The notes under the pieces: generated by a model | The model's database searches: none | What the model was told of the DNA's origin: nothing | What the model saw: only the letters and a program-made list of their open reading frames with translations | Shown here: positions 1 to 64,000 of the stretch, piece by piece | Layout of the letters: each line of letters begins with the position of its first letter | How positions within the stretch are numbered: the first letter of the stretch is position 1 | Assembly (NCBI RefSeq): GCF_964188315.1 | Contig: NC_135655.1 | Coordinates: forward strand, 65,844,001-65,908,000 | DNA: 64,000 bases | DNA from: Podarcis muralis | Taxonomy: Eukaryota | Direction: 5' to 3' | Translations under genes and position numbers: made by a program

Positions 1-185
1 CCTTCCTGCTAGTAAGCGGTCCCTATTTATCTACTTGCACCAGGGGGTGCTTTCGAACTGCTAGGTTGGCAGGCGCTGGGACCGAGCAACAGGAGCGCAC
101 CCCGCCGCGGGGATTCGAACTGCCGACCTTTCGATCGGCAAGCCCTAGGCGCTGAGGCTTTTACCCACAGCGCCACCCGCGTCCC
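1..185 (-). mobile_element. Sauria/Squam1 tRNA-derived SINE, 5' half (runs off the window edge)
   Basis: Reverse complement begins gggacgcgggtggcgctgtgggtaaa...ggttcgaatcc (A/B-box like) and shares gccaacctagcagttcgaaagca with the other copies. CpGs are intact, so it is young. Confidence 0.88.
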
Positions 186-766
186 TTTTCTATAAGGTAT
201 AGACATTATGAAATAAATCAAAACTGAAAAAATGAATTAGGCTTAAAATACTGAATCTGATGGGAATGCAAGTGTATGAAAGTATTTTTAAAGTATGTGA
301 GTACAAATGAAACAGTTATTTGTAAGATAGTGTCATCTTCCACAGTACATATGATTTTGTTTTGCACTTCCTTCGCTGCCCTGAGGTAGGAGTGTCACAA
401 ACAGAATTTCAACCTTTTAATGAAAAAAATAATTCTGCAGCCATGGAGACAGTCACGTATGCAATCTCTCATCTGACATCTAAGCTCAAAGCTTGGGTGC
501 CCTTATATTCCTATATTATTAATCAGAGTAGAGAGCACCAGAGAGAAAAAGAGACCCCCTCCCAGATGTAAAGGCATGAAAATGAAACTGCCTAAAGTTA
601 ATATATACACATCCTGATCTCGGGAACTGTGAGCAAAGGAGAAGTCTCAACGTGTTGCTAAAGGGAAACAGTTAGGGAAAGGAGCCACATAAACACTGCA
701 AGAATTCTGACAGCATTAGTAGAGAGAGGGACTGGGTATAGAAACTGAGCCCCTGTTCCTACATTA

Positions 767-928
767 AGGGCTATAGCTCAGTGGTGGAAGATTTGCAGAA
801 GGTCCCCAATTCAGCCCCTGGCATCTCCAGGTAGTGTTGAGAGAGGCCTTGTAGAGCCTCTGCCTATCACTGTAGACATTATTGAACTAGACAGACCCAT
901 CAACTGACTGAATACAAGGCAGCTAAAC
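767..928 (+). mobile_element. tRNA-derived SINE (Squam2-like), diverged
   Basis: gggctatagctcagtggt...ggcatctccaggtag...actagacagacc...aaggcagct resembles a recalled squamate SINE. Confidence 0.65.
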
Positions 929-1768
929 CTAAAGCTGCAAGAGACTGAATTGTATGCCAGAGGGGGGGTGGGGAGGCAAGTCAATCCCACCCACTGTGCA
1001 AGTAACCTTTGCAAGAGTCTCAGCATGAACATTCAGTCTCACAGAGACACTGCCCATTGGTTGGGTCACCAGCATAGCTATCAATGTTTCCCTTTTTAAA
1101 AGGGAAATTCCCTTATTCCGAATAGGATTCCTCACAAGAAAAGGAAAAAGTTGACAGCTATGGTCATTAGTCCTCCAGTCTCTCATGATTCTTCACCATT
1201 AGCCATGTTGGCTGAGGGTTATGGGGGCTGGGGTAAAAAAAACATCTGAAGCACACCAGGTTGGACAAGGCCAGTTTATCAGATCAAAAATGGGAAAATA
1301 AGTCAAATGAGTGGGGCCTCCAAGGAATTGCCTATTTTTATGGGGAGCCCAGAGAATGGGGGGTGGGGGTGGGCTGCTCCTCTACTATGGTATTTCAAGG
1401 CCAGCTGAATATCTTCTGTACCGATCTTCTCATTTCACAGGTGGACAGCACAAACCACTTGCTGATTGATATGAGTGATGGCATTACCAGCCTCCTAACA
1501 AAGTGGGTCTCACTTACCAAGAAGGGATGGGCAAGCACAGGGAGCTTGGCTTCCACACACCTTGCCCCTCCTCTCTCCCTCTCAGTAAGTGCTAGCAACT
1601 TGCTGTGTCAGGAAGCAGGAGAGTGCCCCACCCCAGCTGTTTCACTGGCCTCCTCTGGATATTACTGATACTTTTGTTGTCAGGTGCTGTGAGAACACTG
1701 TGCATGCATCTCAGGCACTGAAGTGCAGTATTCTTTTCTTCTTCGGCCATCAAAGATTGTTATGTTGT

Positions 1769-1883
1769 CAGCCCTGTTTAGGGAAATTTTCAATGTTTGA
1801 TGTTTTGTCGTGTTTTTAATATTCTGTTGGGAGCCACCCAGAGTGGCTGGGGAAACCCAGCCAGATGGACGGGATATAAATAA

Positions 1884-1933
<50 letters not shown>
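1769..1933 (+). mobile_element. L2-like LINE 3' end with AATAAA(TTA)n tail
   Basis: gggagccacccagagtggctggggaaacccagccagatggacgggatataaataaattatta...; homologous copies at 9808, 19715, 23750 and 43780. Confidence 0.8.
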
Positions 1934-1989
1934 CAATATGCAGCTTTCAGCTTCAAGTGTTTTGCTGAGGAGCAATAGCAGAAGATGGC

Positions 1990-2110
1990 TATTTTGATCT
2001 GCTTTTGGGCCTCCCAAGTGGCAGCTGGTTGGCCATTTGAAGAAATGGGAAGCTGGATTAGATAGAGCTTTGGTCGGATCCAGCCGGACTCTTCTTATGT
2101 TGTTCTTAGA
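1990..2110 (+). mobile_element. CR1-like LINE 3' end (ttcttatg-type tail)
   Basis: ggttggcca...gctggattagatagagctttggtcggatccagccggactcttcttatg; homologous to 30820-31010. Confidence 0.6.
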
Positions 2111-2323
2111 GGTATTCTGCATGCATGGCAGAGCTCTACCAAGTGTGGAAATCTTTTCTCATACATTAACACCTGCGCAACTTAAGATTCACAAAACTCA
2201 ATACAGCCATGTGTAACAGGTTACACATAAAGCTTTCATTGCATTTTGGGATTGCAAAAATTGGAAGCTAAGTGATGAAGCACCTGATAGATGATAGTAA
2301 CATGACTGATGGGATTTTAGTTG

Positions 2324-2449
2324 CAGATGGGTAGCCGTGTTGGTCTGCCATAGTCAAAACAAAAAAAATTCCTTCCAGTAGCACCTTAAAGACCAACTAA
2401 GTTAGTTCTTGGTATGAGCTTTCGTGTGCATGCACACTTCTTCAGATAC
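2324..2449 (-). mobile_element. Penelope-like element pseudo-LTR fragment with long target-site duplication
   Basis: gtagccgtgttggtctg...agtagcaccttaaagaccaac...gagctttcg...cagatac resembles recalled reptile PLE termini. Flanked by actgatgggatttt(a)gttg at 2305-2323 and 2450-2467. Confidence 0.85.
2412..2449 (-). ncRNA. Minimal type I hammerhead ribozyme motif (PLE-associated)
   Basis: Minus strand reads GUAU-CUGAAGA-A-GUGUGCAUGCACAC-GAA-AGCU-C-AUAC: stem I, core, palindromic stem II and palindromic stem III. Confidence 0.8.
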
Positions 2450-3569
2450 ACTGATGGGATTTTGTTGTTGTTGTTGTTAAGATCTGGTGAAACAGAAGTT
2501 GTGCACTGGTTATGCAGATCAGTTTTTTTCCAGACTCAACATCATCTGAAGTCTCTTTGACTTTGACATGTTTGACGAGATGTGTTAAATGTTACAATCT
2601 GTTTACTTGACAGCTCTTTGTTGTTCTTGCTCCATGCTGTCATTAAAAGTATTGATTAAATCATGCAGGTATAAATGCAGACTAAAAGGCTGTGCATGCC
2701 CTTGCAAAATTTACTGATCAGAAAGAGCAATATAATATATGCAGAACGAGCAGCCTTCTTTTCCACATGGTATACGCCAGGAAAACCACTTTTTGCTTGT
2801 TCCTGTAAGTAGCCACAACTGGGAAATAAAGTACATGTCAAAACTTATTGCAAACATTTTATGGTGCTTCCTGCTCCTGCAATGAATAATGGTGGTGAGC
2901 TCATTTCAGTGTAGTAGAATAAATGCTTCCCTTTACAGTGTAACACTACTACATGTATCTTTAAATTCAGAGCCCTCATGAAATAATGAAATAAATGCTG
3001 TGCTCAGCAATTGTGTCCTGTCGCTCCATTCCCCCTTCTTCCCACTTTTGGGGAAAAGGCTTGCGTTAAAATGAGATCTTGGAATCCTTTTTTAATGGTC
3101 ATTTTTGAGCTACCGCTAGGCGTCTTTCCCACTCTCATTGTTTTGGAATTGTCCTGTGAATTCTTCCTTTGTAGAATGGATCCATCAGTTGCTGTTGTTG
3201 TTTATTAGACTAATAGACAATAAATACACATTCCATGTCCAGCTTACAACAAATTATTAAAAATACAATATAGAATAACAATATAAAACCAACAATAGAG
3301 GACAGCAAAAATAACCAACAACCCTTCATTGTATACCGGCAGCACAAAATAGCTCACAGTCCAGATTTAAAAGTTTTCAAGTCTAGCTATATAAAATGAT
3401 GGCATATTATGCCTGTGTAAACCTATTCTGGGAGATGCTGGCACTTACCAAAACATAACAATGGGGACAAAATTGTATAATTTGGTGACAGGGACTGAAT
3501 GTTGTTGTTGTTTGTTTGTTAAATTTGTATACTGCCATATACTTGTAGATCTCAGGGTGGTTTGCAACA

Positions 3570-4020
3570 TAAAAATATAATATAAAAAACACAAAATATG
3601 TAGAAAAATAAGACTAGAAACAAACCAATGACCCACCCTTCCGCAGCACATGTAAAAGGGTGTTGTTGTTGTTGTTGTTGTTTAGTCGTTTAGTCGTGTC
3701 CGACCCTTCGTGACCCCATGGACTACAGCACGCCAGGCACTTCTGTCTTCCACTGCCTCCCGCAGTTTGGTCAAACACATGCTGGTAGCTTCGAGAAAAG
3801 GGTATTGGATGTCAATTGGCCAAAGGCCTGGTTAAAGAGGAACATTTTTTCCTGGCACCTAAAGGTGTATAATGAAGCCACCAGTCAAGCCTCCACAAAC
3901 AGGGAGCCACTTCAGAAAAGGCCCATTTTCATGTTGCCACCCTCCAGACCTCTTATGGAAGAGGCACCCGAAGGAGGGCCTCAGAGGATGATCTCAGGAT
4001 CCAAGTAGGTTCATATGAAG
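3570..4020 (-). mobile_element. Older L2-like LINE 3' fragment interrupted by BovB
   Basis: ctcagggtggtttgcaacat...ggccaaaggcctgg...gagggcctcagaggatgatctcagg continues across the BovB insertion. Confidence 0.55.
3662..3795 (-). mobile_element. BovB (RTE) LINE, 5'-truncated 3' end with (CAA)n tail
   Basis: Reverse complement matches the end of 25859-26360. 8-bp TSD aaaagggt at 3654-3661 and 3796-3803. Confidence 0.9.
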
Positions 4021-4090
4021 AGAGTTTGTTATTGAGATGTATTGCTCAAAGACAGAAAGGGCAGTGTGATACAGCTTGTTCGAGGCATTT

Positions 4091-4114
4091 TGATTGATTG
4101 ATTGATTGATTGAT
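4091..4114. repeat. (TGAT)n microsatellite
   Basis: Seen directly, about six units. Confidence 0.9.
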
Positions 4115-4388
4115 GTCTACCCCACTCTTAGACATTATTGCATCAATGGCCATCCTTTTAATAATAGATTATGAAAATTAAGATAAAATTTAGTTGTTTG
4201 CCAAAGACACTTTTTTGGTTTTGAGACATACTGTACCAGTGAATGCAAACTGCTTCTCACTAGGCCACTTAAACTCTTGGAATTTTCTTGTAAATCTCAG
4301 TATTCACTGGAACTTTAGCAATTGCTATTAAATATAAATTAGCTTTGACACCCCCAAACCTTAATTAAACTTTATAAATGTATAACAA

Positions 4389-4430
<42 letters not shown>
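4389..4430. repeat. (AAT)n microsatellite
   Basis: Seen directly, about 14 units. Confidence 0.95.
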
Positions 4431-4431
<1 letters not shown>

Positions 4432-4584
4432 TGCCGTCAGAACTCCCCCCCCCCCCCGCCATACTATCCTCAGATCTGTTCCATGAGGTTGAGGGAACCC
4501 CCAGAAGGGGTAAAGTCCCATTGTGCAATGAGAAATCCTTGCGCTGCTGGAAGCAGTGACTTAATGTTATGTCAAATACAACCC

Positions 4585-4770
4585 TCAATAGCCATTTTCA
4601 AATATTTAAAGAAATGTCTCACAGAAGATGGAATGGACTTGTTCTCTGAAAATTGCAGAAAGGCAGATTTCAGGTGTACATTAAGAGAAATGTCTTAATG
4701 GCATGAGCTGTCCAACGGTGGAAAATAGTGCCTCTGGAGGTGGTGGGCTCTGAAGGTACTTAAGGAGAGG
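4585..4770 (+). mobile_element. CR1 LINE ORF2 C-terminal / 3' fragment
   Basis: Translates AIFKYLKKCLTEDGMDLFSE (CR1-like), followed by gaggtggtgggctct. Confidence 0.65.
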
Positions 4771-5723
4771 ATGTGCAGCTGTCTGTCAGGGATAATGTAT
4801 TCTGCATTACATATGCTGCAACAAGGAGGGGCTGGGGCTGGGGCTGGATGGTCTTCAGGGTCCCTTCCCATTCTTTATGTCTCACATATGAAATATTTAC
4901 AGGGAAAACTATCTCTTTGGGGGAGAAATTGTGTGTTTGTCGAGACTTAAATGCTAACAAGTTTACAATGAATTGTATTATAATATCTGAATATTGCTTG
5001 TGTGTGTGTTTAAAAAAACATGCTCCTTTGGGAAATTTACTTAATAGCTCAGATTGTTCTTATTTAGTTCTTTAATTTTTGTAAATGGATGTTCCATGGA
5101 GTTTCTTCTAGTTGAAATTTTAAAGCATGGTGTTTATGGTTCAGAGAATTGAAATAGCTGCAATTACCTGTGCACAGCAGCTGATGCCCATTTAGAATAT
5201 TTATGCTGTAAATGCTGGCTTGAAAATAACACTGTTAAGCTGATTTGTCACAAAAGCTTTGAAAGCCTGGAGAATGGCCACCTGCTCACAGAATGTAGAA
5301 CAGTAAACTGGTATTAATTAAAGGCGTTGGATTTAAATGGAGTCAGTGTTTCCACCAGTAGCAGGGCTTCCAATGTTGTGGCTCCTTTAAGGCCACCTGA
5401 GATAAGACAGTTACCCAACAATCTACTCTTTCAGAAGTATGCGTCAGACATTTTTACCTACCCAAAACTGTTCTGAATTCCCAGCAACTGTATTCAGAGT
5501 TAGGGAAGTAAGAAGGCACCATTTTCTGTTCAGCCCTGTATTAGTCACACATAGCACGGCTTCTGTTCTGCTGTAGTTGGTCTTCTGCCACAAAGTACGT
5601 TATTTGCCTCACTTTCCACTGTAGCATAAATACATTACTTACATATTTTACATAATGAATTACATAAATGACATTATCACTACATTATTCTACTCCATTC
5701 ATTTCAGTGCTAAGGAAATGCAA

Positions 5724-5969
5724 TACAATGGTATCTTGGGTTAAGAACTTACTTTGTTCTGGAAGTACGTTCTTAACCTGAAACTGTTCTTATCCTGAGG
5801 TACCACTTTAGCTAATGGTGCCTCCCGCTGCCACTGCGTCACCGCACCGTGATTTCTGTTCTCATCCTGAAGCAAAGTTCTTAACCCGAGGTACTATTTC
5901 TGGGTTAGCAGAGTCTGTAACCTGAAGCGTCTGTAACCTGAAGCGTCTGTAACCCAAGGTACCACTGTA
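5724..5969 (-). mobile_element. Tc1/mariner-type MITE, family A (inverted relative to 48599)
   Basis: Termini TACAATGGTATCT ... AGGTACCACTGTA with TA ends, and internal gtaacctgaagcgtct repeats. Confidence 0.85.
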
Positions 5970-6127
5970 CAAGTGAGGAGGGAGGGGGAAGTAATCAATG
6001 AGCTTAGCACTTCAGCTGTGTTTCTTTGAAGGTTGTATACACATTGGACATTTTGCATTCCTATGGTGTGCTTTTTTTCCATTGTGTTAGACAGTTGCAT
6101 ATGCCATTACCCCCATAGGTAATATAC

Positions 6128-6480
6128 GCTGTGGTTTACACTGAGCCTCTTGGGCTTGCTGATCAGAAGGTCGCGGTTCAAATCCCTGCGACGGGGTGAG
6201 CTCCCATTGCTCGGTCCCAGCTGCTGCCAACCTAGCAGTTCGAAAGCACGTCAAAAGAGTGCAAATAGATACAGCGGGAAGGTAAAAGGCATTTCCATGT
6301 GCTGCTCTGGTTTCGGTGTTCTGTTGCTCCAGAAGCGTCTTAAGTCATGCTGGCCACATGATCCAGAAAAACTGTCTATGGACAAATGCAGGCTCCCTGG
6401 GCCTGTAAAGCGAGATGAGTGCCGCAACCCCAGAGTCATCTGCAACTGGGCTTAACTGTCAGGGGTCCTTTACCTTTACC
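6128..6480 (+). mobile_element. Sauria/Squam1 SINE, near full length with (ACCTTT)n tail
   Basis: tRNA-like head, shared core, and the end ggggtcctttacctttacc. Confidence 0.9.
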
Positions 6481-6624
6481 TCTTTTTTTTTTTTTACCTT
6501 TTTATAATAACAGCTCATGGAGCTACAATTCCCAGTGTTCCCTCAGAAGAGGGATTGATTACTAAACCCCTCTGGTTTCACAATTCCCAGGGTAATTTAA
6601 CAATCAATCCCTTCTCCCAGGGAA

Positions 6625-6980
6625 CTCAACCAGTGAGCTTGACATCAATACCAGAAAAGGTTCTAGAACATATTATTAAACAGTTGGTCTGTGAGCACTT
6701 AGAAAAGGATGCTGTGATTGCTAAAACCCAGCATGCGTTTCTCAAAAGTAAGTCATGCCAGACGAATCTCATTTTTTCCCCAGTTACAAAATTGCTGAAT
6801 CAGGGGGATACAACAGTGGAACAGACTCCCACCAGAGGTGGTGGACTCTCCTTCCTTTGAGGTTTTTAAGGAGAGGTTGGATGGCCATCTGTCATCTAGC
6901 TGATCTAGCTGAGATTCCTGTATTGCAGAGTGTTGATGATGCTCAGAATCCCTTCCAACTCTACAATTCTAGGATTCTGG
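6625..6980 (+). mobile_element. Internally deleted CR1 LINE (RT N-terminal part fused to the 3' end)
   Basis: PVSLTSIPEKVLEHIIKQLVCEHLEKDAVIAKTQHAFLKSKSCQTNLI, then a CR1 3' end cccttccaactctacaattctaggattct. Confidence 0.85.
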
Positions 6981-7770
6981 AAACCGTAGCTTTGTGCAAG
7001 GACTAGGCATCTCCTAACCACTCTCAGAATCCTTAGCAAACTACAAGTCATGCTGTGGATGTGGCCTAAATACTTCTTTAAAAATACTAATCAGATATTA
7101 ATCCCCACCACCACATGCACACACACACCTTCTCGGTATTCCTGAATCAAAGCATTTCTTATACTTGTCATACAGGCATTAGGACACTGTTTACTGAGTC
7201 CACACGCCTTTAAAAAAAGAGTCAGAAATAGATTTAAGGGGCTTTGGTATCTTCGATGAGATGAAAAAGTAGTTTATGTAGTGTCTGTCAGGGGAAAATT
7301 GATTCCCTATTTATAGGGGAAAGAAATGCAAAAACTTGTACGTTCGAAATGATTGAGTTGCTGAGGAGGTAATTCCATCTCTGTCCATAGACGTCACTAT
7401 ATAACTATTGATTTCAGTCCAAGCACATCTATAATCTTCATTTATGATGAAGGGTGGTTTTTCAAGTGCCACCATTTTCCAAATGTCAGGTTATAAGAGC
7501 ATCCCCATTCTGCCTGAGGAAATCATTGTCATATAAATAAAGTTGTATGGAGAGTCAAATGGGCAAAAACCAGCCTATGTAAACTTCCCAATAGAAAGGT
7601 ACTTGCAGCTGTTTACTCTATGGAAGACTGGAATTGGGCCAGTGTCACGTGCATAGAGGGCAAGAATGCAATCCACATCCCATCAGAGCTAAAAAAAAAA
7701 GCAAAAGGCCCACATGATGTGTCTCTGCATGATTTCAGATTTCAGGTGGGGGATTGAAATCATGTCAAGG

Positions 7771-8059
7771 CAGTTGCAGAGGAAGAGGGCGGTTCATTCC
7801 GGGTGCCATCTATGAGGGGGGTGACAAGAAGGCATCCCACCACTGCGAGTGGAGAACCGTGCCGCTGCGAGTGGTGGATCCCTCCACCGCCGCTGCAGCC
7901 ATGAGCAGAGGATCCCACTGCCATCCGTATGGCGCTAGAGCAGCAGTATCAGTGCCACGTATGCAATGTATGTAGCAGCGCTGCACATGCACCGCTGGGT
8001 GGTTTGCCCTGCCCTTTGACACCCCACACCGGATGCCAGAGAGCCTTCCTTCACCCCTG
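7771..8059. mobile_element. hAT-type MITE
   Basis: Degenerate TIRs cagttgcagaggaag / cttccttcacccctg. Direct repeat gtcaagg(c) at 7764 and 8060. Confidence 0.75.
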
Positions 8060-8589
8060 GTCAAGGCCCCACATAAAATGCTCCCCAGAGCATGTTAGGT
8101 GAAAAACTAGCTACAGTTCTGCTTCTTGATGTGCTGATTTTGTAGCTGATGAGACTATTTTATATGGTGAAGCAGTGAGATCTTTGTGTATCCACTCCAT
8201 GCTGTCTGGAATAGTACAGCGCAGGAACAGGGTCATCACGTGTGGTTTCAATAGAAATCAAATATTTGCAATGAAACTAAGGGAACTGGACATCATCTAG
8301 TTCAGTGTATGGTAATGTTCATACAGCAGTAGTCAAAATTCACATTATTTATTTTTAAACACCATACGACAAAGAGCAGAATAAACCATTCAAAGTTTTG
8401 TTGAGAAACCTTAGGGCAGGAGAAGCCAAAGACAAGCAACAAAACACCCTCCCCCCTCTCCCCCCACTCCACTAGGGACTAGGGGAGAAATTAGATTCAC
8501 TTCTTCATTTAGGGTTTCTGAAATTATACTCAAACCAAAGCACAGCCACCCTTCAAAATTCACACTTCTCTGATCTCAGTTCTCTACTG

Positions 8590-8801
8590 CAGGCTTGTCC
8601 AACTTCCAAGAGACTGTGATCTACTCCCACTATAAAAAAAACTGGTGGTGATATCTACCCACTTGATTGACCAAGTTGTTCAGCTTTTTTTTTTTTTTTT
8701 TTTTTGAAGGGAGGTGGGAGGGGTCCCACGATCTACTGCGATCTACCACAGGCATCCCGCAATCTACCAGTAGATCACAATCTACCTGTTGGTCATCCCT
8801 G
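8590..8801. mobile_element. hAT-type MITE
   Basis: TIRs caggcttgtccaac / gttggtcatccctg. Perfect 8-bp TSD ctctactg at 8582-8589 and 8802-8809. Confidence 0.88.
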
Positions 8802-9807
8802 CTCTACTGCAGATACTGGGGTAAAGATGCATATGTTGTAGGTAATAACATACAGAAATGCATTCTATGAGGGTAAAGTGCTCTACAAAAATGTATATTT
8901 TAGGCAAAATTGCACACAAACACATGCATATTAGGAGAAATTTGGACTAAAAAAATATTCACAGACTGATGCGGAAATGTGGCAAACTGTACAGAGAGAG
9001 CAATCGAGAGAACCCAAAATGGACAGATCCATCCGCCCCTAACCTCCACACACATTCCTCCTCTTCCTTAGCTGGCTGAGCACTATTGGCTAAACAAGTG
9101 GCAGCATGGTTGGAAATGAGTTTTTCGCCCTTCCCCCCCAACTGCTGCCTTGGCGCACTGGTGTGCTGAAACACAATGTATCCACACACTCTGGCCTGGT
9201 GATCCTTGGAAATGGAGTCCTTTTGAGGTCTACAGCAGTGGCATTGCATGAGTCACTTGGTCCATTGTGCACACTGACACATCCTGTGTCAGGCAGCCAT
9301 TAAGCCCAGGATGCCAGGTGAGATGCTCAAGAGCATTCCTCTCTCTCGGCCTGCCACTGCAGCTCCACAAATCCCTGCCAGACTTGTGAGGAAGCTGGAT
9401 AAAGAGATGACTAGCAGCCTTACAGGGGAGGTGGGGAAGGCATTTGGGGAGTCATTGATTGGCATGGAGCTGCTGCACATGCTTTTAGTTGGGAATTAAA
9501 AGATCACATTTTGTTTGAGCTGGATCCTCTGAGCGTGGCAAAGCATCCCTACTGCTTGGCCACTGATGATGCAGGGCCACAACCAGAAGAAATCTTTTTC
9601 ACATATTTACCAGCTCATGGGGCCTTCTGTGGCATATTCTGCACCTAGTATTTTGCTTCGAGGTGAACGGAGGCTTTGTCTGGTGCCAGAAGAAAAAGAG
9701 CTCCCTGCACAGAAACAGGGGACTGGGCTGGCTTCTCACATATGAGCTGCCATCTGTTGTTTTCACCATCATGTAATGCTTACTAAACAACACGGTACCT
9801 GCTATAC

Positions 9808-9876
9808 TTTTTATATATGCTGGAAGCCACCCAGAGAGGCTGGGGCAACCCAGTCAGATGGGCAGAGTACAAATAA

Positions 9877-9922
<46 letters not shown>
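9808..9922 (+). mobile_element. L2-like LINE 3' tail with (TTA)n
   Basis: ggaagccacccagagaggctggggcaacccagtcagatgggcagagtacaaataaattatta... Confidence 0.75.
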
Positions 9923-9925
<3 letters not shown>

Positions 9926-11924
9926 TGCTTTGCATATGTGAACTGTTCACTTGATCAGGCAAAAGGCTTTTTGAAGCAACTTTTTGATAACTATGATATT
10001 CTCTCATTGATATAATTAGCACCGTCTTCTGAATCTACAGAGCCAGATTTTCAACAGAATAGGATAAAATGCTGTATCATCATTGATTTTGGATGCCCCG
10101 ATTCCCCCCTCTCCCCATCTCTTCATTTTAACTCTCCTCAGCTGGGAACATGTTCAGCCTGCCTTAATGAAAGCAGCATATTAACTCGGCATCAAAAATT
10201 AATTATTTCAAGCTGGCGTCTTAGGATGAGTAGAGCAAATCCCAAACACCAGGAGGAGCCAGAGAAGTTTCACAAGCTTTTAGCGCCGCACGTTCGCTCT
10301 CCCCCCTTCTTGGCGAGGGAGAGAGAGAGGGGAAAGTAATGACAATAGCAAAAGCGGCCTGCGCAAAATTGATTTCCCTAAACTGGGGCATATGTGGATT
10401 AGAGCTAGCCTGAGGTAGCAGAGTCATTTCTGTCAAGCAGGGGATGGCAAGATTATCACTAACCTGAAAGGACAGCTCAGTAGGAGCTGCCAATTACATG
10501 TAATGTATGGTGTGTGGGTTTTTCCTTTAATTGGGGAATCGCTTAAAAAAAAAAAGACAACAGAGAAATCATAGGAATGAGTAGTGAACATCATATCCCC
10601 TTCAACAATCTATGGGAGAGAGTTCTGCAGGAGACTGTGGGTAGGGAGAGGAACTTGATAGATATTTCTTTGTACACCAAAGCCTCATTAAAACTGATCC
10701 CCTGGTTTTGTTTTGAGGTTTATTACACAACACACAATTTCAGAATTGCTGTATCAGGAATTCTTATAAGCTTCAAAGAAGTGGGGGGAGGGGGGCACCT
10801 TTATTCACTCCTCAGCCCCACACAGGTGCGATATATTCTCATTGCTTTTATGAGATTGAGTCAGCTGACAAGGAATGAGGATAAAATCGCTCTCTTTTCT
10901 TCTATTTAAGAAAAGCAGCAACATGTCTTTTATTGATTATGTTTTCATAGAAATGGTCCCTTGGAATATAGAAAGCATCCTTCATGCCATTTCCAGTTCT
11001 GCTGGCAAAAATAATAATATTGGCATATGAGTTTGAAAGCCCTGAAACTGATCACTGTGTAGAATCCCCCTGTGCTCTCTCACACACACATAGACACTTC
11101 CACAATATAGCTTTATTGTCTAATGCCCCTGACTAAGCTGGTGTGCACAGAGCAATATATTTTGTTAATCAAGAGTAACAGTTACTCCAGTGTTTGGGCT
11201 CTAAAGGTATAGGGCATGGGAGACCCAGGTTGAAACCTCACTGGAGTCACTACCTCAGCCTAACCTACCTCACAGGGTTGTTGTGAGGAAGACGAATGGG
11301 GGGGGGAACCATATATACAATTTTCAGGTCACATATAAATAAACACGAATGTTATATGTTATCTATGCAAATATACTGTATACAACAGACCATGTGGCAT
11401 TTCCCTTATTTACCAAACTGATTCACTGTTATATAGTGTGGCAGATCCCCTAAATAGATGTGTGGCAGGAGCCAAAATGGTGGACAGGCTTATATAATAC
11501 TTGCAGAATTATACCTTGTTTGTACAGTGCCTCTTTGCACACTTCTGGTTACATGGTTAACCAATGGGACAGGAAAACAGAGAGAGCAGAGCAGTAGTTC
11601 CTTTCTGTGAATGCCATCATTTTACATGAGGCTGGTTTATTTGCGAAGAAAAGAATTGTTGTTTAGAGAAGGGTAACATTAACCTGTATCATCATTATTA
11701 AATCATGTGAAATGGCCCAGTTTCTTCCATTCTTGAAACAGGTACCTGAGTTTTCCTATCATGCACACCCACAACCCTCTGATAGCTTCATTTTTTTACT
11801 TTTTTATTTTTAAAACATGAGGAACAGGCAACAGAGCAATGACAAGGGCTGCCCTGTAGCCTTTATATCCTGTATTGATTGTACTCTCTTCTGGGTTATC
11901 CTTTGGAGCTCATGGGCTAAGATG

Positions 11925-12045
11925 GGGAACCTGTGGCCCACCAGGACTCCAGCTCTCATCAGTTCCAGCGAACATGACCAATTGTCAGGGATGAAGGGAA
12001 TTAAAATCCAGCAAAATTTGGAGAGCCTCAGGTTCCCTGTCTTCA
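11925..12045. mobile_element. Short palindromic MITE (ggaacctgtggcc...caggttccc). Related copies near 25722-25847, 60490-60560 and 62790-62990
   Basis: Inverted ends gggaacctg / caggttccc. The related copy at 25750-25808 has the ctacaactccca / tgggagttgtag inverted core. Confidence 0.55.
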
Positions 12046-12511
12046 CATAAGCTTCTAAACAATGTCAGCACCACCTACATGTAGAAAACGCAATGGTGTG
12101 GAAGAGAAAGACTTCCTCTTGGGTTGAACCCATGAACAGAACCCAGCAGGAAGTCTGGAACCTGCTCATGGAAAGACCATCCTTGGGGAAAGCTGTAAAG
12201 TTACACGGAGTGCCAATGCTAATGTAATTTTCCCATGAGTATGTGCCTACCGCAGGATCCATTCAAAAAGTTACCCTCTCAAGTAATGAACATTATGTCA
12301 GAATCATCCCTCTGTGTCACACAAAGGAGGAAATGCACTCCCAGAATAGGAAATGCAATGATGAGCTATAGCTGCCTTCGCAGGAATTATGAGGAGCAAT
12401 TTGAATTCAAGTGCCTTTTCCGCCGGTTACAAATCACTGCAGAGTGTTATTCACCATAATGCTGTCCAAACATCATTTTATTTATTGATGTTTATTGCTT
12501 CTCTTTTGCAG

Positions 12512-12576
12512 AGTGATGAGGTTTTGACTGTCATCAAAGCAAAAGCACAATGGCCTGCCTGGCAACCGCTAAACAT
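12512..12576 (+). CDS. SPON1: F-spondin exon 7 (65 nt; SDEVLTVIKAKAQWPAWQPLN, spondin domain)
   Basis: Acceptor ttttgcag and donor AT|gtaagt. Peptide matches recalled vertebrate F-spondin. Phase 0 to 2 joins the next exon as ATA (Ile). Confidence 0.97.
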
Positions 12577-12759
12577 GTAAGTAGGCAGGGAATTAAACCT
12601 CCCAAAAGATTTCCTTCTCTGCTGTCCTCTGACAGAATGCTCTGAATGTCTTGCCTTCCACCAAAGTTTATCTCTTTCAAAGAGGAACAGAAAAAATCCA
12701 GTTGATTAATGAGTTTCTTTTTTTATACCATTATGTCTCTTTCCATTTATCTCTCTAAC

Positions 12760-12763
<4 letters not shown>

Positions 12764-12795
<32 letters not shown>
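12764..12795. repeat. (GT)n microsatellite, 190 nt downstream of exon 7
   Basis: Seen directly. Confidence 0.95.
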
Positions 12796-12798
<3 letters not shown>

Positions 12799-15244
12799 AA
12801 GGAGGTGAGTACTAGATTAGGAGTTTGTTTTACTTACCAGGCACTATGGACATATATTTGAATCCTCATGTGCTCTCCCTGTTCTGAGCAGTGAGGATAT
12901 AGCTGCACTATAGACTAATATGCCAGTCATATGCATGCTTACTTTGAAGCAAGTCCAAATGAGTTCAATGGAACATGTTCCCATATAAATGTATAGAGAA
13001 ATGCAGCCATAAAATAGGTTAACAAAGGCAGCCTTTGTCTATTTTAAAGCAAAAAACCAAAAACATAGGCAGCCTTGGGAAATCCAAATCTGTGAAGATT
13101 GTGGAATCTCCAACAGGAAATTACTAGTTTCCTTAAAATTCCCAATTTGGAGGGGGAGCGGTCAAAGTTAATTTGTGACATAACAGATTGTGTTTAAATG
13201 CAAGCTTGTGTTTTAGAATATGACTGATTGTGGAGGAATAATAATAATAGACTCTGACATTATCACAAAAAGTGATAGAGCAACAAACATCCACCAATTG
13301 CCCCATCAGCTCTCCACATCAAAGATTCCCCTGGCTCTTTTGATTCTGTGCCTACTTCAGAACCATTGGATCTAACTCTCTGAAGCTTCCTTGGGTGGTT
13401 GAGTGAGTGGAGAACTATTCTTTCGGATATGGAAGAAAACTTTGGTTAATTCAAACACGAACACAGCTTTAATTAATGAACATATGAAATAGTCATACTG
13501 TGCCTTAGTGTGCAACCCTCTCTTCTTTTCCCCCTAGTCTTCATTTCCTGAAAAAGCCACCTCCTTTTGAAATATCAAACACACTTTCCAGAGTATAACC
13601 CTAGAAAGGACACTACAGGATTAGGCCGCATTCTTACATGACTGGCACATTTCCTAATATACTAATCTTCTAGCACATTTTCATCTCCTTCCTTTCGTCA
13701 TGAAATATGTTGCTTTATTCCACAGTCTTCCTCTAGTCTCATGAGATTTGATTGGCTGTGTCTTTCGTGCAGTTTTCTTTTCCAAACTGGCACATTTCTA
13801 ATGCTTTTTCATCAATGCACACGACGATTCAAGGCTTATGCTTGATTTGGTCAGCTGTGGGGCATGTGTACTTTGGCATTCATGCTCCCAAGGCTTTTGC
13901 CTAAACTGTACAGCATCCCCCCCACACACACACACCTTAAATTGTTCTGTGGACCAGTGGAAAATAGCCTTTTCTAAGCTTGTCATTCCAATGTTATTCT
14001 AAAACAGCATTTTAAAAATAATAATAATAATGGAAAATCCAATCACAACCCCTCTGGTCTTATTTACTAGGATGTTTTAGCAGTGAATAATTTTAAAAGA
14101 ATGCATCTCTAACCTTTTACTCACACACCTATTTAAATATTTCCTAAGCGTATTAGCTCATTCTTATGCTTTTGACACCCTTGATGTTTATAGAATTACT
14201 TACTTCAATTGCCATGTAATTACATTTCCTATCAGTGCAAACAATGTCCAACAAGAAATGATCCAAATTTTAGTCATTTAAAATTTTATACCAAGTTTTA
14301 CTCACTACAGTCAGGACATATCTACATATTGCTCATTTTGGGAATTGGATGCCCTCACAAAGCAGATCTTATCTCTGACAGTCCTCACACACAGAGGGCC
14401 TTCAGAACCGCAACTGCAAATCCACAGGGGCTCAACCTGCTTTGAGTACAACCAGCTTTCTGTTTTGGCAAAATGTAGATGCCCATCTCATGACAGTAGT
14501 ACCCTGTGGTACCCAAGTGGCTATATGTCGTGTCTGGAAAGTGCCCTTGTTTATGTCTAGATTAGATAATCCCTTTCAAAATGTCTGCTCAGGACTAAAT
14601 TTCCAAATGTGGTTGTTGAGAATGGGAAAGGGAGGAGAATTTCAAATTGCTGGAGGAGAATTTCAAAGGCTGTGCAAAATGTGCACGCTCTAATCCTTCT
14701 TAAATCTACAAAACTCTGGGTTATCTTTCTATATGTACCCATTGGCCCTGATCCAGACATTTACACAGGAACAGCAAGCGGTTGTAGATCCGCTGCTGTA
14801 GTTGTGGGTAAACACAGCTTAGTGCACAAGGTTGACTTAGGAGATTCCATATAAGGCAAGGCATGGAGTTACTAGGGTTGCTTAAAGCACCTCCAATTTG
14901 GTTCAGGGCCCAATTTGATGATCTTGATCAGGTCTCAATCTGACCAGAACTAAACCAAAAACTCTTGCCTGCATTGACTCCTCCCCCTCCCTCCAATGCA
15001 TGTTTATGTCATGGAATTCTACTCAAAATTGATCCAGAGCAGATTCCAGCGTATAGTTAGCAGGGTAAAAACTTAAACACATTGCAGGATTCCCAAAAAA
15101 TAGGCCAGAGGCAATGAATATTTCATCCAGCAGAACTTTACTGCTACTGAAGGCAAATGGGCATAATGGTTACAAATCCAATGCATTCAGGATTGGCACT
15201 GTCCATAAGAAATCCAGTTGCAGCAGACTTAACTTAAACTTAGT

Positions 15245-15478
15245 TTGGATTTGATATCCCGCCTTTCACTCCCTTTAAGGAGTCTCAAAGCGGCTAACAT
15301 TCTCCTTTCCCTTCCTCCCCCACAACAAACACTCTGTGAGGTGAGTGGGGCTGAGAGACTTCAGAGGAGTGTGACTAGCCCAAGGTCACCCAGCAGCTGC
15401 ATGTGGAGGAGCGGAGACGCGAACCCGGTTCCCCAGATTACGTGACTACCGCTCTTAACCACTACACCACACTGGCTC
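15245..15478 (-). mobile_element. Squam3-like (MIR-related, tRNA-headed) SINE
   Basis: Reverse complement starts agagccagtgtggtgtagtggttaagagc and ends gggatatcaaatccaaa. Same family as 30307-30746. Confidence 0.85.
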
Positions 15479-16216
15479 TTATTGTTAACTTACAATAACT
15501 TATAATAAGTCTAAACCTAACATTAAGAATACTATGTACAGAACATCACACCAGAAGGAAAATAGATTGAAAGTGAAACCCAGGCTCCTTCTGGCCTCTT
15601 ATTATAGTCAGCATGACCTTGAAGAAGAGAGAACAGAACCAGTTTAAGCCAGTTGTACTCAGCTTCTCTGAAGGAATAACCCAAACATCACAAACTTTCT
15701 GCTTGTTTCTTTTGCACAGAGAAGCTTCCAGAACCCTCGTGAATTAATTAGAATAGGAAAGATGTCTACACATCAGACCAATACTTTCTTCACTAAGAAA
15801 TGCAAACTGACAGTTTAATCCAGGTCTAAATTTGTGGTTGGCAGCAAGGAGAGGGTGGAAGAAGGAGACATGCAGGCAGAGACTTTCACCAGCATTGTCT
15901 TCTTCTCCCCTTCTCTCCTTGTCTCCTGAGCACATCCCTTTTTGACAGCCACAGAGCTCTCTAGACAGACCCAACCAAGAATGATCCAGGGCTGCCTTGA
16001 CCTAGTCTGGACAAATCCCAGATCTACTCAGATCAGTTTGGAATGCAGGATTTGTCTTGACCAGATGTGCAGACCTGTTCATTAACCTATTTCCATGTGT
16101 GGTCTTGTTTCCCCACTCCTGTACAATAGGCTTCTACACACCTGTCTCAGGAGATCCATCTGCTTGTATAAATCTCATTTATGTGCCCAGGTGCCACCCC
16201 ACCCACCACCCCATCT

Positions 16217-16583
16217 TGTAAAATAACCAGTCAAAACTCATTACAAGAAACAAATCAGGCCACAACTTTCATTGATTACAGATGGAAGAGGTTTGGCATA
16301 CGCATTGGGTATAACCATTGACTTGCCAGAAGTAATCCATTTTAGAAGCGGAGGAGGCCTATGACATACATCAAATAGGTCGGAGGCAGGCTGTCTTATA
16401 TTCCCCAGGAGTGGACCCAAGTGAAGCCCACAGGCTCAGTTCGGCGTCTCCTCCACAGGCCAGCCCCATAGCCTGCCCGCAGTTGGCCAATTTGCAGGTA
16501 GGCTTGTATCCACAGCCCTGGATCGTGGTGGGCAAGGCGATGCCAGCTTGCAATGTCACCACACCAAAGATAGTAAGTGGACA
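16217..16583 (-). mobile_element. Possible LTR-like fragment related to 28403-29048
   Basis: Shares aggccacaacttt(c)attgattacaga with the 28403 element. Boundaries are uncertain. Confidence 0.4.
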
Positions 16584-19500
16584 TCTGCAAACTTTGCTAG
16601 GAAAAATTATTGTATTTCAGTATATGCAGCTGTGCTTCCAGCTGTCTAAAGAACAGGGAACTTTACCAACGATTATAATTTCTACACTCAACTTTTCCAT
16701 TTTGCCTTAGATGATTTAGCAATGATTAAAATGTTGCCTCTGGATAAAATAAAATTAGTCCATTATTATGCATAACATGACAAACTAGTTGTGGCAATAT
16801 GGGTTGCTAATTTTCCACTGACTAATATGTATGGATAATGTTCTTAAGAGTAATCACTAAGCCTGCACCAGGAAACAGATTTGCCAAAGCATGGTTTTGC
16901 ACAATATATAACTATGTCAAAATGGATCACTATACATTCAGCAAGATATTACTGCCTGGGAATTAGGCTGGATTGTGATGCATAAAATATTTTCACCCGC
17001 TGTTTGTAGTCTCCAGTGATCATAAAGTTACACTACAGTTGTCAAAAGAAATTGCTGCCCTAATATTTCAGTTTTTAAGATATCACTGTTCAGAATAAGG
17101 AAACATTTTCTCATGTGATGAAATATGACTAATAATTGTTCCAGTAGTTATCATTGAAGTGTCAGTGTTTGCCTGAAGTTAAACTTGTCACTGGTGTCTG
17201 GAAAACTGTGAATGCATTGCTGGATTTTTTAATACGTTGCTTAAAGATTATAAGCATCATCTGTTGTTATACATATGTCATCATTCTAAAAAGGTTATTA
17301 CGCTTGTCGCTCCTAACATTTTTTAAAAAATAATAATAATGCAGCAGTGGTGTAAATCTGTTTTTAACTAATCTGACATATGGGAACAAATATGGCCGAT
17401 TAACCCATTTTTATTTTGCACAAGTTGAACTGAACTGAATGACAAAAAGCACAAAATCCTGATGATCACATACAGCAGAGTCATCTACTGTTGCTACATA
17501 TCATAAACAGAAAGAGGTTGCTATCCAGAGGGTCTTCAACATTAAAAAAGAAAAGTTGCATTTCTCTGTTCAAAGATTGCAAGCCTTGCACAAAGAATTG
17601 TCCAGTTTGAGATGTAGTGTCTCTTATTTAAACTCTTTTGGCTTCCTTTGACACTCCAGTCATTTCATCCGAGGAGAAACTTTCAAGTTTGCTTAAGGCA
17701 AAAACTCTGGATGACCTAGGGTTGTAACTTGTGAAGAACACCATGGGAAATTTAACTAGTTTTACTGAAACTTTCTTTGGCATCCCTAAGAACTCATTGG
17801 ACATTTTGCCTGAGGGGGGAAAATCAAATCCACTTCTGATTTCATGTTAGGTGAAATTTCTGTGAGATGCATAGGAGGACAATTAACTGTGGAAAACAGC
17901 TGCAGTTTGCAAAACGAAGTATGTCTAAGTTGAATTAACTCTGGAATAGGGCTTTGCCAAGCAGAGGACACATCATTATTTGTCTTACTTATACGCCAGT
18001 GCCTTATAACTGAAAATTTATAAGCCTGCTTCACTATGTAAGCAACTTCTCTATGTTATGGACATAGGTTGTTACTATAACATAGTACAACTGTGACAGG
18101 TATAAATGAGTTAAAATGGTAGGCATGGTTCTCATGTAACTTTTTGATGTGGTAAAGTCACCATGAGGTGATTTAACTATGTAGAATTCACATGCTGAAT
18201 CTTTTATTTTAATGCAGCCTTAAATAGTGTGAGAGAAATGCTATTTGCAATGTTTTCAAAGTCTAGTGTACAGTAGATTTTTCTCAGTTTGGAAATAATA
18301 GTTTCTCACTATATGAGAATGTTCTGTGGTCTTCAATAGGGTCCCCAGATTTTGTTGGACTACAGCTTAGCCAACTGTGAGGGATGGTGGGACCCAAGGT
18401 GAAGAGCGCTTCTCTAATTTATTCAAAATCACTAAAGATGCATGTGGTACAATCACATCAGGTTACCTTACTATGTCAAGAGGTAATGTGGGTCTTAGAC
18501 TGAATGTCCGATTGCTTCACCTAATGCTTTGCTTGAACAAGAATGCCGGTGTTCATCATCATCATAATGTGGAAGCATGCCACCCATTGAGACAGTTTAC
18601 TTTAGCAAAAAAACTAAGGACCATTATAGGGAAAATGGGAGGGGGAGCCAATGGCATGGAAGAACTCAAATCCGTTATAGAGAGCTCTTAGGAACTAACT
18701 TATAGTGCAGTAAATAGGTATGAAATCCATAAGGCACAGAAATATGGTCTGCACTTTTCTTATTTGCACAGCTGCATACGGCCTGTCTTTGGGGCCTTTA
18801 TACTTGGATAAAAGGGTTATCATTTGATTGGTTACACCTTTGATGCAACATCATGTTCTTGGCTACAGAATTGTTTAAATATATGTGGTCAATCTGGAAT
18901 CTTTTTGAAAACCTGTGACCAAAGATAAGCAAGGGGTATCCTTCTAAAAGATAACCCTCAGCTGTCTCAAAAGATAAGTATGCCCTGAGAGCATCTTAAC
19001 AGATGGTCACTAATATGTGCCGATGTAGGGAGGTCTGCTTGTTCTTTATTCAGAAGGCAACTATTCTGAATGGCACTCTGCTTTAAGACTTGCAGTCCTG
19101 TTGCTATAACCTTAGATACCAGAGAAATTATCACGACTGAACAATGTATAAAAAGAGGAGACTGCTGAACAGCTATATACTTACGGTAGATGATACACAT
19201 GGTGGGCATTCGACGTACCAAATAGGTTAGAAACCCTGTGATTTAGCTTGGGTATCTGAATCAGTCCCACGTGGCTCCCCATCTCAATATAATCTTCCAG
19301 AAGCATTACTTGGTTGTCTCCTCCATAAGTGCACACATAGTTTGTCCACCCAAACCAGGATTCTAATTAATTTTGATGGAATTGATGGCCACATTTTCAT
19401 GGGGTGCAAGAATTGATTATCTCAAATGAAATTAGTTGGAGCATGTGAGGTATATGTTCAGGGCACAAATTGGCAGGCATTCAGCTAAACCTTCAATTGT

Positions 19501-19714
19501 AGTTTAGAAATTCTTTGAGCCATTCAGATAAATAAGAGTGAATTGATACATTTCATATTTTATCTATACAGCATTGCCGCTTCCAATAACAAAGGATTGT
19601 TTCCCTTCCGTGTTGAGAGACAAGATACTTCCCATGTTGGAATTAATAGAGCCAATGGAGGGATGACTCTAACATTGCATGGGTGCAGCCTCATCATATA
19701 GAGAGGGGGTGCAA

Positions 19715-19761
<47 letters not shown>

Positions 19762-20147
19762 TTATATCCCGCCCATTTGGTCAGTTCTCCCCAGCCGCTT
19801 GAGGCAGGTCCCAGCAGAATGTTAAAAACACAATAAAACATCAAACATCAAAAACTTCCCTAAACAGGGCTGCCTTCAGATGTCTTCTAAAAGTCAGAAA
19901 GTTGTTTATTTCCTTGACATCAGATGGGAGGGCATTCCAAAGGGCAGGCACCACTACCGAGAAGGCCCTCTGCCTGATTCCCTGTAACTTCGCTTCTCGC
20001 AGTGAGGGAACTGCCAGAAGGCCCTCTGCACTGGACCTCAGTGTCTGGGCTGAATGATGGGGGGTGGAGATGCTCCTTCAGGTTTACTAATCTGAGGCTG
20101 TTTAGGGTTTTAAACACTTTGAATTGTGCTTGGAAACGTACTGGAAG
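19715..20147 (-). mobile_element. L2-like LINE 3' fragment with (TAA)n tail
   Basis: (att)n then cttatatcccgcccatttgg...cttccctaaacagggctgccttcagatgtcttctaaaag...ggaaacgtactgg. Confidence 0.85.
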
Positions 20148-21185
20148 TAACATGAAAGTACCATTAATTTTGCAAACGTAGCATCAATCAAGTCAAGTTT
20201 TGTAGTGTACTCCATAAAGCAATCTATTTCCTTCTGAAAAAGAGGAAACCTATAGTCATTTCATTGATGAACGTATTTATTTTGCTTAATAGTGATTTAA
20301 AGGATTTAAAAACAAACAAACCACAATTTTGCTTTTAAGCTGACCATACTGTTCTTCTGTTGTGTGAACAATGAAAAGAACTGAGAGCAGGATTACTTTG
20401 CATTTCTGAACAATATAGTGTTTGGAATGGTTACATGTCTCACAGTGTTGATGTTTAATCTGTCATTTTAGTGAGGGACACCTGAATGCATGTGAATATT
20501 TCTAAAGACCGAATGGAGCAGTGGTTGAATTTTTCTTTACTGTTTCAGAAACAACACTCACAGAACATCTGAGCCCAAGTGGCAGGCGGCGTTATTCAAC
20601 TTTGCTGCTGTCCTTCAGAAAAACTCTGAGTGAAATAAATTGACACCTCAATTCCCTGCCCTGCTCACTGTTGTTAATAACAGTGATGACCCTAACCTGT
20701 AGCAGCTGTTTTCATATTCCAGGCTATACAACCCACCTATGGCCATTCCTAAGGGACTCCCACAGGGAAGCAGCCAGGCTTAATAACAGAACAGCTTGAC
20801 AGCCATAGCACAAAAATGAAGAGCACTTTGAAAAGTGTCCTTAATTAATCAACACATGTCCAGCTGAGGTAATTAACAATACCCTCCGTGTTGTTCCTGT
20901 TACATCTCACACTTAGGCTCAGCGTGAAGCTTTATTTGCCAAGTGTAATTTTTGTTGAGATTGTAACTCTCCAGAATCCTGGGGCATACATAGTTTCCAA
21001 ATGAAGCTACAAATCCATCCAGGGCAACTCATAATACCTAAACCACTTGGTCAGGAGGGACCAAGGCCATTGCAAGAGCTTCTTCCAGGTGATTTTCATG
21101 CCATGCCAAACCAGTAACAGTGGCCACAGGGGGGCGGTGAAGCTTCCAAATGGTCAATACTTTTCAGACACAGAATTTAATCATG

Positions 21186-21439
21186 TACAGTCATACCTTG
21201 GATCCCAAATGCTTTGCAAGTTGAACGTTTTGGCTCCCAAATACCGCAAACCCAGAAGTGAGTGTTCCAATTTGTGAACGTTCTTTGGAACCCAAAGGTC
21301 CAACTTGACTTCTGTGGCTTCCGATTGGCTCCAGGAGCTTCCTGCAGCCATTCAGAAGCCACCCCTTGGTTTCCAAACGTTTTGGAAGTTGAACGGATTT
21401 TCAGAATGGATTCCGTTTGACTTCCAAGTTGCCACTGTA
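21186..21439 (+). mobile_element. Tc1/mariner-type MITE, family B
   Basis: TACAGTCATACCTTGG ... CCAAGTTGCCACTGTA; homologous to 29920 and 45959. Confidence 0.82.
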
Positions 21440-21517
21440 CTGGAAAATTTAGGCTGCACAATTAAAGTGGATTTGGTGCTTTTGTGCAACATGATGATGA
21501 TGATGATGATACCAATA

Positions 21518-21626
21518 GCAACAAAACATGTCTCTCCCAAAGAGGTCTCTACAGCCAAGTGGTTTGACTTCACCCACAAAGGTGTATTCCTCCACTGTCT
21601 CCTGAGGCAGATGGATTCCAACCAAT
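21518..21626 (+). mobile_element. RTE LINE extreme 3' end
   Basis: gcaacaaaacatgtctctccca...ctccactgtctcctgaggcagatgga matches 29557-29660. Confidence 0.7.
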
Positions 21627-22700
21627 ACTTTTTCTAGTAAGGAAAGGGATGGAGAACTACACTGGAAAGTGTGGGATAATAATGGCTTAGCATGGCATTG
21701 GAAAACCTCTCCACAAATGAATCCTCATTACACAACAGGCATTGTTTATTGTCCCCACAAACTTCATGGCAAGCAAATCAAGATGAATCTGAAGTAAACA
21801 GGTCATCAGGAAGCAACCAAAATGATTGATGTGGCTATGTCCCAGATCAGTGTCACCAGTGCTTAGTAGATGATTACTACCCCCCCCCCCACACACACAC
21901 ATACACACACCTTCATTTCCATTTGACTTTCACCGAATGTTGGCTAAGATACGTTTGATAAGACCAACAACACTTTTAATTACATTAGCAAAGCTGGTGA
22001 TCATTTCGCAAGTTTACTTTTGTGAAGCGTTTTAAAAACGTTAGAATTTATAATGGAATCAAAGCCCACTCGAAGGAATGTTTCCTGACACAAGCTAAAG
22101 AGGGCATTTGAATTTCAGCTTTGTTGTCTATGTGAGGAAATTCTGGTGTAGCTTCCAACGTGTACAGATCATCAAATGGGAGACTGCAATTATATTGCCT
22201 CTTGTGGGAGTCCTCTAGTTGCTGTTGCCAATCAGTTTAACACACTGTGGGCACTCTGTATGAAAGTACTGTTGCCATCAGCTGTGGGACCCATGTGACA
22301 AGGGTGTTCTGTGCTGAATAGTCCTATAAATCTGAATATATTGTATTGAGGCCCATTGTAGTGCTATGTTGTTTTACTGGGATTGTATTGTTTTAATTAC
22401 CGTATTTAACTTCTTAATGTTTTAATGGGACTGTTTTATTGTGTACTTATCGGTATTTCTATTTTAATGTCTCTGTGACAGGTTTTTATACTTCTCTATA
22501 AAAGTATAACACTTGGAAGCCTATTTGGACTTTAAGTGCTATATGAACTAAAACAAAAACTCTTATAAAACATAGTGCCATGTATTTGAAGCGTTTCCTG
22601 CTTACAGAGCATCCTTATTTGGATTTTCAGTTCATTGCATTTCAGAGTCTCAAGGTAGAAAACAATGTATTGTTGAATGGCAACTAAATTTAAAAACATC

Positions 22701-23525
22701 TGTCAGAGCTGCCCTAGGTCCCAGCTCACAAAGGACCAACGCCAGTTCGTTGTTATATAAAACAGTCTTTATTGAAGCTCAGTTTCTTTTTCACAGCCGC
22801 GGCGCGCAGCTCTACGTCTCAAACTCTAGACCGCCGAAGCTCCGTCTGAATCTCCTCCCCCCAGACACCAGTTTAAGACTCTAGCCTTGCTCCACCTCTT
22901 CCTCTGCTCTCTTCTCCTCTGGGCCCGCCTGTCCGCTGGGGTCTCGCCTCTCCTAGACTCTTCTGACGCTGAGTCTCCTGAGTCCTCCCCCTCCCTCCGG
23001 CGGGCTTTAGGACCTGGTTCCCAATCCGGGTTTCCTGCTGTGCCGCGCGCCTGTACATTCGAACTTGGCGCGCGCGCCCAGCCGGCCACCTTCCTCCTGA
23101 CCGTTACACTGCTCCTGTCACTGCTTCCCCCTTTGGGGAGGCTAGCTGCACCTGACTCTCCCTCTGTTCCCTCACTCTGCGATGGAGGCGTGGCCACCCT
23201 TGACTCATCCTCTCTCCCTGCTGGAGGAGAAGCTGGCCCTGATACATGTGACTCTTCCCCCTCACTACGCTCTGGTGGAGTAGCTGGTCCTGCTCTCCCG
23301 CTGCTGCTTTGGGAGTCCCCGCTGGCCCCTTGCTTCTGGTGTGCCCCCCCTGGGACCCCCCTTGCCCTGGAAATCGTCACCCCCCTCTGGGAATCTTCTG
23401 ATTCACTGGAGAGACTCATGGAATCTCTCGGGCCACTTTCGTACTCCCCTACGCTGCCCTCAGATTCTTCCCCTTCGCTCTCCATTTCCTCTCTCCCCTG
23501 TGCCTCTGCTCCTGAGCCCCTGACA
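22701..23525 (-). mobile_element. Solo LTR (825 bp), Gypsy/ERV-type
   Basis: TGTCAG...CTGACA termini and perfect 5-bp TSD acatc (22696-22700, 23526-23530). Minus-strand AATAAA at 22768-22773. CpG-rich. Confidence 0.9.
22826..23485 (-). CDS. 219-aa ORF inside the solo LTR, acidic S/E/G-rich with a basic C-terminal segment; function unknown
   Basis: ATG in gaaATGg context and TAG at 22826-22828. Fully within the LTR in sense orientation. No recognised domain. Confidence 0.5.
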   Translation of the reverse strand: MESEGEESEGSVGEYESGPRDSMSLSSESEDSQRGVTISRARGVPGGAHQKQGASGDSQSSSGRAGPATPPERSEGEESHVSGPASPPAGREDESRVATPPSQSEGTEGESGAASLPKGGSSDRSSVTVRRKVAGWARAPSSNVQARGTAGNPDWEPGPKARRREGEDSGDSASEESRRGETPADRRAQRRREQRKRWSKARVLNWCLGGGDSDGASAV

Positions 23526-23683
23526 ACATCATAAATAGAAAATGCCCATCGAAAGTTGGACTTCTCATTTGCTGTCGTGATGACATTGTTTGTTGTTAAT
23601 TATTATTATTATTATCACCCATGTTGTGGCATAAGAAAAAAAGAGAGATCTAAATTGCAAGAAACATACACCCTAAAGTCTGA

Positions 23684-24068
23684 CATACCCTCCAATATTT
23701 CTCCAATGAAAATAGGGACATGCTATTTCATCATCACCATCACCATTGTATTATTTATACCCCACTCATCTGACTAGGTTGTCCAGCCACTCTGGGTGGC
23801 TTCCAACATATATAAAAACATAACAAAACATTGAACATTAAACATTTCCCTATAAGGGCTGCCTTCAGATGTCTTCTAAAGGTTGTATAGTTATTTATCC
23901 CCTTGGCTTGGGGGAGGGGTCGCATAACTCCATACCCTCCAACATTCCTCCGATGAAAATAGGGATGTCCTAAGGAAAAGTGGGACATTCCAGGATGAAA
24001 TAAGAAATCGGGGTGGCTTCTGTAAGTCTGGGAGAGTTCCAGGAAAATAGGAATACTTGGAGTGTCTG
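23684..24068. mobile_element. Composite MITE carrying an L2 3' tail (copy 1)
   Basis: Ends cataccctccaa / ttggagtgtctg, 6-bp direct repeat gtctga on both sides, internal L2 tail. Same layout as 43722-44052. Confidence 0.75.
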
Positions 24069-25858
24069 GTCTGAGTGAATGACAGAACAGAAGGAAAAGG
24101 AAGGAGAGATGCCGGTGTAAAAAGCAATGAAATGTGAGCAAGTACAGCTGCAACTACCATTGTCTTTGAAGATGAGGATTGGAAGGTTAGGCAAGGGTTT
24201 CATGGAGAAGGGATGCTTTGGGGTTTTTAAATAGTCACCTGAATAAGAGGGTCTTGTATTTCTTAAGGAGTATACAGAATATACAGACTCTGGCTTAGCT
24301 GGATCTCAGGGTAGAGAGAGCTCCAGAAACAGGGGAGCGAGCATGAAGAAGGCCTCTTTCCATGTCTCTGTGGTGTGAACGTGCCACAAAAAAGGTCATT
24401 GCCAAGCTATGTTCTCCCTTGATGGTTGCAATCACAATGGTGGCACAGAGAAGGAGGTGGCCTCTCTTACTATTACAGCTCCCTGCCCACTCGTGGGTAT
24501 CTGCGGGGTGTTTTCAGCATCTTTTCCTACTTAAAGCGCAAGTGTTGGCAAAGATGTTGCTCTTCTTGGCTGCTTTCCCACTCATTTCTCCTCTCTGGAG
24601 GCAACTCCAGTGGCTACAGTGAGAGTGGGAGACAGCATGCAGATGGATGGGCCGGGAGTCTTCAAAGAGGTTCTGCCAGCTGCTTTTTATCAGCTCTCTT
24701 GCAGCAGAAAGAATTCCCCATCGTGTAGTTGAAGAATTAGCCTCTTTTTCTAAACCATTGGCCCTTTTCCCACCCACCCACCTTGTGTGATCCATGCCGC
24801 TTCTTCCTATGGCCCACACAAGTAAAGAGAAGGGGAGGTTTCTTCTGCAGAACTGCTCCCGGTGACCAAGCTGACAACTTGGTTTTTGTGCTCCCTGATG
24901 CCAGTAAATAAAATAAACACCAGGAAAGCACCTTAATGCTGCAAGCCAAGTCAGGCATGCACTTGCTCAGTGAATCTGAGCACATTAGGTACTGCTCTGT
25001 AGCCATCTGAATAGTCTTTGTTGTTGTTCTTATAAAATAGATGCTTAGGCATAAATGCAGTTTGATCAACATCAAAAGGGAAAGAAAACAAACATTGTGG
25101 ACCATGCCCCCTTCTCTCTCTCTCTCTTTCTCTATTTGAATGATGTTCTACTGTAAATTATATGAAGAAAGCTGGCATTTTTGTGCAGCAGGACCTGTGG
25201 GGAAAATAGAATTAACAGGAAAGTAAATGAGCCGTTTCTGAGTAAAGGGACTGCCTCTCAGTGAATCCCCTGTGCTGTTCTGCAGGCGACTCTGGATGTT
25301 ATTGGTCCAGAAATAACATTGCCACCTCTTGTAATTTTAACACACAGTTTGCCATGGCTGGTGCTGTGATTCTTAACTCCCAAGTTGCTGGAGTTTATAA
25401 TAACATCCAGGGTTTACTGGCTTCATTAAATAGTTTAAAGGGTGTATTTGTAACTTGCAACAGTTATAAAAGGAAAACAGGACCCAAGCTAGCTCTGGGG
25501 ACTGAGGTTATATAAAGAGAGGTCATAAGAATCAAACTGTTACATAGCTTTCAATTGCCACATGATAGCAAAGCCAGTCTCACTATAGGGAAAGAAAGGG
25601 TACTTGAGTCCTGATATTTTGATGCTCCACTGATATTTTGTGCAGTCCTGAAAATAATGCTTAATACTTCCATGGCAATGATACTCTGTGACTTGAGCTT
25701 TGAGTAGGAGAGGAGCAGCTGAACTGTGGTCCTGCAGATGTTGCTGATCTACAACTCCCATTATCCCTGGTCATTGACCATAATAGGTAGGAATTATGGG
25801 AGTTGTAGTGCATCAAATATCTGAACAGTTGCAGGTTAACCACCCCTAATATAAAACA

Positions 25859-38668: not shown

Positions 38669-40310
38669 AATTTAGAGGGAGATGTTTTAAAAGCCTTGAT
38701 AAAAGGTTGTGGTGGAGTAGCTGAGAAGGAAATCCCTTCCAAATACTCATCCAGTTGACATTCCTAGCATTGTATTTCCCCCCAATACTGGACCCAGCCA
38801 TTCCCCATTTATTTCAGAAGACTATTCCAGAAAAAGCAACGTGCAAACTGCAGTGCTGTGAAGATCCTAGTGCAAACACTATTGATTTCCGCAGAGTTTG
38901 CTCCATTGCAACAATTCTAAAAACCAATCTGTGCAGCCGAAAATCCCGAACCTGCTACATCATTCGAAAATCTTTGTATTTAGTTCAATTGGTACTCTTC
39001 CATCCATCAAAGTGAAGAGACATGTTTGTTCACGGGAAGCAACAACTGAACGCTAATGGCTTGAGACATTAGAATTAAAGTGGCTGAAACACTTCAAAGA
39101 AAAGAGCAATCTTATCATAGCTGCCAGGTGATGGATGAGATGACATCAGAAGTCTTTTCATCTGTAGCAGGTATGGTGACCTATCCATCTTGCAAGTCTT
39201 GCTGGCCAGTATTGGTCACATTTTCTCCTTGGAGGCCTCTAATGAAGACACAAACAGAATTTGAACTAAGGCTATACTAGCATGCTTGACAGGGACAAAA
39301 TCCAAGTTCTGTGAAGTTTTCTTCAAAAAGCTTACAGTACATATTTCTCAAAAAGAGAAAATATACTTGTTTGCTACAGAGAAGCACGTGGTCAGAATTT
39401 GATTACCTTCCTTGTTCTTTTTACCATTTTTTTTAAAAAAATTAAGGGTGTAATCCAAGCTGAAATGCCATAAGGAGTAGTATGAGTATCACTCCAAATG
39501 ATAGAAAGATGACGCTTGTCACAAGCTGACAGAAAGCTCCATCATGGTAGTGGATGTCAAATCTGTGAGATTCTGCTGGTATAGCAGGGGAAAGCAGTGT
39601 GTGGCGAGGGCAGATATCAATACAGGATACACCATGGCGAAAGCCTCTTTGTTTCCTCAACTTTTCCACCAAAATGGTGTGACCCTGTGCCGGCCCTGAG
39701 GCTGGCAACGTTAATGTGGGATGGAAGAAGAAAAGGCCACTCCCATCTCCTGCCCCAAACACAGTGAAAAGGCAGGTCAATGAGAGAGAGAATGTAAACG
39801 TATAGTAAGATTTATCTGTTCAATTCTCAATACAATGTTAAAAATGGACACAAAGAGTTTTATTATTTACAAAAAGTTAGAAGAACTCTTAACTGTCCAG
39901 ATAGACCAATCCGCTGCAGAACAGAAGTATGTCTGAGTGTATGGTTTGCTAACATTAGCATAAATTATTCTTTTCTTAAAACTGATTTTTTAAATATTTT
40001 TTAATATTTAAATGATATTTTTATTACTATTATTACTATTGTTATTACTATTATTATTATTATTAAATACACCACTTATATTCCAAAATCACTTTTATTA
40101 TATTTTAGGACTAAATGTCTCTTTTTCAGTGATGGTGAACTTTATTAATGATGGCCTCAAATTCTACTATTAATCTCAAACTGGCCTCCTCAAAAATGTT
40201 GCATGAATGCTAAATGTTTTGTTATTCTGTGAACTGAATTATCATCTAAATGTGAATGGCTTATTGTAAGTTTCTTTAGTGCAGAAAGTTAGTTGAATAA
40301 TGTATTCAAT

Positions 40311-40645
40311 NNNNNNNNNNNNNNNNNNNNNNNNNNNNNNNNNNNNNNNNNNNNNNNNNNNNNNNNNNNNNNNNNNNNNNNNNNNNNNNNNNNNNNNNNN
40401 NNNNNNNNNNNNNNNNNNNNNNNNNNNNNNNNNNNNNNNNNNNNNNNNNNNNNNNNNNNNNNNNNNNNNNNNNNNNNNNNNNNNNNNNNNNNNNNNNNNN
40501 NNNNNNNNNNNNNNNNNNNNNNNNNNNNNNNNNNNNNNNNNNNNNNNNNNNNNNNNNNNNNNNNNNNNNNNNNNNNNNNNNNNNNNNNNNNNNNNNNNNN
40601 NNNNNNNNNNNNNNNNNNNNNNNNNNNNNNNNNNNNNNNNNNNNN
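40311..40645. other. Assembly gap (335 N) in intron 7
   Basis: Run of N. No exon is missing, because exons 7 and 8 join in frame. Confidence 0.99.
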
Positions 40646-40905
40646 TTTGCACACCTGTTGTCAAAAATCAAACCAATTTCTTAACTTTTCTTCCTCTGTG
40701 AAAGAGACTTCCATATTTCTGCCTCATTTGAAGGGTACTTGAGAATTCCTCTAGACTTTTGAACTTACCTAATCATTGTGAGGTGGTCAAGGGTAGTGCC
40801 TATGTTGCTGGTTTCCCCCCAGTAAGCATTTCGCCAGCACTCTGCAACATCCCTGACACCCACACTTTCTGAAATGAAAGAAACCATGGAAGGAGTTATC
40901 CCATA

Positions 40906-41247
40906 CAGTGGTGGACCTATCTTTTCGGGGCCCTGAAGCTTGACCTGTTCTGGCGATCCCTTCACAACTAGCTATGAGGTCTGGGTAACCACTGTTGTCT
41001 TCTTCAATGGGCTTGTTCCATGATGGATCACCCTACATTTCCAACATCTGTGCTACTGACTCTCAAACTTCGGGGTGGATGAAATATATACAACAACAAA
41101 AATAACCAATCTGCGTCGTGCCTCTCAAATTGGCTTCTGTAGACCCAAAATTTTGAAGTAATCTGAACTAAAGTCACTTCTGGGGCCCTTCCAGGATTAG
41201 GAGCCCTGAAGCTTAAACTTCATTAGTTCCATTGTAGATCTCCCTTG
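40906..41247. mobile_element. hAT-type MITE, diverged
   Basis: cagtggtggacctat ... gtagatctcccttg, with an internal repeat gccctgaagctt. Flanks atcccata / attccatt match 6 of 8. Confidence 0.6.
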
Positions 41248-43152
41248 ATTCCATTCAGAGTGCAGACCATTAGTGAAATGTTTGATAGAATGAAAGAAAG
41301 GACACTCGCAAACATCCCTCAGCAAGGTTGCATTGAACATAGGACGAAGGAGAACACTCTATTAGCAGAAGTATTGCTGCTTGCCCAATGAACCAACCTC
41401 CCCTCCCCTCCCCTCTTGTGCCGTTCTGGGGGTTTCCCTGACCCTCCAGATCAGATTTGGGCAGAGTATAGGCAGGGCACAGGATGCGGGAAGGAATCAC
41501 CTTGCCGGCTTTCACTGATTTAGTTGAATATGGCCCTAAGGTAGGTGCAATAAAAAGCTGCATCCCACATATGAACATATCACTGAAATTTCACTCTCCC
41601 CTTTAATAACTTTTGAGAAATTGTCAGCCCAGCACTGGTTCATATCTTATAATATGTATTGCATTCATGGGAGATTTTGTAATAAAGTAGAGATTTAGCT
41701 ATGATATTTCTTTTTATTTTCTTGTGGTTTTCTCGGAAGAAAGGATGCTGGATTAGAAAAGCCTTTGGTGTGATCTGTGGGGACCCTTCTCAGGCTTTGT
41801 GGAGAGCAACAGAGTTGCTGCTTTCTTCCATGTGTCTTTCAAACTTGGAAACATATGGCAGTTCCTGTGACTCCAACATCAATAGGAGAGGTGCTGAGGA
41901 GGCAACAGAGCTCTACTCCGCTGTGCTCTCTTTATTTCACTGCTGCCAAGAATTTCTACCAAGAAATGGGAAACTGGCCCAGCATCTTAAGTCAATGGTG
42001 GGCCCTCTGCAAGGCTTTAGGCCTAAGTAGATGCACTACCATGCCAACTCTTGATGTCTGCCCTACCTGTCTCCAACACCATATGGCAGAACACTTGCCA
42101 CATGTCGAGAGATGGCTGCGAAGGGGTAGGAAGACATCTGATGGCATAGCTATACTCCTTCCTTGAACCCTTTTGGGCCTGGTGGTTCTTGTGAGGCTGC
42201 CACAATCCTGCGTTGGCTTCAGATAACAGCACATTTTGCCTGACAGATAAGGCAGATGCCAGTTGTCACTGTTAGGTTTGGCAAGAACAGGATTCTACAG
42301 CAGCACAAACCCAGTGGGATCAGGCACTGCTTATGCACATGTTAATATGGAGAGATAGTTGCAATAGTTTGGTGCCTAGCAAGGATAGTTCATCTACTGG
42401 ATAGTTGGACTGCCAATCACTGAAGACCTTTGGATGTTGTTACTGAAACAACCTGATTGATTCCACATGTAACATATCCTCTACTTAAGGGAATCCTTGG
42501 CAAGACCTCAAGAATTCGGGTGTGCTGCTTATCACTATGAATGTACTTTGGCAGAAACTTGCACAATACTTGGCTACAACATTTACAAGCTAATGCTATA
42601 AATTTCACACAGGCCTGAGCATTAAAATCTAACTAATGTTACTTTTGAAAATGTTGCCAGTTTGAATGCTTTTGTTAAATCCCAGCTAAAATTGCTGTGA
42701 GAATATATGTCTTTAGAAATTACCTGCAGTTTAAACCAACATTTTGCCACAATTAAAACAAGCCATCCTTTTGTCTCCTTTGCAAGTGACTTAAAGCACC
42801 CATAAAAGAATACCTGGAATGAAATAAAAGCCATTTCATTAAATGCATGTGGTTGTTTTGCTGTTGAAAAGGATATAGTATACAAAACAACAGCATTATC
42901 AAGCAGTTTGCCTTATCAATCTTTTATTGCTAAGTTTCAGGTACAGTAAGGAATTCTGCTACCTGCCACTGATCCTAAAAGCACTTTGTGGGAAGTGTTG
43001 TGTCAACTTTGGTTTGACTGTTCTCCCGGAAATGTTTTATGGCTTACAGCGCAACTCTCTTTCGCTATACTCTCACTCCATTTGGCATGCAAGCTGATAT
43101 CGTCTCAAGCAGCAATGTTTAGTTGAGCCATTTCCCTCTTTTTCATTTGCAG

Positions 43153-43354
43153 AAGAGCTGCTCCCTCTGCTGAATTTTCTGTGGACAGAACACGTCATCT
43201 GATGTCTTTCCTTACCATGCTAGGCCCCAGTCCTGACTGGAATGTAGGGCTTTCGGCTGAAGATCTCTGCACCAAAGACTGCGGATGGGTCCAGAGAGTA
43301 ATTCAAGATCTGATACCATGGGATGCTGGCACTGACAGTGGTGTTACCTATGAG
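43153..43354 (+). CDS. SPON1: F-spondin exon 8 (202 nt; RAAPSAEFSVDRTRHLMSFLTMLGPSPDW...DAGTDSGVTYE)
   Basis: Acceptor tttgcag and donor GAG|gtatca. Contains the spondin-domain PSPDW and WDAGTDSG motifs. Confidence 0.98.
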
Positions 43355-43721
43355 GTATCATAAATATTGATGCTACTCGCTTAGAACATGCACTGTTTAA
43401 TAAAATAGAAACATGCAGGGGCTTGTGAGAGATGTCTGCTCTAAAGGACATGGTACAAATATCTAAGATAAATAAATTAAATGTGCATGCTTGTTGTTTC
43501 TGGTCAAGTGTTGCAACACCAGTTAGAAGCAGGGAAAGCTGGAGTGGCAGCTTCTTTTCTCCTATAGAAAGGGGGCCTCTAGAAATGATTGATGCAGGTT
43601 GTTTGTCAATATGTGTTGCCTTGTCTCCCATCTGTCAAAAGTGCTAGATATCCTTGTGGGAGACTAATCAAGAAAGTATCTTGCTGTGGGCAACACCAAT
43701 GAGCCCTGATATTAGAATTTC

Positions 43722-44052
43722 TCCTCCAACATTTCTCCGATGAAAATAGGGGCGTCCCATTCCATAATGATAATTTTGCTATATTTACCCCACACATCTT
43801 ACTGGGCTGCCCCAGCCACTTGGGGCAGCTTCCAACATATATAAAAACACAATTAAACATTTAAAAACTTCCCTATACAGCATTGCCTTCAGATGGCTCA
43901 GGGGTCGAATAACTCCATATCCTCCAACATTTCTCCAATGAAAATAAGGACATCTGAAGGAAAAGTGGGATATTCCGGGATCAAATTAGAAACTGGGATA
44001 GCTTCTCTAAATCAGGGATAACCCTAGAAAATAGGGATACCTGGAGGGTCTG
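43722..44052. mobile_element. Composite MITE carrying an L2 3' tail (copy 2)
   Basis: cctccaacatttctccgatgaaaatagg appears twice around an L2 tail, and the element ends ggagggtctg. Confidence 0.72.
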
Positions 44053-45958
44053 ATACTTTGGTTTCTGTTCAGGAGTAGCATCCAAGAAATTGCAAGGGAA
44101 GGGAAAATAATTTATTATCACTTGTGAAATTTCAGGAGGCTTCCTTTCTGTTTGTTTTGCATATCCTACTGGAGGCCTTGCCCACTGCAGTTTGAACATC
44201 CACACCACTTGGCTGCTGATTAATAACTGCTACTCTTACTCTTACATGCAGAAATAAGTTTTGCATGGAAATTAATTGTTTCTAAAATGGATTCCTAGAC
44301 CAGAACTTCAAATAGTTGTATAACTCATGGTATTGTTCCTGTGAAGTTCTGTCATTCTGAAATGTTTGTTTATTACACTTTATCCTGTCCTTCCTCCACA
44401 CAGCTCAGGGTGACCTCTGTGGTCTTCCTGTTAACATCACAGCAGCCCTGAGACATAGGGTCAGTCCAGTCCAGATAGGTCAATCCATGGCTGTTTTGTC
44501 CCTATGGATTAACTTTGGCAGTCATGGTTTTCCCACAGAATCCCCTTTCCCAATGATTGCTTCCATCAGCTCCCATGGGTCCTCCATCTCTCAGGTGCCT
44601 ATCAGGAACCAAAAGGCACTCTGTGTCCTCACACACCATGTTTTTTTTCTTCTGAATTGACCTAACCACCACTTGTACACTGCCGCTAGGAAACAGTAAT
44701 GATAGTATGCAGCTGCTGGTTACATCCCCTCCAATGCTGGCTGTGAATGTACAGTCCTTATGCCAGAGTATTTGAGTGTGGGAAAATTTAAATTTAGGAC
44801 TTTAACAGAAGCAGTGTGTTAGCGTAACATAAGGCAAAGAGTATCCCCTGAGTAGTGCAGGTATAATAGCTTCTGTGTAAGTAAAGAATCAATACATTGT
44901 AATTAAACATTGGGCAGGCTCTTGTGGAGAGAGGAAGAGAGTTGCATCTCAAATCAAAACCCCTTTATGTAATTTTATGTGAAGAATTTCTTATTCATTT
45001 GATCAGTCCTGAGAGAATAAACATCATATGTCCTTATCACTAGAGGAAAAGATTACCACTTAATTTGCTTCTTTAAGTGGGAAATGGACAATATGCTTTG
45101 TCCATTCGATGCTTGGATGCTTCCTGGCATGTTTATTAAATATCATTATTCTTATCCAATATGGGTATATGCTGGCTCTCTGCTGAGCATACGAAAGAGT
45201 GGAAGCAGGGCATCTCATTCTTTACAATGTAGGGGGAATCTTCCATGTGTAAAAATGCCACAAAAATTGCCGTACATATATATTGATCCTCAAAAAAATA
45301 TTCTGTTTGCTATAACTTTTCCAGCTACACAGATTAGAAACCAAGGGTCTTTTTTTAATTTTAACACAAAGAAGCGATTTTGAATGCAGTCTGTTGAGTA
45401 TGCCCTGAAAATAATTTGTTCCAATTTATGTATATCCTTGCTGAGATAACTAGTGCCATGTGCTGTTTTCTACCCAAGGCTTCTCCAGAACAGTGTAGAC
45501 TTTATTTCCATGACTCACCACAGGAACTCTGCTATCTTACTGTTCTGTCATTGTATTGCTCTGTGTGGTCTTATCAAACTTCCTGCCTACTATCATTTTG
45601 TGCTGTTTAGCGGAATTATTGTTTTTCAAGCATGCTATTGCCTTCCCACTGAATGTTGTTGTTCAAGATTCCACCCCTCCTCCTTCCCTGCATGTTTTTC
45701 TCATTTTATGGTTTACTGTCCTGCCTCTTTTCCGAGTCCATTTCCTACCACAGATCAACAACTCCCAATTTACTACCCCGGAATTACACAAGGCATTGTT
45801 TACTTTCTTTCACGGTCATTAATGAAGATGTCAGCAGAAACCAGAACCAGCACACTTGTGAACTAGCATAACAGTTTGTCGTTACCCTTTAAAACAGACC
45901 CTTGGGTCGAAAATAATGAGGACAAACCAATCTGGAAATTCATCAAAAAATACATAAA

Positions 45959-46203
45959 TACAGTTGTACCTTGGTTCTCAAACAGAATCCATTCCAGAAG
46001 TCTGTTCGACTTCCAAAAATCAAGGCACAGCTTCTAATTGGCTGCAGGAGCTTCCTGCACTCAATCGGAAGCCATGGAAGCCCCATCAGATGTTCAGCTT
46101 CCAAAAAACATTTGCAAACCAGGACACTTACTTCCGGGTTTGCGGCATTCGGGAGCCAAAACATTCGAGTCACAAGGCATTCGAGAACCAAGGTACGACT
46201 GTA
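45959..46203 (-). mobile_element. Tc1/mariner-type MITE, family B, inverted relative to 21186 and 29920
   Basis: TACAGTTGTACCTTGGTTCTC ... GAGAACCAAGGTACGACTGTA, a 21-bp TIR with 1 mismatch. Confidence 0.88.
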
Positions 46204-46759
46204 GATGCATTTTCCTATCTTAACATATCTTACTGTATCATATACTAAACAATGACACTGATGCTGGAGGCCTATTGCTCTCTAACTAATTGATTTGTTT
46301 GTATTGACTTTTGACACTGAAACAAAGTTATCATTACACAAATCCTTGAGTTGGGTTTGCTGGCTGAGTCCTATGGATTGGTTGTATTTGCAGCAGGGGA
46401 CCGCATCCAGAGAGATACATCTGTATTTCTTATAATTCTACTGAACCAATCTCTGTTAGTTCTGATTGATGAGCATTTGCCAGGGTGGGGTGGCGAAGTG
46501 CCAATCAGACTGAATTTACCTTAAAGAGGTATGTGTGTTGGAGGAAGAGGAAAGCAACCCTATTTTATTTTATTTTTAATAAAGTAGAATGCTTCCAGTA
46601 ATCAATTTGGGCTTCATATAGGATATAAATTTTAGAAATAAGAAGTTGATACAGAACCCATTCTATTATTAACAGACCTTGGTGGCTGAAGGCTCTTTTT
46701 CCGCTTCAGACTTTTAAACACCCCACATTCATTTGCAATTGTGTGAGACTCTCCTGACT

Positions 46760-47165
46760 AGGAATTGAAGGATCTGACAATTTCTATCTGTTTTTAACTT
46801 TTCCCATCTTAAATTTTTGCAACAATTTCCTAAGAAGAAACCTATGAAAATTCTTCAACATTTTTGTGTGACTTTTTCCTGTTTAACGCATTTTTGTATG
46901 CAGTTTTCACCAATGAGCACATTTTTGCAAGTGATTTCTCCTAATATAGTGCATTTGTGCGTGTTACTTTCCTTATTATATTCATTTTTATGCACTTTTG
47001 CCCCTAATATACACATTCCTGTGACATTGTTTGGTAGAAGAACGGCATCACAAAATTCAGAAAAGGGTGGATTTTGTTCGCCCTCCTCACCCTACCCCAC
47101 CCCACAACCTTAATATGGAAAATCGGAATTAAATGGGAACTGAATCAAATTTCTTCCCCTTCCCT
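46760..47165. mobile_element. AT-rich non-autonomous DNA transposon; a related fragment lies inverted at about 8870-9050
   Basis: Degenerate ends taggaattgaagga / ttcttccccttcccta and a shared ttctcctaatat core. No TSD seen. Confidence 0.4.
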
Positions 47166-48385
47166 ACTTCAAATACAGACTTCAAGTCTGGCATCACTTT
47201 CCAGAATGCCCATGTATGTGGCCACATGACACAACGGGCATTCTAGGAAGTGCTGTCTGGATGGAAGCCTTTGTGAAAAGATTTCTGCACTCCTCCAAGT
47301 GTAAGCGACGGTCTCTGAGGTATTACCTAGTAAGTTAAGAGCAACCATCCTTACCCACAAAATTTCACAAAAATTATCCCATTCTCCATGAAAGAGGCCA
47401 AGGTTGGGAAACCTCTTCTGTAAGGAGCAAAGGGTTTCATGAGAATAATAGCTGCAGTTCAGCACAGTTTTAGTCTAGAGCTGGTTATTGCCTATATAAT
47501 GCTGAAATACAGTCCTGATAATCTTCTGATGTTCTTTTTGATTCCACAATGTAAATCAGTCCCCTTGCTTATCCATCCAGTTTCTTAAAATAAAATCCAT
47601 CTGCATATTGCTTGTCTTCTGACAATTCTGTGGAATGGGGTGGGGTTTTTTTAAACTGACTGCCGAACTAATAAAAACAGTAAAAATTATCTGTCGTAGA
47701 AATAAAAAAGCCCGCTGCAGGTTCCTAGTAGATGAATCTGAACTGATCGTGGCAGCGAAGCCTTTAGCCAGATATTTCTCATAGTTTCCTAGACAAAGCA
47801 AAGGGTCCCTGTTCTTTATGTGCTTCTGCCCCCTGCCTGCATGCTACGGTCATGCTGCAAAAGAGGCTTTTAAGGAAGCTTGCAATGCCAAACGTCTGGA
47901 GTTATAGAATGAGCAGAAGCTAAATGATAAAAGCCAATTTATAGTATATATTCAGGTGGATCTCTCCCCCCCCCCAATTGTGCTTTAAAGTTGTGGGGTT
48001 TTTTTAAAAAAATGGCTATGGTTTTTAAAGGAAATTGTGGCCTTATGAGGCACACACAACTTCTCTGTTCAGTTTTCTGCCCCTGTTCTCAAGCCTCACT
48101 CCCATTAGCTTTGCCTCCACAGTACCATTTCCTGTAGCCATTACCTTCCCCCCACCCAGCCTCGCCAACGCTGGAAACAGGAGCATGGCAAAAAATAAGG
48201 GGGGCTGTGAGACACCCAAAAGGGAAGAATTGCACTGGAATTTCTTCAAACAGTGAGGCTCCTTTTAAAGACAATTCTAATGCTATTATACAGGGGGATC
48301 TGAGATGGTTCTTTTTTTGAGGGGGAGGAATGGAGAATGAGAAAGAGAATGAATAGATGAATACTGTATGTGTCTGCATGTTTAC

Positions 48386-48387
<2 letters not shown>

Positions 48388-48425
<38 letters not shown>
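48388..48425. repeat. (GT)n microsatellite
   Basis: Seen directly. Confidence 0.95.
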
Positions 48426-48429
<4 letters not shown>

Positions 48430-48598
48430 GCATGAATGAGGTGTGTATGTTGCTTTGGCCCCACCTACTTCTGGTTTGGCCACTTCTGGCACAGAGCCTT
48501 GAGAAAGTTTCCAAGGGTATGTGGCTCTTTTGCCAACAAAAATGTTTCCGTAGACTACCTGCACATTTCATCCACTTCTGTTGAAAGGGTGGGGGATA

Positions 48599-48844
48599 TA
48601 CAGTGGTACCTCAGGTTACATACGCCTCAGGTTACATACGCTTCAGGTTACAGACTCCGCTAACCCAGACATAGTGCTTCAGGTTAAGAACTTTGCTTCA
48701 GGATGAGAACAGAAATTGTGCTCCAGCGGCGCGGCAGCAGCAGGAGGCTCCATTAGCTAAAGTGGTGCTTCAGGTTAAGAACAGTTTCAGGTTAAGAACG
48801 GACCTCCGGAACGGATTAAGTACTCAACCTGAGGTACCACTGTA
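48599..48844 (+). mobile_element. Tc1/mariner-type MITE, family A
   Basis: Perfect TIR TACAGTGGTACCTCAGGTT / AACCTGAGGTACCACTGTA with TA ends. Confidence 0.92.
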
Positions 48845-50769
48845 ACCATTATTTTATTTCCCAATACTGAAGGCAGCGGTAGTGAATGGAGCAGACTCAG
48901 GTGAACCCTGATCAGAATCAGGCAGCCTATGAAGCACGGAGACCAAGGAAGGTTGTTCTTGCTGAAGAGCTAAGTTGGGGTTTGAAATGAATCTTGTGGT
49001 CAGTGCATGCCCCTACTATTTGGACCACGGATCTGGCTCAGTATAAGCAGCTTCCTATATTATTTATAATTCAGAAAACAGACAACAATATCACCTAGAG
49101 TCTTTCCTTAAATGAAGAAGAAATGAGTGAACAAATCTGGGTGGGAGAGAGGTTGTTGAGTATCTGATATATGAGTGGTGGGTTGCACTCAGCTTGAGCT
49201 GTACTAAAAGACTAGCAAGAATCTGTTTGCTGTGGATCAGAATTTAAAAGATGCACATGTGAACAAGTAACAACTAGGTTTGGATTGACAGACTCCTCCC
49301 CAAATCTGGATGCCATATGGACAAAAAGTCCAAGCTATTCAAGAATCCAATTTAGTCTAGCTGGTTATCATTTTTAGAAGAGTTTGTATGGGTGTGTGTC
49401 CTGCTCTAAAGAGTGTGCCTTGGAATAAAAAGTAGGGACTAGGTTTCTGCCTAATATTATGTTTATTCATCCATTAACATACAGTTGAAATACCTTCTCT
49501 ATTGTCATTTCAGTGGAGTTGTGTTTATTTAGGATGGTGTATTTAAAACTTTAGGACATCCATACTAAGTTTTCATTGCTGACTTTTCCAGGAGCCACAA
49601 AGGAAGGGCAAAAGTCTCAAGAGAAATAGGTGGGAGAACTGAAATTGGGATGGCAAATGAAAGCTCTTGCCATTCTGTTTGAACTTTGCCTTTTATGTCA
49701 AAGTGTAAGGTAGAATAAGCAAGCAAGGTTTTTTTTATTTTTTATTTTAAGTACAGTGCAAGAACTTGCTTTAGTCTGTAGATCAGTCAACCCGAAGTCA
49801 TTGTGTAAACTGGAAATGATTTATGAGTACTGGCAGACAGAGTTCATGGACACTCGCTAGGAGCCAACACAACGTTTTCTGCGATATTCAATTTTTATAT
49901 TAAATATTTACCTTCCTGAATATGTATGAGAGCAGTTAATGAGAAATGTGCAAGTGTAGACAAAGTTAGGATTTGAATAGACTGCCCTGTTTATTTTCTG
50001 GCTATATTGATTTTTATTTTTAGTAAGGTGTTAGGGTCGCACAACCTTTTGTGCAGTTGATGTCTTGAAATAGTTGAGTGCAGCAATATTTGTTAGGGAA
50101 TACGAATATCAAATATGTATTTATGCTCAAATTTTGAAGTGTGTTTCGATTTTTACAGAAATGTGGAAACGGAAGATGGGGTGGGTTTGTAGAAGTCATC
50201 CATGCTTTCCAATTGAATTTGTAGGTTTTATAAGACAATGCCTATTACAATTCTGGTGGCTTTTCTGCTTTAATTTTTTTGTTCTGGTATTGCTGCTATC
50301 AAATTAGTTCATATTGTAATTTGATTTGATTCCATATTTTTATAGAGTATTTGCTGTGAGTGACTTTTACTTTGTGGCTGAAGACACAAAATATATAAAT
50401 TAATGTGCTCCCAGTTTGTCTTCATTTTAGCTTCAGGCTGTTGTTTTTAATTTATTAATTGTCTTTTGTACAGTCTTCAAGAGACAATGTACAAGAAAAA
50501 CTGCCAGAAAACCCAGTTTTTAAGAAACAGCAGGTGCATTTTTTAAAAAAGAAACCTAAAACCATAAAAAATAGACAGTCATGACAAATATATACTCATG
50601 ATAAAGAGTTCAGAATCTGAGGTCAGTTGTAATGGAAGTAGTGTACAACTGAAAACTTTTCAGAGTACTTCTTGATTCTAGTGCTATTATTTTTTGTGCT
50701 GAGTGTCCACTAATCACTGTGACATTTTTCATCACGGGTTTCTTCTGTATCTATATCTTTCTGCTGCAG

Positions 50770-50910
50770 TCACCCAACAAACCAACAGTACCTCAAGAGA
50801 AGATAAGGCCTCTCACCAGCCTCGACCACCCCCAGAGTCCCTTTTATGACCCAGAAGGAGGATCCATTAAGTCAGTAGCCAGAGTTGTCATTGAAAGGAT
50901 TGCACGGAAG
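50770..50910 (+). CDS. SPON1: F-spondin exon 9 (141 nt; SPNKPTVPQEKIRPLTSLDHPQSPFYDPEGGSIKSVARVVIERIARK)
   Basis: Acceptor ctgcag and donor AAG|gtacca. Phase 0-0. End of the spondin domain. Confidence 0.97.
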
Positions 50911-52031
50911 GTACCAGTATGGCATTCCTAACAGCAATACAAATTCAATTGGGGGGGAGTGGATAAATCTAATAATAAATCTGGAACATAGAACTAATTT
51001 GTTCATTACTAGATTTTTCAACTGGTGCATAAGAAACATCAAAGAGAAGCTATGAATTGATCGTTCTGTCTATGTTGGGTCAGTGGAGACATGAGGGTCC
51101 CAATTTCTTAATCATGGTTAAGTGACTGAGAGGGAGCTACCGGTTCATACAGTGACTCTCCAGAGTGCCCAGCTGAGCAAATTCACTACCTTTCACTTTA
51201 ATCACAGTTAAGGGATGCATTGGCCCCAATCAGTTTGCTTGAAAGGATGACCACTTCTTGCCAATACGTAAGAGTATGAATGGAACTCCTCCTAGAGGCT
51301 CGTTTTTCAAGGACCCACCAAAGTTTAGCAGCACTGGGTCTGAGGAAACCAGAGAACTGGATTACTCTTTATTTCCTATGCAGGTGATTTCAGGGTGTGC
51401 ATAACTGCTTCCGACTGTGGTCGGTAGTCAACCAACTCACTGAGCTAGCAGAAGCCAGCACAGGGATTCCTGCAAATGCAAAATGACCCCCCCCCCGTCC
51501 CCCTTCCCCCTCTCCAAATCTGCCCCTGAGCGTTTGGAGAACCCTCAGAACAGCATAGGGAGAGGAGAGGGGAGATCATTCCATCAGGCAAACAGAAAGG
51601 CAAGTACAACCCCATAATTCCCCACATGCCCTCCCAGTAACATCTGGCATTATGACTAATGAGATCATCACTTTGGACGTATTCCCACCTTGCCAGCAGT
51701 TTAAACCACATTTGCCTTTTACAAAATTCTCCTTTGCATCTTAGCTTGCCATTTCTGACTCCTATTTGAAAACTTCTCCAGAGAGAAGTTTCAGCAGCTC
51801 TCATTCTTCAGAAGAGAGGCCTAGGTACCCTTGAGGCTTTAGCTTCCTGGGCTATTTCACAAGACTTACATTTTAAAATGGACCTCATGACTTCACTAGG
51901 CCTTCACTAGGTTACACTCCAGGGACACAGATCTTGTTTGTACATATTCAGGCAGCTGATTTTCCATTCCAGCGCCTGCAACTGCATGGTTTCCTCTGCC
52001 AATTTAAACACTTGAAAATGTTTCTTTGCAG

Positions 52032-52110
52032 GGAGAGCAGTGCAATATTGTCCCCGATAACGTTGATGACATTGTTGCAGATCTTGCCGCAGAAGCTCCG
52101 GAAGATGAAG
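52032..52110 (+). CDS. SPON1: F-spondin exon 10 (79 nt; GEQCNIVPDNVDDIVADLAAEAPEDE, acidic linker)
   Basis: Acceptor tttgcag and donor G|gtactt. Translated by hand; too short for the ORF track. Frame is consistent with both neighbours. Confidence 0.96.
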
Positions 52111-52961
52111 GTACTTTTTAACTATGTTCTATTTGCACAAGTTTGTGTTTTGCTTCATCCTCCAGTGCTGCTACTCTATATTTCACGCCTACTGCATTAT
52201 TATTAGGACAGTATTAAAAACAGGAAGGGGGAAAAACAATTTGCTTACCCATTTGTGGTTGGAGCCAGCATCATTACTTAATAAACACCCACAGTGATGG
52301 TGTCAAGCAGGCAGAATTTTTTGGAATTGAAAGCAGCACTATACTAATTTAGAAGAAGCCTAATCCCACTGACTTTATTATCCTGCGCTGGGTTGGTCTT
52401 CGTCAGGCTCTACTATTTTCCTCATCTAACTGCTCTTCTTTATTAATGATTGTGTTTGTCTATGAGGACAGGCTGCCCTTGTAAGCCTATAATATGTGTA
52501 GAATTCAAATGAGAGCAGGAATGATTCAGCCATATGCACTAGTATCTTAAATCGAGTATCGTAGAGATTATGGAGTTTGTTTTCAAAAGTAAAAAAGGGT
52601 GTTATCTCTTAAATTCAAAAGTTAATTGCCTCATTGTCATTTGTTTCTTTTTCTACTTTTGTCTAGGATGCAAGTAATTTCTGTGGTTTCTTTTCCTTTG
52701 AAAACTCATTAGAATTGCACATTTACAAGCCTATATTTCAGAATTACTTGTAGAGAAGTTGCCTTTTTAAAAAACTTAAATATCTGAATGACTTTGGCCA
52801 TCATCTGACTGTGTGACTTCTCAGTATTGCCCTTTTTATCTGGTCCAGAAGCTTCAACTAGTGCAAAATGCAATGACCAGACTGCTTAGAGGAGCAGGTT
52901 GCTGGCAACATGTTACTCCAGTGCTGAGAGAATTGCACTAGTTGCCAATTTGATACTAGGC

Positions 52962-53335
52962 TAGGTAGGACGCAGGTGGTCTAAACCACCGAGCCTCTTG
53001 GGCTTGCCGATTAGAAGGTCGGCGGTTCAAATCCCCGTGATGGGGTGAGCTTCCGTTGCTCTGTCCCAGCTCCTGCCAACCTAGCAGTTCGAAAGCATGC
53101 CAGTGCAAGTAGATAAATAGGTACCACTGCAGTGGGAAGGTAAACGGCATTTCCATGCACTCTGGCTTCCATCAAGGTGCTCTGTTGCACCAGAAGCAGT
53201 TTAGTCATGCTGGCCCCATGACCTGGAAAGCTGTCTTTGGACAAATGCCAGCTCCCTCAACCTGAAAGCGAGATGAGCGCCACAACCCCATAGTCGCCTT
53301 TGACTGGACTTAACAGACCAGGGGTTCTTTACCTT
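52962..53335 (+). mobile_element. Sauria/Squam1 SINE, full length
   Basis: Same core as the other copies, tail tttaccttt. TSD tactaggc at 52954-52961 and 53336-53343. Confidence 0.92.
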
Positions 53336-54592
53336 TACTAGGCCAGGTTCCAAGTTTTAGTGTTAATCCACGAAGCCCTAAACAACTTGAGCCCAAAATG
53401 TCTTAAGGATCATCTGAGCCCTACCTTGATCATTGAGATCTTCTGCTGGGACAGTTCTGGTGGTTCCTCACACACTACTGAAGTTCAGTTGGCCTTTCCT
53501 ATGGGATTGAGCTTGTAGTGTGGCAGCCCCTGTGCTGCAGAACTCCTTGCCATGTAGAAGGTCCAGCAGGAATCATCTCGGCCATTTTTCAGACAGCATC
53601 TGAAAACTGTCTTGTAAAGACTAGCCTTGGGAATCTGATTTTCTTTTTCAATCAACTGATGTTCCTAATGATATTTTCACTGGTGCTTTTACTGAATTTA
53701 TTATAATCTTGCATACTGCCTTGTTATACTTTTGTGAAAGTGTGGATTATAAACACTTCAGTCAATAAATAAATGAAGTGAAATTCCAGCCCTCCCATCT
53801 TCTTTAGCACTATGCTGCAACTGCTAACTTGTCCTGTACTGTTTGAGCATGGAGCAGCATAACAGGAAATAGCTGCTGAAAGGCAGACTAAACAGGAAGA
53901 TTTTTCATTAAATTCTACTGGAAGATGTTCTGGCTTCTCCATTACTGTGGAATAGCCACTTAATATGCCTCTGTATGCAGTCTTCTAGATGTCTTCAAAG
54001 CTGTAAACTGACATGCAGAATAAGTGAGCAACATGTCATACCAGGCAACTCAAAAACTGGTAGAAAAGAGCATGGCTGTCATTCCATATGGAAGGATGCT
54101 TTGTAGAGATGCCCCTCATGTTCCTCCTGCAGAAAGTACCAGCTTCAATCCCTGGCATACCCAGTGAAATAATATCACACTAGGAGGCATGTAGAAGAGT
54201 TTTGTTTTTGTTTTTAAAACCCCTTGACCTATTTGAGTGGGATACTTTGATTGGCTGGCAATGTTACACTGAAAACATGTGTGTGTTTGCATGCAAAATA
54301 ATTTGAGTGGCTAGTCTAAGATGCTCTGTGAGCACCTGTGTACATGGCTGAGAATGCCAGATAGCCTATGGCGAGAAGTATTCATAAATGAACGAGATGT
54401 GAGAAGATCAAGAAAACAGAAGGCACAATAGATAAATGGGGGTATCAGCAAAATTCATCCCTAGGCTTGTTTGTCCTTTGGAAAGTCATTTGTGATGGTG
54501 GTGGCTGTCTTAATATCCTATGGCAGTGAGTCCCTTAGGGTAATTATTATGCACCATGTGAGTAACTGTTTCTTTTTTCTTTTTTCTTTTAG

Positions 54593-54775
54593 ACGACACT
54601 CCAGAAACCTGTATCTATTCCAACTGGTCCCCATGGTCAGCCTGTAGCTCTTCCACGTGTGAAAAGGGCAAGCGGATGAGGCAGAGGATGCTCAAAGCTC
54701 AGCTTGACCTCAGTGTGCCTTGCCCAGAAACGCAGGACTTTCAGCCATGCATGGGCCCAGGCTGCAGTGATGAAG
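54593..54775 (+). CDS. SPON1: F-spondin exon 11 (183 nt; TSR1, DDTPETCIYSNWSPWSACSSSTCEKG...CMGPGCSDE)
   Basis: Long polypyrimidine tract ending in ag, and donor G|gtagga. WSxW and Cys pattern of a TSR. Confidence 0.97.
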
Positions 54776-54890
54776 GTAGGAAAGAGAAGAAGGGGGGGGG
54801 GGGTTGAGATAAAGGTATGCTTCTCTTCCCACCCAGCCCACATCCAGGTGAGACTTAGAAAAGAAATGGCAATTGTATTCTATATTTTAG

Positions 54891-55061
54891 ATGGCTCCAC
54901 ATGTATGATGTCCGAGTGGATAACGTGGTCCCCCTGCAGCGTCTCTTGTGGCATGGGCATGCGGTCGAGAGAAAGATATGTGAAGCAGTTCCCCGACGAT
55001 GGCTCTATATGCAAAGTACCCACAGAAGAGACCGAGAAGTGCATTGTGAATGAGGAGTGCT
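54891..55061 (+). CDS. SPON1: F-spondin exon 12 (171 nt; TSR2, DGSTCMMSEWITWSPCSVSCGMG...IVNEEC)
   Basis: Acceptor attttag and donor T|gtaagt. Lies within ORF 54704..55078. Confidence 0.98.
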
Positions 55062-55173
55062 GTAAGTATTTGATTTAGCCTACCTCGCTGAATCAGCATA
55101 AGAGCTGCCTGTGATCCCTCTATTAAACGAGTGCCAGTAGACTGATCTTCTTTCTGCCTATTGTTATCAATAG

Positions 55174-55341
55174 CTCCTAGTACCTGCCTGGTGACGGAAT
55201 GGGGGGAGTGGGATGAATGCAGTGCCAGCTGTGGGATGGGAATGAAGAAACGGCACCGGATGATCAAGATGACCCCAGCAGACGGATCCATGTGCAAGGC
55301 AGAAACCACGGAAGCCGAGAAATGCATGATGCCCGAATGCC
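55174..55341 (+). CDS. SPON1: F-spondin exon 13 (168 nt; TSR3, SPSTCLVTEWGEWDECSASCGMG...MMPEC)
   Basis: Acceptor caatag and donor C|gtaagt. Lies within ORF 55161..55496. Confidence 0.98.
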
Positions 55342-56828
55342 GTAAGTATCTGAGATTCACCCAGTCACTGTGTGGGAAAGTGACATGTCTCCCCCCCCTT
55401 GGGATGTGGCTCAACCACAGTTTGTTATACTCAGAGACAAGCAAATTTGCAGGTGGAAGAAAGAATGCACCCTCACTGAGCAGGCAACTGAGCTGATGCT
55501 TCTCGCGTAGCCATGTGGCCTAAAGTTAGGGAGGGATGAACTGGCCTGTTTTGGGTAAGTGCCCCTTTCACATATTTTTACCCATAATTCTATTCCATTT
55601 CCACATTAATCTTCAATATTAAAAGATCATCTCAAACTACATATTAAAAATTATGAAAACAGTTCTCTTAAAACGTATGTATTTAAATTGTGACACACAC
55701 GCCATCTTCAAATTATGTATCAAATGCATACTGTGTCACAATATTCAGAGAGGTTCAAACTCAGCAGATGGCTAACATCTGCCCTACGTGTTAGTCCAGG
55801 TCCTTTTGCATAAGGATTTGCAAAGACTTCAGCATCCCAAGCGACCTTGGCTTTCTCTCTTCTCTAAAGTCTAAACTACTTTAAATAGCTATTGCAACAT
55901 CCTACAAAATTCCTTTGTCTTTTGATGATTAATCCCATTTGTTTGGCAGCTTTAAAGCTTCAAATGCAAAACCTGCCATTATTGACTTCGTCTCTCTTTT
56001 CTTGGGCTTCACAAAAGAGCACTTGTTTCAGATGGAAAGTTGTGTGATTCATTTCAGCAAAGCCACCTTTAATAGTATTAGCAGGGAGGTTGCATGTGAT
56101 TATAGAGTGCACTTAAGTAAAATATACCACTTTAACTCAGATTTGAAGTCAAGTCTGTAACATGACGTATGCTGGATATTCTTAATCTAGGCATTCTTTT
56201 TCTACATCACTATCTTCAGATAATTTCCTTGGCCAGGAAGATTATGGGCTGTGGTTTGAATGCTTCAGCTGGAGCCAGCAACCCCAGGGTGTTTGACCCA
56301 CAGTGCCATCAGTTAAGCCTGAAATGGTGCAACCAACTCCACTACCCCATTCTGCTGCATTTTTATACCTGCCCTCTAATCCTAGACTAGGGCAGGGCAG
56401 ATGGAAGAGTCAAAGACCTTTATAATGAAGAAGTCAGGCCTAGGACAACAGGGCTGAAATATGGAGGGGCTCAGAGAAATGAGGGCAAGGGGAACTGGCC
56501 AGAAGGATGAGAATGATAGGCAAAAATAACCCCCAGAATCCCCTGACACAGATAAGGAATAGGCTGAACAGATGAGGAGGTTCACATGAGCAGGATCTGC
56601 AGGGGTAAGATACTGATTTGAAATAGCCTTCCAGATCTCTGTTTTGGAAAACCATTTGCTTCTGATTTCTTCTGCAGCCAAAATTATTCACCTTGTAGAA
56701 TCAATATTCATCTCACTTATGTTCATCTGACCACGGTATGAAAAAAAACCCCATCAGCTGTACATCTATAGGACTGCTCCTGCCTGTTTTATAGGTTTTG
56801 GCTGGCTCTCGTGCATATATTAATGGGA

Positions 56829-57133
56829 CCATAAATCAGTTCACTAGATACAAAACTGCATTTCCCCATGTATGGACCATTTCATACAACATTGGCCTGA
56901 AGACTCAAGTCGAAAGGAGAGCTCCACGCAGGATAAGCATGCATTAAACATATGCTGCAGAATATAGCCTTCAAATTCTTATTCTGAAGTATGTACAGGC
57001 ACATGCTAATACGTAATGTACCAAATGGCTCTGAGGCTAACATTAATTAGTATCTCTCAAGCCTCTCCTGTCACTGTGATTTATGTACTCAGTCCAGTGA
57101 ACCTTTGCATGTTATGAAATCACCCATAAATCA
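56829..57133. promoter_or_regulatory. Candidate PBX-HOX/MEIS enhancer motif cluster in intron 13
   Basis: CCATAAATCA at 56829 and 57124, TGATTTATG at 57077, CTGTCA at 57068. Motifs only; no functional data. Confidence 0.45.
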
Positions 57134-58448
57134 GTCTAATGTGAGGTCTCAATGGATTGACTTCAAGTCTTGTAAAAGAATAAACAGCACCATTGGGTGG
57201 CTAGAGGACTAGCCATCTCCAGGCTATAAAAATCATCAGGGAGTGCAAGCAGCTGTGTGCCACCCGCATCATGCCAGTCACCCTTGTTTACTGTTTTTAC
57301 ACATCATGAAACCAGCCCCAGGAAACCGTAGTGGTGTGAACTGATGCTGACCTGACTTTACGAGGTGTGAAAATATCCATTGTCTCAGGCTCCATTGCCT
57401 GCCTAGCCAGTGTCACTTTAACTCTGGACTTTGTTCTCCTCAGTTCACTCTCTTGACTGAATTATTCCTGGATTTCCCCCAACTGGTTCTCTTGGTACAT
57501 TTTCTCATTGGCACATGTAACAATTTCCTTCAAGAAAGCCTAACAAATACCACATTCTAGCATGGGTGAATGAATTCATTTGACCGGACTTTAGAAAAAT
57601 AATCATTTCAGGTTTCATGAAATACATTCAAAATCACAACAAAGAGCCATAGATGCATCTTCATTGATACAACGCTATTAGAATCTGGAGGCACCAAACT
57701 ATCCAAAATGATTTTTTAAAAGCTTTGGGGGGGACACACTAATCTTGGGGCCCCTAAATCAATGTATAAGTATTTACAAAGGTATCTTGCTTCATCTCCT
57801 CCTTACTGAAGCTGCATTGTAAACATACCATGCTGTGCCAGTTTGCACACCATAGTCATTCAACCACTGGATGTAAATGTGTCCAGAGTTTTCCAGTGCT
57901 GTATGATCTCTAACCTCTTTGGTGGAAGCCACTGGGGCTTACAATGATACTTGAACTGTAGCTTTCTCTGATTCCTTACACTGGTGATGTACTCATTGCT
58001 CAAAGCTATGTTAAAGTAAACTCGTTTTCTCAGGGCACATGTAGAGTTCCAGTTGAACTGAGCTTCTTGGCAAAAGCAGCTGCCATTTAAATTGGAGAAA
58101 TAGCAAAGGGGAGATGGGTTAACTCTGTCCCCTCACAGCCCTGAGCCAATTCAGGGTGAGGACAGACTGCTCCCAAGATGGAAAAAAGAGAGACTGGAAG
58201 AGCTGATTGCAATTTCTCATTTGCCCCACAAGTGAGAAAGATGGGGTGATGGGGTCACTGGTGTTTGCACCCTGGTAGTCAATATGGATTTGAGCCAATA
58301 AGGGTCCTCCTCCATTGCAAGATCCTCCCACAGTACCAATCCTGTCTCTACCAATTGGCCCTGTCCTCCAGCTTTTTCCAAATGGCTGGACAACACTTTG
58401 AAATTAAACCCTGGCTGTGAGCTAGTCAATCTTTCTCCCTTGCGCTAG

Positions 58449-58613
58449 ATACCATTCCCTGTATGCTGTCTCCTTGGTCTGAATGGAGTGACTGCAGTGT
58501 AACATGTGGGAAGGGGATGAGGACGCGACAGAGAATGCTGAAATCTGCAGCAGAGCTAGGAGACTGCAATGAGGAGCTGGAGCAAGTTGAAAAGTGCATG
58601 CTGCCCGAGTGCC
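58449..58613 (+). CDS. SPON1: F-spondin exon 14 (165 nt; TSR4, HTIPCMLSPWSEWSDCSVTCGKG...MLPEC)
   Basis: Acceptor gctag and donor C|gtaagt. Overlaps ORF 58463..58738. Confidence 0.98.
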
Positions 58614-58980
58614 GTAAGTACCGATGTCTGGAGTCTGAAGGCCAGTTTGCTGTTTCCCTTCCCCTTCTTTCCTATTCAGCATGCTGCTTGGCCAGAAATG
58701 TGGTCATTCTGCTTGCTTTGACAAAGTGCTACTCCTAACCTGATCATAGCCTTGAGTCAAGAGGGGTGATGTACAGCTACACAGGCATTGCCAAAGCACC
58801 ATTTCCACACAAGCTGTCAGGGCAGGGTCATCGACAAGCAGACTGACATGGGCAAGGAAGTGGGAACATGGAGATCTGGGACAAAGATGTAAGTCAGGCC
58901 CAAAGGACAAATGAGAAGGCAGAAATCAAGGAGCAAGGCAGAAATCAGTACCAAATAACAAGAGCTAGAGAGCTGAAGAA

Positions 58981-59336
58981 CAGGGCCGTCTTTACCCAGG
59001 GGTGCAAGGGGTGTGGGGCACCCGGGCGCTGAATTCGGGGGGGGGGGGCGCTGTATACCAGTCCCTCTTGATTTGCGGCAGTGAAAAGCAATGGAGCAGA
59101 AGTCCCCACCCCCCTCCTCCATTGCTCTGTTACTTTGTAGCATCATATATTCCCAAGTGGTCAGGAAACAAAAGCAGGTTTTTCTGCTGCGTTGTTGTTA
59201 CAGGTGAGTGATTCCCCATTCCCAAAAAAGCTCAACAACCCCTTGAGTTCACCCCCCCCTAAAAATAGGTCAACCACTTTGGGGGCGCTGGGCGGGGCTT
59301 TGCACCCCAGCAGCTCATATGCTAAAGACCACCCTG
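58981..59336. mobile_element. hAT-type MITE
   Basis: TIRs cagggccgtcttta / taaagaccaccctg. TSD ctgaagaa / ctcaagaa (7 of 8). Confidence 0.85.
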
Positions 59337-60712
59337 CTCAAGAAGACCTTGTTGATTGAATAAGGCTTGGCTGAGTGGGCAGAGTCAGTCCAAGGCTTGA
59401 AGATACTTTGCTTATAAGCTGTCACTTTAGAAGCTGTCACCACACAGGTCACAGATATCAGCAGCTCCTGACACAAGGGTAGAATGTCTAATTCTATTGC
59501 AGAGATCACAAATAGAGAATGATTTCTTCTGTGTCAATGTTGGAGAGCCTATGAAAGGCCTTCCTTGCTGCTGAAAAGTGTTTGCAATGGTGATGCAGAA
59601 CTACTGCTAGTTCTATCACACACCTGATGCCTATAGAAAGCAGGCTTCGGTTCTACTGCCCACGTGCTGATCAACAGTAGAAATGAAGCTTTCTGGGTCA
59701 GCTGCACCTGGTGTTTTGACATCCCAAATTCAAGGCTTCAAAAGTGCCCAAGCCCCTGACTCGTTCTGATGTCAGATGGTTGACAGGTGGGCAGCCCCAC
59801 CCCCTGCCAGATTTGGCCCATGGAGCCCAAAAGATTCCCCACCCTGAACTCGAGACTTCCCAAAAGATAGCTCATACTTTTAACTGCTAGATCATCCCAG
59901 CTTTCAAATGGTGATGACTGCAGGATCTTTCTGTTTCGGCTCCCCAACCTTGCTTCTGGTCTCCTAACTCTGCCCACCCACAAGTGTGTTCCATTATAGA
60001 GCCAAGTGCCACTTAAATTCTTTGAAAAGATTTTACCCTTCCAAAGATCCAGGTTATTCTATTAGGCATCTAAGTAGCCTGCATGCTGGGGCTCTGAGGA
60101 GAAGAGGTGCCACTGGATTCTGCCATGGGAGGCATGAATGAGTTCAAGGTAATGGGTTGGTTCATTACAGTGGGAAGTAGAGGAAAAGAGTGTAGGGGGA
60201 GAGAATAACAGTGCCTTGTTGGGAATCCCTGTGATTCTCCTGGCATCTCTGTGTCTGTGAAAGGAACAGAATGTGAATGTTGTCTGAAGTGGTGCAAAAA
60301 CAGCCCCTGGGTCTGTGTGCTCTAAAGACGAGCATTTCACTGCTTCCATATTCATTTCTGCCTGGCCAATGAAAGGCCGCCACAGATGGAGAGTAAGTCC
60401 CCAGTGGAGTAATTTGAGCTTATTCTCAAAACATAATTATAAGAAGATGATCTAGGTTCTGTGTTGCTATAAAACAACCTTCCCCAAGTTGGTGCTCCTA
60501 AGCTAGCATGACCAGGGATGATGGGAGTCGTAGTCCACTGGCATCTGTAGGACACCAGAGTGCAGAGAGCTGCTATAAAATTTGCTCTGAGACCATCAGG
60601 GAATTTTCCTGCTTTTTGGTGCCACTATCAGAGCATATTGACATTGTTCCTTAACTTCGTCTGTTTGAGTAGCTTGATGCTCACGGCAGTCTTTCTTGTT
60701 CTGTCTGTGTAG

Positions 60713-60976
60713 CCATTGACTGTGAGTTAACAGAGTGGTCTCAGTGGTCAGAATGCAACAAATCTTGTGGGAAAGGCCATATGATCAGGACAAGGATGAT
60801 CAAAATGGAACCCCAGTTTGGAGGAGCTTCGTGCCCAGAAACTGTACAGCGTAAAAAATGCCGGATAAGGAAATGCTTGAGAAATCCCAATATTGAGAAA
60901 CGGCGGTGGAAAGAGCCTCGTGAAAAAAGGAGAAGTGAGCAGGCAAAAGAAGATGTAGATGGCGAGCAATTTCCAG
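60713..60976 (+). CDS. SPON1: F-spondin exon 15 (264 nt; TSR5 plus basic linker, PIDCELTEWSQWSECNKSCGKG...DGEQFP)
   Basis: Acceptor tgtgtag and donor G|gtatgt. Overlaps ORF 60781..61173. Confidence 0.98.
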
Positions 60977-61070
60977 GTATGTGTTGTAGACGTTGCTTGG
61001 AACTGTTGTGCAACCAAAAACTGGTTAAAAGAGGGGCAAACAGGCACACAACCCTAGACTACAATGCTAG

Positions 61071-61184
61071 TTTGTTTGTTTATTCTGAAGTCATTTATTT
61101 GTTTGTTTATTGTTTATTGAAGTCATTGTTTGTTTATTCTGAAGTCATTTATAGATTCATTTATAGATTATAGATTTATAGATT
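61071..61184. repeat. Degenerate local tandem repeat in intron 15
   Basis: Three (tttg)n-tatt(c)tgaagtcatt units followed by four ttatagatt units. Confidence 0.85.
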
Positions 61185-61880
61185 CAGAGATCACAGGAAT
61201 GGTTAATGCACAAAACCCCCCAAAATTATAAAGAAAATACAACATGATTTAAACCAATTTCAGAATAAACACAAAACAGAATAAAGCACATACTAAGCTC
61301 CAGACACCCAGTTTTGAAACTTTGGGTTTTATCCCACTTCAGGCATACTCAGAAAGATCCATTAATTTTTCAAGTCACGTCAGACTTAGGACCATTAGTT
61401 TTGAAGGGTCTACTCTGAATAAAACTTAGCTGGCTCCAAGCACCTTTTCTGAAATGTAGAATGGGAGCACATTCCATAGCCTCGATCCTCTGCTTCTGTT
61501 TGTCATTCGTCCTATCTATTTAATAGAAGGGGCCCAGTTAATGTACTAAGTAGGACTACTGCAGTCCCTTGTGCATTTGGAAGAGCAGCCTATTCACATG
61601 GGCAACATCTGCCACTCAGAAGATCCATTGTGTGGATGTGGCAGTTGAGATAGACTCATGAGCCACAGATACTCACAAGGAATTTCTAAAAGTATAAACT
61701 TTTAGAAGTATAAACTATTTCTCAAGGTAATATGCCAAATGACCTGTGGAATTATTTATATATCTAACCATGATATTTTAAAAGCTTGAAGTTAAGAACA
61801 GAAATCAAAACAAGTGTACAGAAGAGAGAATTTCCGCACGCATTTTTGACCTTCATGCTTTTATTTTATTTTTATTTTAG

Positions 61881-62044
61881 GTTGTAAGATGAAACCATGG
61901 ACTGCTTGGTCAGAATGTACCAAACTGTGTGGGGGTGGAATCCAGGAGAGGTTCATGACAGTCAAGAAGAGATTCAAAAGCACTCAGTTTACTAGTTGCA
62001 AAGACAAGAAGGAATTAAGAGCCTGCAATGTTCATCCGTGTTAG
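61881..62044 (+). CDS. SPON1: F-spondin exon 16 coding part (TSR6, GCKMKPWTAWSECTKLCGGG...KKRFKS...CNVHPC, stop TAG); KRFK motif at 61967-61978
   Basis: Acceptor attttag. C-terminus NVHPC* matches recalled F-spondin. All ten exons sum to 1602 nt = 534 codons. Confidence 0.98.
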
Positions 62045-62620
62045 CAAAACCTGAGTCTTTCAAATAATGCACTCTGAGCTAAATGTAAAATCAACCTTGA
62101 TTTGATTTTTTTTTAAAAGAAGATATAAATTGTGTATATTAGTTTTCATTTTTGCAGTGTGGTTTGCTTATTAGTCTTGCTGGTGCAAGAGATATATTTT
62201 ATAAATATTTCCTCACAAATGTATGCTGAGAGTGGCTCCTTGATGCTCCAGCTAGCCCTTAATGCATAAAAATAGTGAAGTCATTGTGAACTCCTAATAA
62301 CTTTGAAATTATAGACATCTCTGTGTGGACATACCATAATCATAGAAATATTACCTGTAAATACACAGGATGCATGCATAAATTACATTGCAAACATAAA
62401 TACCTATTTGGATCCAGTTTCAAAATACTCAAAGCAGTGCCTCTGTGATTACACAACTGTGCCAAGGAATTTCTTCAATAATGCTGGTTCAGTAATACTT
62501 CAGGTGCATAGTTATCTTTTTAAATTTGTATTTATAGCAATCCTGTGAGACATTTCTTTTTCCTTCGGTAGGGACCACTACAAAATAAAGCATATTTTCT
62601 TCCTTCCCACTTTCAGAAGG
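62045..62620 (+). other. SPON1: SPON1 3' UTR, proximal part; true end unknown
   Basis: AT-rich sequence directly after the stop, with no recognisable repeat up to about 62740. Confidence 0.7.
62584..62589 (+). terminator. Candidate polyadenylation signal AATAAA
   Basis: First AATAAA I found after the stop codon, followed by U-rich sequence. The UTR could extend further. Confidence 0.4.
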
Positions 62621-64000
62621 GAAAGCAAATTTAATCTGTTCACATGTGAATAGAACAAATGGTAACACTTTCTGTCTGAAGGCCACAAATTAACTGTTGG
62701 GCTGCTTCTAAGTAAGAACACTATTCACATTTGCCATGTCAGACGTTACGTCAGGACATCCTGTGACCACCAGACAGGAACCGGTGACTGCCAGAAGTTG
62801 TGGGACTACAGCTCTGATCATCCCTCAAGCTTTGGCCACTCTGGCTAGGGGGTTGATGGGAAGTGGAGTCCAGCAGCATCTGAAATGCCACAAGTGAGAA
62901 GTGGTAAGATACAGGGAAGCAGGCACTCAATTGCATCAGGGATGGGGAACCTGCGGCACTCCAGATGTTGCTGCACTCCATCAGTCCCAGCCAGCCTCAC
63001 TCATCTCTGATTTGGAGATTATCCTTGCCTGGGGATCAGAACCAAACAGATCTCAGTAGTTTCAGGGGAAGCCATTGCCTTCTAAGAGTTGGGCTAGCAT
63101 AAATATACAAGGTGTTGTTTAGATGCCTGCTGCAGAGGTGAAGGTCCTCAGCATCAGAGCTTCAAACCTTGCTCTACCAAGTAATTCCAAGAAGGAAGAA
63201 GGGGAAGAAGCTTCTCCGCATCACTCCCAAAGCAGCTTTTGCTGGTTTCAGTCACAAAGCTTCCATTTTTCTCTCTCCATCACCTGGCAGAGGTATTGTT
63301 ACCCTGATGTAATTGTCACAGGCAGCATATATGTTTGTTTCTCCTCGTTCTCTTACTAGCTTTCCAGTAATGGCTGCCATATTTCTGGCATATATTTTCA
63401 GAAGAAAGTAACTGTCTTGAGAGACAGTTGTGGTTGTGCTGGTATTATATATTAGTATAAATACAAAAAGTACAGCTCCAATAGGAAGTTGGACAGTGGA
63501 GTAAGGACCATTGAAAGGGGGCTGGGGTCAGTAAGTGGGACCTTAGGAACACCCATGGATGAAGCATTTCTGTCTAAAATGTAGGACTACATTACAGACA
63601 CAACTATGGCATACTGTAACCGGCAAGGCAAATGCCTTGAATTAATCCTTCACCATCTTTCTCATAAAACCCAATATTGGCTGATGTGTGCCATGTAGCT
63701 GCAACCTGGGCCCGAAGGATAGGGATTCAGTTACCTGCCCCTAATATAGCCAGTATAATTGTGGAGAACACAACTTGTGTTCAGTGTGCAAAAATCCAAA
63801 CTAGAAAAAATATGCTGAAAATGCCAGCCGTTCTGTACGTACCTTTATAGAAATACCTTGTATGTTCATGTGTTTCTACTTTCAATTGCCAAAGCTTCAG
63901 AAAGATACAACAATGAAAAAGGCAACAAAAAACTCTAGAGGTTATATAAATAATTTTAAGGAGCAAGCTCAAGTCTACCACAATAATGAACAAGTGCATG

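Follow-up and report, generated by a model that had tools for sequence, protein, structure and literature searches.

A stretch of 64,000 nucleotides of Podarcis muralis DNA (the window) contains an 825-bp long terminal repeat (LTR) whose U3 region is open over nearly its whole length, which raises the question of what protein, if any, this frame belongs to. The coding sequences of HIV nef and MMTV sag overlap the U3 of the 3' LTR, and the earlier note had proposed a stand-alone accessory gene of that kind. Our analysis does not favor this proposal. With a probability of about 0.8, the element is a solo LTR of an env-less Gypsy chromovirus in whose full-length relatives pol crosses the polypurine tract and the whole of U3, and the frame is the end of a long integrase tail with predicted disorder, for which nuclear import or target tethering is the likeliest role.

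The basic description of the element in the earlier note was correct. The LTR lies on the minus strand, has the termini TGTCAG...CTGACA, and is flanked on both sides by a perfect 5-bp duplication, ACATC. Its CpGs are preserved, with an observed/expected ratio of 0.55 compared to 0.17-0.23 in the 5-kb flanks. The frame from 23485 to 22826 comprises 219 codons plus TAG, as had been reported, and belongs to a stop-to-stop frame of 257 codons that is open past the 5' edge of the LTR. The stop, which had been placed about 50 nt before AATAAA, was measured at 52 nt from it, and this distance is the same in every subfamily aligned. The opposite strand is open as well. The features of the locus are as follows.

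22701..23525, minus strand: solo LTR of 825 bp, a member of subfamily A, from a Ty3/Gypsy chromovirus as judged by the structure of the parent
23526..23530: upstream copy of the 5-bp target-site duplication, ACATC on the plus strand
22696..22700: downstream copy of the 5-bp target-site duplication, ACATC on the plus strand
22826..23524, minus strand: C-terminal tail of Pol/integrase encoded in U3, beginning at the second base of the LTR and comprising 232 codons and a TAG; acidic, S/E/G-rich, and predicted disordered
23483..23485, minus strand: the ATG taken as a start in the earlier note, codon 14 of the tail, a Met only in A/B-related clusters
22865..22930, minus strand: basic block and W-S/T-x4-L-x-W-C motif at the end of the tail, the only part with predicted helices and a candidate import or tethering motif
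22872..22876, minus strand: TTAAA, a TATA-like putative promoter element 29 nt 5' of the presumed transcription start, overlapping the Leu-Asn codons of the motif
22837..22847, minus strand: 11-nt self-primer, complementary to the sequence directly after the 5' LTR in full-length copies, putative U3/R border, 19 nt before the stop
22768..22773, minus strand: AATAAA polyadenylation signal
22830..23534, plus strand: antisense open frame, sharing its third codon positions with the tail and read as its shadow, interrupted in subfamilies D, E, and F

A genome search with the LTR returned 4293 first-look candidates, and the 40 that were scored showed 97-100% identity. Perfect 5-bp duplications were present at 27 of the 30 LTR matches fetched, identifying these as solo LTRs, and the 207 distinct LTRs of the fetched loci fell into 16 clusters. 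The copy in the window, having neither an upstream frame nor an upstream promoter, is most likely an untranslated passenger. The target duplications of 90 solo insertions were non-random: T was rare at position 1 (5/90), a pyrimidine was favored at positions 2 and 5, and A or T at position 3. Elsewhere in the window, positions 40311-40645 are a run of N.

The first lead to the parent element was one genome match whose 3' LTR was preceded by a polypurine tract. Pfam searches on the frames of parent copies revealed gag (Retrotrans_gag, Ty3_capsid, and CCHC), protease, reverse transcriptase (RT), RNase H, integrase, and a Tf2-like SH3 domain, in this order. Both gag and pol have the same sense as the LTR frame, and the copies are flanked by two LTRs and 5-bp target duplications. 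The best PDB match was Ty3 Gag-Pol (E 3e-135). There is no room for env, as the internal region of 5.0 kb is filled by gag and pol up to the tract. A putative chromodomain was matched by Pfam Chromo at E 3e-4 and 21.1 bits, under the cut-off of 25.1; a scan of the whole frame at E 0.01 did not report it, and its region is conserved (dN/dS 0.16-0.21). In 28 of 33 cases, the 5' LTR is followed by a 10-12 nt complement of the self-primer. The self-primer occurs in three sequence versions, each matching its own LTR, and the pairing is the closing stem of the predicted fold in 3 of 3 subfamilies. This complementarity would put the RNA start at window position 22847, with TTAAA upstream of it, and the frame would then fill U3 and end early in R. 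The heptamer GGGAAAC was found within the gag/pol overlap in all six copies examined. Judged by its features, the parent is an env-less, self-priming Ty3/Gypsy element of the Tf1/sushi type and probably a chromovirus. We also observed that full-length copies crowd contig ends: 72 of the 89 listed 3' junctions (nine contigs of known length) lie at most 2 Mb from an end, where 3.8% is expected, whereas 17 of 69 LTR matches lie that close to one. Contig C20 is also rich in junctions. The crowding may reflect survival in low-recombination regions or targeting.

To place the U3 frame in its parent, we analyzed the junctions between pol and the 3' LTR. Subfamily C is the youngest, with only 0-4 base differences between the two LTRs of a copy. 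Of its six full-length copies, four carry a single pol frame of 1542 codons ending at the same stop, and the integrase is in frame with U3 at 9 of 11 junctions. Continuity with pol explains why the frame in the window stays open right up to the 5' edge of the LTR, as the earlier note had remarked. A motif adjoining the G runs matched 203 junctions; among the first 30, which were examined, 18 were in frame, while 9 and 3 were shifted into the two other frames. Genome-wide, there were 28 exact in-frame junctions of the A/B type, 12 of which represent one duplicated insertion and none of which belongs to subfamily A. A genome query with an out-of-frame copy under-sampled in-frame junctions, recovering 4 of these 28. 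The nearest sister subfamily (825-bp LTR, 91-94% identity to the window copy) was in frame at 4 of 16 junctions, in an analysis that for this subfamily and A covered 29 of 30 loci.

Protein databases hold the same chain. Three Podarcis muralis proteins in UniRef, named 'Gypsy retrotransposon integrase-like protein 1', begin with integrase, cross the tract, and continue into the tail. Among 32 database proteins listed, 12 join the integrase core and the whole tail in one chain, although these are Podarcis gene models, which might bridge frameshifts. A Logan protein of the D/F type is likewise fused. In full-length relatives, the ORF extends into the internal region as part of pol. The polypurine tract is often frameshifted, almost always through lost bases, whereas similar G runs inside the LTR are stable, and either tract-specific instability or a local assembly bias could account for this. 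As the G runs of 64 A LTRs seldom vary in length, a general homopolymer artefact is not favored, although the tract itself may be affected by one.

Subfamilies A and D provide evidence against fusion. None of 12 3' junctions of subfamily A (8 independent insertions), all of them frameshifted in the tract, and none of 4 junctions of subfamily D was in frame, in samples biased toward young, similar copies. One A copy has an intact gag and a pol of 1382 codons that ends 25 codons into the LTR in another frame. Given the 4 of 16 junctions in frame in the sister subfamily, the chance of finding 0 of 8 in A is about 0.1. One A insertion is present in four duplicates, among which the junction has three different states, so that such shifts arise after insertion or in assembly. 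The shifted junctions of A can thus be explained by post-insertion decay or assembly error; alternatively, fusion may have been lost in this subfamily. The derived changes of the A lineage, counting fixed ones only, are 3 synonymous and 6 non-synonymous.

The LTRs of subfamily A differ in structure as well. Near window positions 23150-23200, the A LTR is 48 nt longer than that of B and holds a C/E-type and a B/D-type segment in tandem and in frame, and three LTRs (L242, L244, and L248) look like A/B mosaics. These tandem segments and mosaics suggest template switching between subfamilies. At another locus (L032:3032-3807), a subfamily-B solo LTR is nested in opposite orientation in the pol of a subfamily-A element, with several more LTRs of the family within 10 kb.

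The open U3 of subfamilies A and D bears on a separate nef/sag-like protein. Such a protein would start at the Met of the tract, or in A/B at the ATG of the earlier note, would be made from a subgenomic RNA or by re-initiation, and may coexist with the fusion while being the sole product in A and D. Although all junctions found in these two subfamilies are out of frame, 48 of 64 insertions of A and 25 of 26 LTRs of D keep an open U3. The tract ATG is in frame with U3 at 26 of the 30 junctions of one listing and is present in all subfamilies examined, and A and B hold the extra ATG in good context. However, the role of the tract as plus-strand primer is enough to conserve it without any protein; most junctions of young copies are fused in frame; the frameshifts are scattered over the G runs of the tract, as decay predicts; and the sampling bias of A and D stated above applies here. 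The strong ATG is real in the window copy but is not conserved, with Met at this position in 6 of 16 LTR clusters and Leu, Thr, Ile, or Val in the other 10. Selection on U3 also equals that on the adjoining integrase tail, with a dN/dS of 0.22 in U3 and 0.29-0.31 in the pre-tract tail at similar dS, compared to 0.04-0.07 in RT, RNase H, and the integrase core.

RNA reads were compared with a subfamily-A element, with 6-12% of each run scanned, and 84-407 reads aligned per run. At this low depth, at which a subgenomic RNA could escape notice, no splice joint into U3 was found. On balance, we regard a separate protein as unlikely. Between 64% and 84% of the aligned reads continue into unlike flanks, indicating that they derive from other LTR copies within host transcripts. 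Most often, the reads seem to stem from a single solo LTR elsewhere, in antisense if the library is stranded as usual. In two runs, a solo LTR with an internal break (L185), not that of the window, dominates the reads and is read through at both ends; its reads probably come from within a host transcript. A sequencing-run search gave no RNA run among the matches listed.

To determine whether U3 is selected as protein, we compared seven subfamily representatives, all natural copies, by Nei-Gojobori counting. The results showed a dN/dS of 0.21-0.37 in 20 of the 21 pairs, which are not independent of each other, and 0.55 in the remaining one, with all bootstrap intervals below 1, whereas the other sense frames gave values mostly near or above 1. 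Differences are about twice as frequent at third codon positions as at either of the other two. In a frame-blind DNA alignment, 6 of 6 gap blocks within the frame are multiples of three, whereas the gaps after the stop are 1-2 nt. Across 11 subfamily representatives, 55 of the 73 invariant residues use more than one codon. Nei-Gojobori counting underestimates dN/dS even where selection is absent: private changes gave about 0.72 in A, with 0.40-0.55 for B, C, and D, so the true constraint on U3 is probably nearer 0.3-0.4. Private changes in subfamily A were 36 synonymous, 77 non-synonymous, and 4 stops, and the contrasts between shared and private changes were not significant in any subfamily (p 0.12-0.72). 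These comparisons support the earlier note in that a squamate-type LTR retroelement left a U3 selected at the level of protein, and on this sequence evidence the frame is real coding sequence under purifying selection.

The frame might instead be kept open for the sake of the RNA, since a stop near the poly(A) site would avoid long-3'-UTR decay; the tail would then be largely inert and its motifs would be promoter and self-primer DNA. The constant distance between stop and AATAAA is consistent with this, as are the many copies without a fusion and the lack of a fold in the AlphaFold model. In addition, the TATA-like box and the self-primer lie in the stretch of the last 40 codons, whose dS is lower (0.55-0.67), so part of the conservation of these codons is at the DNA level. 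But openness alone removes stops and frameshifts and would not keep dN at a quarter of dS, and amino-acid conservation with synonymous variation extends along the whole of U3, the dN/dS of both halves being 0.20-0.25. We consider this explanation very unlikely. That the frame is a by-product of a T-poor, purine-rich composition, or that the antisense frame is the real gene, is highly improbable: T makes up only 12% of U3, and A, B, and C have open frames on both strands, but a stop-free run of at least 232 codons arose in just 13 (sense strand) to 36 (either strand) of 3000 dinucleotide shuffles. Moreover, none of the seven subfamilies compared interrupts the sense frame, and indels preserve it, whereas D, E, and F interrupt the antisense frame with stops, and dN/dS is higher in the antisense than in the sense frame for 20 of 21 pairs. 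The caution that long ORFs can arise by chance holds for length taken by itself, because shuffles do reach such lengths; length is modest evidence, and it is the comparison of subfamilies that shows coding.

With the frame taken as the end of the integrase, we examined the tail itself. It is about 209-232 residues long, S/E/G-rich, and predicted to be disordered apart from short helices at the basic block and the end motif (W-S/T-x4-L-x-W-C or W-x6-L-x-W-C). The AlphaFold model of the tail has a mean pLDDT of 51, with helices only at residues 184-193 and 200-207. Pfam gave no match on the sense and antisense frames, and ESM Atlas, where recognition was low, gave no usable hit. A profile of the last 100 residues, compared with 1.84 billion representatives, gave 3 hits, all of them close relatives, and no wider distribution appeared in this set. 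The end motif was also considered as the first helix of a SAM or Myb domain, and this was rejected because only 12 more residues follow before the end of the protein. The C-terminal half of Ty1 integrase, which is disordered, and the LTR-encoded CR motif of CRM elements are the analogies that make import or tethering the likeliest role, and we tentatively propose that the tail acts in nuclear import or chromatin tethering through short motifs. A bolder reading, which we find doubtful, is that the entire U3 is an integrase targeting module, a convergent and much longer counterpart of the CR motif that steers elements to chromosome ends or retains them there, and that the G runs and the tract Met let some subfamilies make a free protein, an intermediate toward a nef/sag-like gene.

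Taken together, these features suggest the following course of events. Genomic RNA would start at the self-primer of the 5' LTR, as its complementarity implies, and Gag-Pol would be produced by a likely -1 frameshift at GGGAAAC. Translation would pass through the integrase core, the SH3 domain, the chromodomain, and a pre-tract tail of about 135 residues into the 209-232 residues supplied by the 3' LTR, and would presumably end 52 nt short of the poly(A) signal. During reverse transcription, U3 would be copied into both LTRs, so that each LTR, and each solo LTR formed by LTR-LTR recombination, carries the frame. In such genomes, thousands of solo LTRs with an intact-looking frame of about 200 codons are a trap for gene finders, which call the frame an orphan gene. 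The fused chain is already present in UniRef under an automatic name and without a description. About 680 nt of LTR thus appear to be promoter region and selected coding sequence at once, in a young, recently active clade of vertebrate retrotransposons, and the short conserved C-terminal motif can be named as a candidate for nuclear import or target-site choice.

Compared with known systems, the Podarcis frame differs from nef and sag, each of which is a gene of its own, with its own RNA and start codon, in a retrovirus that carries env; it is fused to pol, its start codon is not conserved, and its parent is without env. In organization, the element resembles the Tf1/sushi group, for which a self-primer, an overlap of gag and pol that holds a -1 slippery heptamer, and no env are described in sushi-ichi and Tf1 (bioRxiv 10.1101/2022.12.06.519325). 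The Podarcis element shares the order gag-PR-RT-RNase H-integrase, the SH3 domain and a putative chromodomain after the core, the self-primer, a candidate -1 heptamer, the CCHC of Gag, and the lack of env. Unlike Tf1/sushi elements, its Pol runs about 350-370 residues beyond the chromodomain and occupies all of U3, and this U3 is G/A-rich, unlike the T-rich U3 of the fish-dominated Sushi LTR model (PMC3601003). No description of pol running into the 3' LTR was found for vertebrate Tf1/sushi elements or Podarcis in the literature searched, which held few subscription journals and lay outside Repbase and Dfam.

Such an arrangement is already known in plant chromoviruses. In CRM group A and in the beet Reina-clade element Bingo, pol reads past the polypurine tract and terminates within the 3' LTR (PMC3059260, PMC3605345), and the LTR-encoded C-terminus of CRM integrase holds the CR motif, a putative targeting motif (PMC3059260). 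The similarity of the tail to CRM or Bingo is one of arrangement, since Pfam and profile searches found none in sequence; of the CRM traits, neither the CR motif nor the tRNA-Met primer site was found, and the Podarcis element has a self-primer and a tail without a Pfam match. A functional analogy is offered by Ty1, whose integrase has a large, disordered C-terminal half (PMC8487063) and reportedly a short C-terminal segment that tethers it to a host complex, Pol III (PMC10050235); Ty1 is of the copia type and its tail lies outside the LTR, so the likeness to the Podarcis tail is functional only. Like CRM group A and Bingo, the Podarcis element ends pol inside the 3' LTR and encodes there the C-terminus of integrase, but those plant clades are tRNA-primed and it is self-primed. 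In CRM, the CR motif replaces the chromodomain, whereas the Podarcis element retains a putative chromodomain before the tract and gains a further 209-232 residues from the LTR.
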